From Promethearchaeota archaeon (GTDB lineage Archaea; Asgardarchaeota; Lokiarchaeia; Sigyniarchaeales; SOKP01), in assembly GCA_019057795.1 (NCBI GenBank), contig JAHLWS010000075.1, positions 44,498 through 108,497 on the forward strand: DNA of 64,000 nucleotides, given 5' to 3'. The position numbers and the translations under genes were made by a program. The notes beneath the pieces are model-generated. The model was not told the origin of the DNA. It saw nothing but the letters and a program-made list of their open reading frames with translations, and searched no databases. Positions 1-64,000 of the stretch are shown here, one piece after another. Each line of letters begins with the position of its first letter. Position 1 is the stretch's first letter.

Positions 1-470
1 ATAAAGATTCTCTTAAGATCTTCGGGTTTAGAACAGAGATTTATATTTTCCATAGCTCTACTTAATCTGTAGCTGTGAATAATCATTTCTTTCTTTGTAC
101 TTTGCATTCCTGAATCAGAAAAATCCTTTTTATCGATAGATTTTGCTCTTCCAGCTCCAATGGGTTTATTCATTACTTCTTGAAACTCAGGACCATCTTT
201 AGAATAAAAATTTAACGAATATACTCTGTAGAACAATCTTAATTGTTTACGGAACATTCCCGCTAAAATTCCTCCGAAAATTTGAAGCTTTAAAGAGCTA
301 TTAGGGCCATTGTAAGTCCAAATCCTTTTAGTATCGTGATCTATAAGCAAATAAACTTTACGACTATTAAGATCGTCCATTATAACTTTTCCAACAATTT
401 CTCCTTCATCAACATCAACAGTCAAGAAATAAGGAAATTCGCGTAACTCAAGCGCCTCAAAAATTTGCAA
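1..470 (-). CDS. Gelsolin-like domain protein, partial (runs off the window start)
   Basis: Not in the ORF track. Manual translation from TTG at 470 gives MQIFEALELREFPYFLTVDVDEGEIVGKVIMDDLNSRKVYLLIDHDTKRIWTYNGPNSSLKLQIFGG..., open to the window edge. LNSRKVYLLIDH..RIWTYNG..SS resembles the gelsolin-repeat core. Confidence 0.65.
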   Translation of the reverse strand, partial: MQIFEALELREFPYFLTVDVDEGEIVGKVIMDDLNSRKVYLLIDHDTKRIWTYNGPNSSLKLQIFGGILAGMFRKQLRLFYRVYSLNFYSKDGPEFQEVMNKPIGAGRAKSIDKKDFSDSGMQSTKKEMIIHSYRLSRAMENINLCSKPEDLKRIF

Positions 471-636
471 ATTTTAAACCCAATTTTTTTCTATATTTTT
501 AATAGGTACTGATCTTTAAAATAAATTTTATTTTTAATAAATTATTCTGAAAAATTCTAAAACCTCAAAAATCAATAAAATATTTAAATTTTAGGACATT
601 CTTTTTAATAATTTCCTTTTGGTTAGTCTGATAATT

Positions 637-1041
637 ATGAGTTCAGAGAAAAGAGTATACAAGCTTAACATTTCTGGGGGAAGCGAAGGCCCAGGAAAGG
701 GATTATCTAAATTGATTGAGATCGATGAGAAGAAATTCCGTTTTGAAGGTATGAAGATCGGAGAGATAATTAAAGGGGGTCTAATTGGTTTTCCAAACTA
801 CGAGTTTCAAATCATGGGTGGCTCGGACGAAAGTGGTTTTCCTATGAGAAAAGACGTTCATGGCCCCGTAAAAAAGAGAATTTTAGTTTCAAAAAGAGCA
901 ATTGGTTATAAACCAAAGAGAAAAGGAGAAAAGCGAAGGAAGATGATCAGGGGTAACGAAATAAGTTATGATATGACGCTCCTAAATTTAATGGTTGTAA
1001 AATATGGAGAAACTGAACTCTTTAAAGTGAAAGAAGAATAA
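637..1041 (+). CDS. rps6e: 30S ribosomal protein S6e
   Basis: YKLNIS, GGSDESGFPMRKDVHG, GEKRRKMIRGN motifs. ATG at 637 preferred over the upstream TTG at 619. Confidence 0.95.
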   Translation: MSSEKRVYKLNISGGSEGPGKGLSKLIEIDEKKFRFEGMKIGEIIKGGLIGFPNYEFQIMGGSDESGFPMRKDVHGPVKKRILVSKRAIGYKPKRKGEKRRKMIRGNEISYDMTLLNLMVVKYGETELFKVKEE

Positions 1042-1073
1042 TAATCTAATTAACAGAGCGAGATGAAAATTCG

Positions 1074-1256
1074 ATGGTTAAAGTAAAGAAATGCTCTTTT
1101 TGCCAGGGAGATGTCTTAATAGGAAGAGGACACATGTACATTAAGAAAGATGGAACTATTCTAAATTTCTGTACACATAAATGTAGAATCGCTATGTTAG
1201 TGCAAAAAAGAAACCCCCGTAAAGTAAGATGGACGAAAGTTTATGGGAAAGAGTAA
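1074..1256 (+). CDS. rpl24e: 50S ribosomal protein L24e
   Basis: CSFC...G.G.MYIKKDG....FC..KC...RNPRKVRWT. Confidence 0.96.
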   Translation: MVKVKKCSFCQGDVLIGRGHMYIKKDGTILNFCTHKCRIAMLVQKRNPRKVRWTKVYGKE

Positions 1257-1320
1257 AATTAAAAATATTACTTTTTTAACTCTAATTCTGAATAACTATA
1301 TTTAAGATAATATTTTTAGC

Positions 1321-1521
1321 TTATTGTAGCCTTGGGAACTTTAATAGCTCCTCTATCAAGTCTACATGCGAGACAATCATTCTTTTACAACAGAACCTCT
1401 CAATACCCAACTCTTTAAAAGCGTCTTCAGCGGTTTCTCCTTTTTCTATAAGTTCCAAATAAGGTTTATAGATATGGGCTACAAGTCGTCCACATGAAAA
1501 GCATCTGATCGGTATAATCAT
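1321..1521 (-). CDS. rpoN: DNA-directed RNA polymerase subunit N (Rpo10)
   Basis: MIIPIRCFSCG...LGIERFCCKRM. Confidence 0.97.
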   Translation of the reverse strand: MIIPIRCFSCGRLVAHIYKPYLELIEKGETAEDAFKELGIERFCCKRMIVSHVDLIEELLKFPRLQ

Positions 1522-1701
1522 AATAGATAATTAAAAGTAGTATTCTAAAAAAATTTTACCATTATTGCATTCATATTCTAAAAATAACGATCTTATCCAT
1601 GATATCTTATTTTTAGCGTAAATCCAAAATTTTATTTTAAATCCTATATTTAATATTACATTAAAAATCGATGATTTATGATAATATATTAAAAATATAT
1701 A

Positions 1702-2088
1702 TTGGAAAGAGAAAAAATGAGTTATATAAAATTTAAAGTTCCTGACGCTTTAAAAAACGATATCAAGGATGTTTTATCCACGATCTCCGCTACTAGAGAT
1801 TCAAAAATAAGAAAGGGAATGAACGAGGTCACTAAATCAATTGAAAGAAGTTTAGCGAAGCTTGTTATTATGGCGGAAGATGTAAGTCCACCTGAAATTT
1901 TGTTTCATGTGCCATTGCTCTGCGAAGAAAAATCTATTCCCTATTGCTATGTTGCAACAAAAAAAGAATTGGGAAACGCCGCTCGAATTAACATCTCGTC
2001 ATCTGCTGTAGCAATTGAAACTATTGGAACTGGAAATGATAAAGCTTTAGAAGATATAATAAAAAAGTTAGAAGCATTAAAAAAATAA
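1702..2088 (+). CDS. rpl7ae: 50S ribosomal protein L7Ae
   Basis: KIRKGMNEVTKSIER..AKLVIMAEDVSPPEI..HVPLLCEEK. True start may be the ATG at 1717. Confidence 0.96.
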   Translation: MEREKMSYIKFKVPDALKNDIKDVLSTISATRDSKIRKGMNEVTKSIERSLAKLVIMAEDVSPPEILFHVPLLCEEKSIPYCYVATKKELGNAARINISSSAVAIETIGTGNDKALEDIIKKLEALKK

Positions 2089-2102
2089 TTCGGTGAAAGT
2101 CC

Positions 2103-2348
2103 TTGGTAAAGATTGAGAAAAGAAAAGGAAAAACTGCGTATGATGCCTCTATTCCTGCCGAGGTTCTTCAAATTGTTGGTAGAACTGGTTTAACCGGCGA
2201 GATCAATCAAATTAAAGTTAGAATTCTCGAAGGGCCCGATAAAAATCGAATTCTCACGAGAAATGTTAAGGGGCCTGTACAAGTTGCCGATATTGTTGTT
2301 TTAAGGGAAGTTGAAAGAGAAGCACGAAAAATTCGTAAGCGAAGATAA
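2103..2348 (+). CDS. rps28e: 30S ribosomal protein S28e
   Basis: [17 protein letters not shown]...[11 protein letters not shown]...LREVEREAR. Confidence 0.96.
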
Positions 2349-2368
2349 TAATATTTATTTTGATTCTA

Positions 2369-2572
2369 CTAGTCAAAATATTTAAATCCTAATAATTTCA
2401 GATTATCGTATTCGGTGTGCAAAAATTCTCGTATTGCAGTTCTTATTGCTTCTGATCTACTAGCTGTAATTTTCATTTTTATTAATTTTTGAATATTTTC
2501 ATCGTAAATCTCAGGTATGTTGATAGTTATGTTTTGCATTTTTGGTTTCTTTTCTTTTTTATTGTTTGGCAA
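2369..2572 (-). CDS. Ribbon-helix-helix (CopG/Arc-like) DNA-binding protein
   Basis: NITINIPE.....IQKLI.....SRSEAIRTAIREFL pattern. Confidence 0.85.
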   Translation of the reverse strand: MPNNKKEKKPKMQNITINIPEIYDENIQKLIKMKITASRSEAIRTAIREFLHTEYDNLKLLGFKYFD

Positions 2573-2838
2573 TTTAACTTAACCCAATCTTATTAATTTT
2601 TAAATTCAAGTTCAAAAGGAGGTATTATTTTGAATTACAAATGCTATAGTATTCTTAGCCCTTAATAAATTCCAACTTTTTAATAATAAATTATAAGTTA
2701 AACTTGTATATAAAATTATCTCTCCGATTATGAAGGTATTTAAAGAACTCTATATCAGATGTAAATAATTTTGATGTGTTTATCTTTATACTGAACAATT
2801 AATGTTAACAATTTAAGGTAGTGTGAAAAAATTTTATA

Positions 2839-3513
2839 TTATTTTCTATCTTCCTTTTTAATGTAGCGACCTCTTGTTTCTATTGTAGTCATGTTTCTTA
2901 TGATTTCTTTGCTTTCATTTACTTTTGCTTCTCCATATTCTGTGCGATAACCGTCTAAAAAGGCATCAAAACAAATTTTATAATCAATACCATGAGAAGA
3001 GAGTAAAACTCTTTTAAAAAGATGGAGATCAACGCTTTTATCTTCAATAGAATCGGAGTAATTGTGGAGTCCAAAATCTATAATGAAAATTTCTTGAATT
3101 GGAGTAATAATGATATTGCTTGTGGTAATATCACCATGAATATGGCCATTTTTGTGTAAAATAGCTATATATTTACCGATCTCATTAAAAATTTGCTGTT
3201 TTTTATCGTCTTCTATTGATTTCATAAAATCTTTTAATTTTTCTCCTTTAATATACTTCATTACGATTGTAGAGTTCTCAGTGTCAATTTCGTAAACTTG
3301 AGGAACATTTACACCATAGTTTTTAACTTTTATCAGGGCTCTAGCCTCGTTAAGGGTTCGACTAACGCGTATTTTTTTATCGAGCTGCTCTATACGATAA
3401 CTTTTAGGGCTACGGAGTTTAAATATAACTTCTTTACCAAACCAATGACCGTAGAAAAGACTTGCTTCAGCACCCTTGTGACTAAGTTTTTCTATAACAA
3501 TCTCATTAATCAA
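2839..3513 (-). CDS. bud32: KEOPS complex kinase Bud32
   Basis: KGAEA, K.R.PKSYR...LD..IR..RT..EAR, HGDITTSN, IDFGL, EDKSVDLHL, RGRY. Adjacent to kae1. Confidence 0.95.
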   Translation of the reverse strand: MINEIVIEKLSHKGAEASLFYGHWFGKEVIFKLRSPKSYRIEQLDKKIRVSRTLNEARALIKVKNYGVNVPQVYEIDTENSTIVMKYIKGEKLKDFMKSIEDDKKQQIFNEIGKYIAILHKNGHIHGDITTSNIIITPIQEIFIIDFGLHNYSDSIEDKSVDLHLFKRVLLSSHGIDYKICFDAFLDGYRTEYGEAKVNESKEIIRNMTTIETRGRYIKKEDRK

Positions 3514-3526
3514 TCTCTTAAACCAC

Positions 3527-4543
3527 CTAATCTCTCCAAGGAATTATGATTTGATCCATGCGCTCTTTAGGGTTTATTTGCGTTTCTAAAACTGTATGAC
3601 CCCCTTCAGCTTCATACCTTAGAAGGCCAGTCCATCCAATCATTGCGCCATTATCTCCCGCGTATTTTAAAGGAACAACTTCAAACCTCGCGCCATGTTC
3701 TGCACTTATATATTTAATCATTTCTTGCAACCTTTTATTAGCAGCAACACCACCAGTTAATAAAACTTCTTTTTTTTCCGTGTGAGCTAAAGCCCTTTCG
3801 GTAACTTCAGTTAACATAGCAAAAGCAGTTTCTTGCAACGAATAAGCAACATCGTTTAAATTATATTTCTTATTATAATCTTTGGACTCTAATAACCTCT
3901 TAGCGGCTGTATAGAGTCCTGAAAAAGATAAATCCATACCTTTCACAACGTAAGGCAAAGACAAATATTTATTTGATTTTAACGCTAATTTTTCGATTTT
4001 TGGGCCTCCAGGATGGGGTAATCCAACATCTCGAGCAAATGAATCTATTAAATTACCAATAGGAATATCGAGAGTCTCTCCAAAAATTTGATAACTTCCA
4101 GACTCATATGCACTAACAATCGTATTCCCACCTGATACATATAAAGTTAGAGGATCCTCAATTTTACACATTAGTCGTCCAATCTCTATGTGAGCAATGC
4201 AGTGATTAACCGCTACAATTGGAATATCTAACAGTTGAGTCAACATTCTAGCAGCTTGGGCACCAATTTTTAATATAGGTCCTAAACCAGGGCTCTTACT
4301 AAATGCGATTAAATCAATATCATGTATTGAAATACTTGCCTCTAATAACGCCTGGTTTATAATATTCATAAAATTATTAAGATGTTGCTCTTTTACTAAT
4401 GCTGGATGAAGACCACCTTTTTCAGGAATATACATATCATTAACAAGACTAAATACAGTTCCATCAAAACCTATGATACCCACGCTCCAAGTGTGAGCCG
4501 TAGATTCAATACCTAAAATTTTTTTTAATTTCATCAAAATCAC
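3527..4543 (-). CDS. kae1: tRNA N6-threonylcarbamoyladenosine synthase Kae1
   Basis: LGIESTAHT, VNHCIAHIEIG, LYVSGGNT, GETLDI, GGVAAN, DNGAMI. Confidence 0.97.
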   Translation of the reverse strand: MILMKLKKILGIESTAHTWSVGIIGFDGTVFSLVNDMYIPEKGGLHPALVKEQHLNNFMNIINQALLEASISIHDIDLIAFSKSPGLGPILKIGAQAARMLTQLLDIPIVAVNHCIAHIEIGRLMCKIEDPLTLYVSGGNTIVSAYESGSYQIFGETLDIPIGNLIDSFARDVGLPHPGGPKIEKLALKSNKYLSLPYVVKGMDLSFSGLYTAAKRLLESKDYNKKYNLNDVAYSLQETAFAMLTEVTERALAHTEKKEVLLTGGVAANKRLQEMIKYISAEHGARFEVVPLKYAGDNGAMIGWTGLLRYEAEGGHTVLETQINPKERMDQIIIPWRD

Positions 4544-4626
4544 CTAATAATATAAATATAGCAATGTTAATATGGTGTATTAAAAGGAGGTACTGAATAA
4601 GATAGTTTGGAGTTTATTATTAGAGT

Positions 4627-4854
4627 TTAAGTTGACTTAGTGCGTTTTCGAGGGGTTCGGGTTCTACTATGTCTTGCAACTGTAGCAGCTCCCTTCTTAC
4701 CTTTTCTTTTGAATATAGTGTATCCACACTTTCCGCACGACCATCTATCGTAGTGGTTCGCGAGAAATACCGAGGGGGCACACTTAGGACAGACTCTATG
4801 TGTCCTAACTAATTTACCATCTTCAATTTTATAAAATTTGGATGCGTTTGACAT
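4627..4854 (-). CDS. rps27ae: 30S ribosomal protein S27ae with basic C-terminal tail
   Basis: YKIE.GKLVR....CPKC...VFLA.H.DRW.CGKCGYT. Confidence 0.95.
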
Positions 4855-4891
4855 AAATTCTTCAATTTATTTTTTAATTAATTTAATAGTT

Positions 4892-5248
4892 TTATTCGTA
4901 TTCAAATAAGTGTTTGTAAGGTTCTTTTCTTTTCTTTAATTTATAAATTTCTTCTCGCGTGTCTTTGGGCAAATTTCGCACTTGAATATGAAAAGGCTCA
5001 TAGAATTGAAGTTCTTTAGAGTTCTTGTAAATATTTGCTACTCCTACATCGTATGAGCTACCGAAATGAGTTTTTATTTTACGAATTATTGTATATTTTT
5101 CGTTTGCGTTTTTCAACGCTGCAATTTTCTTCTTCACATCTAACCTATTAGGTGTACTGGCATTAAAATGATCGATTCTGAATTTTAATTCCGTTCGATC
5201 GATTAACGGGTTTACTTTTTCTTCCAAAATTTCAATATTAAACGACAT
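4892..5248 (-). CDS. rps24e: 30S ribosomal protein S24e
   Basis: NPLIDRTE...H...STPNRLDVKKKIA...KTHFG...A.IY. Located next to S27ae. Confidence 0.92.
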   Translation of the reverse strand: MSFNIEILEEKVNPLIDRTELKFRIDHFNASTPNRLDVKKKIAALKNANEKYTIIRKIKTHFGSSYDVGVANIYKNSKELQFYEPFHIQVRNLPKDTREEIYKLKKRKEPYKHLFEYE

Positions 5249-5344
5249 TTTGAACCTTTTTAATACTTTTTTTCTCAGATAATCAGTTAATTTAAAGATA
5301 ATTCTGAGTTATAAAAAATTAAAGAAACAATAAAAAATAAAATT

Positions 5345-5581
5345 TTGGTTTTTTGTAAGAAAAATATGATAAAATCTAAAAATTACTTGTTGAAAACAAG
5401 AATTATGATAATCTTTGAAGTGGCATTATTTATCATTTTGATGGTATTGTATTTGCTTCTAAAAAATGTAGTCGCCGGAATATACGTTAGCATCTTTGTT
5501 GGTTGCCTATTTTTGTGGGTATTATTGTTTATTTTAACTTTTAATCTCTATAATAAAGTAAAAAATATAAAAATGGAGTGA
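5345..5581 (+). CDS. Small two-TM membrane protein, hypothetical
   Basis: Two hydrophobic stretches. Its 3' end provides a GGAGTGA SD-like sequence for the next gene. Confidence 0.45.
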   Translation: MVFCKKNMIKSKNYLLKTRIMIIFEVALFIILMVLYLLLKNVVAGIYVSIFVGCLFLWVLLFILTFNLYNKVKNIKME

Positions 5582-5587
5582 TTTAAG

Positions 5588-6169
5588 ATGGATAAAAATT
5601 TAAAAATCCCTCCAACCGAAAGGCATAAGTTTTCTCAGCCTTTAGGTAAATTAATTGCAGGAACGCGAAAAGAAACAATCTCTGAAGTAGAAGAACATAT
5701 AAGAAATTATAAAAAAGCTAATTTTGAAGTAAAATTATATTTAGTTGGAGATATCGTAACAAAGGATTTTCTCGCGAATGAATTTCTAAAATCTTTTGTT
5801 AAAGTTTGCATCATTGACGAAAAAACTCAAAGAAATCAAATTAAAATAAAGATTGAGGATTTCTTTGAAGAAATCATTGAATTTGAAAACCCTGAAGGAG
5901 GTATTAAAAAAGAAAGTTTTATTCTTTTAGATGAGATTATAACATCTAATAAAAGAACATTATTTAAAGTTATTAAAGGCGAAGAAGATTTATTAGTCTT
6001 GCCGTTGGTTCTGAGCATCCCTCTTAACGAAACGATTAAAAGTTTAGTGTTTTACGGCCAACCACCCATAACGGATTCAAAGCGCCAGATTCCCGAAGGT
6101 ATCGTTATGGTAGATGTTAAAAAAAGGATAAAAAAAATTGTAAAGAAATTCGTATCGTTAATGAATTAA
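5588..6169 (+). CDS. GTP-dependent dephospho-CoA kinase (DUF359 family)
   Basis: PLGKL, VGDIVT, IIDEKTQR, NP.G.I, GEEDLLVLP, YGQP..G.V motifs. Conserved neighbourhood with spt4 and rps24e. Confidence 0.9.
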   Translation: MDKNLKIPPTERHKFSQPLGKLIAGTRKETISEVEEHIRNYKKANFEVKLYLVGDIVTKDFLANEFLKSFVKVCIIDEKTQRNQIKIKIEDFFEEIIEFENPEGGIKKESFILLDEIITSNKRTLFKVIKGEEDLLVLPLVLSIPLNETIKSLVFYGQPPITDSKRQIPEGIVMVDVKKRIKKIVKKFVSLMN

Positions 6170-6214
6170 TAAAAAAGATATAATACGACTTTATCATTGA
6201 GGATAAGTACTTTA

Positions 6215-6403
6215 TTACCGTACTCTTAATGCATACTTCCCAGGAAAATGGATCTTTAAATATTCTGCGAATCTAGATCCCGAAGGATTAATAATTATGA
6301 CTTCCCCGGTATAATCTTCGCTGAGACTATGGGTTTTGCATTTAGGGCAAATTTGCTCTTTTTTAGTAATTAAGTGGCAATTCTTACAAGCTTTTTCTTT
6401 CAA
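6215..6403 (-). CDS. spt4: Transcription elongation factor Spt4 (RpoE'')
   Basis: KACKNCH......CPKC....LSEDY.G.VIII.P..S..A......PGKYALRVR. Confidence 0.95.
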   Translation of the reverse strand: MKEKACKNCHLITKKEQICPKCKTHSLSEDYTGEVIIINPSGSRFAEYLKIHFPGKYALRVR

Positions 6404-6434
6404 ATATATTTTCGCCTACTTTTTAATAATGAAA

Positions 6435-7028
6435 TTATTCTTCGCTGACTTCCTCTTCCAGTTGTTTCTTATTCTTTGCTTCTTTTTCAGCGTACTCTTC
6501 CGCGATATCCGCTTCAATCCATTCTTGTTTCCCTAAAAACTTTTGGCGCATCGTCAAACCTAGTTTGCCGCTCCGCCCAGTACCTAAAGAGACGGCAATT
6601 ATTTTTGCCCTCACATCGTTGTTAACTTCAAGAATTTTTCCCGTTTCTTTACCAATAAATCGATTACCGACCTGTTCAAATGAGATATAATCATCGCATA
6701 TCTGGGAGACGTGAACTAAGCCATCTAACGGTCCTAAACGTATGAATGAGCCAAAATCTACTAACTCAACAACCTCTCCCTCAACAACCTCTCCGAGTTT
6801 AGGTTTAAAAGTTAAAATGGAGAATTCTACTTTATGAAAGGTGCTAGCGTTTCCAGGAATAATGATACCAAGTCCTACATCAAGTACATCAACAATAGCA
6901 ATAATAAAACCGTAATCTCTCGTGATAATTCCTTCATATTCGTCACTAAGGATAATTCTTGCGCTTTCTTCTTTTTTTTTGCCAAAGAGAAAAGGAGGTA
7001 TCTCAACTTTAGTAGCTAGTTGCACCAA
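6435..7028 (-). CDS. rpoE: DNA-directed RNA polymerase subunit E' (Rpo7)
   Basis: IPP..FG, GEVVEGEVVELVDFGSFIRLGPLDGLVHVSQI, LTMRQ..LGK.EWI. Confidence 0.96.
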   Translation of the reverse strand: MVQLATKVEIPPFLFGKKKEESARIILSDEYEGIITRDYGFIIAIVDVLDVGLGIIIPGNASTFHKVEFSILTFKPKLGEVVEGEVVELVDFGSFIRLGPLDGLVHVSQICDDYISFEQVGNRFIGKETGKILEVNNDVRAKIIAVSLGTGRSGKLGLTMRQKFLGKQEWIEADIAEEYAEKEAKNKKQLEEEVSEE

Positions 7029-7202
7029 TTTAAAGATTTCAGTACACCAGTTATTTTTGTTAATATTATTGTTAATAATAGTTAATATTGTTAAGACAAA
7101 TTAAGCATAAAATTAATAATTTGTGATTTTTTCGTAATAACATATTAAGCTTAGGTGATTTTATATTTTGAAAAACTGTAAAATTAAGAAAATATCCTAA
7201 TT

Positions 7203-7595
7203 TTATATTAATTGCGCTATTTTTTCGCAAGTTCTTCTACAATCTAATAAAATTAACCCGAGCCGAACCTCTTTAGTTGTAGAAACTGTTAATACCGCAT
7301 TGGGACCAGCTTGCATTACTAAAAGATACCCGTTGGAACCTTTTATATACAACTGGTCGAAATCACCCTTTCCCATTTCGATAATCGCTCTTTCGGATAA
7401 TGATAGAAGGGCGGCTGTCATTGCGGCAATTCTCGTCTCGTCTATGCCTTGTGGAAGTGCAGAAGCGATCGGAAGGCCTTCAGCTGAGACTATGGCAGCA
7501 GATTTTACTTCTGGAATTGCTCCAAGAAGTCTTTTGAGTATATCATCAAGACTATCGGGGGTATTGGGGTCCATTACTGACACTTTCTCCTTCAC
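7203..7595 (-). CDS. Roadblock/LC7 (MglB-like) domain protein
   Basis: AAIVSAEGLPIAS.LP...DETRIAAMTAALLSL.ER...E...G...Q..IKG..GY...LGLI. Start may be the ATG at 7574. Confidence 0.93.
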   Translation of the reverse strand: MKEKVSVMDPNTPDSLDDILKRLLGAIPEVKSAAIVSAEGLPIASALPQGIDETRIAAMTAALLSLSERAIIEMGKGDFDQLYIKGSNGYLLVMQAGPNAVLTVSTTKEVRLGLILLDCRRTCEKIAQLI

Positions 7596-7855
7596 TAAAT
7601 TTTTATTAGATAAATGTTATTTATTAGAATATTTATTTTAAATAGTCTATTTATTTTAAATAGATTGGTACTTTTTATTTTTATTTTTTATTCTGTTATA
7701 TAAAAATCTACTCTATTATAGGTTTATTAAAGTTTATAATATGTAGATAAAGATATGTGCCTTGCTATAACTATTATCCAAAATTACCCTTATAATTTTA
7801 TCGTTTCTAAAAAACAATTCTTATTTAGTGTTTTTTTATAAGCTTTATATGTTAC

Positions 7856-8101
7856 ATCGTTGGACGAGAAAGAGGTTAAAGGTTGTACTTTTGATAAAAC
7901 CTCTAAGAAAGTATTCATGTTGATTTAGGTCATCAATAAGTTATTTGTTTTCTTCCTTCATAATATAGCGAAACACGCAACGATTAGCTCCAGTATCGTG
8001 TCGAGATTCGAGATCCAGGAGTGAGGTATTTTTTACCAAGTTCCTTTTTTTGGTGAGGACATCACCCAAGTATTGAAAATCTAAGCCTTGGGTTTTTTTT
8101 T
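7856..8101 (+). ncRNA. Candidate structured non-coding RNA or leader, family unknown
   Basis: Less AT-rich island in an AT-rich spacer. Nested complementary segments: 7856-62/7978-84, 7871-77/7898-7904, 7905-10/7949-54, 7987-91/8018-22, 8033-40/8049-56, 8064-70/8087-93. Ends in a T9 run, with TATA-like TTTATA upstream. Confidence 0.45.
8064..8101 (+). terminator. Hairpin plus oligo-T terminator-like element
   Basis: ACCCAAG...CTTGGGT stem followed by a T-run. Confidence 0.5.
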
Positions 8102-8230
8102 CTTTAAATCATCCAATTTCATCAAAAAATACAATTAATTTTTGTTAATAATTTAATAGAAGAAACAAAAGAATAATTATTTAATAGTTAATTATAAAAA
8201 TAATTAACTTTACTGATTAAATTGCTGATT

Positions 8231-9385
8231 ATGGAATATTGGGTTTTAGTGGAGGGTCTTTATAATACAACATTATCGGTGTTTTTTTTCGTTCTTATGA
8301 GTTTGATGTATTATATTGGGATTAAGGGATATAGGGCAAAAAACAAGTATGGGGGCACCTCGTCGATTCTTTGCGGAGTTTGTTTTTTAATTTTTGGATA
8401 TTATAACTCTGTTGTCGGATTTTTAGCATTCCCTTACAACGGGTTTATGGTGTGGTGGATTGGTATGACACTACTTTTTAATCTCTTATTTACAAGAATC
8501 ATCAGAACGATTATAAATAAAATGAAGAGAGAGGAGAAAAACGAATTTAATAATAAGGAAGGTATAAATAAAGAAAAAACGATTTTAAGGAGATACATTA
8601 GAAGAATGACGAAAGAAGACCCTTATAGAGAAGAGATCCCGTTTAGGATGGAGTTATTCAGAAAAAGTTTTCATTTATCGGGATTCTTAATATTTTTAGC
8701 TTTTTTTGGTTTTATGGCAATCCCTCCAATAACTCTGCTGGTAAATGATAGCGTTATAACATTTATTAACCAAATTGGACCATCTTATGATTTATTATGG
8801 GGGGATATAGCCGATTTTCCGTATGGTTTTGGAGATTTTCGAGCTGTTGTGGAGATTACTATGTTCGCTTTAATTGCTGCTTTAGCCTTTACTATTGTAT
8901 CTGATATAATTCGAATCGTCTGGGGTCCAGAATACTCCTTCTTTAACTTCCTATCAAAGTCCTTATTGAGAAATAAAGAAAAAAATGCTGTCGGACCGCA
9001 AATTTACATAATAACGGGATTTATTTTTGCTTATATGCTTTACATGGCGGGGCTAATTCATATTTTTGTGTTTTTTGCGGGAATATTTATAGCGTGCCTT
9101 TCAGATGCATCTGCTGCTTTAATTGGAAGGAGATTTGGAAAGCATAAGATTACGCTTAGAAATAAAGACGTTAAATCTGTTGAAGGTTTTATTGCTGGCG
9201 TAGCCGTCGCATATATTATTGGTTTTATATTTGTAGGACCAATTTATGCAATAATGGGAGCTCTCGTTTTCTTTCTAATTGATTATTTACCGTCAGTTAC
9301 CGCGGATAATATATTAAATCCCATTTTTATTCCAATTGGGCTTCAACTTATGATATTCTTATTTGGATTACCTGTTGGTTGGTAA
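8231..9385 (+). CDS. CTP-dependent polyprenol/diacylglycerol kinase family membrane protein (phytol/dolichol kinase-like)
   Basis: ELFRKSFHL, LSDASAALIGRRFGKHK, KSVEGFIAG, DNILNP and multiple TM segments. Confidence 0.82.
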   Translation: MEYWVLVEGLYNTTLSVFFFVLMSLMYYIGIKGYRAKNKYGGTSSILCGVCFLIFGYYNSVVGFLAFPYNGFMVWWIGMTLLFNLLFTRIIRTIINKMKREEKNEFNNKEGINKEKTILRRYIRRMTKEDPYREEIPFRMELFRKSFHLSGFLIFLAFFGFMAIPPITLLVNDSVITFINQIGPSYDLLWGDIADFPYGFGDFRAVVEITMFALIAALAFTIVSDIIRIVWGPEYSFFNFLSKSLLRNKEKNAVGPQIYIITGFIFAYMLYMAGLIHIFVFFAGIFIACLSDASAALIGRRFGKHKITLRNKDVKSVEGFIAGVAVAYIIGFIFVGPIYAIMGALVFFLIDYLPSVTADNILNPIFIPIGLQLMIFLFGLPVGW

Positions 9386-9431
9386 TAGAAAGGTAAAGCA
9401 TATAAAAAAAATAATCTTATTAAATTTATCC

Positions 9432-10277
9432 ATGCGAGAATTAGTTGACGAATTAAAAGATATCGAACTAGCGATTTTTGACTTAGACGGAGTCATTTAC
9501 CGAGGAGATCTATTAATTTCTAATAGCGACAAAGTGATACAAGAATTAAAAGACATTTCAATTAAAGTTGTATATAATTCCAATAATTCTACTGTTACAA
9601 GACAGATGTATGTCGGGCGTTTAAAGGGTTTAAATATTATAAGTAAAGCGTCTGATTTTTATACTAGCGCTTCGATTACATCGGAAGAAATTACAAATCT
9701 AAAGCAAAATGCAACTATTTTTGTCATCGGTGAAATTGGTTTAAAGGAAGAATTAACAGCAAAAGGTCATAACATTGTCAACCCTTCTTCAAACTATGAA
9801 AAGGTTGATTTTGTCATCGTGGGTTTAGATAGAGAATTCAACTACAAAAAGCTAGTGTTCGCTCAGGATTGTATTTTACAAGGTAAGGCTCAATTCTACG
9901 CTACAAATTCCGATTCAACATTACCTGCTGCGAGTGGATTACTTCCTGGAGCAGGAGTGATGGTGAACGCAGTAGAAACATGTACTAACAAAAAACCTCT
10001 AAAAATTTTTGGTAAACCCAATCCTTACGGGATTCAAATGATATTAAACCATACGAAGGTATCACCGGATAAATCAGTGATATTCGGGGACCGTTTAAAT
10101 ACAGACATTTTAGCGGGAAATCGAGCCAGAATTAATACTGTACTCGTATTAACAGGGGTCACGACTGAACTTGAGGTTAAAAAAATTCAAGAAAAAGCTA
10201 TTCGCTCTCAAGTTATTGATAAGAATTTAATTCCTAATTTAGTTATAAAATCCCTTTTAGGAATTTTTAAAAAATGA
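9432..10277 (+). CDS. HAD-superfamily IIA hydrolase (NagD-like)
   Basis: IFDLDGVIY, SNNS, VGLD, ATNSD, GKPNP, GDRLNTDI..G, VLTGV. ATG at 9432 preferred. Confidence 0.93.
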   Translation: MRELVDELKDIELAIFDLDGVIYRGDLLISNSDKVIQELKDISIKVVYNSNNSTVTRQMYVGRLKGLNIISKASDFYTSASITSEEITNLKQNATIFVIGEIGLKEELTAKGHNIVNPSSNYEKVDFVIVGLDREFNYKKLVFAQDCILQGKAQFYATNSDSTLPAASGLLPGAGVMVNAVETCTNKKPLKIFGKPNPYGIQMILNHTKVSPDKSVIFGDRLNTDILAGNRARINTVLVLTGVTTELEVKKIQEKAIRSQVIDKNLIPNLVIKSLLGIFKK

Positions 10278-10282
10278 GTAGA

Positions 10283-10837
10283 CTAAATTATACCCGCTCT
10301 GTGCATCATTAATTTAGTAATTTCATAAAAAATATCTTCCACATTTCTTCCGTCCTTAGCAGAACATTCAATGTATCCGAAAAGGTTATTCATTTTAGCC
10401 ATATCAAAAGCTTCTTTGCTAGAAACGGCTCGCTTATAGTTTAAGTCTAATTTACTCCCCACCATAATTATAGGTAACTGTTTATCTTGAGCTCCAATGA
10501 ATCCTTTTTTAAAAATTTCCATCCAATCGGGAAAATTTTTCAAACTGCTAAATCTTGTGATATCATACAGAAATATTCCACCAGAAGCTCCAATTACATA
10601 ACTTGGTAAAAGAAATCTGAAGCGAGTCTTGCCAGCAAAATCCCATATCTGAAGAGATATCTTCTTGCCGTCTACTTCTAACTTTTTGACATGAAAATCA
10701 ACTCCAATTGTGATCGTCTGAGCGGATTTAAACACTCCGGTAAGATATCTACCTATTAAAGTAGTTTTTCCAACTCCACCATCTCCAAAAAGACAAATTT
10801 TAAACATTAAATCGCTTTCAACCATTCTTCCCCGCAC
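10283..10837 (-). CDS. Rab-like small GTPase
   Basis: GDGGVGKTT, TIGVDF, WDFAG, GSKLD, ECSAK. Confidence 0.93.
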   Translation of the reverse strand: MRGRMVESDLMFKICLFGDGGVGKTTLIGRYLTGVFKSAQTITIGVDFHVKKLEVDGKKISLQIWDFAGKTRFRFLLPSYVIGASGGIFLYDITRFSSLKNFPDWMEIFKKGFIGAQDKQLPIIMVGSKLDLNYKRAVSSKEAFDMAKMNNLFGYIECSAKDGRNVEDIFYEITKLMMHRAGII

Positions 10838-11114
10838 ACTCGCCTGATTTTGGTCGTTTTAATACATGCTTATGGTAAAAATAAACAAAATTTACCATCT
10901 ATTTTATTTTTACCGTTTTTTAAAAGTTAAAAGTTTAAATTATTATAATAATAAAAGTTTCTTTTTAAAAATTATTTGTTTCCGATACATATTTTACTAT
11001 AATAAAAAGATTTATTGCTTTTTGATTTTTGTTTTCTGTTTCTGTAATGACAGCTTTTTTCAATTAAAAGTTATATTTTAATTTTATAGTTAATTTTTAA
11101 ATATAGGGGATATA

Positions 11115-12278
11115 ATGTCAACGAAAATAAGCATTGTAAACATAAACGATTACGAAAGCATCCCAGATGCTATAGTAGCAGCTATAAGGATGATTGAAGA
11201 AGATTTTCATTTCGACATTCTTAATTGTAAGAACATTCTATTAAAACCCAACCTATTGAGAGCGACTAAAGATGCTTGTACTCAGCCTATTTTCGTAGAA
11301 GGCGTGATAAAATATCTAAAAGAAATTGGAGTGGCAATGGAGAATGTTAGTATAGGAGATTCTCCCGGACAAATAAAAATTTCTGCCGAACAAATTGCTA
11401 AAAAAATAAGTTTACTTGAGGTTTGTGAAAAAGCAAGCATAAAATTCATTAACTTTGAGCGTGATACCCCCGTTCATCATGTTATCGAAGGAGCATTAAG
11501 ATTAAAAGATTATTACGTATCTAATCCTGTAAATGAATGTGACCTATTAATAAATTTACCTAAGTTAAAAACTCACGGAGAAGCCACCATAACTGGAGCT
11601 ATAAAAAATTATTGGGGGATAATTCCAGGAGGGTTAAAAGCAAAATATCATCTATTAGGTAGAAATCCAGAGCAATTTGGGGAAGCTTTAGCAGACAATT
11701 TTTCTTGGGTTGTCAAAAACAAACCGAATCGTTTGATTGTATACGATTTAATTCGCGTTATGCAAGGAACAATGGGTCCTGTGTCAGGAACTATGAAGAA
11801 ATGGGATTTAATTTTAGTTGGGACAGATGAGTTAGCGTTAGATGTTATAGCACTAGAAATAGGAAAATTCAAAGGGCTTAAACACGTTCCTCATCTGAAA
11901 AATACATTTGAACGGAGGTTAGGTGAAGGAGATCTTGATAAAATTGAAATTGTAGGATTATCATTAGAAGAGGCTAGAATTTTAGCTCTAAAATTTAAAG
12001 TCCCTGGAAGAACTATGACGCGATTCGCAAGTTTTATCACTAGGAGCATAGTTTACAAGGTAACTAAAAAAATTCCTATTTTAAAGAAAGAAATATGCGT
12101 AAAATGTGGTCAATGTTTCGAAGTGTGCCCCATAAACGCTATAGATTTTAAAATTGGAGAGTATCCCAAGTATTTAAGAAAAGTATGTATCTCATGTCTT
12201 TGTTGTATGGAAATGTGTCCTCAACAAGCAATTGAAATTAAACTTCGAGGATTTGGTGGACTATTTCATTCGTATTAA
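11115..12278 (+). CDS. DUF362 family protein with C-terminal 2x[4Fe-4S] ferredoxin domain
   Basis: ILLKPNL, IGDSPG, INLPKLKTH....TGAIKN..G, and two CxxCxxCxxxCP motifs. Confidence 0.9.
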   Translation: MSTKISIVNINDYESIPDAIVAAIRMIEEDFHFDILNCKNILLKPNLLRATKDACTQPIFVEGVIKYLKEIGVAMENVSIGDSPGQIKISAEQIAKKISLLEVCEKASIKFINFERDTPVHHVIEGALRLKDYYVSNPVNECDLLINLPKLKTHGEATITGAIKNYWGIIPGGLKAKYHLLGRNPEQFGEALADNFSWVVKNKPNRLIVYDLIRVMQGTMGPVSGTMKKWDLILVGTDELALDVIALEIGKFKGLKHVPHLKNTFERRLGEGDLDKIEIVGLSLEEARILALKFKVPGRTMTRFASFITRSIVYKVTKKIPILKKEICVKCGQCFEVCPINAIDFKIGEYPKYLRKVCISCLCCMEMCPQQAIEIKLRGFGGLFHSY

Positions 12279-13705
12279 TTGTTTTCTTTATTATAAAGAT
12301 CAGCGTAATTTTTTAGAAATAAATAATTTGAAAGTCTCGTATTTTTTATCGACTTTACTTGAACGAATTCGTTTGGGGCGTGAGCAAAACCTCCAATGCC
12401 TAAACCACCAACGACAAAATCTATCGCTAATTCCTTCTGTATCTTGCTTAATGGAGCAGCAGCAGCACTAATTGGCCAAATATGGGTTGATATGCCTAAC
12501 ATATCAAAGCTTTTTATAAGGCTCTTTACTAAAATTGAATCGAGTTTAACTTTAGAGCGCTCGTAACCAATATTTTTAATTAATTCAATTTTAGATTTTG
12601 AATATCTTGCTAAATCAGTTACCTTTTTTCTAATTTCTTTATATATATCGTTAGTAGAGATGTTGTGGGCAAATCTTATATCGATGTTACATTTAGCGTT
12701 GTTTGCAACCATGTTTTTTACCCCATTTTCTAAGTAACCCGATTTTAGGGTGGAAATATTAAAAGTTGGATTGAATAAGTAGTTAACAAAAGATTTTTTT
12801 GTATCATCTTCTAATGTTTGCGTAATTCCGGCTTTATTTTTAATATTCTCAAGATCAATTTTTTTCATTAAATCTTTAATCATGGATTGCTCGTCAGAGG
12901 TCATATTGTAGGGATTACGTAAAGAATTAATTTGAAATTTGTCTTTTGAATAAATAGTACTAAGTAAAGAAATCAAATCAAGCGCAGGATTAGGTACCAT
13001 CGAACTAAAAGCAGAATGTGTTTCCTCATTTGTAGATGTGATTTTTACGGTTAGCGACAAAATACCTTTGTAACCAAGCTTTAGAACAGAATTGCCGTTT
13101 AAATCTTGCTTCATTGAAGGATAATACGCACCTAAACAAGAGTTAAACAAACTTTTTCTGTTTTCAAGTAATTTTAACAAAGTAGGTGAGCCTAATTCTT
13201 CCTCCCCATCGAATAGTAATAGTAGAGAAATTGGAAGCTTTTTCTCTTCTTTCAATATTTTTACTACATTTAGGAAGCATAACAAAGGAGTCTTTGAATT
13301 ATAAGCACCTCTTGCAATTACGCAATTACCTAATCTATCCAAGGGTTTGGGTAATTGCGTTACTTCAGCACCAAAAGGATTGCTAATCCATTTATTTTCT
13401 TTGTTAACTGGTTGCGTATCGTACATCATGTAAATTAATAAAGAATCCTTGATCTTTCCTTTGACCTTAGCTAACAATAAAGGATTTATTTCCCCTTCGA
13501 TCTCTTTAATATCTTCGCAATAATCAGAAATATATGAAATAATAAAATCTTTTGCTTCTATTGTTGCTTCTTTATTTAAAGTAAAACTCGAAATTTTTAG
13601 AAATTTCTTTAAATCTTCTTCAATAAACTTTTTGTTAGTATTACGGATTATTTCCTCGATTTTAGAGCTTTGATTATTCATATATATTAAAATTTTAAGT
13701 CTCAT
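12275..13705 (-). CDS. M20/ArgE-DapE family metallopeptidase-like protein
   Basis: YDTQP..W...PF, ARGA..SK, GEEELGSP, LG.KG, HAPNE. Confidence 0.85.
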   Translation of the reverse strand: MRLKILIYMNNQSSKIEEIIRNTNKKFIEEDLKKFLKISSFTLNKEATIEAKDFIISYISDYCEDIKEIEGEINPLLLAKVKGKIKDSLLIYMMYDTQPVNKENKWISNPFGAEVTQLPKPLDRLGNCVIARGAYNSKTPLLCFLNVVKILKEEKKLPISLLLLFDGEEELGSPTLLKLLENRKSLFNSCLGAYYPSMKQDLNGNSVLKLGYKGILSLTVKITSTNEETHSAFSSMVPNPALDLISLLSTIYSKDKFQINSLRNPYNMTSDEQSMIKDLMKKIDLENIKNKAGITQTLEDDTKKSFVNYLFNPTFNISTLKSGYLENGVKNMVANNAKCNIDIRFAHNISTNDIYKEIRKKVTDLARYSKSKIELIKNIGYERSKVKLDSILVKSLIKSFDMLGISTHIWPISAAAAPLSKIQKELAIDFVVGGLGIGGFAHAPNEFVQVKSIKNTRLSNYLFLKNYADLYNKENN

Positions 13706-13728
13706 TAATATAAATTATTTATTGAAAA

Positions 13729-14133
13729 TTGAGTATTATTATAACGATGAATGAGATAGAACTTCCAAAACCTCAAAGAATTGAAAAATTAAACCAGATC
13801 TTGCATGATTTAAAGAATAAAGGCAAGTTACTAGGTGTTTTATTCGCACATCGCAACGGTGGACTTATCGCTAAAGATTTTAAAGAAGACATAGATTTTA
13901 ATAACTTCACATCGATGTGTGCTTCGGTCTTAGAAAGTGCTACAGGTCTTGGTCGTACAATGGGAGATAGAAAAGTAAATAAAATTATTGCGGAGTTAGA
14001 AGGACAGACAATTGTTATTATTGAATGCGACGAGAAAACATTTTTAGTCTTTGATATTAATCACGAATCCAATTTTAACATAATATTAGAAAAAATAGAA
14101 TTGTATATTCGGAAAATAATTTTTCTCTATTAA
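13729..14133 (+). CDS. Roadblock/LC7 domain protein
   Basis: GVLFAHRNGGLIA....F.SMCASVL..A..LG......I..EL....I.I. Start probably the ATG at 13747. Confidence 0.82.
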   Translation: MSIIITMNEIELPKPQRIEKLNQILHDLKNKGKLLGVLFAHRNGGLIAKDFKEDIDFNNFTSMCASVLESATGLGRTMGDRKVNKIIAELEGQTIVIIECDEKTFLVFDINHESNFNIILEKIELYIRKIIFLY

Positions 14134-14170
14134 AAATGGAAATTTGAAAATAACTAATAGAGATTAACGT

Positions 14171-15433
14171 TTATCTTCGATTATCTATTAGTTTTAAGTA
14201 ATCAAGGCAGATTTGTACAATTTGTCCTAAAGCTTCTTTTTCTATTACTGCTGGCGTATCCTTTCTTGTATGATAGTAGGGCACTAATTCTTCTTTTAAA
14301 TTTAAACCCCCAATGGTAGTAGCGGGAATATTTTTCTTACTAAAGGCTGCTGCGTCAGTTGCACCAAAAGGTAATGGCATTAATTTTACTTTTAAATTCA
14401 CTTTTTTGGCTATTTCTAAAAGAGGTTTAAATACATCGGAATTGTGTTTAGCGCCTATTCCCGGTTCTCTATCATGTATTACGATGATATTTTTTTTAGC
14501 AATGCTATCCATGTTCACAACAGTCGTTCCACTTGATAGTAATTCGTTATAATGCTTTTTTACACATCGTTTTGCGCCTCTTAAGCCTGATTCTTCACCA
14601 GCAAACGAGATTAATCGAATCCTTGTGTGTTTTGGGAATATCTCGCTGTTATCCTTGTTTTCAGATAAATATTTTCCAATCCCTAACACTATAGCAACTC
14701 CGGATAAATTATCGAACGCACCGAGGACAGGCTTTGAGCTGTGGAAAAAAACATAAACTAGTATAATTGGAACGAAAAATATAAAGATAATGCCAAAAAC
14801 TAAAAAGAGAATTGGTAGATCAATTGATAAAAGGAAAAATACTAATTTTAAAATTATCGCAATGAACACTATTCCAACAGCTAAATATCCAATATTTATT
14901 ATAATTTGGCCAAACCGCTTCAAATAGTAGAAAGTGTTAAATTCAAAGGCAGAATCGTGATGTGCAGAAAAGATTATTGTATTTTTCACTTCGTTTTTTG
15001 GATTGATTGTCCCTATAACATTTTGTGATTCCCGTTTAGGAAAGAGAAAATCAAAGATTTCGTGGTATTTCATCACTTCTAAAATGAAATAACTAATCGT
15101 TACCACGATAAGAATTATTGCAATTAATAAGAAGATCATATTTATGGATGCATTTAACGAAATTACATTAATATCTATTAACAACGTTAACCAATAAAAA
15201 ACTCCAGCAATAAAAACCATTATTGCACCGTATTTAATGCCTCCAAGAAAGGCGTGAGGGCTACTAATATATGATTCTTGATGTGTTTCGTCGCAAAAGT
15301 TTTTCAATTCAGATTCTACTCTATTACCTGCTAAGATTTCTTGTTCTGTCCCTGATTCTCGGGGTCCTACCTCGTTACAAATATCTTCTATAAATTTATA
15401 CATGTAATTATTATCAATCATTTTTATCAACAA
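14171..15433 (-). CDS. Membrane-embedded M28 family peptidase
   Basis: GPRESGT, SQNVIG, SAHHDS, GAFDNLSG, GEESGLRG, NMDS, TDAAAF, YHT..D, with TM insertions. Confidence 0.88.
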   Translation of the reverse strand: MLIKMIDNNYMYKFIEDICNEVGPRESGTEQEILAGNRVESELKNFCDETHQESYISSPHAFLGGIKYGAIMVFIAGVFYWLTLLIDINVISLNASINMIFLLIAIILIVVTISYFILEVMKYHEIFDFLFPKRESQNVIGTINPKNEVKNTIIFSAHHDSAFEFNTFYYLKRFGQIIINIGYLAVGIVFIAIILKLVFFLLSIDLPILFLVFGIIFIFFVPIILVYVFFHSSKPVLGAFDNLSGVAIVLGIGKYLSENKDNSEIFPKHTRIRLISFAGEESGLRGAKRCVKKHYNELLSSGTTVVNMDSIAKKNIIVIHDREPGIGAKHNSDVFKPLLEIAKKVNLKVKLMPLPFGATDAAAFSKKNIPATTIGGLNLKEELVPYYHTRKDTPAVIEKEALGQIVQICLDYLKLIDNRR

Positions 15434-15567
15434 ATTATTTTTAAAACATCCGTATTAAGTTAAAAATCAAAATATTAAATAAAAATTCGTTATGTTAAGT
15501 AATAAATCTTTAATTATTAGAAATTTTGATTAATAAAATTAAAAATTAATTGTGAAAGTTGCTATAG

Positions 15568-17610
15568 ATGATGGATAAATTAAACATTAGAAAGGGTATG
15601 ACAGACGATGAGATTGATATTTTGGCCAATAAAGCATTAGAAATGATGACCTTAAAAGAAAAGGTTGATATAATGTCGGGGAAACATTTTTTTATGATGT
15701 TGCTAAAAGATCGAAAATTCGGTGTGCGTTCTTATCCAGGTGGGGGCGTTAAACGATTAGGTATACCTCCATTCTTATTTACGGATGGTCCGCGGGGAGT
15801 AATTATGCCTGGCTCTACTTGTTTCCCTGTATCCATGGCTCGAGGGGGCTCGTGGGACGTTAAACTCGAAGAAGAGGTGGGTGAAGTTATCGGTAAAGAA
15901 GTACGTGCTCACGGAGGAAATCTTTTTGGAGGTGTATGTGTAAACCTTTTGCGACATCCAGCGTGGGGTCGAGCTCAAGAAACTTACGGCGAAGATCCCT
16001 TTCATGTTGGTGAATTTGGGGCTGCTTTATTACGAGGAGTGCAAAAACATAATGTTATGGCCACAGTTAAACATTATGTTGCTAATAGCATAGAACATTC
16101 GCGATTTAAAGTTGATGTACAATTAGACGAGCGAACATTGCGAGAAGTCTATCTCCCTCATTTTAAGCGTTGTATCGAGGAAAATTGTGCTACAGTTATG
16201 ACAGCGTATAACAAAGTTCTCGGCGAGTACTGTGGTCATAATGCTCCCTTATTAAGAGATATACTAAAAGGTGAATGGGGGTTTGAAGGTTTTGTGCATT
16301 CTGATTGGATGAATGGGGTTCACGATACCATTGGTGGGGTCATGGGAGGCTTAGATGTTGAAATGCCCCGTGCAAAATATTACGGAAGAAAACTAGAAAA
16401 AGCAGTGAAACAAGGAAAAGTTCCTTTAAAGTTAATAGAAGATTCCGCAAAGCGAATAATCCGCACAGTGTTAAGATTTACTACTAAAGAAGACTCTCAG
16501 AATTACGATCCTACTTTAATCGGTTGTGATGAACATGTTCATTTAGCTCGCAAAGTTGCCGAGAAGAGCATGGTCTTGCTTAAAAATCAAGGTAAAATTT
16601 TACCTTTTACTTCTAAAGAAGTTGAAACTTTAGCAGTAATTGGTCAATTAGCCGATTTAAAAAATACGGGTGATCATGGAAGCAGTCACGTGCGCCAAAA
16701 TAATATTGTTACGCCTTTACACGGTTTAGAAAATAAATTCGGTGATAAAGTAAAAATAATACATAACGATGGTAGCGATCTTGAAGTTGCTCAACAGATT
16801 GCTCAAAGCGTAGATGCGGTAGTTTTAATGGTTGGTTACACATATAAGGATGAGGGAGAATATATTCCACATATTTCAAAGGGATTAGGAGATCGCATTA
16901 ACCTTGGTTTGAGAGAGAATGAAATTAAATTAATTAATGCCGTATCAAAAGTAAATCAAAAATGTGTAGTTGTCCTTATTGGAGGAAGCGCTATTCTCAT
17001 GGAAGAATGGAGAACAAGAGTCCCCGCTATTTTAATGGCTTGGTATTCAGGTATGGAAGGAGGTAACGCTTTAGCTGACATTCTTTTTGGAGTAATTAAC
17101 CCAAGCGGAAAATTACCCCTTACAATCCCTACAGATCCCACACATTTACCATTCTTTGACATATATGTTGATGAGATTGAATACGGTTACTATCACGGAT
17201 ATACTTTGATGGAAAAGGAAAGTATTGAACCCACATTCCCTTTTGGATTTGGGTTGAGTTATACTGAATATAGATATAAAAACATCCGAGTAGAATCAAC
17301 CGAAGAGAAAATTATTGTTAGTGTGGAAATTTCGAATATTGGAGTTATTGCCGGTGAAGAGATTGTACAGTTATATGTAGGTTTTGAGAATTCTAGCGTT
17401 GATCGTCCCTTAAAACTGTTACGTGGATTTAAGAGAGTCGCTTTAAAACCTAAAGAAACAAAGACTGTATCCATTGATGTGAGGAAAAAAGATTTTGCAT
17501 GGTATAATCCTGATAATAGAGTATGGGAGGTCGAGAGTATCGAATATACTATTTACATTGGAGCTTCATCAAAAAATGAAGATTTACTCACTATACAGAT
17601 TTCTTTATAA
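15568..17610 (+). CDS. Glycoside hydrolase family 3 beta-glucosidase
   Basis: DGPRG, WGRAQETYGEDP, KHY, MTAYN, GFVHSDW, SMVLLKN, NPSGKLP, PFGFGLSYT and a C-terminal Fn3-like domain. Confidence 0.95.
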   Translation: MMDKLNIRKGMTDDEIDILANKALEMMTLKEKVDIMSGKHFFMMLLKDRKFGVRSYPGGGVKRLGIPPFLFTDGPRGVIMPGSTCFPVSMARGGSWDVKLEEEVGEVIGKEVRAHGGNLFGGVCVNLLRHPAWGRAQETYGEDPFHVGEFGAALLRGVQKHNVMATVKHYVANSIEHSRFKVDVQLDERTLREVYLPHFKRCIEENCATVMTAYNKVLGEYCGHNAPLLRDILKGEWGFEGFVHSDWMNGVHDTIGGVMGGLDVEMPRAKYYGRKLEKAVKQGKVPLKLIEDSAKRIIRTVLRFTTKEDSQNYDPTLIGCDEHVHLARKVAEKSMVLLKNQGKILPFTSKEVETLAVIGQLADLKNTGDHGSSHVRQNNIVTPLHGLENKFGDKVKIIHNDGSDLEVAQQIAQSVDAVVLMVGYTYKDEGEYIPHISKGLGDRINLGLRENEIKLINAVSKVNQKCVVVLIGGSAILMEEWRTRVPAILMAWYSGMEGGNALADILFGVINPSGKLPLTIPTDPTHLPFFDIYVDEIEYGYYHGYTLMEKESIEPTFPFGFGLSYTEYRYKNIRVESTEEKIIVSVEISNIGVIAGEEIVQLYVGFENSSVDRPLKLLRGFKRVALKPKETKTVSIDVRKKDFAWYNPDNRVWEVESIEYTIYIGASSKNEDLLTIQISL

Positions 17611-17630
17611 AATACTCAATTAATTTTAAA

Positions 17631-19451
17631 TCATTCAATTTTAAGAGACCCATGATTTGGCTCCCAGTCTAGACTTTGATGCTCAAAAAATTGTTTATAC
17701 AGCTTAGCATATTTTCCTCCTTGTGTGAGTAAAGAATTATGAGTACCCTCTTCAACGATTTGCCCGTTATCCATCACAATTATTCGATCAGCACTCACGA
17801 TAGTTGAGAGCCTATGAGCAATTATTATAGAGGTTCGATTAGATAAAAGCACCTCTAGAGCCTCTTGAATAATTGCTTCAGTATACGCATCAACGCTCGA
17901 TGTGGCTTCATCAAGAATAAGAATCCGCGGGTCAGTCAATATTGCTCGAGCAAAACTAACTAGTTGCTGTTGACCTGCCGATAGTCCTTTTCCCCTTTCA
18001 CCGATCTGTGTTTGCAACCCTTCCGGTAGGTATTCGATTAGTTCTTCGAGGTGCACAGTATTAATTGCGTTCCAGAGATCTTCTTCTGACGCTTCTTGTC
18101 TGCCATATCGAATATTTTCTTCTATAGTACCAGAAAACAAAAAAACTTCTTGCTGTACATTGCCTAGAACACTTCTATAAGAGTTTAAAGACATGTCCCT
18201 AATGTCAATTCCATCAATTTCAATTGATCCCCCTTGAAACTCATAATATCGAGCTAAAAGTGATACCAATGAAGTTTTCCCAGCCCCTGTGTGGCCCACA
18301 ATAGCGATTTTTTCTCCTTTTTTTATGTGCAAATTTAAACCTTTGAATACCCATTCACCTTCTCTATAACAGAAGTCGATATCTTTGAAAATAATTTCTC
18401 CTTCTAAAGTATCGATATCAATTGCGTTTGGATTTTGTCTTATTTTTGGCTCAGAATCAAGGATGTCTAGTATTCGCTCATATGCAGCCATTCCTGAGCT
18501 AAGTTGAGGGAAAAATACGGAGAGGACCATTATGGGGCGGAAAAATTTCTGAAGATAAAGAATAAACATAAAAATTGTTCCGGGTTTAGTTATTCCTTGA
18601 AAGACAAATTGACCTCCAAAAAAAATGATGACAATGAGCGAAATAGAAGCAATTGTTTCCAGCAGAGGCCTCCACATATGAGTTACGGATGTTATTCTAA
18701 ACCCTGCTTTAAAATATTTCTTGTTAGTTTCTTGAAATTGCCTCGAAACCGTAGATTCCTGTCCATAGCTTTTACATACATGTATACCCTCTATTGATTC
18801 AACCATAGCAGCATTTACATTGCCTATTGCTTTTCTGTAAGCTCTACTAACAATTTTAACTAACCGCCTAAGCGACAGAACGAATAAAAAGATGAAAGGA
18901 ATGGCTATCAATGTTATGAGAGCTAATGTCAGATTTAGCCATAGAAGCATTCCAAAGGTCAATACACTTATAAGAAAGTTACCGAAAGTATCCGCTAATA
19001 GGAGCGTAGTATTCCCAAAATCTAAAGCATCGTTAGAAACTCTGGTATTTAGTTTACCGCTCAGATGCTTATCGAAAAAGCTCATATCTTGCTCTTGTAA
19101 TTTATCAAAAATATCCATTCGGAGCTTTTCCAAAAAAAAAGGAACAAACTTTCCTATTTCTTTTCGCCGTAAGAAAAACATTATCCAAATTAGAATAGAA
19201 AGAATAAAGTATAACCCCCCTACTCCCAATACAATCAGAGGATTACTGTTAATACTAGAAAGTTCGTCAATTGCAATTCCAATTAAAAGAGGATTTATAG
19301 TTTCAGCTATCGTAGTAATAAAGATAAACAATGAGATTAGAACTAGACTTTTCCTAAACGGTGCAACTCTCCTAATATACCTGACCAGCAGTTCACGATC
19401 GGAATATTCTCGTTTCTGTTCCTCGTTCATCATTCCTGTATAGAGCCCCAT
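17631..19451 (-). CDS. ABC exporter half-transporter (TMD-NBD), consensus Walker B subunit of a heterodimer
   Basis: GHTGAGKTS, LSAGQQQL, ILDEATSSVD, IAHRLST and a multi-TM N-terminus. Confidence 0.95.
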   Translation of the reverse strand: MGLYTGMMNEEQKREYSDRELLVRYIRRVAPFRKSLVLISLFIFITTIAETINPLLIGIAIDELSSINSNPLIVLGVGGLYFILSILIWIMFFLRRKEIGKFVPFFLEKLRMDIFDKLQEQDMSFFDKHLSGKLNTRVSNDALDFGNTTLLLADTFGNFLISVLTFGMLLWLNLTLALITLIAIPFIFLFVLSLRRLVKIVSRAYRKAIGNVNAAMVESIEGIHVCKSYGQESTVSRQFQETNKKYFKAGFRITSVTHMWRPLLETIASISLIVIIFFGGQFVFQGITKPGTIFMFILYLQKFFRPIMVLSVFFPQLSSGMAAYERILDILDSEPKIRQNPNAIDIDTLEGEIIFKDIDFCYREGEWVFKGLNLHIKKGEKIAIVGHTGAGKTSLVSLLARYYEFQGGSIEIDGIDIRDMSLNSYRSVLGNVQQEVFLFSGTIEENIRYGRQEASEEDLWNAINTVHLEELIEYLPEGLQTQIGERGKGLSAGQQQLVSFARAILTDPRILILDEATSSVDAYTEAIIQEALEVLLSNRTSIIIAHRLSTIVSADRIIVMDNGQIVEEGTHNSLLTQGGKYAKLYKQFFEHQSLDWEPNHGSLKIE

Positions 19452-19463
19452 AATGATACCTCA

Positions 19464-21242
19464 TTAAAAGTTATTTGTTTTAAAATCTGATAAAGATACT
19501 CGTTTCCCAAAAATTCGCCTATAATCTTCAGATGATTGAAATAATTCGGAGTGATTTCCTTCCGCTACAATTCCTCCGTGCTTGAGAACTAAAATTTTAT
19601 CAGATGTCCGTATGGTATGAAGGCGATGAGTTATTATTAGAGTAGTTCTGTTCTTAATTATATTTTCCATCGCTCGTCCAATCTTCTCCTCCGTTTCACT
19701 ATCAATTGCAGAAACAGAATCGTCAAGTATTAGCATGGCAGGATTAGTTAAAAAAGCTCGAGCAATAGCCACCCGCTGTTTCTCTCCTCCTGAAAGCCGT
19801 GTACCTCTCTCACCTACAACAGTATTGTATCCATCCGAGAAATTTTGCACGAAATCATCAACTTGAGCAAGTTTTGCTATGTTAATTATTTCGTCGTGTC
19901 TAGCATTTTGGTTTCCAAAAGCGATATTTTCAAGTATAGTTTGCGAGAACAAGTAGATGTCTTGCTCTATATAGCCAATTTTTCTTCTTAGTTCTTCAAG
20001 GGGATAATCCTGAATGTTTTTCCCATCCAACAAAATAGTACCTTGTTGGGGTTCATAAAGGAGGAGCAGTAATTTTGCGATCGTTGTTTTGCCACACCCT
20101 GTGGGACCAACAAGAGCGACTTTTTGCTTCGGTTCGATAGTGAAATTGAGATTTTTCAGAACAGGAGGTCGATTTTTTTCTCCATTTTCATATGCAAAAG
20201 TTACATCTCTAAATTCTATTTTTCCTTTGAACTCCTTCGGCCACGATTGGTTCTTAATTCGTTGATCCTCGTTATCCTCGTTGGATAAAGATGTGAACAA
20301 GCGTGAACAAGCCGCAAACCCGCTCATCATATCATTAGTAGCCCACCAAATAAGGCTAGTTGGATCTACAAGAGTTATCAAAAGTAGATTCGTAGCGGCT
20401 AATTCTCCAATGGTTAATGAATTCTGGAATACAAATACAATGCTAAAGATAAGTGAAATTCCGATGGTTATATATAGAACTAACATAGGAAAATACTTTG
20501 CTTGTACTACATATTCTCCGATGGAGTTATCTCTAAAAGCGTTTACTGCTTTCTTAAACTTTTTACGTTCTAAACCTTCCGCAGCAAAAGATCTGACTAC
20601 AGAAGCACCTGTTATACTATCCTGTAATACAACTGCTAAATTTGAATGTTTTCTTAACCTTTTAGCAGCAAATGGCGCAATTTTTCTGCGATAAGACAAA
20701 ATAAAGTAAATATAAAAAAAAACAAAAGGAATACATGCTAAAGCTAATCTTATATCAAGCGTAGTAATAAGGAAGAGCAAAGTTATTGCAACTTGAAAGA
20801 ATGGATAGAAAAAAAAGCTTCCGTGGGAAATCATCGTATTGATTATACGCACATCATTGGTTGCTAGGGCTTGCAAATCCCCAGCTTTAGCATTATCATG
20901 ATATCTTAAAGGTTTATACTGGATAGTCTCAAAAAACTCTTGCCTCATATTTTGCTCGGTTTTCAAACCAATATAGTGACCGGTCATCATCGTTACATAA
21001 TCCATAGCATTGCGGATTAGATAAATTGCTAACCCCATAATAAGGAGCGTTATGAATTTATCGTAATCAAGAGCAATTAGCGCATCGTCTATTATCTCGC
21101 CAATAATTATAGGTATGAGGGTTCTTGTAAAAGTAACAATTATAATACCTATTATAACAAACAATATCAAGAATTTATTTTTGTAAAGATGGTGAAAGAG
21201 CCAAGTTTTATAACTTTTGTACTTCTTTCTCCCTAATTTCAT
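19464..21242 (-). CDS. ABC exporter half-transporter (TMD-NBD), degenerate Walker B subunit
   Basis: GPTGCGKTT, LSGGEKQR, ILDDSVSA. With its neighbour it forms a TM287/288-like pair. Confidence 0.95.
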   Translation of the reverse strand: MKLGRKKYKSYKTWLFHHLYKNKFLILFVIIGIIIVTFTRTLIPIIIGEIIDDALIALDYDKFITLLIMGLAIYLIRNAMDYVTMMTGHYIGLKTEQNMRQEFFETIQYKPLRYHDNAKAGDLQALATNDVRIINTMISHGSFFFYPFFQVAITLLFLITTLDIRLALACIPFVFFYIYFILSYRRKIAPFAAKRLRKHSNLAVVLQDSITGASVVRSFAAEGLERKKFKKAVNAFRDNSIGEYVVQAKYFPMLVLYITIGISLIFSIVFVFQNSLTIGELAATNLLLITLVDPTSLIWWATNDMMSGFAACSRLFTSLSNEDNEDQRIKNQSWPKEFKGKIEFRDVTFAYENGEKNRPPVLKNLNFTIEPKQKVALVGPTGCGKTTIAKLLLLLYEPQQGTILLDGKNIQDYPLEELRRKIGYIEQDIYLFSQTILENIAFGNQNARHDEIINIAKLAQVDDFVQNFSDGYNTVVGERGTRLSGGEKQRVAIARAFLTNPAMLILDDSVSAIDSETEEKIGRAMENIIKNRTTLIITHRLHTIRTSDKILVLKHGGIVAEGNHSELFQSSEDYRRIFGKRVSLSDFKTNNF

Positions 21243-21427
21243 GAAAGTTAACCTCTACCAGCTTTATACTTGACAAATAAACTTACATTAAATGAAATAA
21301 CTTCTCAGTCTAATAGTAAAATGAGTAATAACTTAAAAAGCCCAATAAACGCTTTGTTTAACCCTCTTAAAAGGTTTTATTAAAACTACACAAAAATTGT
21401 TGATTTTTTTTCCTATGGAGAATAAGA

Positions 21428-21581
21428 ATGTCTTCTAAAGAATTAAAAATTCATTGAACATGTAATTAGTGAGAATTTAGACCAAGCAGTAAGTTCATGT
21501 GCGTTTGATGTTGACAACGACTCGGACATCGATATTTTTACGGGCACGGGTGATGAAATAGCTTTCTGGGAGAATGATTAA
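21428..21581 (+). pseudogene. Frameshifted single FG-GAP/VCBS-type repeat remnant
   Basis: MSSKELK, then a 1-nt shift in an A-run, then FIEHVISENLDQAVSSCAFDVDNDSDIDIFTGTGDEIAFWEND*. Contains a DxDxDxDxDI loop and WEN. Confidence 0.6.
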
Positions 21582-21756
21582 ATCCTTGTTTTTAACATTA
21601 ATAGGGTTACTTTGTAAAAAATCGTAACAAAATTCGGTGATTCATTGATTAGTACCACCGAAAAAGAACGAAAGTTTATCCAAAGTGCAAGAAATTATTT
21701 TAAGTCTATTAAATTCTTCAAAATGAAGAGTGTGATAAAGATATTCCAACAAGTTT

Positions 21757-22188
21757 TTATCCGATATACTTCAATCCAACTATATCAAATATCCTTGAAA
21801 AATCTTGTATGTCTTGAGTATAGACTTCTGTAATTCCATGAGCTAACGCAATTCCAGCAATTTGACAATCCTTTTCTTTAATAGTTATTCCCTTTCCTTG
21901 TGATTGCGCATAAATATCTGCTGCTTTTTCAGCAGATTCTCTTGTAAAGTTAAGAATTCCACACTTTAAAAGGAATTTATCATAAGCTGCTAATAACTCT
22001 GGAACCTTGGAGGGTCTACCCCCTTTTAGGTATAGATTAGCAACGATTCCTGTATAGATCTCATAAATAGATATTGTAGATGTAAAAATAGGAATTTTGT
22101 TTTTTATATATTCTCGTATTTTTTCAACAATTAATGTATCTTCTTTTAAGAAACCAATAATGATGTTAATGTCTATTAAAACGGCCAT
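21757..22188 (-). CDS. vapC: PIN-domain VapC toxin
   Basis: LIDINIII.FL, TSTISIYEI..G, DCQIAGIALAHG...YTQD..DF. Confidence 0.9.
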   Translation of the reverse strand: MAVLIDINIIIGFLKEDTLIVEKIREYIKNKIPIFTSTISIYEIYTGIVANLYLKGGRPSKVPELLAAYDKFLLKCGILNFTRESAEKAADIYAQSQGKGITIKEKDCQIAGIALAHGITEVYTQDIQDFSRIFDIVGLKYIG

Positions 22189-22189
22189 T

Positions 22190-22423
22190 TTATATCAATT
22201 TAATATCAATTTCTTCTTCATGTATTTTTTTTACGATTTTTTCAACTAAATCCAAAGCAGGCTCTACATCACTGATTTTTTTCCAAGCCCCAGCTAAATC
22301 TAGAATATCAGCGTTAGATTCTAGTAATCTTTTTATCGCCTCTGAGAAACTTTCATTCTTTAATCGATACTTGTCGAGTTGATTATAGATTTCTTCCTTT
22401 ATTGAAATTGATCGTGATGGCAT
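22190..22423 (-). CDS. vapB: Archaeal VapB-type antitoxin
   Basis: SISIKEEIY..L......ESFSEAIKRLL.......LAGAW. Lies immediately upstream of the PIN gene. Confidence 0.88.
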   Translation of the reverse strand: MPSRSISIKEEIYNQLDKYRLKNESFSEAIKRLLESNADILDLAGAWKKISDVEPALDLVEKIVKKIHEEEIDIKLI

Positions 22424-22665
22424 TTTTACTCACTGATATATATATACATGTGATCATATAAAAATTACTATTTTTTATATTTCAAATATATTCAATTCGG
22501 CTTTTTCGCTATGATAAAAAAGTCTTAGAACAACTATACGATTTTCATGTGATAATCTTCAAAAAAGTAAGACTTCCTCAGAACAAAATTAATAATCTAG
22601 CTCAGCAAACATTTTGGGACAAATAAATATAAATTAAAATAAAAAAATAAAATAAAAATTAAGGT

Positions 22666-24678
22666 TTAACCTACTTCGACATCCATTTTCTTGCGCTCTT
22701 CAAGCAATACATCGACTATTGAAGGATCGGCTAAGGTCGTAACATTACCGATTTCTGTACCTGAAGCTATGGCCTTCAAAATCCTGCGCATAATCTTACC
22801 GCTTCTCGTCTTTGGCAAGGCATCAGCAAATTGAATTACGTCCGGCTGAAATACTGGACCTATCTCTTGTCTAACATGCATACGAATTTCTTTCGATAAC
22901 TTCGCTGATTTTTCAATGCCGCCCATTAATGTCACGAACGCCCAAATAGCTTGTCCCTTTATTTTATGCGGAAAGGGTGCTATGGCAGCTTCCGCTACCT
23001 TTGGATGGCTCACTATAGCAGATTCTACTTCCATTGTTCCTATGCGGTGTCCAGATACCTTAATAACATCGTCTAATCGTCCAAGGATCCAATAATAGCC
23101 ATCGTCATCTGTTCGTGCTCCATCACCAGTGTAATAATGCCCTGGATATTTTTCGAGATAAGTTGATTTAAATCTCTCAGTATCTCCCCAAACATCACGT
23201 AACATACCCAGCCAGGGTGTTTGAATTGCAAAGTAACCACCTTCGTTTGGCTCGGTGATTTCATCACCTTCTAAGTCAAAAATAACTGGTTTGATGCCGA
23301 AAAAAGGCATACAACAGGATCCTGGCTTTGTAGGTGTTGCTGTAGCAATTGGTGTCATGATAAAGCCGCCCGTTTCTGATAGCCAATGTACTCGAAATGA
23401 TTACATTTTTTGCCAGTATGTATCTACTATCGGGCAGCGCTCTTTACCAACAACTCTATGATACCATGTCCATGCTTCGGGATTTATTGGTTCTCCAACA
23501 GTACCTAGGACTTTTAATGAGCTTAGGTCGTGCCTATTTACTGGTTCATCACCGTGTCTCATTAAAGCACGTATTGCAGTAGGTGCTGTATAAAATTGGT
23601 TGACTTTATGGCGTTCTACAATGTCCCAAAAACGATCTACATCAGGATATGTTGGAACGCTTTCAAACATTAAAGTAGTTGCTCCATTTGCCAACGGACC
23701 ATATATGATATAACTATGACCAGTTATCCAACCTATGTCTGCAGTACAATACCAAACCTCGCCTTCCTTGTAGTTGAATACGACTCTATGAGTGAAGGAT
23801 GTGTATAAGATATATCCGGCTGTTGTGTGTTTAACGCCTTTAGGCTTTCCTGTGGTGCCGCTTGTATAGAGTAAAAATAGTGTATCTTCGGAGTCCATTT
23901 CTTCGGGTTCGCACTCGTCGCTCATTCCATCGATAAAATCATCATACCAGATGTCTTTATCTGTGTGAGGGACTTCGTTTCCTGAACGCTTAACGACAAT
24001 AACATGTTCAATTGTAGGCACATCATCAATAATCTTAACGACATCAGCCATTTTTGGGTAAGTCTTACCAGCTCGTAAAGTTTCGTCACTTGTAAACAAT
24101 AGTCGCGAATCAGAATCTTTCACTCTATCTTTCACAGCTTCTTTCGAAAATCCACCGAATACTATGGAATGAATCACGCCGATTCGGGCACAGGCTAGCA
24201 TTATTATCGCTAATTCGGGAATCATTGGTAACCAAATGGTTACTCTATCGCCCTTTTTCAGTCCGAAATCTCTCATACCGTTAGCTACTTTACTTACTTC
24301 TTTTAAAAGCTCGGTATATGTGAATTTTCTCACTTGTCCGGGTTCATCCGCTTCCCATATAATAGCGACGCGATCTCCATTGCCTGCTTTCACATGTCTG
24401 TCAAGGCAATTGTAGGCTACGTTAAGTTTTCCGCCAACAAACCATTTACCAGGGAACAGATCGGTTTTTTCCCATACTTTATCGTATGGTTTAATCCAAT
24501 CGATTGATTTAGCTTGTTCGTCCCAGAACCCTTCCATATCTTCGATGGATCGTTTATATAACTTCTGATATTCATCCATTGACATTCCAGTTTTCGCATA
24601 GTCGGGACTGACATCTACAGGGTTAAATATCCGATTTTCAGTGAGTACACTTTTCATTTTTGTGTCTTTTTCTGACAT
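22666..24678 (-). CDS. acs: AMP-forming acetyl-CoA synthetase, interrupted by a 30-nt putative BHB intron (660 aa after removal)
   Basis: Track ORFs 23401..24678 and 22666..23358 are in the same frame. Motifs LYTSGTTGKPKG, ADIGWITGHSY, GEPINPEAW, DTYWQ/ETGG, TGDGA, GRLDDV, LPKTRSGKIMRR. The only lesion is the 30-nt insert. Confidence 0.95.
23379..23408 (-). other. Putative bulge-helix-bulge mRNA intron in acs (AAATGTAATCATTTCGAGTACATTGGCTAT)
   Basis: Contains an in-frame TAA. Intron stem AATGTA/TACATT, two 3-nt bulges (AAA, ATC) flanking a 4-position central helix GGCA/GGCT (3 pairs plus an A.G). Excision gives TGG CAA ACA GAA ACG GGC GGC = WQTETGG. Confidence 0.78.
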
Positions 24679-24948
24679 AATATTTCACTAATTTGAATCT
24701 CTAATTTAATTGTGTAGTTAGATTTTCTTGATTTTTTCAATTCTTTAAAAATTTAAAAGGTTTTTTTTCAATCTTATCACATTTAAACTTTTTGGATTAA
24801 ATGGACAGTATTGATTCAAGAAGATAATATATGATATTATTTTTAAAGATTTTATTTATAAATAATATAAAAAGGGTACTATGGGTATACGATTCAATAA
24901 ACACAATGTTCAAAAAAATTATAAAAATAAAAAATATTAGAAATAGAA

Positions 24949-25176
24949 CTAACTTCTATCATAAGCATATTCTGAAAAACCCAAAATCTTATCGCACGAT
25001 GGACAAACCCACATTCTTACATTATTGCTACTAAGTCCAACATATATTTTTTCTCCTTTAAAGTCTCCGATTCTTTTTTTAATTTTTCCTTTTTTAGTCT
25101 CTTTCTCAGTAACTTCGAAAAAATCTTCTAAATGAATTTCTACATCACAATACGGACATTTTGACATATTGATCAA
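24949..25176 (-). CDS. Small zinc-ribbon protein
   Basis: CPYC...CPSCDKILG. Start probably the ATG at 25167. Confidence 0.75.
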   Translation of the reverse strand: MINMSKCPYCDVEIHLEDFFEVTEKETKKGKIKKRIGDFKGEKIYVGLSSNNVRMWVCPSCDKILGFSEYAYDRS

Positions 25177-25329
25177 GAAGAAATTTGAATATAAATAGAT
25201 TACTTAACTATAATTTTAGGGGGAAGAAAGTTATAAGAATTAATATTCTAAAAGATTCGTATTCAATAGAAAAGAATTTTAAATAATCGTATAATCTTTT
25301 TATTTAATTATATTAAGGAGTAAAAAATA

Positions 25330-25635
25330 ATGCCAAATTGCGAAATTTGCGATCAAGAGCTCGTTGAGGGGGATTTTGAGGAAAAGATAGGAATTTGTGT
25401 TAACTGTATCATGATTGAGAGTAGAGAGATGAGTTCGAAAACATTACTTATTGTATTCATGTTCTTTTTAGGAGGATTAATGTTTATTGTGACATTTTTA
25501 CAGATAATTTTTAATGTAACTTTCTTATTCGTAGACTTTGAGCAATATATTTTTTATTTAATTCCTCCATTGATTGTGTGTGTCGTTTCTGGTAGTGTAG
25601 TAATTTATATTTCATTTTTTTTAAAATTCAAGTAA
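25330..25635 (+). CDS. Small zinc-finger plus two-TM protein, hypothetical
   Basis: CEIC...CVNC followed by two hydrophobic helices, with an AGGAG SD upstream. Confidence 0.7.
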   Translation: MPNCEICDQELVEGDFEEKIGICVNCIMIESREMSSKTLLIVFMFFLGGLMFIVTFLQIIFNVTFLFVDFEQYIFYLIPPLIVCVVSGSVVIYISFFLKFK

Positions 25636-25849
25636 TTCCCAGAGAAGAAAATACCAGAATAAGTATTAGGACGATTAATGTATCTTTCTGGTTTCAAATA
25701 GAATGAATTGCACAAAAACTATATTTATATGAATGGTTTTATTAGTAGTTTCAAATATTATTATTTTTTAAAGTAAAAATATTAAAGATATTCGACCTAA
25801 CTATTTTTTAAAAATAAATGAAAAATTAAAATAAAATAAGAATCTTATA

Positions 25850-27757
25850 ATGGGCCAAATTGAATCGTTAGACGGGGAATGGCGGGAAAAATGGAAAGAT
25901 AAAGAAATTACCGCAAAAGGAGCCATAAAGAAGATTGTTCTTGGGAATCGTGTATTCATAGGTTCTGCGTGTTCGGAGCCTCAAGCGCTTACTGCTGAAT
26001 TAATTAAATCTTCTGAAAGCTTGATTGATACGGAGATCATACATTTTCTTACGATTGGTCCTGAAAAATACTTTAAAGATAAAGCGGAAGATCTTTTTAG
26101 ACATAACGCTTTTTTCATAGGTAAAACCCTACGAGAGGAGATAAATAAAGGGCAAGCTGACTATACACCAATATTAGCGAGCGAAATTCCTTCTTTATTT
26201 CTTTCAGGGCGTAAAAATTGCGATGTTGCTCTTATTCAAGTCACACCACCAGATCGTTATGGTTTTTGTTCGTTTGGGATTAACATTGATGTAGCTAAAC
26301 CCATAGCCCAAGCTGCTTATTTAACAATAGCTGAAATTAACCCTCAAATGCCCCGGACCTTGGGTAATAGCTTCATTCACATGAAAGACATCGACTATTT
26401 CGTTTACAACGATGTGCCACTGTTAGAGTTCCAATTTAAAGAAAAAATTGATGTTTCGAGAAAAATTGGAAAGAATGTGGCAAATTTAATTGAAAATAAA
26501 TCGACAATTCATATTGGTAACGGTTATTTACCGAACGCCTGCTTAAAATATTTAATGAATAAAAAAGATTTAGGCATGCATAGCCACTATATTACTGATA
26601 ATATAATTCCTTTGATAGAAAACACAGTTCTAACTTGTAGAAAGAAGAATTTTCACCCTGAAAAGATTATAACAAGTTTTGCATTAGGTACTAAAAAGTT
26701 ATATGACTTCGTAAATAACAACCCGTATATTGAGTTTTATCCTAGTGACTATGTATGTAATCCAAAATACATTGGAATGAACAAAAAAATGGTTTCTATA
26801 AATCAAGCGTTGCAAATTGATTTAACAGGGCAAGTTAATACTTCTACTAAAGGGTATAACTTTTATTCTGGAATTGGGGATACGGTAGATTTCATGAGGG
26901 GGGCTGCTTTTTCTAAAGGTGGAAAACCGATTGTTGTACTTTCGTCAACAAGAAAAAATGAGACCGTTTCAAATATTGTACCCCATTTAGATGAAGGTGC
27001 TGGTGTAATTTTATCTCGAGCAGACATTCATTACGTAGTTACCGAATGGGGGATCGCTTATGTGCACGGTAAGACAATTAGAGAGCGAGTAATTGAATTA
27101 ATTTGCGTAGCTCACCCTAAATTTAGAGAACAGTTGTTAGAACACGCGAAAAAGTTGAATTACATTTATTCGGATCAAATTCTACCTTGCGACGAGCAAG
27201 GAAATATATGTATTTATCCTTCTAAGTATGAAACTATATACACCGCAAGAGATAACGAAAAAATCGTAGTTAGACCAGTTAGAACCACTGACGAGCCTTT
27301 ATTAAAAGAACTTTATTATTCCTTAAACGAGAGAGATAGGTATTTACGCTTTTTTGAAGTTAGGAAGGAATTCACTCATTCTAAAACACAAAGTGAAGTA
27401 AATATCGATTATAACAATGTATTTTCTATAGGAGCGTATGTGGGAGAGATCAGAAACGAAGCGATGGTAGGAAATGCTACTTATTATTTAAATCCCGCCA
27501 TGAATTTAGCAGAATATAGTTTTGTAGTAAGAGAGGATTATAGAGGAAAAGGCATAGGTTCCTTTCTCTATCACCATTTAATTATCATCGCGAAAGAAAA
27601 AGGGATAAAAGGATTTTATGGCAGCATTCACATTCAAAATAAAAGCACAGTCCAAATTATCCGAAAAGGAGGATATACTAAAATTAATCCACCTAAAGTG
27701 GGTGAAAAAGAATTGTTTTACGAAGTGTATTTTGACAAGGAGAATTCGATGGATTAA
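25850..27757 (+). CDS. Acetyl-CoA hydrolase/CoA-transferase-like domain fused to a C-terminal GNAT acetyltransferase
   Basis: DVALIQVTPPD..G..S.G, INPQMPRT.G, DLTGQV, DFMRGA..S.GG, VVTEWG, AHP.FR. C-terminal RYLRFF...AEYSFVVREDYRGKGIGS. Confidence 0.9.
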   Translation: MGQIESLDGEWREKWKDKEITAKGAIKKIVLGNRVFIGSACSEPQALTAELIKSSESLIDTEIIHFLTIGPEKYFKDKAEDLFRHNAFFIGKTLREEINKGQADYTPILASEIPSLFLSGRKNCDVALIQVTPPDRYGFCSFGINIDVAKPIAQAAYLTIAEINPQMPRTLGNSFIHMKDIDYFVYNDVPLLEFQFKEKIDVSRKIGKNVANLIENKSTIHIGNGYLPNACLKYLMNKKDLGMHSHYITDNIIPLIENTVLTCRKKNFHPEKIITSFALGTKKLYDFVNNNPYIEFYPSDYVCNPKYIGMNKKMVSINQALQIDLTGQVNTSTKGYNFYSGIGDTVDFMRGAAFSKGGKPIVVLSSTRKNETVSNIVPHLDEGAGVILSRADIHYVVTEWGIAYVHGKTIRERVIELICVAHPKFREQLLEHAKKLNYIYSDQILPCDEQGNICIYPSKYETIYTARDNEKIVVRPVRTTDEPLLKELYYSLNERDRYLRFFEVRKEFTHSKTQSEVNIDYNNVFSIGAYVGEIRNEAMVGNATYYLNPAMNLAEYSFVVREDYRGKGIGSFLYHHLIIIAKEKGIKGFYGSIHIQNKSTVQIIRKGGYTKINPPKVGEKELFYEVYFDKENSMD

Positions 27758-27806
27758 ATAAACAAAATTTTTATCTAACTTTCTTAATTATTAAAAATAC
27801 AATCTT

Positions 27807-28601
27807 ATGAAGTTTAAACATACTGATTATCACATCCATACGAACTGGAGCGCAGATATCTCGAAAAATGGTCCTGTTTTTGAAGATTATATTAAGATTG
27901 CTGAAGCAAATGAAATTAACATCTGTTTTCTTGATCATTATGAACTGTATTACATAGAACAAGACAAAACAAACCCGTTTTACGATAGCAAAATCGACGA
28001 TTACCTTGAAGAGATAGACGAGTTAAAAGAAACTTATAATTTCATCCTTAGCGGTCTCGAAGTAGAATATTACCGAGATCGGGAAATAGAATTAATGGAA
28101 TTTATGGACGATTACGGTAAAGAATTGGATTTTATTGGTGGAACAATCCACGAGTGGATTTATCGCTATCCGATAACATCAAGAGAAAAATTATTACAAT
28201 TGTTAGAAAAGATACCAATGAAGCAAGTTATAGACGACTACTTTGAAATTAGCGAGATGATGATAAAATCTAAAATATTTAAAAATGTATGTCATATAGA
28301 CACGATCTACCGATATATCAACGATAACGACATAAAAGTTTTGGACGATTGCAACACTTCGGAAGATCGGATATTAGATCTTGGCCGTTTGTGTATAAAG
28401 AACAAAATTCACATTGAATATAATCTATCTGGTTTAAAATTTCCAATTAATCGACCTTTTCCTTCTAAAGAAATTGTACATCAATTAAAATCAGAACGAG
28501 CGAAATTTTTTGTTGGGTCAGACTCGCATTCAGTTAAGTACTTTCAAGAACAAATTCCTAAGGTAAAGAAAGCGTACCAATTTTTAGGGTTAAACAAATA
28601 A
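27807..28601 (+). CDS. PHP-family phosphoesterase (HisK histidinol-phosphatase-like)
   Basis: DYHIHT..S.D, LDH, GLEVEY, GTIH, HID, GSDSH. Confidence 0.88.
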   Translation: MKFKHTDYHIHTNWSADISKNGPVFEDYIKIAEANEINICFLDHYELYYIEQDKTNPFYDSKIDDYLEEIDELKETYNFILSGLEVEYYRDREIELMEFMDDYGKELDFIGGTIHEWIYRYPITSREKLLQLLEKIPMKQVIDDYFEISEMMIKSKIFKNVCHIDTIYRYINDNDIKVLDDCNTSEDRILDLGRLCIKNKIHIEYNLSGLKFPINRPFPSKEIVHQLKSERAKFFVGSDSHSVKYFQEQIPKVKKAYQFLGLNK

Positions 28602-28615
28602 AACACACAATAATT

Positions 28616-29329
28616 ATGAAATCAAAAAATATATTTAACAAGCTCAATAATTGGGATCAGAAGATTATTTTAAAATATAACGGTATTGGAGGCATATTAT
28701 TTACTAATTTTCTAAAAATTGTATCATTTTTTGGAAGAGAGACTTTATGGATCATTCTAATGGTGTTTTACTTATTCATTTGGTACGCACCATTTTTGTT
28801 TTCAAATATTTCTACAATATTTTTACTTGGTGTAATCATAATTGCTCCATTAAAAAAGAGTTTTGATAGAGAAAGGCCTTTTGAAACGCTAAAAGATATA
28901 AATGTTCTAGAGCGAAAACCAACTTCAAGGAGTTTTCCTTCTTGGCACGCTTATAATGTTATTTCTCAAGGATTGTTATGTGCTTATTTGTTAAACTCAA
29001 TAGCGATAACCATTATTGTCTCTATTTTTGCTGTGATTGTTTCTTTTTCCAGGATTCAATTAGGTGTACATTACCCTAGTGATGTAATTTTCGGTTTTTT
29101 TATTGGGATTATTGGTTTTTTATTAGCTGTAATTATTGTAGCACCTATCTTGTTGAGAATAATTACTTTTTTTGAGCAATTTTTTGGAGGTACTGTTCAT
29201 TATCACATACTTAATCCCTTGCTATTTGAAAACATATTGTATTTAATTTTAGTTATTGGGATAGTTACATTAGTTATTCTTGTTGCCATTTACAAAAGAA
29301 TTAAAGAAATTTTTGAGAGTATTAAATAA
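28616..29329 (+). CDS. PAP2-family membrane phosphatase
   Basis: K....R.RP, SFPSWH, SRIQLGVHYPSDV. Confidence 0.92.
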   Translation: MKSKNIFNKLNNWDQKIILKYNGIGGILFTNFLKIVSFFGRETLWIILMVFYLFIWYAPFLFSNISTIFLLGVIIIAPLKKSFDRERPFETLKDINVLERKPTSRSFPSWHAYNVISQGLLCAYLLNSIAITIIVSIFAVIVSFSRIQLGVHYPSDVIFGFFIGIIGFLLAVIIVAPILLRIITFFEQFFGGTVHYHILNPLLFENILYLILVIGIVTLVILVAIYKRIKEIFESIK

Positions 29330-29388
29330 ATAGAACCTCTCTTTGTCGGTCTAAAGCAAGTTACAATAAATCAATTCTAATGAAAGGT

Positions 29389-30633
29389 CTAAAGGTTTAA
29401 TTTACGTTTTTTTTCAAATAATTGTTTCAATTCATTTAAAACGGTTGATCTTGAATCTCCTGGGCTTTCTGACGCCAAATTAGGGTTGGCAATTCCAATT
29501 GGAATTCCGCTTTGAGCCATTTGAAACGCTCCGCTTTCAATTGCGCGTAATCTGTTATCTAATTCAGCTAATTGTTTGGAAAGGCTTTCAGATAAGCGAA
29601 TAACCGCGTTCATAGTTTCTTCTAAAGTTTTTCCTAGACCTTCAACCTTTTTTAAAGTTGGGTTTGTTAACGAGTCTGTCGATTTCATTACTTCTTTGAT
29701 GTATTTAGAAAACTTAGGTTCGGTAGAGATTAATGAAAAGATGGAAGTTAAATAAGCTTCATAATCGAATCCGTACTGAGTTAATAACTGATTAAGGTTT
29801 TCTTTTAGAAGTTCGATCTTAAGTAATGTCTCGGGGTCGTGTTTTAAATCCGGGTCGCATTTGTGTATGTATATTAAAGTAAAAGGTTCTTCTTCTATAA
29901 GGGCTAAAATTTTAAGAATTTGTTCAAAATACTCAAAAGATTCTATGAACCTATTAGAGTCTTGGACGTCAATAACATAGATCAATAAATCAAGATTTAA
30001 AAAATATTGTTCTGGATTTTTTAAATATTGTTCTCGATATTTTATTTGACCCCCCATATCCCAGACATAAAGATCCACATCAGAATTTTCGGTTTTAAAA
30101 TAACGACGATCTACACCTTTAGTTGGCTTTAAGTTAGCTAAATCGTTAATACCTAACCGACCTCCAAACTTGTTCAAAATCGCCGTCTTTCCTGCATTGT
30201 CTAACCCAATTATTATTACTTTCTGCGCTGCTTTTTCGAAACTATATTCTTCATCTACGACGCTGGTAATTATAGAACCAATAACAATTGCTTTTTTTAA
30301 GCTATCTTCAAGTTCGGGGTATTTCTCTTTAAGTACCACGATTTTTTCATTTAATTCGTCTTGGATTTCAGCGGCTTTAATAGGGTCTTTTGTTGAACCA
30401 ATAATATTTAAACTTTCAAAGGGATTTTCCTTGTCTAATTTGGAAGCTTCTTCGATATTAGATATATCTAAAATATCTTTTAGAACCTTAGCTTCGCTTT
30501 TTGTAAGAAATTTATAAGAGTATATTGGTAATTTTTTTATTTCTTCAATGGTTTTGAGTTTACCAATTTTAACTACTTTTGAGTCTAGAAATTTCGAGAA
30601 GATATTTAATACTTTTGAGATATCGGACGACAT
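29389..30633 (-). CDS. Arf/Rag-like small GTPase with N-terminal extension and C-terminal coiled coil
   Basis: GLDNAGKT, KPTKG, WDMGGQ, IHKCD, LTSI. Confidence 0.88.
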   Translation of the reverse strand: MSSDISKVLNIFSKFLDSKVVKIGKLKTIEEIKKLPIYSYKFLTKSEAKVLKDILDISNIEEASKLDKENPFESLNIIGSTKDPIKAAEIQDELNEKIVVLKEKYPELEDSLKKAIVIGSIITSVVDEEYSFEKAAQKVIIIGLDNAGKTAILNKFGGRLGINDLANLKPTKGVDRRYFKTENSDVDLYVWDMGGQIKYREQYLKNPEQYFLNLDLLIYVIDVQDSNRFIESFEYFEQILKILALIEEEPFTLIYIHKCDPDLKHDPETLLKIELLKENLNQLLTQYGFDYEAYLTSIFSLISTEPKFSKYIKEVMKSTDSLTNPTLKKVEGLGKTLEETMNAVIRLSESLSKQLAELDNRLRAIESGAFQMAQSGIPIGIANPNLASESPGDSRSTVLNELKQLFEKKRKLNL

Positions 30634-30827
30634 TTCGCTAATAATTTGTATTAATTTGTAATTATTTATTAAACTTTGATGTAATATAATTATTAATTTT
30701 TAAACTTATAAGATAAAAGTTAAATAGACTAAATTAAATTAGATCAAGATTTAAATATATAGTTTATTTTAAATACTATACTGAAATTGAATGATCCAAA
30801 TATTTGCATTTAATTTAAACGGATGAT

Positions 30828-31757
30828 ATGCCACCAAAATTTAAAGAAAGAGGAAATTTTGACAAGATGGAAGAAGAGTTTTGCTGCGACTCTCCAAAAA
30901 TCAGTGAGGAACTTGGGTTCTATGTCTGTTTGAATTGTGGTTTGGTGTATGATAGAATTCTTGACGATTCACCTCGAAGAGCTTTCACGCAAGAAGAAAT
31001 CCAAAAAAGGAAGAGTAACGAAAGAGTTTATAGTCCTATAGGCCCACGAACGATTATAAGGGGTAGTAGAGACGCACGGGGGATTTTGTTAAGCCCAAAA
31101 TACAAATCTAAATTCAATAGACTGGCAAAAATTCATAGATCCTTAACTACTAGCTACGAGAGAAATTTATGGATTGCGTTACCTAACTTACAAAGGTTAC
31201 AAAAAAGATTAGGTATTTCAGATACCATAGCTGAGGATGCGCTAAGAATTTATACACAAACCGTAAAGAAAAAGTTAACAATGGGGAGAAGTATAGATAC
31301 TCTACTCGCTGCTTCAATATTTTGCGCATTAAGAGTGCATGGCATCCCTAGAACTGTGGAAGAAATTACAAAAGTCGCACAAATACCGAAAAAGAAAGTG
31401 ATTAAGAGCTATAGATTAATATTAATGGAAATTTTACCAAAATTAAATCTGAAGGTGCAACATTTTACCCCTGATAGATATGTGGATAGATTTAACTCCG
31501 AATTGAAGCTATCTATGCAATGTAGGAATATAGCTGTCAAAATTATAGAAACTGCCACTGAAAACGGTTTTAATTCTGCGGGAAAAGACCCAAAAGGGAT
31601 AGCCGCTGCGGCTCTTTATATTGGATCTAGGAGTTGTAATGAAAACCGCACTCAGAAAGAAATTAGCAAGTTAGCGAGGGTCACAGAAGTTACATTGAGG
31701 ATGCGCGTAAAAGATCTCATGAAATTTGCAAGAAGTACAATAACTAGTAGTTTTTAA
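30828..31757 (+). CDS. tfb: Transcription initiation factor IIB (TFB)
   Basis: Zn ribbon (CC...VCLNCG), ERNL, GRSI....AA, PRT..EI, GKDPKGIAAAALY, TQKEI...A.VTEVTLR. Confidence 0.95.
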   Translation: MPPKFKERGNFDKMEEEFCCDSPKISEELGFYVCLNCGLVYDRILDDSPRRAFTQEEIQKRKSNERVYSPIGPRTIIRGSRDARGILLSPKYKSKFNRLAKIHRSLTTSYERNLWIALPNLQRLQKRLGISDTIAEDALRIYTQTVKKKLTMGRSIDTLLAASIFCALRVHGIPRTVEEITKVAQIPKKKVIKSYRLILMEILPKLNLKVQHFTPDRYVDRFNSELKLSMQCRNIAVKIIETATENGFNSAGKDPKGIAAAALYIGSRSCNENRTQKEISKLARVTEVTLRMRVKDLMKFARSTITSSF

Positions 31758-34700
31758 ATTTCAATTAACTGTTTTTCTTCTTCAAATAGTGGTAATAATT
31801 CTAACATTTCTCTTATATTTGGAAAATATTTATCTAGATTATGCGAAATCACATCTAGGTAAATCTCTATGAGAGTAATATGAAATGTATCTTCTACTAA
31901 TTGCTTACTTAAACCTAATGAGTCAAGAAAGCCTTTAACTTTTGTTTTTATTTCCTTAATCGGCTCGTTTGCTTTTAGAAGGGACAATCCCTGTAAAAGA
32001 ATTAATAGCGAACTGGTTCTAAGGTCTTTTCTTTTTGACATTGTTTTTGCTAATTCGAGATATTGCAGACCCGCCTTTTTAAATGAGTTACTTTCGAGAG
32101 ATATAATTACATCTTTGTAATATCTCTTTTTCATTACGCTACGTTTCTTTAAAAATTCTTTTTGTTCTCTCCTAGTGTCTCCCATTTTTTGCAGCAATTT
32201 ACCCATTCTTTGATCCATTTCTATATTAAGTAGTTTTTTTTCGCCTACTTCTTTCCGCGTTAATTTTACCTCTTTTACTCCTCGTTCTTCTTTTTCGGGT
32301 CGAAGAGATTCAAGTAATAAGATCTCAGAGTCAAAAAGAGTTAATTTATCTATTAAAAGGTCTAAACATAAATCTATTAGTTCTAAAATGTTATTATCTA
32401 ACGCTGAAAGAAGCTCTTTTGTGATTTGTATCTCCGGCATATCTTCAAGGTCGTATTCTTTATGTTTCACTAGTTTATCATTTAAATAGGCTTTAGCTAA
32501 TGACGCGCCCTTTGTTTTTACCATTAAAATCGTGCTTAATATCAAACTTATTGAAGCTTGCTTATAAAAACTTTTTTCCAGCAATTTCGGAATTGTATCA
32601 CTATATTCATTTAGGGCTACTTGAAATTTTTTGTTTGAAAGATCCTCTAAAGCTAATTTCCAATATTGATCTCTCATTAGCTTTCTTCTTGCAACATCTT
32701 TCCTTTCTTTCCTTATAATTTTAGCTAACTCGTTAATTTTCTCTTTTACTTTCTCCATTTCAATAATTTGTTTTTTTAAATCTTCATGTTCACTAATCAT
32801 TTTATGTGACTTGCCTAAGCTATCAGAAATTAGGAGGATTTCTTCTTCAAATAACGGTAAATTTTCCATAAACTGTATTGATTCATTCAACACAACAGAA
32901 TCGCTTAATTTCTCGATATCTATAAGGTATTCAACCAAAGATACTGGAAAAGTTTCAGTAAATGATTTTTCTAAACTCGATAAACTAGTTTTTGTGCGTA
33001 TTAGTATTTTGTTAATATCTTCAATTTTATTTTGTTTGATAAGCAATAAAAAAAGTACTGCTAAAGAAACGCCAGCTAGATTAAATTTTTTTATTCTAAT
33101 TAAATGATCTATGCTTTCTTTATATTTCTCTATGGCATTATCTAAATCTTGCATATTCAAATACTCTAACGCGTCAATATAATAGGCTCTTTTAAAGGCT
33201 TTTCTCTGCCTGAATTCCCTTTCCTTGTCATGGAGCGCCTCTCTTGCTTTGCTCTGAATTATCGAGAGTCTTTCTTTTAAAACCTCCCCTTCAAAAGATT
33301 CTTCGGCTTTCTTAACAATGATGGCGCTTTTTTGAGCCTCGAGATTTTCGATTTTCTTATTAAGTTCAGCTTTAAGCCATTTATCGTCGATTTTATCGTT
33401 AATAGCATGAGCAGAAGATAAATCGCCTAATGTTATATATATTTCTGTAATCCTCTTATAAATATTATTGAAGCTCAATTCCGGTTTTTCAATATATGCT
33501 AACGAAATATCTTTAGCTTTTTTAATTAAATTCAGTGAAGCTTCGATGGCAAATTTATCTTCACCACTTTTGATAATTTTTAGTCCTTCGGCTTTTATTG
33601 ATTCTATAAAGATTTTACTAATTTCCTTAGATTGCTCGTATAACATTTGTTCTCTAATAATTGAGATAAAAAGTTCAAAGATTTTCTCGTTTTCTTCGTA
33701 ATCTCGTTCCTCTACAATCTCATTTAACTTTTCTATGATAATAGCAAGTTTATTCTTTAAATATTCCTTTTTTGTTTTCTTTGATAATTCGCGATAGACT
33801 TTAAAAAATTGATCAAAAATTTTACCGATTAAGAGGATATCTAAGTTTTTTTTTAACATTTGATTTTGAATATCTTTCCTAGCAATTCGTTTGAAAAAAT
33901 CTGCTTGGGTTTTCACCAGATTAGCGGCTTTTGGATAATCATTATTTTCAATTAATAAATTAGTTTCTTGAATTATTAGGGTGTTAATTTCTGTAAAAAT
34001 TTCTAACTCCTTTTCTATGAAACCGTTTAGAATTTCCACACCTTTCTCAATATTTTCTTCTATTTTCTTCTTTATTAATTCCTTATTTTCATCTTCAACT
34101 TTAGAGCTTAATTTCGTTAATTTTTTCTTTACCGATAAGGAATTTAACTTATTAATTAAAATTGTAGCGTTGCCAAAATCAAGATTGTCTAAAAATAATT
34201 TAATTAAATTTTCTAATTGAGCGTCTACATTTGATTTTTTAACGTTATAAGTTTCCCAAAGATTTTCGATCTCATCATAAGATTGCTTTGCAAAAAACCT
34301 CTTTTCTTCCTTAAGCTGTTGTTTTAATAATGTTATTAAGACTTCAGTTAACTTAGAAGTAAATTTTTCTAATTCGTCAAATAGGCCTTCTTGTTGATAT
34401 TCGGAGACTGCATTATATAATTGATTGCGGACAGCGAAATATTTATTTTCTTTAATTAAATAATCTGCCATTGCAATAATTTTTTGAGGAATTTCACTTA
34501 GGATAAGAAGAGCTTTTTCGTGGGGGAGACTATTTATAATGTTGAACGCATTTTCAACTTTACAAGCAGAAATCCAAGAAGTAATTGCTAAAATAAATGA
34601 TTCGTCCCGCAAATCGTTATCTTTGAGTTCTATTGACGACCATTGAGCCGCTGCCAAGTACTGCCTTGCCGCAAGATCGTATTGTCTTTTATTAAATAAT

Positions 34701-35497
34701 TTATTACCTTCTAAAACCATACTATCTGCATATAACTTCTTGAAGTTTTCCGATTTTCTTTTATCTACATTATGTAAAATTTGTGAAGCATCTAAATATA
34801 ACTTAACTTTTGAATAGAGAAAAGCTGCTTGCTCGCACATTATGTAAAATTCCTCTTTATTTAAGATATCAGCAATTATCGCAGCTTTTTTAATGGCTTG
34901 GGCAGCAAAAAAATATAATTCGGGTTTGAATTCTTTTTCTGCTTTTTTGAAAAAAATATTTGCTAGCTGGATATAAATGGGAAACCTCATCCACGCGTTT
35001 TCTATATTGAGGGGTGTATCGCCAGAGATCATTGCTACGCACAAACATTGCAAAACCTGGTAAAACTCCGCTGGAGGAAGATTAACAAATGCTTCTATGT
35101 CAAGATATTTGAACCAGAGCCTTTCTAACAATTCATTTATAGATAAAGGGAAAATTCCTTGTTGATCGTAGTACATCAAAACAATGGGGATATTTCTTTT
35201 AACAGATTTAACAATAGGTAATATAATATCGAAATACTCAAATTCTTCATTATTTAAGGGATTTAAGAAATATATGATTCCGTCCACAGTAGGAATGATT
35301 TCATCAAAATCTGCGTTAATAACATCGGTTATTGCGACTACTTCTAAATCGCAAATATCATCGAAGGCTTTTACTTCCTTATAACATTCCAAATACGCTC
35401 CTTTATTTTCACCCTCTTCTCCGAATGCTCTAAGAGCGTAAAAAGAAATAGCTTCTCCATCTAAACCCAATAAGAGAATTTTAAAGATGTAACGCAT
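31754..35497 (-). CDS. Large alpha-helical (TPR/SNAP-like) repeat protein with an N-terminal degenerate GTPase-like domain
   Basis: N-terminus YIFKILLLGLD...VDGIIYFLNP...IPIVL without GKT, followed by helical repeats of the A...Y..AA type. Confidence 0.6.
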   Translation of the reverse strand: MRYIFKILLLGLDGEAISFYALRAFGEEGENKGAYLECYKEVKAFDDICDLEVVAITDVINADFDEIIPTVDGIIYFLNPLNNEEFEYFDIILPIVKSVKRNIPIVLMYYDQQGIFPLSINELLERLWFKYLDIEAFVNLPPAEFYQVLQCLCVAMISGDTPLNIENAWMRFPIYIQLANIFFKKAEKEFKPELYFFAAQAIKKAAIIADILNKEEFYIMCEQAAFLYSKVKLYLDASQILHNVDKRKSENFKKLYADSMVLEGNKLFNKRQYDLAARQYLAAAQWSSIELKDNDLRDESFILAITSWISACKVENAFNIINSLPHEKALLILSEIPQKIIAMADYLIKENKYFAVRNQLYNAVSEYQQEGLFDELEKFTSKLTEVLITLLKQQLKEEKRFFAKQSYDEIENLWETYNVKKSNVDAQLENLIKLFLDNLDFGNATILINKLNSLSVKKKLTKLSSKVEDENKELIKKKIEENIEKGVEILNGFIEKELEIFTEINTLIIQETNLLIENNDYPKAANLVKTQADFFKRIARKDIQNQMLKKNLDILLIGKIFDQFFKVYRELSKKTKKEYLKNKLAIIIEKLNEIVEERDYEENEKIFELFISIIREQMLYEQSKEISKIFIESIKAEGLKIIKSGEDKFAIEASLNLIKKAKDISLAYIEKPELSFNNIYKRITEIYITLGDLSSAHAINDKIDDKWLKAELNKKIENLEAQKSAIIVKKAEESFEGEVLKERLSIIQSKAREALHDKEREFRQRKAFKRAYYIDALEYLNMQDLDNAIEKYKESIDHLIRIKKFNLAGVSLAVLFLLLIKQNKIEDINKILIRTKTSLSSLEKSFTETFPVSLVEYLIDIEKLSDSVVLNESIQFMENLPLFEEEILLISDSLGKSHKMISEHEDLKKQIIEMEKVKEKINELAKIIRKERKDVARRKLMRDQYWKLALEDLSNKKFQVALNEYSDTIPKLLEKSFYKQASISLILSTILMVKTKGASLAKAYLNDKLVKHKEYDLEDMPEIQITKELLSALDNNILELIDLCLDLLIDKLTLFDSEILLLESLRPEKEERGVKEVKLTRKEVGEKKLLNIEMDQRMGKLLQKMGDTRREQKEFLKKRSVMKKRYYKDVIISLESNSFKKAGLQYLELAKTMSKRKDLRTSSLLILLQGLSLLKANEPIKEIKTKVKGFLDSLGLSKQLVEDTFHITLIEIYLDVISHNLDKYFPNIREMLELLPLFEEEKQLIEI

Positions 35498-35698
35498 GGG
35501 ATTAATCTAAAGATGTTATTTTATAATTAAAAACTAATATAATTATAAATGTTTTTACTTATTATATTCTTACTTTTTTCAAATCAAACTTTTAAGACTA
35601 TTAAAATTATAAAAAAGTTAAAAAATTTTGAACTTTTTCTTTATTTAATATAGTTTCAATTGAACAATTATACCATTTTTTTTACATGGGGATATTTC

Positions 35699-36358
35699 TT
35701 GGATTATTTAGAACGGAATTATGGCATTGTGAAAGAGCGAATGATTTATCAAATGGAAAATTCGCTCGCTTTAGGAAGAAAGCTAATTGATAGTGAATTA
35801 GATACGGGAATTTTGAATTTTATTGTACGACCGATCGTCAAAGCGTTTTACGATTATTGGGCACAACACGACGCGAGAAAGGGTACATTAAAACAAATAA
35901 ATATCACACTAGAGGCGGTAAAGAAATTATTATTGAACAGTAATTCTGAAGAAAGTTTTAATAAAATTGTCGAAGAAAATTTTCCTAATTTTTTAAAATA
36001 TGATCAAGTTACTTATCAATGTAGCAAACATCATAAAAACTATGAGAAGTTAAAAAATAATTCAAAAGACACCTTCATCAATTATCTAAAAGAAGTTAAA
36101 ACTTTTTTGGAAGTTAAAGAGGATGTAAAAGATTATGGAGACCTCTGTAGAGCTGCATTTAAAACAAAAGAAGTAGCAAGTAGTAATTTAATGAAGCAAT
36201 TAGACCTTACTGAAAATGGAATTAAAATTATTGAAGACGATCCATCTATTCTTTCGGCACCAGCTGGTAAAAAAATCATTATTAAAGCGCTAAGAAAAGG
36301 GTTTGAATTAACAAAGAATGAATTTATTGAAGGTATAGCCGATACTTACATCGAATGA
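35699..36358 (+). CDS. Hypothetical protein, paralog of the next gene
   Basis: Aligns end to end with 36393..37070. The TTG at 35699 gives a matching N-terminus (MDYLERNY vs MNYIQRNY). Confidence 0.8.
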   Translation: MDYLERNYGIVKERMIYQMENSLALGRKLIDSELDTGILNFIVRPIVKAFYDYWAQHDARKGTLKQINITLEAVKKLLLNSNSEESFNKIVEENFPNFLKYDQVTYQCSKHHKNYEKLKNNSKDTFINYLKEVKTFLEVKEDVKDYGDLCRAAFKTKEVASSNLMKQLDLTENGIKIIEDDPSILSAPAGKKIIIKALRKGFELTKNEFIEGIADTYIE

Positions 36359-36392
36359 TAATTAAAGTATTAACATCGTTGGAGATTTAATC

Positions 36393-37070
36393 ATGAATTA
36401 TATCCAAAGGAATTATAATATAATAGAACAAAGAATGGTAGCACAAACTGACACAAGTCTTAATATTGGAAGAGATTTAATTGATTCAGAATTAAACATG
36501 GGATTATTGAATTTTATAATAAAACCTATTGTAAAATCTTTTTATAAGTATTGGAGCGATAATGAAGCCCGCGTAGGCACATTGAAACAGATAAAAATCA
36601 CGCTAGATTCTGCCAAATTACTTGTAGAAAATGGAAACATCTCCAAAGAAAAATTTGACGATGTTATTAATAGAAATTTTCCAAGCTACTTAAAAAACGA
36701 TCAGACTGATAGGCAGTGTAAAAAAAATCATAAAAACTATCAAAAATTAAAAGACATTACAAAAAAATTATTTATTTCGCAATTAGAGGAGTGTATATTA
36801 TTTTTGGGTATAAGAGACCCAAATGTTAATAATTACAGCGAATTATCGATAGCTACTTTTAAAACTAAAGAAATAGCGCTTCAAGCTCTAATGCGTCAAC
36901 TAGATTATAACGAGGAAGGTATTGCTGTCGTAGAACAAGACGAGAATATCATAGATGTTCCCGCAGGAAGGAGTATTATTGTAAATGTACTACGCAAGGG
37001 CTTTGAAGCTACAAAAAAAAAATTAATTGAGGAACTAGATCTTATTTTTTATAAAAAATTGCCTATATAA
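36393..37070 (+). CDS. Hypothetical protein, paralog of the preceding gene
   Basis: Shared LIDSEL..G.LNFI..PIVK.FY.YW...AR.GTLKQI.ITL, QC.K.HKNY, PAG..II...LRKGFE. Confidence 0.85.
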   Translation: MNYIQRNYNIIEQRMVAQTDTSLNIGRDLIDSELNMGLLNFIIKPIVKSFYKYWSDNEARVGTLKQIKITLDSAKLLVENGNISKEKFDDVINRNFPSYLKNDQTDRQCKKNHKNYQKLKDITKKLFISQLEECILFLGIRDPNVNNYSELSIATFKTKEIALQALMRQLDYNEEGIAVVEQDENIIDVPAGRSIIVNVLRKGFEATKKKLIEELDLIFYKKLPI

Positions 37071-37107
37071 TTTATTTTACATTTATTAGTATTAAAGTGC
37101 GATTAGG

Positions 37108-38181
37108 ATGAGCGTTGATCCCGCTAACAAGGCGCCAAAATTTTGCTTAAGATCGATATTTATGAACATTCTCATAACAGTTTTTATTATTATGAGTTAT
37201 ATATATATCTCGGAAATTTATGGTTCAATTTCCACACCCTATATTGGAATTAATGAGTTTTCAATAATTTTTGGGTTGCTGTTATTAATTTTTACATTTT
37301 TTTCGATAATAGCTGGTCCAATTCAGGCGTTTATAGCGGGATTTTTAGGTGAACTCCTATACCAATTCGCGTTTTATAATGATATTTACTTAGATTGGTG
37401 TCTTGTTGTGGCTATTTATGGTTTAATAGCTGGTTTATATAAATATAAGCCGTTGAAATATCATAAAGGTATGGCTGTTTATTACACTTTTTTGTTATTA
37501 GTAATCAATTCTTTTCTTGTGATGTTTTTAATTATCGTATTCCAACTTTCATTATATTCCAGTCCTTTAGAATTGGAAACTATTATTATTAATTTTGGGT
37601 TTAAATTTTTCTTGCAAACGCTTATTTCAACCATTTTTTTAATACCTATTCTTTTAATTATTTACGACAAAATTTTAGCTTCAAAGGAAAGACACCTATA
37701 TTATTTACTCTTAACACATCACCCCGTTGAAGCAAGCGACCATACATTTTTTTTTCAATTTGGAAGGACAAAAATATATTTATGTTCAAGATGCTCAGGA
37801 ATGATAATAGGAATAGTTATGTCTGTTTTTTTTACGCACTTAACTGAATTGATAATTAACGCTCAATTTAGCGCAGAGATTGCTTTGCTTATAATTATCG
37901 TCTTTCCAATACCTGGAATGATAGATTGGGGGACTCAGAAGCTCTTATTTAGGAAAAGCACTACGGAATCTCGGTTGCTTACGGGGTTTATTATCGGAGT
38001 TGCACTACATTTCATGTCGTTTACAAAAACGTATTATTTCTTGACACTAATTATTGTAACGATTTATTTTGTTATACTTTTCCTTTTAATTTTTTTTGGT
38101 CAGAAAAAGCTATTTAGAGAATTAAAAAAAGAATTAAACCCATTATCGCCAGAAGACCTCGATAATGATCAGGATAAATGA
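37108..38181 (+). CDS. Membrane protein with an ECF S-component-like N-terminus and a DUF2085-like C-terminus
   Basis: GP..AFIAGFLG..L in the N-terminal half. HH....HTF...LCSRCSG, P..IDW.TQ, R.LTG...G in the C-terminal half. Confidence 0.65.
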   Translation: MSVDPANKAPKFCLRSIFMNILITVFIIMSYIYISEIYGSISTPYIGINEFSIIFGLLLLIFTFFSIIAGPIQAFIAGFLGELLYQFAFYNDIYLDWCLVVAIYGLIAGLYKYKPLKYHKGMAVYYTFLLLVINSFLVMFLIIVFQLSLYSSPLELETIIINFGFKFFLQTLISTIFLIPILLIIYDKILASKERHLYYLLLTHHPVEASDHTFFFQFGRTKIYLCSRCSGMIIGIVMSVFFTHLTELIINAQFSAEIALLIIIVFPIPGMIDWGTQKLLFRKSTTESRLLTGFIIGVALHFMSFTKTYYFLTLIIVTIYFVILFLLIFFGQKKLFRELKKELNPLSPEDLDNDQDK

Positions 38182-38190
38182 GAAAATAAA

Positions 38191-38688
38191 ATGAATTATA
38201 TTTTCATACATGGCCTTGAATCTTCGGGCAAAGGCTTTAAAGGAGTGTATTTAAAAAAATTAATTCCAGAAATTCTTACTCCTGATTTTATTGAATTTGA
38301 CCAAAAAAAATCAATTAAAGACCTTCTTGAAAAGAGAATGGCTCAGTTAAAATCAATTTTAAGAGAAAAAGACTTATGGGTATTAATAGGTTCAAGTTTT
38401 GGAGGTCTAATGGGTGCATTATATACGCTTCAAAACCCCAAAAAGGTTAGAAAATTGATATTATTAGCGCCATATCTAGAGCCATCAGTGTTGGAGTTAG
38501 AAAAATACAATCCGGTGGATGTGCCTGTTATAGCTTATCACGGTAAAAATGACAATGTAGTACAATTTAAAACTTCTCGCGAACAAGCTTACAAATTATT
38601 TACTAATATAGAATATAACTCGACCAATGACGATCATTCACTTCAAAAAACAGTAAAAGAATTAGATTGGATATATTTAATTTCATAA
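38191..38688 (+). CDS. Alpha/beta hydrolase (YqiA-like esterase)
   Basis: IHGLESS, GSSFGG, LLAP, HG.ND.VV, DDHSL. Confidence 0.88.
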   Translation: MNYIFIHGLESSGKGFKGVYLKKLIPEILTPDFIEFDQKKSIKDLLEKRMAQLKSILREKDLWVLIGSSFGGLMGALYTLQNPKKVRKLILLAPYLEPSVLELEKYNPVDVPVIAYHGKNDNVVQFKTSREQAYKLFTNIEYNSTNDDHSLQKTVKELDWIYLIS

Positions 38689-39007
38689 TTAATTTTACAA
38701 AATTATTTAGAAGAAGTGAAAATTTCAATATATTAAATAGGATTTTTTAAAAACTGGACTCCAATTTTTTTATATTCACATTCTTACTTCTATTAATTAA
38801 CTATTTATTTTTCAATTATAATTAGGTATTAACAATGTGGCTACACAGAGCGTTGGTCTGTTATGATAATCAGAAGTTCTGCGTTAATTTATCCACTTTT
38901 ACTACATTAAAAAATGTTTATTTACTAAAGATTGGAAAAATAAATTAATTATTTTCAAAAATTAATAAAATTAAATAAAATTATTAAATGTATAAGCGTG
39001 AAGTTAA

Positions 39008-40612
39008 ATGGATAAAACGTTATTCGTCTGCCGTTCTTGCGGGTATGGTTTTCCAAAGGAGTTATCTGAACTTATAGATAATAAAGTACAAGTTTACTGC
39101 GAAATGTGCGGAACGCCTTTCTCTTTGGCGGGAATAAGATTTAAACAAGCTTCTGTAAAAAAATCAGAAAAATCGATTCCTATACTTTCCAGGTCTTCAA
39201 TTAGGGGCAAGAGAAAATCTAAACTTGATAAAGCAATAAAAAAATTAAATAAATTTGATATTATTCCAATTGTTATCTTTTCAATCTTAGTTATAATTTT
39301 AAATTTAATCTTTATATTTGCTGGAATTAATCAATTAATTAGTTCTTATTTAATTGTAGGTAGTGGCGTATTAATTATTATATATGACTCAAAGTATATT
39401 TCCCCAAAAATTAAATCGGATAGTTATGATGACATTGCATTAGATGCAATTTGTTATGGGATCTTAGGTTGTATTATTTACGGCACTGGTGCAATACTTT
39501 TGATTAAAGGGATATTGATTTTTATATACTCAATTCAAAACCACGAAAGCAACAATCATAAAGCTTATAATTTTGGTCTTAAACTAAAAAATTCAATAAA
39601 CAATTTTTCAGCAAAAGCAGGTTTCGTAATCGTATTACTTGTGCTTTATGGAACATTCTCTGGTCGTATTGATGTTTTCTTCTTAAGATTCCAAGAAGAA
39701 CTTCTTAATTTCAGTAATTTGCCACTTTTAGTTATAATAGGTATATTATCTGCAATCGCAGCAATTATTATAATACCTATTAGTGTCTTAATAATAGATT
39801 TAAAGTTAAGGGCTAAAATTCACGAGAAGCGAGAGTTTACAGGTCGTGACGCGCTTCAAACATTCATTTTGGGAGCAATAGGTACTGCTTTCTTGAATAT
39901 AGGGATCTTTATTTTGTTAAAGTCGATTTTATTGTTTTTGCTTTTTGTAGGAAAACCAATCGATTTAATTGAAAAACCTAAATTAAAAGGAGAAGAAATT
40001 GAAATCATTCCAGCTCAAAAAGTAGAACCAATAGAAGCAGTTGTTAAAAAAGAAGAGCTACAATTGGTAGAAACAGATAATGTACCCCCAGAACCGAAAC
40101 TTCAGGCAATTAGTGCTAAAAAAGAGCTTCCGTCAGAAGAAGAGGAAGAAGTTAAAGTTATTGAGGAGGCACATAAAAAAGAAAAAGTTGAAGAATTACC
40201 TCCCAAATTAAAAGAAATAAAAAAGAAAGAGAAAGAAATTAAATTAAGACTTCACGAGTCGCTTTTACCGGTAAAAAACGAGAAGGATAGGAAGGTAGTA
40301 AAGGAGTACTTTTCAAAAATATTTAATATCATCTCCAAAGATTTGAGAAAACAAATATTAGAACTTGAAATACCTAAAAAACAACGAAAAGAAATATTAA
40401 AAGAATTAGCTTTCTTAGCTGAGGAGGAACAACTGAAGTACATCGGAGCGTTGAGAAATTTATACGAGACTATTCCAAAGAAATTGATCGAGAGAATACG
40501 TAAGCTTCAAAACGTTAAACCACAGTATTATGATAAAATAGTGGAAGAGTTGAAATATTTGGATAGCGAGGAACAAATAGAATTTGTAATATTTTTAGAG
40601 AAAAACGCCTAA
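39008..40612 (+). CDS. Zinc-ribbon plus multi-TM plus charged C-terminal domain protein, hypothetical
   Basis: CRSCG...CEMCG, a TM region with an internal duplication, and a Glu/Lys-rich tail. Confidence 0.7.
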   Translation: MDKTLFVCRSCGYGFPKELSELIDNKVQVYCEMCGTPFSLAGIRFKQASVKKSEKSIPILSRSSIRGKRKSKLDKAIKKLNKFDIIPIVIFSILVIILNLIFIFAGINQLISSYLIVGSGVLIIIYDSKYISPKIKSDSYDDIALDAICYGILGCIIYGTGAILLIKGILIFIYSIQNHESNNHKAYNFGLKLKNSINNFSAKAGFVIVLLVLYGTFSGRIDVFFLRFQEELLNFSNLPLLVIIGILSAIAAIIIIPISVLIIDLKLRAKIHEKREFTGRDALQTFILGAIGTAFLNIGIFILLKSILLFLLFVGKPIDLIEKPKLKGEEIEIIPAQKVEPIEAVVKKEELQLVETDNVPPEPKLQAISAKKELPSEEEEEVKVIEEAHKKEKVEELPPKLKEIKKKEKEIKLRLHESLLPVKNEKDRKVVKEYFSKIFNIISKDLRKQILELEIPKKQRKEILKELAFLAEEEQLKYIGALRNLYETIPKKLIERIRKLQNVKPQYYDKIVEELKYLDSEEQIEFVIFLEKNA

Positions 40613-40638
40613 TAATTAAAAAAAGACTTTCTTAAAAA

Positions 40639-41541
40639 ATGTCGCTTGAAAAAAGAAGAGAAACTGGAGAAAAAAGAAAAATGAAAGAGTTAGAAGCAAG
40701 TTCATTTAGGCGTTTAAATTTCGCTCCTTTACAAGATGTTAAAACAGTAAAAAAACCAAAAATAGCAGAACAAGAAAAGTTAATCGAGGAATTAACTGAA
40801 GTAGAGAAGGATGTTTTAGAAATAGCCAAAATAATTTTAAAATTAAAAAGATACGACGCTGATTTTGATATCGAAGTCGCTTCTGAAGCAGAATTGCAGA
40901 AATTTCCCATAATTGAAAAGTTATACGCAAAGAGCATAGCAAAACTTGCGTATAAGAAAGGTTATAGCAAAGAAGAAATATTCTTGGCTATTAGAAGTTT
41001 AGAAGAAAAGAGTTGGATTGTAACCAACGAAAGAAGAACCAAGTTAGAGATTCTAAATAACGAGAAACTATCAAAAATTCTTAACTTCATAAAAAATAAT
41101 CCCGGAGTTCACGCTAGAGATGGGAAAATCGAAGAAGAATTAAGCATTACAAGAACCCCATTTTTAAAACATATAATGACATTAGAACGATTTAAACTTA
41201 TTAGATCAAAAAAAATAGGAAAATCTTTGCATTATTTCTTGGTTGATGTTCCCGAGGATTACGATAAGTATAAGGTGATATTTTTAAACCCCTTAATCCC
41301 AAAATTAATTGAGGAAATTTTTAAAGATGAGAGTATTGCCATTTCAAAAATAGGAGAAATTCTTGATGTTTATTCTGGAACAATTCAATATCACATGAAA
41401 AAGTTAAAAGATTTGGATTTAATAAAGTCTATTAAGAATAAACAAAATCAAAAAATACATTTGGTTAATATTGAACTACTCAAAGAGTTTAACGAGTTTT
41501 TCAAAGAACCTAACTTTTCTAAATTATTACAAGGTTTATGA
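40639..41541 (+). CDS. Winged helix-turn-helix domain protein
   Basis: ILNFIKNNPG.H......L.......HI..LE...LI, then I..I...L....GTIQYHMKKL...LI. Confidence 0.8.
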   Translation: MSLEKRRETGEKRKMKELEASSFRRLNFAPLQDVKTVKKPKIAEQEKLIEELTEVEKDVLEIAKIILKLKRYDADFDIEVASEAELQKFPIIEKLYAKSIAKLAYKKGYSKEEIFLAIRSLEEKSWIVTNERRTKLEILNNEKLSKILNFIKNNPGVHARDGKIEEELSITRTPFLKHIMTLERFKLIRSKKIGKSLHYFLVDVPEDYDKYKVIFLNPLIPKLIEEIFKDESIAISKIGEILDVYSGTIQYHMKKLKDLDLIKSIKNKQNQKIHLVNIELLKEFNEFFKEPNFSKLLQGL

Positions 41542-41547
41542 CTTTGT

Positions 41548-42426
41548 TTAAACTAAAGTGTGTTGTATTTTTGGAAGGGTTTTTATTAAAATTTTAATTG
41601 CGTTATCAACCCCAACCACCATATCAGGATGAATTTCGTTTGAATTAAGTAGATCAAACTGAGGATGGCCTGGTAAATCTGATACTGAAAGAATTGAAGC
41701 TGTTTTTAAGTTATAGAGTTGACCTAGCAAAAATAAAATCGAAGATTCCATATCGATTGCTTTGATATTGATTGATTTTAATGCTCGCATAAAATCAAAT
41801 GTTTCACAAAATAACGCATCTGTCGTCCAAAGAAGTACTTCTTTTGCTTTTTTAGGATTAAAAGCACGAGATTCTTTGATTAATAAATCCTTTAAAATTT
41901 CATTTGGTTTTGAAATAAAAATAGTGTGATTTCCTGCAATTACATTTTGAAAAGTAGATAAAGGATTACTTATTGATTCCAGTTGATTTAATAACGTTTG
42001 ATTAGCTCTAATATATTGAGGGGTCGTTCCATCATCGCAGTAAGCCAATTTTGGGACCACAACATCGCCAATATCAATACCGGTATTCTCTCCATAAATA
42101 CCTCCGCAAAAATCCACTCTAACAATAATTTTTGCTTTAGAACGTTTCAAACTTTCTATTGTAAGCGCTGCGTTTGGACATCCTACTTGAGAACGAATTA
42201 CACTTACTCTAATTCCGTTTAATATTCCATTGTAAACTTTACCATGAACAACCTTATTTTGTAACTTATTAACTAACTTTTTCATTACTATCTTAACTGC
42301 GGGCATTATAACAATCTCATTAATGTTTGAAGAGCTAGTTTCTAATATCATTCTCACTATCTTGTCATCAACGCTGATGAATTTCAACCCCAAATTTAGC
42401 ATTTGGCTTTTTATTTTATTTAACAT
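41548..42426 (-). CDS. Nucleoside phosphorylase family protein (PNP/UDP type)
   Basis: VG.PNAA...E.L, IVRV..CG, IGDVV, DGTT..Y, WTTDA...ET, AIDMESS, VSD. Confidence 0.85.
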   Translation of the reverse strand: MLNKIKSQMLNLGLKFISVDDKIVRMILETSSSNINEIVIMPAVKIVMKKLVNKLQNKVVHGKVYNGILNGIRVSVIRSQVGCPNAALTIESLKRSKAKIIVRVDFCGGIYGENTGIDIGDVVVPKLAYCDDGTTPQYIRANQTLLNQLESISNPLSTFQNVIAGNHTIFISKPNEILKDLLIKESRAFNPKKAKEVLLWTTDALFCETFDFMRALKSINIKAIDMESSILFLLGQLYNLKTASILSVSDLPGHPQFDLLNSNEIHPDMVVGVDNAIKILIKTLPKIQHTLV

Positions 42427-42600
42427 TTTAGTTCGAAAAAATTTAAATCCATTTTCAATTATATTTTATATTTCGCTTGGTAATTTTTCTTAAAAATTAT
42501 ATTTGTTAAAGAAATTGTTAATACTCAAAATGTTTAAATATTTAAATATGCGTTTGTGAAATATTCAATTCTGTTAAAATAATATTGTAAGTGAAATAAA

Positions 42601-42810
42601 TTGGTGATTATAAGAAGTAAAATAATTTTTATAGTAATTTTTATAACCTGCTTGATTGGTGGAATTGCCCTTGCGATATATGGATATAGGATATTGGCGC
42701 AATGGAATGTAAGTGGCATGCTTTATTTTGCTGGTGGTATAATAATTATAATCTTCACCGTGATTGTTGGCATTTATGCTTTTGTAAGATTGCGTAGAGA
42801 ATGGTGGTAA
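42601..42810 (+). CDS. Small two-TM protein, hypothetical
   Basis: Two hydrophobic helices and a basic/Trp C-terminus. Confidence 0.5.
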   Translation: MVIIRSKIIFIVIFITCLIGGIALAIYGYRILAQWNVSGMLYFAGGIIIIIFTVIVGIYAFVRLRREWW

Positions 42811-42839
42811 CTAACTGGGTAATTCAGCTTCATTTAGGA

Positions 42840-43151
42840 AGCCTCTTGATTATCGAATAACTATTAGACCAATTAAGGAAAGATTTGAACATAGACGATC
42901 ATTTTGCACAGTTGAAGGATTTATCGGATAAAATGGATTAATTAGAGACAGCTTGGAAAATTTCTCTTTTTACATGTTCCTTGTGCGGCTCTCGAACGAG
43001 CGACATGCCCTTTAATACACATTTTAAACGGTGGTTTTGCGTTAATTCTTATAAAGAGAATCACGAGTTCTATGAAAACAAGGCAAGAGAAGGAAGAATA
43101 TGGAACGCCGAAGATGCTTATCGAACACCATCTACTAAATGGTATCCTTAG
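42840..43151 (+). pseudogene. Degraded zinc-finger protein gene
   Basis: One frame reads ...IIE*LLDQLRKD...KMD*LETAWKISLFTCSLCGSRTSDMPFNTHFKRWFCVNSYKE...KWYP* with two in-frame stops. Confidence 0.45.
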
Positions 43152-43360
43152 TAAAGGTACACACAGTCGAGTGTAACTGATTGGATATCTATATCCGAGA
43201 AAATAGAATTTAAATTTTTTTTTAATTATATTTTATAAGTCGCTTGCTAATTACTAAGCTACTTATATTTCTAAATAATAATTTTTAATATCTTAAGTAA
43301 ATACATTTACCTATAATTATAAACTACTAAAATTCGAAGAAATAATAGTGGCACTCAGAT

Positions 43361-44650
43361 ATGAAAAACCAATACATTGTTAATAATAAAATTACAAACG
43401 ATTTTGTTGAAAAATACACAAAAACGACATATCGTATAATAGGTAGGAATAAGCACACTGCAATTAAACCTTGTCATTGGTTAGAACAAAAATTATTAAC
43501 AGGTAGAGATAATCGAAATTGTTATAAAGGAGTTTTTGGAATTCAAAGCCACAGATGTTTACAAAATACTCCTTCTATGCCGTTCTGCAACCATCAATGC
43601 GTATTTTGTTGGAGAGACATTGAATTAGGAAGTTTGGGCAGTGAATTTATTGTTGAGCCGGACGAACCAAAAGATCTAGTTGATGAAATGATCCGCCACC
43701 AGCGTGATATTATAAAAAATCATTTGCCGTTAAGAAGATATCTTGAAAATTACGAAATTATGGTGGACACGCTCAATTTTATGTTATCGAATGATGATAA
43801 TTATAATATAAATTCACTTTCCAGAAACCTTCATGTAAGTAAAAACAAGGTTGACCGCGCTGTTAATTTACTAAAAAATCAAAAATTTATTACGGCTACA
43901 GATGATTCTTTGAAAAATTATAGAGTCGAGAAAGAGATTTCCTGCTGTATTGATTCACGAGATGAAATAATAAAGTTATTCAATTTAGCATTAACGACTC
44001 CTGATGAGATAATGCAAGTTCATGGCGAAGCCATGAATCCAAATCACGCCGCAATATCACTTGATGGTGAACCGCTATTATATCCCAAAATAGGCGGATT
44101 GGTTGAAGAATTCCGGAATCGCAACATGACGTCATTTATTGTAACTAACGGAACGCTACCAGAAATGATTGAAAGTTTAAATTCATTACCTTCCCAACTG
44201 TATATAACCTTACCTGCACCAAACGAGACGGTGTATAAAAAAGTTTGCCGCCCTATGATTAAAAATGGGTGGGGTAAAATATTAGACACCTTAGATTTAG
44301 TTGAAAGTTTATCTTGTAGAAGCTTAGTAAGAATAACAGCTGTAAAAAACTTAAATTTATCTGAAAATTACATAAAGGACTATATTAAATTAATTGATAA
44401 AGCTAATCCAAATTTTTTTGAAATAAAAGGATTTACATTACAAGCAAAAGCGCTCATGATCAACGAAAGGCTAAAAAGCGATAAAAAACTCCAATATTAC
44501 TTCCCAGAATATGAATATTTAGAAGAATTAGCTCTAAAATTCGAAGAGATTGGAAATTTTCCTTTAATATACACAAATAAGGCAAGTAGGGACTTTTTGT
44601 TTGCCGTAAATTGGGATAAAGACAAAGACCCAAAAATAACAACTCTATAA
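43361..44650 (+). CDS. taw1: 4-demethylwyosine synthase Taw1/TYW1 (radical SAM) with an internal insertion
   Basis: HTAIKPCHW, CYK..FGI.SHRCLQ.TP, CNHQCVFCWR, HAAISL.GEP.LYP, VTNGT.P, PSQLYI, FEIKG. Confidence 0.93.
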   Translation: MKNQYIVNNKITNDFVEKYTKTTYRIIGRNKHTAIKPCHWLEQKLLTGRDNRNCYKGVFGIQSHRCLQNTPSMPFCNHQCVFCWRDIELGSLGSEFIVEPDEPKDLVDEMIRHQRDIIKNHLPLRRYLENYEIMVDTLNFMLSNDDNYNINSLSRNLHVSKNKVDRAVNLLKNQKFITATDDSLKNYRVEKEISCCIDSRDEIIKLFNLALTTPDEIMQVHGEAMNPNHAAISLDGEPLLYPKIGGLVEEFRNRNMTSFIVTNGTLPEMIESLNSLPSQLYITLPAPNETVYKKVCRPMIKNGWGKILDTLDLVESLSCRSLVRITAVKNLNLSENYIKDYIKLIDKANPNFFEIKGFTLQAKALMINERLKSDKKLQYYFPEYEYLEELALKFEEIGNFPLIYTNKASRDFLFAVNWDKDKDPKITTL

Positions 44651-44674
44651 TAACGTAAAAAAGAGTTTTAAAAC

Positions 44675-45304
44675 TTAATTTTCTAGGTGTGTATTTATAG
44701 TGCGTTTCAATTTGTCTAAATTTGTTTTCTTTAACGCAGAGAATTCTAAATAGGGCGTTTTAGAGCGATCGTTAGAGATTTTCTCGTTTACATGAATTAA
44801 ATTTAGTCCATATTCCTTAGCGGTATTAATAAATAAAGAGATTATTCTCTTCTTATCAAAAACTGAGATTTTATCGATTTTATTCAAGATAACTAAAAGA
44901 GGGATGTCAAATTCTTTTAAAAATTTAATTAATTCAAATGTTAACGGAATTGTAATTTGACTTTGAAAGTGATATTTTTTTAACTCATCTTCAATTCTTA
45001 AAATGCTTACTATTACTAAACCAAAAAAGTATTTGTTATGATGCTTTTCGATGTGAACAACTAATTGCTTCTTTATATGTTCCTCTCTGCGTCGGCTAGG
45101 ACTTTTCATATAACCAAAACCAGGCAAATCTAAAATGTCGTACGGCATTTGAGGTATCTTTATAGCCTTAATTAGTAAAGTGCTTCCTGGCCGTTTGCCA
45201 GTTTTTCCTTTGAACTTTCTCGGATTTGGAAGCAAAAGTTTGGTAACTGAGCTCTTTCCTACATTACTATTCCCAATAATTAAAAGAGAGGGTTTATCTG
45301 CCAT
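44675..45304 (-). CDS. engB: EngB/YihA-like GTP-binding protein
   Basis: GNSNVGKSS, GKRPGST, DLPGFGYM, NKIDK, FSAL. Confidence 0.88.
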   Translation of the reverse strand: MADKPSLLIIGNSNVGKSSVTKLLLPNPRKFKGKTGKRPGSTLLIKAIKIPQMPYDILDLPGFGYMKSPSRRREEHIKKQLVVHIEKHHNKYFFGLVIVSILRIEDELKKYHFQSQITIPLTFELIKFLKEFDIPLLVILNKIDKISVFDKKRIISLFINTAKEYGLNLIHVNEKISNDRSKTPYLEFSALKKTNLDKLKRTINTHLEN

Positions 45305-45344
45305 GATTGTTACCCATTATTTATTATAAATATATTGAAGAATT

Positions 45345-46262
45345 CTATATATCAAGAAATTCGTCTTTTAGAAAATCTGTGTACATTTTTTTCTTTTCTT
45401 CTTCTTTTAGAATAGGCCTTGTACTGATAGGTTCTCCAACTTTTTCTAAAATTTCTCTGATGCCTTTTATTCCAATATTAATTTTGAATTTACCTCCTTT
45501 CATATATTTTACAACTTGCTTATCATTTAGAGTAAGTCTCAAAATGTAACCTAGTCCAAAATAGAATTGATTTTCCGGGATGGGATCAATGGGGCTTTTG
45601 CTCGTAACTTCTTTCAGCATATCATAAAGCAACGCTTTACTCACGAAACTATCTTCTGCTTGATAAACTAAATAATAAAGAGAGTGGTACCAAATTTTAT
45701 CGCGTTTATTCTTAACACGCTCTAAAAATTTTTCTGGAGTTATAATTTCCTTCGCTTTTTCTTTTTTCCGCTCTATAAGTTCTAGTTTGATACGTTCTTC
45801 TAATTCTGAAGATACACCTCTGCTAACGGGAGTTTGGAGAATATTTTCCCCCGTTACTTGGCTATCTTCTTGTTTTACTGTTTCTATAGCTTTTTGCATA
45901 TCCTGAAGCTCATCAAAATCGATTTCTTCAAGATCAGAGAAATCGCTAATCATTGCTTCCTTTTGTGCTAAGTAATCTTCGCGTTCATTTGTTTGGAGCT
46001 CAGATCTAATTAAATCAAGTTCTTTTGATATTCCCTCTTCAATAGCTTCTTCGTTTTCTAAGGACTCAAGTTCTTTAACTTTTGCTATTGCTTCTTGCAT
46101 TTCTTTTAATTCGTCGAGGTCTAGATCTTCCAAATCAGAAAAGTCAGTTTCGAGATTTTTCATATCTGATAAATAGGTTTCTAAATCATCTTGGTCTTGT
46201 GTTGACTCTTGTTTATCATCATTGCTTTTTTCTTCGTTCTGCTTTTCTTGATCTTCGGTCAT
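45345..46262 (-). CDS. Hypothetical protein with an acidic duplicated N-terminal region
   Basis: Long ORF with SD-like GATGTGA upstream and a repeated DFSDLE..D.DEL..MQ.AI..VK motif. Confidence 0.75.
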   Translation of the reverse strand: MTEDQEKQNEEKSNDDKQESTQDQDDLETYLSDMKNLETDFSDLEDLDLDELKEMQEAIAKVKELESLENEEAIEEGISKELDLIRSELQTNEREDYLAQKEAMISDFSDLEEIDFDELQDMQKAIETVKQEDSQVTGENILQTPVSRGVSSELEERIKLELIERKKEKAKEIITPEKFLERVKNKRDKIWYHSLYYLVYQAEDSFVSKALLYDMLKEVTSKSPIDPIPENQFYFGLGYILRLTLNDKQVVKYMKGGKFKINIGIKGIREILEKVGEPISTRPILKEEEKKKMYTDFLKDEFLDI

Positions 46263-46411
46263 TTAGATCACATCCAATCTAATTAATTCTCAAAATACCT
46301 ATAATATTAATAATAACCTTTAATTCTTTAAATGTTAAGATTTGTATATATAAATAATTTGAAACATTTTATTAATAATAATTAAATAAAGACATATTTT
46401 CACATAATATT

Positions 46412-46972
46412 ATGTCAAACGAAGAAAAAGAGTATAAATTTAAAATTACGGTAATAGGTAATGGTGGCGTCGGAAAAACAACTTTAGTTAAAAAGTATAC
46501 TACTGGATCATTTCAAAAGGATTATATCGCTACTCTAGGCGCTCAGTTCTCAAAATACGAAGAGATTATAGAAGGGAACCAAATTAGTTTATTCATATGG
46601 GATATTGCAGGTCAAGATGTTTTTGAAACAATGCGTAGTAAGTTTTATAATGGAAGTAGTGCTGCAATTATAGTGTTTTCTCACGCACCAGAAGAAATAA
46701 CGAGTTTTAATCACGTTGATAAATGGCTTAAAGAACTTAATGAATATTGTGGAAATATTCCAATTGCATTATTTGGAAATAAGATCGATTTAATTGATGA
46801 GAAAGATTTAGCTCTAAACGAGGATAAATTAAATTCTGATTTCAACGTTGGAAAATATTCGAAGGATCATAAATTCATTGGATATTTTAAAACAAGCGCT
46901 TTAACAGGTCAAGGTGTTATTGAAGCATTTCAAAAGTTAGTTAGAGACCTTTACTTTAAAACTACTATATAA
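46412..46972 (+). CDS. Rab-like small GTPase
   Basis: GNGGVGKTT, TLG, WDIAGQ, GNKID, TSAL. Confidence 0.94.
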   Translation: MSNEEKEYKFKITVIGNGGVGKTTLVKKYTTGSFQKDYIATLGAQFSKYEEIIEGNQISLFIWDIAGQDVFETMRSKFYNGSSAAIIVFSHAPEEITSFNHVDKWLKELNEYCGNIPIALFGNKIDLIDEKDLALNEDKLNSDFNVGKYSKDHKFIGYFKTSALTGQGVIEAFQKLVRDLYFKTTI

Positions 46973-47111
46973 TTTAAATTCCCTTATTTTTTTATTCAAC
47001 AAATCTATACTCTTGAACACTGAAGCAACGTATTAATATTTCTTTTTGTGAAGATTTAAAAAATTCAATTATTACTAATTAAAAAAGTAAGAAATTATTT
47101 TACAAAATATT

Positions 47112-47666
47112 ATGTCTGAAAAAGCTTTTGGATTTAAAATAATTATTATAGGTGCTCCGGCCGTCGGGAAAACATCGTTAATTAGAAAGTATACTACTGA
47201 TTCATTTCAGAAAAGTTATATCTCTACTTTGGGGGCTCAGTTTTCGAAATATGAAGAAGAGATCGATGGTGAAAAAGTCGAATTGTTTATTTGGGACATA
47301 GCGGGTCAAGATAGTTTTAATGTAATGCGGCAAAAGTTTTATACCGGAAGTAGTGGCGCCATCGTTGTCTTTTCTCACGCTCCAGAACAAACTACAAGTT
47401 TTAATCTTGTTGATAAATGGCTCAATGAACTTAGAGAACATTGTGGAAACATTCCAATTGCGCTATTTGGTAATAAAATCGATCTTATTGATGAAAACGA
47501 TTTAACATTGAATAAAGATAAAGCAACTTCAGATTATAATGTTGGAAAATATGTAATCGATAATAGATTTCTTGGGTATTTTAAAACTAGCGCCTTAACA
47601 GGCCAATGTGTAATTGAAGCGTTTCAAGTTTTAGTTAGGAAGCTTTATTTAAAAGCTAAAATGTAA
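47112..47666 (+). CDS. Rab-like small GTPase (tandem paralog)
   Basis: GAPAVGKTS, TLG, WDIAGQ, GNKID, TSAL. Confidence 0.94.
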   Translation: MSEKAFGFKIIIIGAPAVGKTSLIRKYTTDSFQKSYISTLGAQFSKYEEEIDGEKVELFIWDIAGQDSFNVMRQKFYTGSSGAIVVFSHAPEQTTSFNLVDKWLNELREHCGNIPIALFGNKIDLIDENDLTLNKDKATSDYNVGKYVIDNRFLGYFKTSALTGQCVIEAFQVLVRKLYLKAKM

Positions 47667-47705
47667 TTAAAAATAATAAAAAAGAAACAGAAATAATAAA
47701 AAATT

Positions 47706-49958
47706 TTAGGTTTTCTTGTAAATAAATCGATCCCAGCTCGAAGTATTAGGTAGATGATCAGGCATGCCTTTACGCTTTCGAATTTCTAGAATTAAATCTT
47801 CTTCTAGACTTTTAGGTACTTTATCAAAACCATCAAATTCGTATCCAAAGAACGCACGTCCTTGAGTAGAACCTCGTATATCATCAGCTATACCAATCGT
47901 TTCAGCAGCAGGAATCGTACCATGAACTCTAACATATTCCCCCTCTGGAATTACGTTCGTAATTCTGCCTCGTCGCTTGGTTATAATCGAGTTCACTGGT
48001 CCTTCTGATCCATCTGGTGTTTTCACATCAATTCTCTGAATAGGTTCAAAAAGATGAGGATCAGCGTCCAACATTGCTAAGGACATAGCAGAGAAAGCCA
48101 TTCCAGCAATTTGCCCGTAGGAAGTATGTCGTGTGTCCTCGTGGATAGTCATATCTGTAAATACTATTTTAAAACCTGCAGCTGGTTCTTTTGCAAGAAT
48201 GCACTCTCCAAGCCAATCTCTAAAAGCGGCTGTTAAATAAGATTTTACTTTATCAAATCGTTGTAAACCAGATGTGCCGTTCACAAGTAAGCTTCCTTGG
48301 TAAACATCTACTATGCGTCTAGCTTCTTTGGCGTCCCAGCCTGCTTCTTCCCTTAAGACTTTTGCCCTATCTTTCTCATTCATCAAATCAGTGATTTTTC
48401 CGGTATCAATTAATTTCTCGGTTGTTTCGTCTAGAGGCTCTATGTATAACAAGATTCGGTTGTGAGTATTGGCAGATTTCGTATAAAATAGTTTACTTCT
48501 CTTGGTAATTTTTTCTCGGTACACTATAATTGGTTCACCGATTAAAATAGGAACTTGGTTATTGATCCGTTTGGTAAGGATTTCAATTTGAAGCGGATCG
48601 ATTCCACTTAGAATGAACTCTCCAGATTCTTTGTCCCGCCGATACATTGCAGTAGGATCTGCTTGAAGCCACTTACTTACTACCGTATCTAATTTGTCGA
48701 TTTCGTGAGGATCTCGTGGCTTTATACTTCTTGAAACTACGGGTTCGCACGCGTATTGGATTTTTTCAAAAGACGGCAGAAGTTTAGCTTCATTTTTATC
48801 CTTTGGCACATCACTAGCTGACATAAATGTCTCTCCAGAGGGACAAATAAAACCGTATATAGCAAATAAATTTCCTGCAGGAATTTTTGGGATATCTAAT
48901 AGATCTGTAATTTCCATGACACCCAATCTTTTTACTCGATTACTTTTTCTGTTATTTACCAAATAGATAGAGTCCGATAGTCGGAATGTTCCAGAAAAAA
49001 CCCTGCCTATTAAAGTTGGTTGATATCCTCTCCTTGGATCTAAAAATATTTTGGTAATCATACCGTATAAAGGACCGTTCGGATCACTCTTTTGAAGCGA
49101 TTGTCCTAGTTCTGAGTTGAGATCACCGCCCCAAATATGAGGTATCCTATATTTTGCTGCTTCCACAGGATTGGGTAAATGATCAACTACCATTCTTAAC
49201 ATTGGCTCGTCGAGTGGAAGATTATCTCTTAACCACTGAATGTCCCCTTCGGTATATTTTGCGAAAACATCTTGTGGTGTTAAACCTTGTTCTAATAATA
49301 TTTCGTATGTAAAACCCCATCCGTGCTTAGCTGACCCTACAGCAACGCTGTTTTTAGCAAAATCAACGCTCCATTTAGATCCTTCTGGCCTAATCTTTTT
49401 GATTAGCTCATTTACTTGTTTTGAAATTTTATCAATTTTCATAAATGTGTCTTCTGGACTCAACTTAAGCTCGCTAATTAAACGATCTACTTTATTGATA
49501 AAAAGAACTGGTTTGCAATACTCTTCACCAACGGCTAATCGGATGTTTGTTTCAGTTTGAGTCATGACCCCTTCTAAAGCATCGACGAGAATTATAGCAC
49601 CGTCACTCCCTCTAAGAGCACGCGAGACTTCCCCTGTAAAGGATATGTGTCCCGGCGTATCATTGATTTGAAGGATATATGGCTCATCATCATCAGGCTT
49701 TCTATGGTCATTAAATGCGAGTAGAACTACACTTGTAAATATAGTAATACCTCTTGCCTGCTCTTCTTCGTCAGAATCAGTCATCTGAAGTTGCCCGGCA
49801 TCTTCTTCTCGCATTAAACCTGCACGCCTTAACAAGTAATCGGTAGCGGTAGTTTTGCCATGGTCTATATGCGCCACTATGCTAAACAACCGTTTTTTTT
49901 CGTATGAACCGGAAGTTATCAGATGCGCAATCTCATCGGGGTTCTTTACTTTAACCAT
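47706..49958 (-). CDS. Elongation factor 2 homologue, probably the Asgard aEF-2 paralog
   Basis: AHIDHGKTT, EQARGITI, DTPGH, NKVD, LFEPIQ, IRGSTQGRA. The diphthamide loop reads HEDTRHTS, and the gene is not linked to rps7. Confidence 0.9.
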   Translation of the reverse strand: MVKVKNPDEIAHLITSGSYEKKRLFSIVAHIDHGKTTATDYLLRRAGLMREEDAGQLQMTDSDEEEQARGITIFTSVVLLAFNDHRKPDDDEPYILQINDTPGHISFTGEVSRALRGSDGAIILVDALEGVMTQTETNIRLAVGEEYCKPVLFINKVDRLISELKLSPEDTFMKIDKISKQVNELIKKIRPEGSKWSVDFAKNSVAVGSAKHGWGFTYEILLEQGLTPQDVFAKYTEGDIQWLRDNLPLDEPMLRMVVDHLPNPVEAAKYRIPHIWGGDLNSELGQSLQKSDPNGPLYGMITKIFLDPRRGYQPTLIGRVFSGTFRLSDSIYLVNNRKSNRVKRLGVMEITDLLDIPKIPAGNLFAIYGFICPSGETFMSASDVPKDKNEAKLLPSFEKIQYACEPVVSRSIKPRDPHEIDKLDTVVSKWLQADPTAMYRRDKESGEFILSGIDPLQIEILTKRINNQVPILIGEPIIVYREKITKRSKLFYTKSANTHNRILLYIEPLDETTEKLIDTGKITDLMNEKDRAKVLREEAGWDAKEARRIVDVYQGSLLVNGTSGLQRFDKVKSYLTAAFRDWLGECILAKEPAAGFKIVFTDMTIHEDTRHTSYGQIAGMAFSAMSLAMLDADPHLFEPIQRIDVKTPDGSEGPVNSIITKRRGRITNVIPEGEYVRVHGTIPAAETIGIADDIRGSTQGRAFFGYEFDGFDKVPKSLEEDLILEIRKRKGMPDHLPNTSSWDRFIYKKT

Positions 49959-50123
49959 TGTAAATTCACTTTAAACTACTTTAATTTTTATTTGATTCAT
50001 TTTCAATAATTGAGAAGGAAAATACGAGAAAAAATAAAAATTTTATGTATTTAGGCAATAAATTCTCTATTTCAGAACTCCTTGTTTAATTTATTTATTT
50101 CTATTCAATGTCTTCATCGGAGA

Positions 50124-51578
50124 TTAAACGTGTGGAAGAATCATATTTATCAAAGTGTATGTTGCCCTTTTACCTGAAGTACTTTTGACATTGAAGGATT
50201 CTGAAATATTTACAACTCTTAGATTCTCTGGAATTTTATTTTTGACAAAATCCATTAAAAACTTAAGAAATTCTGTGTAATCTCTTTCAGATTCTATCCA
50301 TAAGAATTCGTCCCTTTCAAAAAAGTTTGGATTTTTTTTTCTAAACTTAATAGCATGATTTTTCTCTTTAATTGGAGGTCCTCTTCGTTCGTAATTTTTT
50401 GTTATATTAGGTTTTTCACAAAATATGGCTATATTATATTCCTCAAGACCATCTTCAAAGTAGACTTCAAATTCTATTTTGCCAAATCGTTCCGCGTGAG
50501 AGAATTCTTTTTCTCCGTTTGCCTTAATGTTTTCACCGATTGCGTATAATTTATCTCTATTAATGGTATAATGTATCTCGTTATTTTCGTTTTTTAATTC
50601 AACGATAAAGATTTTAGCTAAGAGAGAATTGTCAATCTTAGAAATCTCAACTTCAGGTATCTTATTAATTTTAAAAAAACTTTTGTTCGGGTTATTCATA
50701 AAATCCATTATTCTCTGATTACAATACTTAAATGCTTTTTCTGAAATTGCGGAAGCAACATTTCGATTCTTATCTATAGGATCCGTAATGATGATGTAAT
50801 CGTTTTGGAAATGTTGAATCTTTCCCAACTCTTTCAAAGTTCTATTGTAATAATCGTTAGGTTTTTCTTTAAGGAATTTGAAATTGTTAAATAGGTTTTG
50901 TAGGGTGTCGTAATAATATATTAGTAACTCTGCACTATACCCAATGAATCCAACTTTTCCTACAGCACTTTTGTCGCCATAACTGTGATTAGCTTTAAAA
51001 AATTGCTTTAACAACCTAACATCGTTTTTCTGCTCTGGTGATAATTCCTTTTTTATAAAACGACCGTGCCACGGTGATCTATCAACTGCGGTTATAGGTC
51101 CAAATTTTTTTATATATTCTAATTTTAAATCAAAATAGAGAACAATATCGATCTTAATTTTGATATTATTAATGAAATAATCTACAGTAATGTATGGATG
51201 TTCGGCATATAATAGTCGAGGATTATGAAATTCTTTTAGAATTAATGATTTTTTTATCCAATTATTACACAAATAAAGAAAATCTTTCTTGGACTCTTTT
51301 TTTAACTTATTTTTGCTTAAGCCAGCATATTTTGGGCTATACAGTTCATAATCTAACCCAACAAAGAGATCAATGTCAAAGTCATTTTTTAATTGCGTTT
51401 GTTTGATTCCAGTAGAGCCTTGAGGTTCGATTTTTGTATATTTAAGATTTAACTGCTGAGCTTTTTCATCTAATAATTTCCTGAGTTTTTTAACAATTTC
51501 GTTGATAAGAGTGAGTTCTTCTTGGGTTGGAGTAATATCTTTTAAAATATTTTCAAAAATATCATTTATTAAAGTCAT
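50124..51578 (-). CDS. cca: Archaeal class I CCA-adding enzyme
   Basis: QGS....T.L..D.DIDLFV, YAEHPY, TAVDRSP.H, VRLLKQF, GF.GYSAELL, DP.D.NRNVASA. Confidence 0.93.
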   Translation of the reverse strand: MTLINDIFENILKDITPTQEELTLINEIVKKLRKLLDEKAQQLNLKYTKIEPQGSTGIKQTQLKNDFDIDLFVGLDYELYSPKYAGLSKNKLKKESKKDFLYLCNNWIKKSLILKEFHNPRLLYAEHPYITVDYFINNIKIKIDIVLYFDLKLEYIKKFGPITAVDRSPWHGRFIKKELSPEQKNDVRLLKQFFKANHSYGDKSAVGKVGFIGYSAELLIYYYDTLQNLFNNFKFLKEKPNDYYNRTLKELGKIQHFQNDYIIITDPIDKNRNVASAISEKAFKYCNQRIMDFMNNPNKSFFKINKIPEVEISKIDNSLLAKIFIVELKNENNEIHYTINRDKLYAIGENIKANGEKEFSHAERFGKIEFEVYFEDGLEEYNIAIFCEKPNITKNYERRGPPIKEKNHAIKFRKKNPNFFERDEFLWIESERDYTEFLKFLMDFVKNKIPENLRVVNISESFNVKSTSGKRATYTLINMILPHV

Positions 51579-51672
51579 ACATAAGAGTCTAAAGCGATTG
51601 ATTAAAGTTTAAATTGTTGTTATAATATAAAGGAATTTAAAATTTATCCTTTTGGAATTTAAAACACCATAA

Positions 51673-52314
51673 TTATTTCTTCTTAATTGGGCACCTTATC
51701 ATACTCCAATGGTAAGTATTTGTTCTGGGAGTTAAAACTTTATGTAAATTTCGAAAGCCAAAACGTTTATATAATTTAACATTTCTTTTTGAATTCGTCT
51801 CAAGATATATTATTTTATGGTCTTTCGCAATTTGATTTATCATGAAACTTAACATTCTTCTTCCAATTCCCTTACTTTGATGTTTCGGGTCAATACCAAT
51901 AGTGGATAAATACCAATGCGGAATTGGGACCAATTTTTTATGTAAATCCTCACAAAAATCATCATTTTTTCTTAGAATATGTAAATTTTTCCACTTAATT
52001 TTAAATATAAGGGAAAGTGAACCGCTCTTTATTGATTTCCATATTGAAATTAATGCATTTTTAGGTGGATACCATAACGAAATTCCTTTCAGATTTGAAG
52101 CTGATAAAACTACGCCATGTTTCAAACAGTATTTAATCTGGAATTTAAAAATTTTGAATAAAGTCTTGTGTCTTTCCTTTCCATTGGGGATTAGTTTAGA
52201 AAAAACAGGATCTTCTTGAAAGGCATTGCTTAAAACCTCGCTAGCTAATTTTAGCTGGTCATTAGATAATGAGGTTAATTTTTGAATTTCGGACATATTT
52301 ACATTCCCCACCAA
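51673..52314 (-). CDS. GNAT family N-acetyltransferase
   Basis: AFQEDP, HWYLSTIGIDP.HQ.KGIG, YLET....NV.LY.RFGF. Start probably the ATG at 52296. Confidence 0.9.
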   Translation of the reverse strand: MVGNVNMSEIQKLTSLSNDQLKLASEVLSNAFQEDPVFSKLIPNGKERHKTLFKIFKFQIKYCLKHGVVLSASNLKGISLWYPPKNALISIWKSIKSGSLSLIFKIKWKNLHILRKNDDFCEDLHKKLVPIPHWYLSTIGIDPKHQSKGIGRRMLSFMINQIAKDHKIIYLETNSKRNVKLYKRFGFRNLHKVLTPRTNTYHWSMIRCPIKKK

Positions 52315-54113
52315 GGATGTTGGAGTTTACGTTGTATTATAATATATTCTCGTAAAGCTTGCTTTTGATCTACCGTTAATTCATCGAGAAACTTTCCCAT
52401 TAATTGCCTTACATGAGATTCGGGTACATTAACATATAAAGTTTCGTCTTTTTCTATATCTCTTCCTATTTCTATGCCACGAATAGAAATAGCAACTTCG
52501 GTTTCTTTTCCAGCTTTCTCTACTGTCTTTCCTTTATCTTGAATTTGGTGAACTCTTCTAGCTTTTACTCCTTTAGCAGTAATTAAAGGAACTTTCGGGT
52601 ATAAAGTTCCTGCTTCTATAAGTACGCCAAAAACTGCGGGATCTGAGTTTCTAAATATAAAATCGGGAATCATCTGTAGCTTTGCTGGTAAAACTAATTC
52701 GCTTAATCCTTTTGCGGTATCCTCAGCTTTTCTTATTTCTGCATACTCAATATAATCTTCAAGTAAGCGATATATAACGTTATTTGTAAAAATTCTAACG
52801 TTATCTGTTATTGCTTGTTCCTTAGCTTCGGGCAAGATAGCCACGTTAAAACCTAGAACAACTGCTGAATATGGATCAAGAGTTTTAACTAAATTTGCAT
52901 TCATAATATCCTCTTTCTTAATTGAACCGACGTCAGCAATACATATTTTCACACCATTTTTTGTAAAATGATTTTCTAAAGCTTCCAGTGATCCTAAAGT
53001 GTCAGCTTTCAAGACAACGCCCGCTTTATCTGTTTTTATCCGTATACTCTGAACTTCTTCCAATATCTCATTATATATCGTTTCTTCCTCAGAAGGTGTT
53101 CCAATGGTTCTAAATGGCGAACCCGCAACGACATCGTCTATATTGGGGGCTAAAATCTTAATTCCTGATGCGGCACTTACAAATTCTTCAAAATCAAATT
53201 TTTGTCGCGGGTCTCTTATTTCATCCAAAGGTTTGGGTCTTAATAACGCACGAACCTTAGATTTAATAGGTTTTTCTAAACCACCAACAATAAATTCGTC
53301 CCCTCTGTTAATGATGCCATCGTAAATTAATACATCCATAGTAACGCCTTGTCCTTTTTCTTTCTTTACTTCTAAAACAACGCCTTTAGCTGGACCTTCC
53401 GAGAACTTCAAGTTTTCCGTTAAAAATTGCTGTACTAAACCCATTAAAACCATTAATAGGGTAGATATTCCTTCTCCGGTTTTAGCACTTGTAGGCACGA
53501 TAGCTATTTTTTTAGTAAAATCTTTTATTTTATCATATCGATCAATTCCTTTGAAGCCTTCTTGTAAGAAATCTACGCCAATTTGTATTAATTTTTCGTC
53601 AAGAAAATCTTTTACCTGGGGTCTTTGCTTATTGTATGAATCTAAAAAGTCTGCGTCTTTAGTAGATTTCCACCCAGAAATCCTATCGAGTTTATTAGCT
53701 GCAATAACAAAGGGCACTTTCCGCTCTCTTAAAATTCTAACTGATTCCCACGTAATTGGCATGTTTCCAGCGGTCACATCAATTACTAAAATCGCAATAT
53801 CCGCAATGGCTCCACCTCTTTTCCTAAGATTCATAAACGCGGCGTGACCCGGAGTGTCGATAACTAGGATTCCAGGTAATTGAATTTCTTTTTCAGCAAA
53901 TTCTTGTTTTGATTTCCTTAAAAATTCTCTAATATCATCTGTTGGAAAATAAGACGCTCCTATATGTTGCGTAATTCCAGCGGCTTCTCTTTGTTGTACT
54001 ACCGTCCCCCGAATGTAATCAAGAATTGAGGTTTTTCCGTGGTCTATATGGCCTAATATACAAACTATTGGAGCGCGAATAGTCTTGGATTCTGATTCAG
54101 CGTTCATTTGCAA
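52299..54113 (-). CDS. infB: Translation initiation factor aIF5B (IF-2)
   Basis: R.PIV.ILGHIDHGKT, EAAGITQHIGA, IDTPGH.AF.NLR.RGG, KADTLGSLEAL. Confidence 0.97.
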   Translation of the reverse strand: MQMNAESESKTIRAPIVCILGHIDHGKTSILDYIRGTVVQQREAAGITQHIGASYFPTDDIREFLRKSKQEFAEKEIQLPGILVIDTPGHAAFMNLRKRGGAIADIAILVIDVTAGNMPITWESVRILRERKVPFVIAANKLDRISGWKSTKDADFLDSYNKQRPQVKDFLDEKLIQIGVDFLQEGFKGIDRYDKIKDFTKKIAIVPTSAKTGEGISTLLMVLMGLVQQFLTENLKFSEGPAKGVVLEVKKEKGQGVTMDVLIYDGIINRGDEFIVGGLEKPIKSKVRALLRPKPLDEIRDPRQKFDFEEFVSAASGIKILAPNIDDVVAGSPFRTIGTPSEEETIYNEILEEVQSIRIKTDKAGVVLKADTLGSLEALENHFTKNGVKICIADVGSIKKEDIMNANLVKTLDPYSAVVLGFNVAILPEAKEQAITDNVRIFTNNVIYRLLEDYIEYAEIRKAEDTAKGLSELVLPAKLQMIPDFIFRNSDPAVFGVLIEAGTLYPKVPLITAKGVKARRVHQIQDKGKTVEKAGKETEVAISIRGIEIGRDIEKDETLYVNVPESHVRQLMGKFLDELTVDQKQALREYIIIQRKLQHPWWGM

Positions 54114-54221
54114 TCACTTCTTGAAAAAATTAATTAAATGCATTAATAATTAAAAAAAGTATCAATCGATTTAGAATTTATTGAATGAATAGTAAAAAAC
54201 TTTAGTTTAAGAATAGTGATC

Positions 54222-57092
54222 TCAGCTGTGATTTAAATATCTTTTGAGATATTTTGCTGTATAAGACATTTTATTATCGATAATCTCTTCTGGCGTTCCT
54301 TTTACGACTAATTCTCCGCCTTTTTCTCCACCCTCAGGTCCAAGATCAATCAAATAATCTACAGATTTTATTATTTCCATGTTATGTTCTATAATTACTA
54401 CTGTATTACCGTTATCTACTAATTTATGAAGTACTTTCAATAAAAATTGAATGTCATACATGTGAAGGCCGGTTGTTGGTTCGTCAAGAATATATAAGGT
54501 ATTTCCAGTGCTAAACTTCCTCAATTCTCTTGCTATTTTTATCCGCTGAGACTCTCCCCCGCTTAGAGTTGTTGAGGATTGCCCTAGCTCTAGATACCCT
54601 AAACCTACATCAACTACAGTTTTTAAGGTTCGCTTTAAATTTGGAATGCTATCGAAAAATTCGAGAGCTTGATGAAATGTCATTTTAAGTACATCTGAAA
54701 TCGTTTTTCCCTTAAATTTAATTTCTAAGGTTTCAGCGTTGTATCTCTTACCATTGCACAAATCGCATCTGATGTAAACATCTGGAAGAAAATACATCTC
54801 TTTAAGGATGAATCCTGTTCCTTTACATTTTTTACAGTGCCCTTCTTTAGTATTGAAGCTGAATCTTCCTTTCTTATAACCCCTCTCTCTTGATTCTTCA
54901 AGTCTAGCAAAAATATCTCTTATATAATCTAATGCCTTAGTATAAGTAGCTGGGACCGACCGAGGAGTTTTTCCAATTGGAGATTGATCTATGTTAATTA
55001 TTTTATCAATCTTTTCGTGACCTTTTATTTCGTCAAAATCGCCTGTGCTTAAACGCGAACTGCGAGTATTTATAATGTTATGTAGTCCCTTGTATAAACA
55101 ATCGATCATCAAACTTGTTTTTCCTGCTCCCGAAACGCCTGTAATACAAGTAAATAATCCCAAAGGAATCTTGATATTAATATTTTTTAGGTTATTTTCT
55201 CGCGCACCTTTAATTTCAATAAATTCGTCGTTAATGGTTCGTCTTTTTTTAGGGACTTCAATCTTTTTTTTCCCTGATAGATATTCACCAGTTAAGGTTT
55301 TTGATTCTAAAATTACTTCAATAGGTCCTTCAGCAACGATTTCTCCCCCGTTCTCGCCTGCTAAAGGCCCGAGGTCTATAATATGATCGGCGTTACGCAT
55401 AATTTCATCGTCGTGTTCTACAACGATTACAGTATTCCCTAAATCTCTTAATTTTTTTAACATCTGTATCAATTGGGAAATATCTCGTTGGTGTAAACCT
55501 ACAGAAGGTTCATCTAACACATACAACACACCAACTAGACGTGAACCTAATTGAGTTGCCAACCTAATTCTTTCAGCTTCTCCTACAGAGAGCGTGTGTG
55601 ATCTTCGGCTTAAAGTTATGTAATCCAATCCAACATTTTCTAAGAAAGATAATCGATCTAAAATTTCCTTTAATACATCCTTTACGATCTTTTTTTGAAG
55701 CTCGTTCAACTTTAATTTTTTAAAATAAATCAATGAGTCTTTGACAGATAAATCGGATAATTCAGCAATATTAAGATTATCTATGATGATTGATAGACTT
55801 TCTGGTCTTAGTCTTTGACCCTTACACTGTGGACAGTCAATTCGATTCATAAAACTTTCGTAAATATCTCGAGCCCATTCTGAACGTGTTTCCATATATC
55901 TTCGATGCAGCATAGGAATTAGCCCTTCGAAAGGTCTAGCAACATGATACGATGATTTTATTTCATTTTTTTGATTTCCTAAACCATTGTTTTCGCTTTC
56001 GAAATGGAATTCTATTACTTCATCTTCCGTTCCAAATAATATCTTATGCAACTTTTTTGGATCGATATTCTTTATCGCTGTTTTATCGGTATCAAACTTG
56101 TAATGTTCAGCAACTTGTCTAACGGATTGCCAAAAATATCCCGTTAAAGTACCAAAACCAGGTATGTTTCTAATCGGAGTTTCTTGAAGTGGAACATCAG
56201 AATCTTTTCCTAATACCAATTCGTAATCGAATTCCATTACAGTTCCTAATCCACTACAATATTTGCAACTACCGTGTGGTATGTTAAATGAGAACATTTT
56301 ATGGTTAATAGGTGGAAAAGAAATGCTACAATCAATGCACGCTAAATGTTCAGAATATGTCTGCTCTTCATTGTCAAGAACTTCTACAACAACGATTCCA
56401 TCCGTTAGATTTAAAGCGTTTTCGATTGAATCTGCTAATCTGGTTTTTATATCATTTTTCATTACTAATCTATCAATAATTACATTAATATGATGTTTTA
56501 CATTCTTGTCCATAGGGATTTCTTCGTCTAAAGTATATTGAATCCCATCTACTTCAACCCGGACGTATCCTTGTTTTTTGAGATCTTTAAGAAGGTCCTT
56601 ATATTCACCCTTTCGATCTCGAATAACGGGTGCTTTAACGATAAATTTCTGATTCTCTTCTATAGAATCTAATATTTGTTGAATAATTTGTTGAGGTGTT
56701 TGCGGTCTGATTTCTTTGCCACAATTAGGACAGTGAGGAATCCCAATATTGGCAAATAATAGTCTGTAATAATCATAAATCTCTGTGACCGTCCCTACCG
56801 TACTTCGAGGATTCTTTGACAAGGGTTTTTGTTCTATAGCTATAGCAGGAGATAATCCTTCTATTGAATCTACATCTGGCTTATCCATTTCACCAAGAAA
56901 TTGTCTGGCATAGCTTGATAAAGATTCTAAAAATCTTCGTTGACCCTCTGCATATAATGTATTTATGACTAGTGACGATTTTCCGCTCCCACTAATGCCA
57001 GTAACAACCGTAAGCTTATTTCGAGGTATTTTTACATCAATATCTTTTAAATTGTTTTCTCGGGCTCCCTTAACTACAATGAATTCATTCAT
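54222..57092 (-). CDS. uvrA: Excinuclease ABC subunit A
   Basis: GARENNLK (twice), TG.SGSGKSSL, AEGQRR..ESLS.YARQF, NPRSTVGTVTEI, LDEPSVGLH, LSGGESQR, LDEPTTGLH. Confidence 0.98.
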   Translation of the reverse strand: MNEFIVVKGARENNLKDIDVKIPRNKLTVVTGISGSGKSSLVINTLYAEGQRRFLESLSSYARQFLGEMDKPDVDSIEGLSPAIAIEQKPLSKNPRSTVGTVTEIYDYYRLLFANIGIPHCPNCGKEIRPQTPQQIIQQILDSIEENQKFIVKAPVIRDRKGEYKDLLKDLKKQGYVRVEVDGIQYTLDEEIPMDKNVKHHINVIIDRLVMKNDIKTRLADSIENALNLTDGIVVVEVLDNEEQTYSEHLACIDCSISFPPINHKMFSFNIPHGSCKYCSGLGTVMEFDYELVLGKDSDVPLQETPIRNIPGFGTLTGYFWQSVRQVAEHYKFDTDKTAIKNIDPKKLHKILFGTEDEVIEFHFESENNGLGNQKNEIKSSYHVARPFEGLIPMLHRRYMETRSEWARDIYESFMNRIDCPQCKGQRLRPESLSIIIDNLNIAELSDLSVKDSLIYFKKLKLNELQKKIVKDVLKEILDRLSFLENVGLDYITLSRRSHTLSVGEAERIRLATQLGSRLVGVLYVLDEPSVGLHQRDISQLIQMLKKLRDLGNTVIVVEHDDEIMRNADHIIDLGPLAGENGGEIVAEGPIEVILESKTLTGEYLSGKKKIEVPKKRRTINDEFIEIKGARENNLKNINIKIPLGLFTCITGVSGAGKTSLMIDCLYKGLHNIINTRSSRLSTGDFDEIKGHEKIDKIINIDQSPIGKTPRSVPATYTKALDYIRDIFARLEESRERGYKKGRFSFNTKEGHCKKCKGTGFILKEMYFLPDVYIRCDLCNGKRYNAETLEIKFKGKTISDVLKMTFHQALEFFDSIPNLKRTLKTVVDVGLGYLELGQSSTTLSGGESQRIKIARELRKFSTGNTLYILDEPTTGLHMYDIQFLLKVLHKLVDNGNTVVIIEHNMEIIKSVDYLIDLGPEGGEKGGELVVKGTPEEIIDNKMSYTAKYLKRYLNHS

Positions 57093-57366
57093 ATTCTACA
57101 TTTTTATTTAATGTTTCAAATCAAAAAAGTTTTCCTACAATACTTCGAGAGCGTATACTTGTATAAACAAATAAAAAAAATATATAGAATATGGGTAATT
57201 GATTTTTGAATTATTCAATAAAATCGTTTTTGTCGTCGTCATTAACATAATTTTGAAGAAAAAACACAACTTTTTTGACAGAACTTAGTGAATGATTATT
57301 CAATTTACCACTACATTTTGAACTAAAATAAATATATATAAATATTTGTAGTGATAATATTTAATT

Positions 57367-58293
57367 ATGGCAACAGTAATCAAACATAATATCAATGGAA
57401 TAGAATATAATTATCTATCATATTCTTATCGGAAAGATGGTAAAGTATTAAAGAAAGAGAGATATATAGGTAGAGATATACCTCCTTATGATGATATGAC
57501 TCAAATCTGGGAGGAACTCTCACATGAGATAGTAGAAGAGAGATGGATACCGCAAATTGAAGAAATAAAAATAAATTATCAAAATGATCTCAATCGAATG
57601 CCTTTACCAATTAAAGCTAAGAATTTGAGGAGTTTTGGTATTCGATTTACACATCATTCCAATAAAATTGAAGGATCAACATTGACTCTCCGAGAAGTAG
57701 AGAAAGTAGTAAATGAGGATGTAACACCAAGTAACAGATCGCTAACTGATATTCTTGAAACTAAAGCACATATGAATATTTATGAAAAGATGATAAATAC
57801 AAACGAGAAAATATCAATGGATTTAATATGTAAATGGCATAAAGAACTGTTTCAAACAACAGATCATAACAGTGCGGGAATAATTAGAAACTACACCGTA
57901 TATATTGGAGGAAGTCATTATGAACCACCAATGACCAAAATTGAGATAGAGATGCTCTTAGATGTCCTTTTTAGTTGGTATCACCAAAAGAAGACAATTC
58001 TCCATCCTGTATTTCTAGCTGCCGTTATGCATTATAATTTTGTAGCAATTCATCCATTTGGAGATGGAAACGGTCGCATGGCTCGTTTATTAACAAATTA
58101 TATATTACATAAAAATAACTATCCTATGTTTGATGTAGATGCTCGTATTAGGGATCGATATTATAAAGCATTAGAACGATCAGACCAAAAGGATTATGCC
58201 TTACCCTTTATCCAATGGTTTTTTAAATATTATATTATTAATAATAAGAAATACTTATCTAACATTATCTCTGCAATTTCTATTCAATCCTAA
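57367..58293 (+). CDS. Fic-domain protein
   Basis: SNKIEGSTLT and the canonical HPFGDGNGRMAR motif. Confidence 0.93.
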   Translation: MATVIKHNINGIEYNYLSYSYRKDGKVLKKERYIGRDIPPYDDMTQIWEELSHEIVEERWIPQIEEIKINYQNDLNRMPLPIKAKNLRSFGIRFTHHSNKIEGSTLTLREVEKVVNEDVTPSNRSLTDILETKAHMNIYEKMINTNEKISMDLICKWHKELFQTTDHNSAGIIRNYTVYIGGSHYEPPMTKIEIEMLLDVLFSWYHQKKTILHPVFLAAVMHYNFVAIHPFGDGNGRMARLLTNYILHKNNYPMFDVDARIRDRYYKALERSDQKDYALPFIQWFFKYYIINNKKYLSNIISAISIQS

Positions 58294-58328
58294 ATTTATT
58301 GGCTCTAAATAGAATCCATTGCCAAAGT

Positions 58329-59474
58329 TTAAATCAGTTGCCGTAAGATACTATTAATAGATTTTTTTTGGATGAATTCTTCAAGTCGTTGAGGATTTAT
58401 TATTTTCCATTCTGTTATACTATCACTATCTTTCCATTTTGGTCCAAATTGTTGTATTATTCTATAATTTTTTTCTAGTATATCAATAGCGTTAAAAAAC
58501 CGATCATGATTATAGTCTTCTTCGAGAAATTCATATTTTTTAATTTCACTTTCAAAATCTTGACGAATATATTTAAGATAATTTTTCTCATTGTTTAATG
58601 ATTCTTCATAATGATCATAAAAGACTAAAGCAAGATCACCAGCTAAAATCGCTAAATCTCGTTTTTCTTTATCATATTCAATTTCTTTATTACGTATCCT
58701 ATCTCCAAAATTTCTTGTATCTCCCCCAAAATATGCACTAATAATTTTTTTATGTTGAATACTACCATTATCATCTTTAAAGTACATAGCTTGAGAATCA
58801 CCTAAATCTTTTAATTTATCTATCAATAAACTAACTGTATTATTAGTTGCAGGATCTTTGGGGGGATTTTTGACTTCATAATAGTATTTAATGAGATAAT
58901 TTTTTAATAACATTCTAAGTATTTTTTTATGTGTATCCTTAGAACTATTTATTAATATAGTATTTGAATTATTTGGATTGATAGGAATGGGACTCATTAA
59001 TCTCTGTTGGATTACCGGTCTTAGTAGTTCTTTTAAATTCCCCTTATTGTAAAATTCTGCATTTTTATCTGCTACATCGAATGGCACAAATTGAGATTCA
59101 TCACAGATTATTATTGGATCTTTTTCCAGAGCAGCAGCATAGCCATATTCCCAAAAAACATTTACACTAAATATATCTCTTGTTTCTTGGCATTTATCAC
59201 AGACGATTTCTGTGGAACCTGATAAATCAGCAATTATGATTCTTGATTTTCGAATCTGACTACAAATGTTTGTACAAAAAGCTTGTTTCCCATTATATTG
59301 ATTCAAATCTAAAGCAAAACTGGGTTCTAATTTAAATTCTTTTAATACTGCTATAATCATGTCAATATATTCACGTCTATCGGGAGAATTTGAACCAATT
59401 ATGAATGCGCTATCTAAATCGCTAAATAATTTTGTATCGCATGATGCGTAGGGAGACCATGGGCAATTAACCAT
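58329..59474 (-). CDS. Protein with an N-terminal nucleoside 2-deoxyribosyltransferase/TIR-like domain
   Basis: IC.QIRKSRIIIADLS...NVFWEYGYAAAL.K..I......PFD. Confidence 0.65.
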   Translation of the reverse strand: MVNCPWSPYASCDTKLFSDLDSAFIIGSNSPDRREYIDMIIAVLKEFKLEPSFALDLNQYNGKQAFCTNICSQIRKSRIIIADLSGSTEIVCDKCQETRDIFSVNVFWEYGYAAALEKDPIIICDESQFVPFDVADKNAEFYNKGNLKELLRPVIQQRLMSPIPINPNNSNTILINSSKDTHKKILRMLLKNYLIKYYYEVKNPPKDPATNNTVSLLIDKLKDLGDSQAMYFKDDNGSIQHKKIISAYFGGDTRNFGDRIRNKEIEYDKEKRDLAILAGDLALVFYDHYEESLNNEKNYLKYIRQDFESEIKKYEFLEEDYNHDRFFNAIDILEKNYRIIQQFGPKWKDSDSITEWKIINPQRLEEFIQKKSINSILRQLI

Positions 59475-59554
59475 TTAAATCACAAATCTTTCATTACACT
59501 TGTATATTAAAAATTATACTTTTTTGTTGATAAAAGTTTCCAAAAAAAATGTTA

Positions 59555-62500
59555 TCAATTATCATCTAATTGTGTGTGGAAACCCACAACTTTCTCGATA
59601 TCTTCTAAAAGATCTGTCCTTTGTAGCCCTTTTGAAAAAGGTAAACTTTTTAAATTCTTTTCTCTAAGTGAGTTAACATATTTAATGAAATCTATAAATT
59701 CTGATTTTAAAATCTCGGGGTCAAACTCCCAAACTTCGTCCTTAGTAAAAAGGATACATTTTAAATTAAAAGCATTAAAGTCAGAAGGTTTCTTGAAGAC
59801 AAGTCGCTTTTGCATTAATCCGTAGGATAAAATTTGGAGTAAACTTTTAATAACATCAGTTTCATCATCTTTTAAATCAGCAATAAATAATGTATTGTTA
59901 TTAACTAAATTCAAATCTATATGACCGACGCAATATAAATTGCTTTCTATTCTTTCCCACACAGGGTTCTCACAAGCCATTGCATTAGGAAGTTTAATCA
60001 TAATGTTTTTAAGTATAGGTTCATGCCAAGGTCGTCCAAGACGCTTATTGCGAAATTCGTCATATACTTCTCTAACCAAATCCAAAAGTTTTTTGTAAAG
60101 ACCATCTGATAATTCATTATAGTTATAAATTTTCATTTTGGGGTTAGGACCAGAAGTTAATTTACTAATAAAATGATTTTTTATAAATTGCGTTTTTATT
60201 ACCTCTCTATAAATAGTCCGTCCATTTTCATCTTTTAAATGCTCACCAACAAACTTTAAACTGCTAGGTCTAATATTATTTTTCACTTCAAATTCATTAT
60301 AAGGAAAAAGTTTGAGGGACACATTTTCAACGTAATTATGCAAACAATCTCGTAAAATAGGATTTTCAATATCTTTTATTCGGATGGGATTATAAAGGAA
60401 TGTATATCGTTGTTTTTGATGCTGGAAAAGCTTTCTCCTTAAATTTTTTAATTCGGGACTCATCTCTAAAACAGCTTCAATAGAAGTTCCTCTTACATCT
60501 AAGATTTGTTGTATATCATCTTTTAGACATTCCCATCTTTTAGGTTTGATGACATCTATAAGAAACCTTTTAACCTGATCTACGGAAGAAATATAGATGT
60601 AATAATTTTGACGCCCATCTTTTCGAATACTTTCTTTAATATCACTCGTTCTGATATCTAAAGAATTGCATAATTCCTTAAAGTCCTCTAATATTGATCT
60701 ATTGACTTTTGATAACAGAATTTCAATTCGATCATGTTTTGATTTAACGCCAATCCAACCAGCGCCATTTATCATACCTCTTAGACAAGCAACCACAAGG
60801 GGCATATAATTTTTCTTCCATTCGTCTGTATTTTCCCTAATCCAAGTTAGTGGCTTATTAATCCATGATGGAACTCTTCTATTTTCGTTTGACAAACCTT
60901 GAGAAGTTAAATATTTTATAACATTCTGACCTGATATATGTAGTCTGTCTCTGGTTCTTAACATATTCGGTGGCTTTCCAAAAACAGTATTAATTAGATC
61001 CTTTAGATGTGTAACATAATTATGATGATCGTCTGTATTATAAGAAATAATCAAATCATTACCTCTGGTAGTAATAGATCCTCTTACGATAAATGTTCCA
61101 ATTAGTTCCGCATGAGACAAATTTTTTACTAATTTTACGGCTTCAAGATTTTTTCTTCCATATACAACTTTATGAGAAATAGAATTTTGATTTCCAATCA
61201 ACATTTGTAATTTGGAGAAATCTTTCTCTGAAATTACATACCCTCTATATAAAATATTATCCCAATTTGTGATAAATTCCTTTAATTTTGTTAAAGGTAT
61301 TTTAATTTTTATTATATGAGATTCGATAGCATTTAAATAAATTTTTTTAATGTAATGAAAAAAATCGTCGTCGTTCTTATAATTCTTAACAATGTCTGTT
61401 AAATGTGAAATGTGGATCCCTGATTTTATTTCTTTTTTAATTGTGTTAATACCATCACTAAGAATTTTTATCCTAGTTCCTGAAATCCGTTCTCTTCGTG
61501 GTTTTTTCCAATTTCTAATAACCTTAATCTTTCTATTGATAAGCAATTCCATTTTTTTTAAAGAATCTTGTGAAATTGACCGATCCAAATAAATCATATT
61601 GTCAAATCCTTTTACGATTTTATCTATACGTTTAACACCTAAAGATAATGTCTGTATATTTTTTTTAGTCATTTCACTACAAAAGGATTGAAGCATCTTG
61701 ATGAAATCATCTTCAAAAGTCTCTTTATTGTTGTTAATTATTTTCAATATTCTCTGAATGGGGATTCCCGCTGAAAATTCTTCCCTTATTAATGCTTTCT
61801 CTTGATTGGGTACTTTGATTCTCTCTTGATTGGGCACTTTGATTTCTGATTTATTAAATTGGAGATTTTCGACAAATTTAATATTATTCTCTCTTAGATT
61901 TATTTCTTGATTAGTGTATTTAAAATCCTCAGATTCTAAGAATGATTTTTTTATATTATTTTCATTAATTAAATATTTAATTTTGTCGTTTTTTTGTTCT
62001 TTCCTTAACTCTTTATATTTCTGCGAGATGTGCTTAAAAAATTGGCTAAACACTCGATTAACAAGAGGTTTATTCCAAAAATCGTTCCAATATTGCTCGG
62101 TGATATATTTTTTAATAAAAAAAACACTTGTAAATAATTCTAATTGGATCGGATCTAGCTCCTGTAGCCTTCCCGTCAAGAATTTTAATCTATTCTTTTC
62201 TTTTTCAGAGATTTTTTCGTTTTGAGCCTTTTCATATAATTCCATAAACTTTCTAGTCAAATACTCGAACTCGTCATAACTCTCAAGGGCTTTTTTTAAC
62301 TCGGATATAAATTCAGCGTTGCAAACTTCCTCAGAAGCCTCTTTTATCCATTGATTAAGGGTTGTTTTCCAATCTTCTTCTTCAATTTCTTTTTTTTTTT
62401 CACTTTCACTTTTAGAATTTTTAATCTTTTCCGCTCCTAATTCTCGTTGTTCTAACCATTGGCTATAACCGTTTGTTTTTTTTCTAGAATATATAGGTCT

Positions 62501-63964
62501 CCTGCCCGTTTCTTGGCGATATAATTCTTGAAGATGTTCATTTTCCTCTTCGTCAGATTCTTCACTTACTAGCTTTGTACTTTCCTCAAGGAAATCTTTA
62601 TTATCTTCGGATCCGCTTTCGATAGCATCTAATTCTGGTTTTAATACTTCTAAATTTTCTTTATTCTCAACATTTTCATTTGAATTTTGTTCGTTAATCT
62701 CTAAATCGAGTTTTTTAAGCTTTTCATTTACAATCGATTCTTGTTCTTTTTCAATTATTTTTTCTAATTTCTCTTCAAACTTGGTCGTTTCTATGGCTTC
62801 CTCTACCCTCGTATCTATCTCTTCTTGCGATTCCCCTTGTTGAACCAATTTCTCTTCTAATTCAACAGCCTGTTCTATTAAATCTACTCTATCCAAATCT
62901 TCTTTTAGATCTTCTACGCTCGCTTCGTCTTCGTGATCGACTAGCTTTAATTTCTCCAGTTCTTGCTCTTCAATTATTTTTTCTAATTCCTCTTCAAACT
63001 TGGTCGTTTCTATGGATTCCTCTACTCTCACATCTATCTCTTCTTGCGATTCCCCTTGTTGAACCAATTCCTCTTCTAATTCAACAGCCTGCTCTAATAA
63101 GTCTTCTCTATCCAAGTATTCTTTTAGGTCCTCTTCGCTCGCTTCGTCTTCGTGATCAACAAGCTTTAAATTTTCTTGTTGTTGCGCTTCATATAACTTT
63201 TCTGCGTTTTTAAGCGTTTCGTACATCTCTTCTGCTTCGTGCATTACTTCTTCTATCTCTTCGGGAGACTTTCCTTCTCGATCTAATCTTTCGCGAACCC
63301 CCCATAAATATTCAAATTCTTCTGTACTAGTAATTTCCTTAGATGCCTCAATAGTAGCCTCCTCTTCGAGTTCATCGCTCTTATAATTACTTTCTTGGTC
63401 ACCCTTTAATTCCTCTTCAACTTCTTGCCTAATTTCTTCGATTTCTTGTTCCTCTTTACTATCTTGCTCGTTTAGTACCTCTTTTTCCTTTATTTTTTCA
63501 TAATATTGCTCAGCATAATACGCCGCATTTTCTTGTTCAGCTTGTGGTTCGACGCTCTCGTCTTCTCCTTTTATTTCTCTGGCATATTCGGCTAATTCTT
63601 CGACGTCCTTTATAAATTCACTTTCATCGGTATTTACAATCGATTCCGTATCGCCTTGATATTCTTCTGGGCGAATCTCGATTTCTTCTTCTTGTTCCTG
63701 GTGTTCCATATTACTTTCTATTTCTTCTATTTCACTAGTTAAAACTGTAGAAGTTGATTGAGATTCAACATTTTCAACATAATCTTCTTTATTGTATTCC
63801 TCGTTTTGACCGTCATTTTTGTCCTTCTCATTTTTTTCTCGCTCGCCATGCATATCTTCGCTCCAATCGATCTCGTCCCATATAGTTTTTTCTCCCTCAC
63901 CATGTATATCTTCGTTCCAATCGATCTCGTCCCATAGAGTTATTACTAGCTCACCAAGAATCAC
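59555..63964 (-). CDS. 1469-aa multidomain protein: acidic repeats, degenerate LAGLIDADG-like domains, C-terminal PD-(D/E)XK-like nuclease
   Basis: HAELIGTFIVRGSI and ACLRGMINGAGWI resemble LAGLIDADG helices. GHIDL...IADLK...QILSYG near the C-terminus. Start position uncertain. Confidence 0.7.
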   Translation of the reverse strand: MILGELVITLWDEIDWNEDIHGEGEKTIWDEIDWSEDMHGEREKNEKDKNDGQNEEYNKEDYVENVESQSTSTVLTSEIEEIESNMEHQEQEEEIEIRPEEYQGDTESIVNTDESEFIKDVEELAEYAREIKGEDESVEPQAEQENAAYYAEQYYEKIKEKEVLNEQDSKEEQEIEEIRQEVEEELKGDQESNYKSDELEEEATIEASKEITSTEEFEYLWGVRERLDREGKSPEEIEEVMHEAEEMYETLKNAEKLYEAQQQENLKLVDHEDEASEEDLKEYLDREDLLEQAVELEEELVQQGESQEEIDVRVEESIETTKFEEELEKIIEEQELEKLKLVDHEDEASVEDLKEDLDRVDLIEQAVELEEKLVQQGESQEEIDTRVEEAIETTKFEEKLEKIIEKEQESIVNEKLKKLDLEINEQNSNENVENKENLEVLKPELDAIESGSEDNKDFLEESTKLVSEESDEEENEHLQELYRQETGRRPIYSRKKTNGYSQWLEQRELGAEKIKNSKSESEKKKEIEEEDWKTTLNQWIKEASEEVCNAEFISELKKALESYDEFEYLTRKFMELYEKAQNEKISEKEKNRLKFLTGRLQELDPIQLELFTSVFFIKKYITEQYWNDFWNKPLVNRVFSQFFKHISQKYKELRKEQKNDKIKYLINENNIKKSFLESEDFKYTNQEINLRENNIKFVENLQFNKSEIKVPNQERIKVPNQEKALIREEFSAGIPIQRILKIINNNKETFEDDFIKMLQSFCSEMTKKNIQTLSLGVKRIDKIVKGFDNMIYLDRSISQDSLKKMELLINRKIKVIRNWKKPRRERISGTRIKILSDGINTIKKEIKSGIHISHLTDIVKNYKNDDDFFHYIKKIYLNAIESHIIKIKIPLTKLKEFITNWDNILYRGYVISEKDFSKLQMLIGNQNSISHKVVYGRKNLEAVKLVKNLSHAELIGTFIVRGSITTRGNDLIISYNTDDHHNYVTHLKDLINTVFGKPPNMLRTRDRLHISGQNVIKYLTSQGLSNENRRVPSWINKPLTWIRENTDEWKKNYMPLVVACLRGMINGAGWIGVKSKHDRIEILLSKVNRSILEDFKELCNSLDIRTSDIKESIRKDGRQNYYIYISSVDQVKRFLIDVIKPKRWECLKDDIQQILDVRGTSIEAVLEMSPELKNLRRKLFQHQKQRYTFLYNPIRIKDIENPILRDCLHNYVENVSLKLFPYNEFEVKNNIRPSSLKFVGEHLKDENGRTIYREVIKTQFIKNHFISKLTSGPNPKMKIYNYNELSDGLYKKLLDLVREVYDEFRNKRLGRPWHEPILKNIMIKLPNAMACENPVWERIESNLYCVGHIDLNLVNNNTLFIADLKDDETDVIKSLLQILSYGLMQKRLVFKKPSDFNAFNLKCILFTKDEVWEFDPEILKSEFIDFIKYVNSLREKNLKSLPFSKGLQRTDLLEDIEKVVGFHTQLDDN
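62750..63170. repeat. Intragenic tandem duplication, 219-nt (73-aa) period
   Basis: caattattttttctaat..ctcttcaaacttggtcg recurs at 62752 and 62971. In the protein, KLVDHEDEAS...LEKIIE occurs twice. Confidence 0.92.
63833..63940. repeat. Intragenic tandem duplication, 54-nt (18-aa) period
   Basis: TLWDEIDWNEDIHGEGEK / TIWDEIDWSEDMHGEREK. Confidence 0.92.
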
Positions 63965-64000
63965 TGCGTGCCAATGGATCTAGGCCGTGTTTGGGTTGAA

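Follow-up and report, generated by a model that had tools for sequence, protein, structure and literature searches.

The closest described counterpart of the locus reported here is the cbf5 pre-mRNA of Crenarchaeota, in which a short intron lies within the coding frame, a relaxed bulge-helix-bulge (BHB) motif is found at the exon-intron borders, the hosts carry a hetero-oligomeric splicing endonuclease and the intron has been lost in some lineages (Watanabe 2002; Yoshinari 2006; Yokobori 2009, PMC2738675). In the literature searched, cbf5 is the only archaeal coding sequence with confirmed pre-mRNA splicing, and it was stated to be so in 2020 (PMC7714728). EndA acts on mRNA outside tRNA and rRNA in Haloferax volcanii as well, where HVO_1309 has a BHB intron in its mRNA 5' UTR (PMC7714728). 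Among Asgard archaea, tRNA genes are heavily interrupted and most genomes contain two EndA paralogues; the 2026 intron census from which this is known covers tRNA genes only, protein genes being untreated (bioRxiv 10.64898/2026.10.13.758758).

The putative intron in the acs gene described below resembles that of cbf5 in each of these respects, including the relaxed motif, but it interrupts a metabolic gene in another phylum (Promethearchaeota), a single gene family has eight insert sites, as many as six of them filled in one gene, and alleles rich in introns have intron-free alleles as close sisters; moreover, cbf5 splicing has been demonstrated experimentally, whereas that of acs is predicted from sequence comparison. 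With archaeal tRNA and rRNA introns it shares the motif, the presumed enzymes (EndA and RtcB), a similar size range and frequent gain and loss, the difference being an mRNA substrate, so that codons must form the exon half of the motif. As proposed here for acs, HVO_1309 exemplifies EndA acting on an mRNA, although its intron is situated in an untranslated leader and that of acs breaks up a catalytic motif within the coding sequence. A more distant parallel is provided by HAC1/XBP1, which are spliced under stress regulation by the Ire1 endonuclease and a tRNA ligase or RtcB (RtcB-type in metazoa). In principle, a short mRNA intron, non-spliceosomal cutting and ligation and an altered protein are common to both, but Ire1 and the twin 7-nt loop motif set HAC1/XBP1 apart, making this an analogy and not membership.

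Positions 22666..24678 on the minus strand of the window (the whole stretch of DNA analysed, 64,000 nt) correspond to acs, the acetyl-CoA synthetase gene of Promethearchaeota archaeon; the nearest records belong to Promethearchaeota or Promethearchaeia, in agreement with the Asgard host named in an initial annotation of this DNA. Two open reading frames, 23401..24678 and 22666..23358, share a common reading frame, and the invariant Acs motif YWQ/TETGG is broken between them by an insert of 30 nt (23379..23408, minus strand; mRNA AAAUGUAAUCAUUUCGAGUACAUUGGCUAU) containing an in-frame UAA (23403..23401), so that the mRNA reads GAT ACA TAC TGG CAA A, then AAATGTAATCATTTCGAGTACATTGGCTAT, then CA GAA ACG GGC GGC. 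Exon 1 (23409..24678, minus strand) starts with the ATG at 24678 and comprises 423 codons plus an A (23409), the first base of the junction Thr codon, which is completed by the CA at the start of exon 2 (22666..23378, minus strand), followed by 236 codons and a stop (22668..22666). The predicted spliced junction joins TACTGGCAAA to CAGAAACGGGC, and the predicted protein has 423+1+236 = 660 aa. Against NF001208 (NCBIfam acetate-CoA ligase), exon 1 covers profile positions 3-416 and exon 2 positions 418-647, leaving a single position unmatched, namely the junction codon; the corresponding ranges in TIGR02188 are 3-398 and 400-628, while in Pfam exon 1 matches ACAS_N and AMP-binding positions 6-321 and exon 2 matches AMP-binding_C. 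The initial annotation had described the two in-frame halves, the 30 extra nucleotides with their TAA, a 660-aa product after removal and the lack of other damage in either half; all of this was recovered on recomputation, exon 2 being free of further stops or frameshifts.

The insert and its flanks can be folded into a BHB motif (a helix between two 3-nt bulges), in relaxed form only, and every helix and bulge proposed in the initial annotation was found. The central helix is formed by GGCA of exon 1 (23411..23414) and GGCU of the intron (23381..23384), giving G.U, G-C and C-G pairs plus an A.G mismatch; the three standard pairs are retained in all nine distinct sequences (the intron strand variants GGUU, AGCU and UGUC still pair), and the fourth position is A.G in eight of them and A-U in one allele. 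On either side lie the 5' bulge AA/A (23408..23410) and the 3' bulge AU/C (23378..23380), the latter ending in C 23378, which together with A 23377 is invariant among all intron-bearing alleles. Within the intron, AAUGUA (23402..23407) pairs with UACAUU (23385..23390) in a perfect 6-bp stem that is supported by covariation and by RNAalifold. Exon pairs with exon through a 2-bp helix, CU (23415..23416) with AG (23376..23377), which forms its U-A and C-G pairs in 100% of the nine distinct sequences, and through a distal clamp between 23425..23438 (codons Cys415-Val418) and 23365..23374 (codons Glu425-Gly428), in which GCUGCCCG (23438..23431) pairs with CGGGCGGC (23372..23365).

The canonical archaeal rule places the cut after the second base of each BHB bulge. 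Here this would correspond to cuts between 23409 and 23408 and between 23379 and 23378, which is the only one of four possible 30-nt removals to yield Thr (ACA) and WQTETGG; as had been claimed, simple deletion of ten codons gives Ser instead. Single-sequence minimum free energy folds (z = -2.4 for 90 nt and -1.8 for 47 nt) reproduce the stem of the intron and the distal pairing of the exons, but the 4-bp central helix is absent. Slipped conformers suited to 28- or 32-nt excision fold about equally well, and a crude structure score for the 28-nt register at least equals that for the 30-nt register; the 30-nt register therefore rests on coding and orthologues and not on structure alone. Scanning the window for Rfam families and tRNAs gave no match.

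These 30 nt very probably constitute an archaeal BHB intron in the acs pre-mRNA that is removed by tRNA-type splicing, as the initial annotation had suggested; comparative evidence strongly supports this reading, with cleavage, ligation and the exact register being what we infer from DNA anatomy, covariation, orthologues, selection and enzyme genes. In the transcript, GGCA of exon 1 would pair with GGCU of the intron between the two bulges, with the intron hairpin on one side of the central helix and the short and distal exon-exon pairings opposite. A heteromeric EndA would then cut behind the second base of either bulge and RtcB would ligate the exons, forming the ACA (Thr) codon of YWQTETGG and allowing a 660-aa AMP-forming acetyl-CoA synthetase to be made, while translation of the unspliced RNA would end in a truncated product of 425 aa. 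The genome contains two EndA paralogues with PF01974 (each about 200 aa; regions G000:C69:74212-74436 and C74:72339-72587), two paralogues being reported for most Asgard genomes (bioRxiv 10.64898/2026.10.13.758758), and a single RtcB gene. One EndA paralogue has the catalytic Tyr/His/Lys and the other carries a different residue in place of the His, which points to an EndA of heteromeric or epsilon type, for relaxed motifs, in this host.

Comparison of about 70 related acs genes, a check that the initial annotation had proposed, uncovered an insert at the same site in 12 loci from independent assemblies, every one exactly 30 nt long and together representing eight different intron sequences. 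Across the nine distinct sequences, five of the six intron-stem pairs show compensatory double changes and 88% of paired cells are complementary, compared with 29-54% after displacement of the 3' partners by 1-3 columns; these two results indicate structure beyond chance. The observed covariation score was reached by none of 500 shuffles, and RNAalifold, supplied with no structure, recovers the same stem and central helix, the stem lengthening to nine pairs in other alleles. A stop codon is present in the insert of three of the eight alleles and absent from five. A translated in-frame insertion or an intein was rejected on account of these three alleles and of the conservation of base pairs but not of the peptide.

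The uninterrupted state is also well represented, with CAA-ACN-GAA at the site in 50 distinct intron-free alleles. Syntenic DNA of three close relatives (G005, G020 and G042) lacks exactly 23379..23408, and over the roughly 57 kb compared no other 30-nt indel falls in coding sequence. The intron is missing from close relatives whose protein is 96-98% identical, and is retained in lineages at only 74-77% nucleotide identity. Identity to the distant intron-bearing alleles rises locally, up to about 90 nt away from the junction, which could reflect either structural constraint or co-conversion.

Seven additional insert sites, with inserts of 30-42 nt, were found in acs orthologues, amounting to 24 distinct inserts across the eight sites and up to six in one gene. 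At each site the removal in the BHB register is also the one that restores the protein, and this includes frameshifting inserts of 32 nt at sites 313 and 505, which have the same two-bulge geometry; once the inserts are removed, every acs gene aligns over its full length in one match. Among 1891 structure-only choices, the true removal was ranked first in 7 and among the best four in 23 of the 27 cases. A 24-nt indel in L146, serving as a negative control, has no BHB fold.

Other split genes, for which the initial annotation had suggested a scan, were found in the same genome. A 31-nt BHB insert divides an epimerase gene, the two parts of which match PF01370 positions 1-130 and 135-240, and the sole copy of uL11 is in frame only after removal of 28 nt by the BHB rule (GCAT AA/A ... 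ATGC AA/A). When the genome was scanned for BHB geometry with open frames on both sides (at least 70-80 codons, depending on the run) against a decoy of mirrored geometry, no enrichment was obtained (e.g., 84 real against 91 decoy places for 28-33 nt), hence the BHB motif alone is not diagnostic. The signal was swamped by closely spaced genes: by Pfam, four of the five top candidates were neighbouring genes and one was the real split epimerase. The acs intron is best regarded as one of many micro-introns, 28-42 nt in length, that interrupt protein genes in this Promethearchaeota genus; their RNA structure is conserved, and their loss is repeated and rapid.

The initial annotation went further and suggested that acs splicing could be conditional, an on/off switch for acetate activation comparable to HAC1/XBP1. 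Such a role might be read into the imperfect central helix, the alternative 28- and 32-nt conformers and the UAA at which unspliced RNA of this allele terminates, but we found no evidence for a switch, and A.G is simply the commonest state of the helix (8/9 distinct sequences). Five of eight alleles have no stop in the insert, and close relatives with nearly the same protein do without the intron. A regulator is also implausible where such inserts occur elsewhere, namely in the epimerase gene, in the single uL11 gene and at the seven further sites of acs, and the turnover pattern appears neutral or selfish. Dedicated regulation is therefore improbable; constitutive, neutral or selfish micro-introns fit better, given the commonness of A.G, up to six introns per gene, the epimerase and uL11 inserts and the intron-free relatives.

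It is also highly improbable that the insert is bypassed by another route, whether by ribosomal hopping of T4 gene 60 type, by excision from the DNA or through some unknown enzyme of RNA processing. The hairpin does directly follow the last sense codons, with a stop codon at its start, and the cutting enzyme is deduced from gene content; hopping, however, would have to take off from CAA or AAA and land on the UCA that precedes GAA, codons that do not match, would place Lys instead of Thr424 if it departed from AAA, and would lack the stop in five alleles. DNA-level excision is disfavoured by the presence of the insert in the DNA of several independent assemblies. The two-bulge geometry shared with the frameshifting inserts at sites 313 and 505, together with constraints that are themselves BHB-like (the 4-bp helix, the invariant C ending the 3' bulge and the covarying stem), argues against such a bypass and is as expected for a BHB intron.

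Between two intron-bearing alleles dN/dS is 0.049 for exon 2 and 0.074 upstream, and in distant allele pairs, where dS is saturated, dN is about 0.09; purifying selection on the downstream exon is strong. The exons have also adapted to the intron: Thr424 is encoded by ACA in 9/9 intron-bearing but 15/50 intron-free alleles, and at Pro416 and Gly427 the third codon positions are paired with each other in 7/9 as opposed to 13/50. Phylogenetically independent pairs show the same direction in 5-6 of 6, while control codons do not. In the distal clamp 91% of cells pair, compared with 28-67% when slid, and RNAalifold places alignment columns 16-18 opposite 81-83 and 22-24 opposite 75-77. Synonymous exon positions thus depend on the intron, with pairing across it only in intron-bearing alleles.

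Contigs from four RNA-labelled runs of related strains, one of them probably DNA, were inspected at a likeness of at least 93%; they reach both acs halves, none bridges 23248..23391 and no joint is listed among them, and one (X16) ends at 23412, 3 nt short of the 5' splice site, with no loose end. Recent pseudogenization in this strain, with an insert that is never removed, can be dismissed as barely credible: an in-frame TAA, uninterrupted genes in close relatives and the lack of spliced RNA among contigs that do not span the site speak for it, yet exon 2 is otherwise intact with selection that is not relaxed, the insert is kept at 74-77% nucleotide identity, its length an unvarying 30 nt and its stem changes compensated, and synonymous exon sites are co-adapted to it.

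If acs is spliced as proposed, a central-metabolism enzyme of an Asgard archaeon could be made only after tRNA-type splicing, gene callers will systematically label such genes as fragments or pseudogenes, and Asgard metabolic reconstructions may be wrong; how interrupted protein genes are tolerated in cells near the eukaryotic ancestor becomes a testable question. A broader proposal, whose chances we regard as even, is that these inserts form a dynamic tRNA-type micro-intron population in protein-coding genes of this genus, with co-adapting exons, joint loss and shared hairpin cores, i.e. an archaeal intron-exon architecture, which would have its own dynamics of gain and loss among the prokaryotes most closely related to eukaryotes. 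Between close relatives all introns of a gene would disappear jointly, as could happen through reverse copying of spliced mRNA into the genome, where two reverse-transcriptase genes occur.

Hairpin cores are alike between introns of different sites, where about 1-2 matches would be expected by chance according to a rough estimate allowing for self-complementarity, and this is noted as a lead only. A horizontal origin of acs was considered and set aside, no transfer being claimed, as the tree contains an unresolved three-way split and a long same-order branch. Over 200 aa, Acs of this genus is 62-72% identical to proteobacterial Acs and 52-57% identical to archaeal Acs of the same order.

The acetyl-CoA synthetase gene (acs) occupies a single frame on the minus strand, from an ATG at 24678 to a stop codon at 22668..22666, and its sole break is a TAA at 23403..23401 within a 30-nt insert (23379..23408), where the mRNA reads ...TAC TGG CAA A^AAATGTAATCATTTCGAGTACATTGGCTAT^CA GAA ACG GGC GGC... 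(^ marks a boundary or cut). The 423 codons of exon 1 match positions 3-416 of the NCBIfam acetate-CoA ligase profile NF001208 and the 236 codons 3' of the insert match positions 418-647, the corresponding TIGR02188 matches being 3-398 and 400-628, so that in each profile a single position is left unmatched, that of the codon re-formed by joining the exons. Excising 30 nt so that one codon separates CAA from GAA is possible in four ways, of which only A^...^CA encodes the Thr found in the invariant YWQTETGG motif; the other three give Ser or Lys. The initial annotation had proposed a bulge-helix-bulge (BHB) mRNA intron here, and all of its coordinates and pairings were verified on the sequence. 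The predicted 30-nt register is based on the reading frame and on intron-free orthologues. The BHB itself is of the relaxed kind and folds about equally well in slipped forms that would excise 28 or 32 nt. No RNA contigs bridging the insert site were found.

Among the 42 genomes of the genus, including that of the window (G000), 30 carry acs of this type. Numbered on the intron-free protein of G005, the window insert lies at amino acid 423, and an insert of invariably 30 nt was found at this site in G000, G009, G003, G023, G018, the genome record L061 and five metagenome contigs (12 loci, 8 different intron sequences, 9 distinct 100-nt rows), while the 50 distinct intron-free alleles read CAA ACN GAA. 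The intron stem varies in sequence with its pairing kept (AAUGUA/UACAUU, AAUGCAAGC/GCUUGUAUU, AAAUC/GAUUU, AAUGGUUGC/GCAAUUAUU and AGUGAUUGU/GCAAUCACU): across the nine rows 88% of cells in the named structure are paired versus 29-54% when partners are slid by 1-3 columns, double changes occur in five of the six stem pairs, and the covariation score exceeded that of each of 500 shuffles. All nine rows retain three of the central-helix pairs along with both adjoining exon pairs; at the fourth central position most rows have A.G, one has A-U and one has A.A. Without a supplied structure, RNAalifold returned the same stem and central pairs plus distal exon-exon pairs. The peptide encoded by the insert is unconserved, with a stop codon in three of eight alleles.

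Dependence on the intron extends to synonymous exon sites of acs. Thr424 is ACA in 9/9 intron-bearing and 15/50 intron-free sequences, Cys415 is TGC in 8/8 and 13/47, Gly428 is GGC in 8/9 and 7/50, and the Pro416 and Gly427 codons pair at their third bases in 7/9 and 13/50, respectively. The G/C clamp tracks the intron in 5-6 of six phylogenetically independent contrasts, a test of low power (p ~0.03-0.06), and control codons showed no direction. Neither a dead gene nor a translated insertion would leave such a mark on exon third positions. Between the intron-bearing L001 and L134 alleles, dN/dS is 0.074 for the part of the gene upstream of the intron and 0.049 for the part downstream, and in distant intron-bearing pairs, where dS is saturated, dN is ~0.09 in both halves; in-frame translation of exon 2 follows from these values. 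No support was found for the further proposal that the intron acts as a regulatory on/off switch of acs.

The window shares ~57 kb of synteny with G042, G005 and G020 at 88-96% identity, and 23379..23408, absent from all three, is the sole coding 30-nt indel across it. Within ~90 nt of the junction (23280-23500) the window gene is 84-89% identical to a distant intron-bearing allele of G003 type (77% overall), and its identity to the closest intron-free relatives, 92-93% overall, is just 84-89% there, a pattern suggestive of either structural constraint or exon-flank co-conversion. Downstream of acs, the intergenic stretch 22470-22660 carries many 12-49-nt indels when compared with G005, G020 and G042, the flanking genes being 90-93% identical. 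Over 200 aa, Acs of the genus is 62-72% similar to proteobacterial and Bacteroidota Acs versus 52-57% to other families of its own order (loci L068-L133 versus L024-L035), and the tree gave a three-way split without resolution.

Further BHB-type inserts were found in acs orthologues (L022 in G023:C25, L023 in G018:C214, L018 in G007:C50, L147, L148 and L149) at seven other sites, namely at amino acids 313 (32 nt), 345 (42 nt), 347 (33 nt), 361 (30 nt), 397 (30 nt), 477 (30 nt) and 505 (32 nt), bringing the distinct inserts to 24 at eight sites, with at least six in the G023 copy, five in one metagenome copy and four in G018. In the BHB register the cut comes two bases after a 4-nt helix, of which 3-4 positions are paired, next to an intron stem. 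For every insert, the frameshifting 32-nt ones included, removal in this register was the one that best restored the protein, and each gene freed of its inserts gave a single full-length alignment to the reference. The adjoining stem has 3-9 bp at all sites except one. By a crude structure score the true removal ranked first among 1891 alternatives per site in 7/27 cases and within the top four in 23/27; a 24-nt indel in L146 lacking a BHB fold served as a negative control. The hairpin core TCATTTCGAGT is common to the window intron and the G018 site-505 intron, TTGCAATTCGCAA to one site-423 (L061) and one site-477 (L148) intron, and TTCG is present in half of the 24 introns; the shared cores may reflect a common mobile hairpin family, but with hairpin symmetry taken into account the sharing is not significant.

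In an acs phylogeny from which the junction region was left out, at least nine state changes are needed to explain the site-423 intron. Repeated loss is the simpler reading, since introns at the same site are alike in different lineages. Intron-rich genes such as L023 (four introns) and L148 (five) have intron-free sister genes, with good support and with branches no longer than ~0.1, pairs that look like all-or-none loss; spliced mRNA copied back into DNA would remove all introns jointly. Relevant to such a possible cDNA route, G000 has two open frames with a reverse-transcriptase domain (PF00078), 488 and 1167 aa long (C58:31667-32272 and C52:64077-64481).

The G000 genome (4.95 Mb, 31% G+C, 87 contigs), in which the window spans 44498-108497 of contig C75, encodes one RtcB ligase and two splicing endonuclease (EndA) domain proteins of ~200 aa each, one retaining the Tyr/His/Lys catalytic residues and the other with His replaced, a combination known for heteromeric (alpha-beta)2 enzymes, which cleave relaxed motifs. 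ARAGORN found just 29 tRNA genes, despite the genome being rated 100% complete, and called introns in 16, which fits the heavily interrupted tRNA genes described in Asgard archaea (bioRxiv 10.64898/2026.10.13.758758); many tRNA genes are probably too interrupted for detection.

Among known systems, the crenarchaeal cbf5 intron comes closest: its motif is relaxed, its endonuclease is heteromeric and its loss is lineage-specific (PMC2738675). A 2020 paper cites no example within a coding sequence other than cbf5, and adds an intron in a Haloferax 5' UTR (PMC7714728). In the literature searched, no account was found of introns of this kind in protein genes of Asgard archaea. For acs, a multi-intron, fast-turnover picture is proposed.

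A structure-only BHB scan of G000 did not separate introns from background, and one of five candidates checked was a real split gene, an NAD-dependent epimerase/dehydratase gene (L256) with a 31-nt frameshifting insert (C31:7170-7200, minus strand; ACGT AA^A ... GCGC AT^A), whose upstream and downstream pieces match PF01370 positions 1-130 and 135-240, respectively. The sole uL11 gene of G000 (C73:108500-108990, minus strand) is broken twice, upstream by a putative in-frame insert of ~30 nt with a TAA and downstream by a 28-nt BHB insert (GCAT AA^A ... ATGC AA^A), whose removal is the only way to bring uL11 in frame and restores TGIN^IKDV; because its only uL11 gene needs this removal, the organism must splice mRNA.
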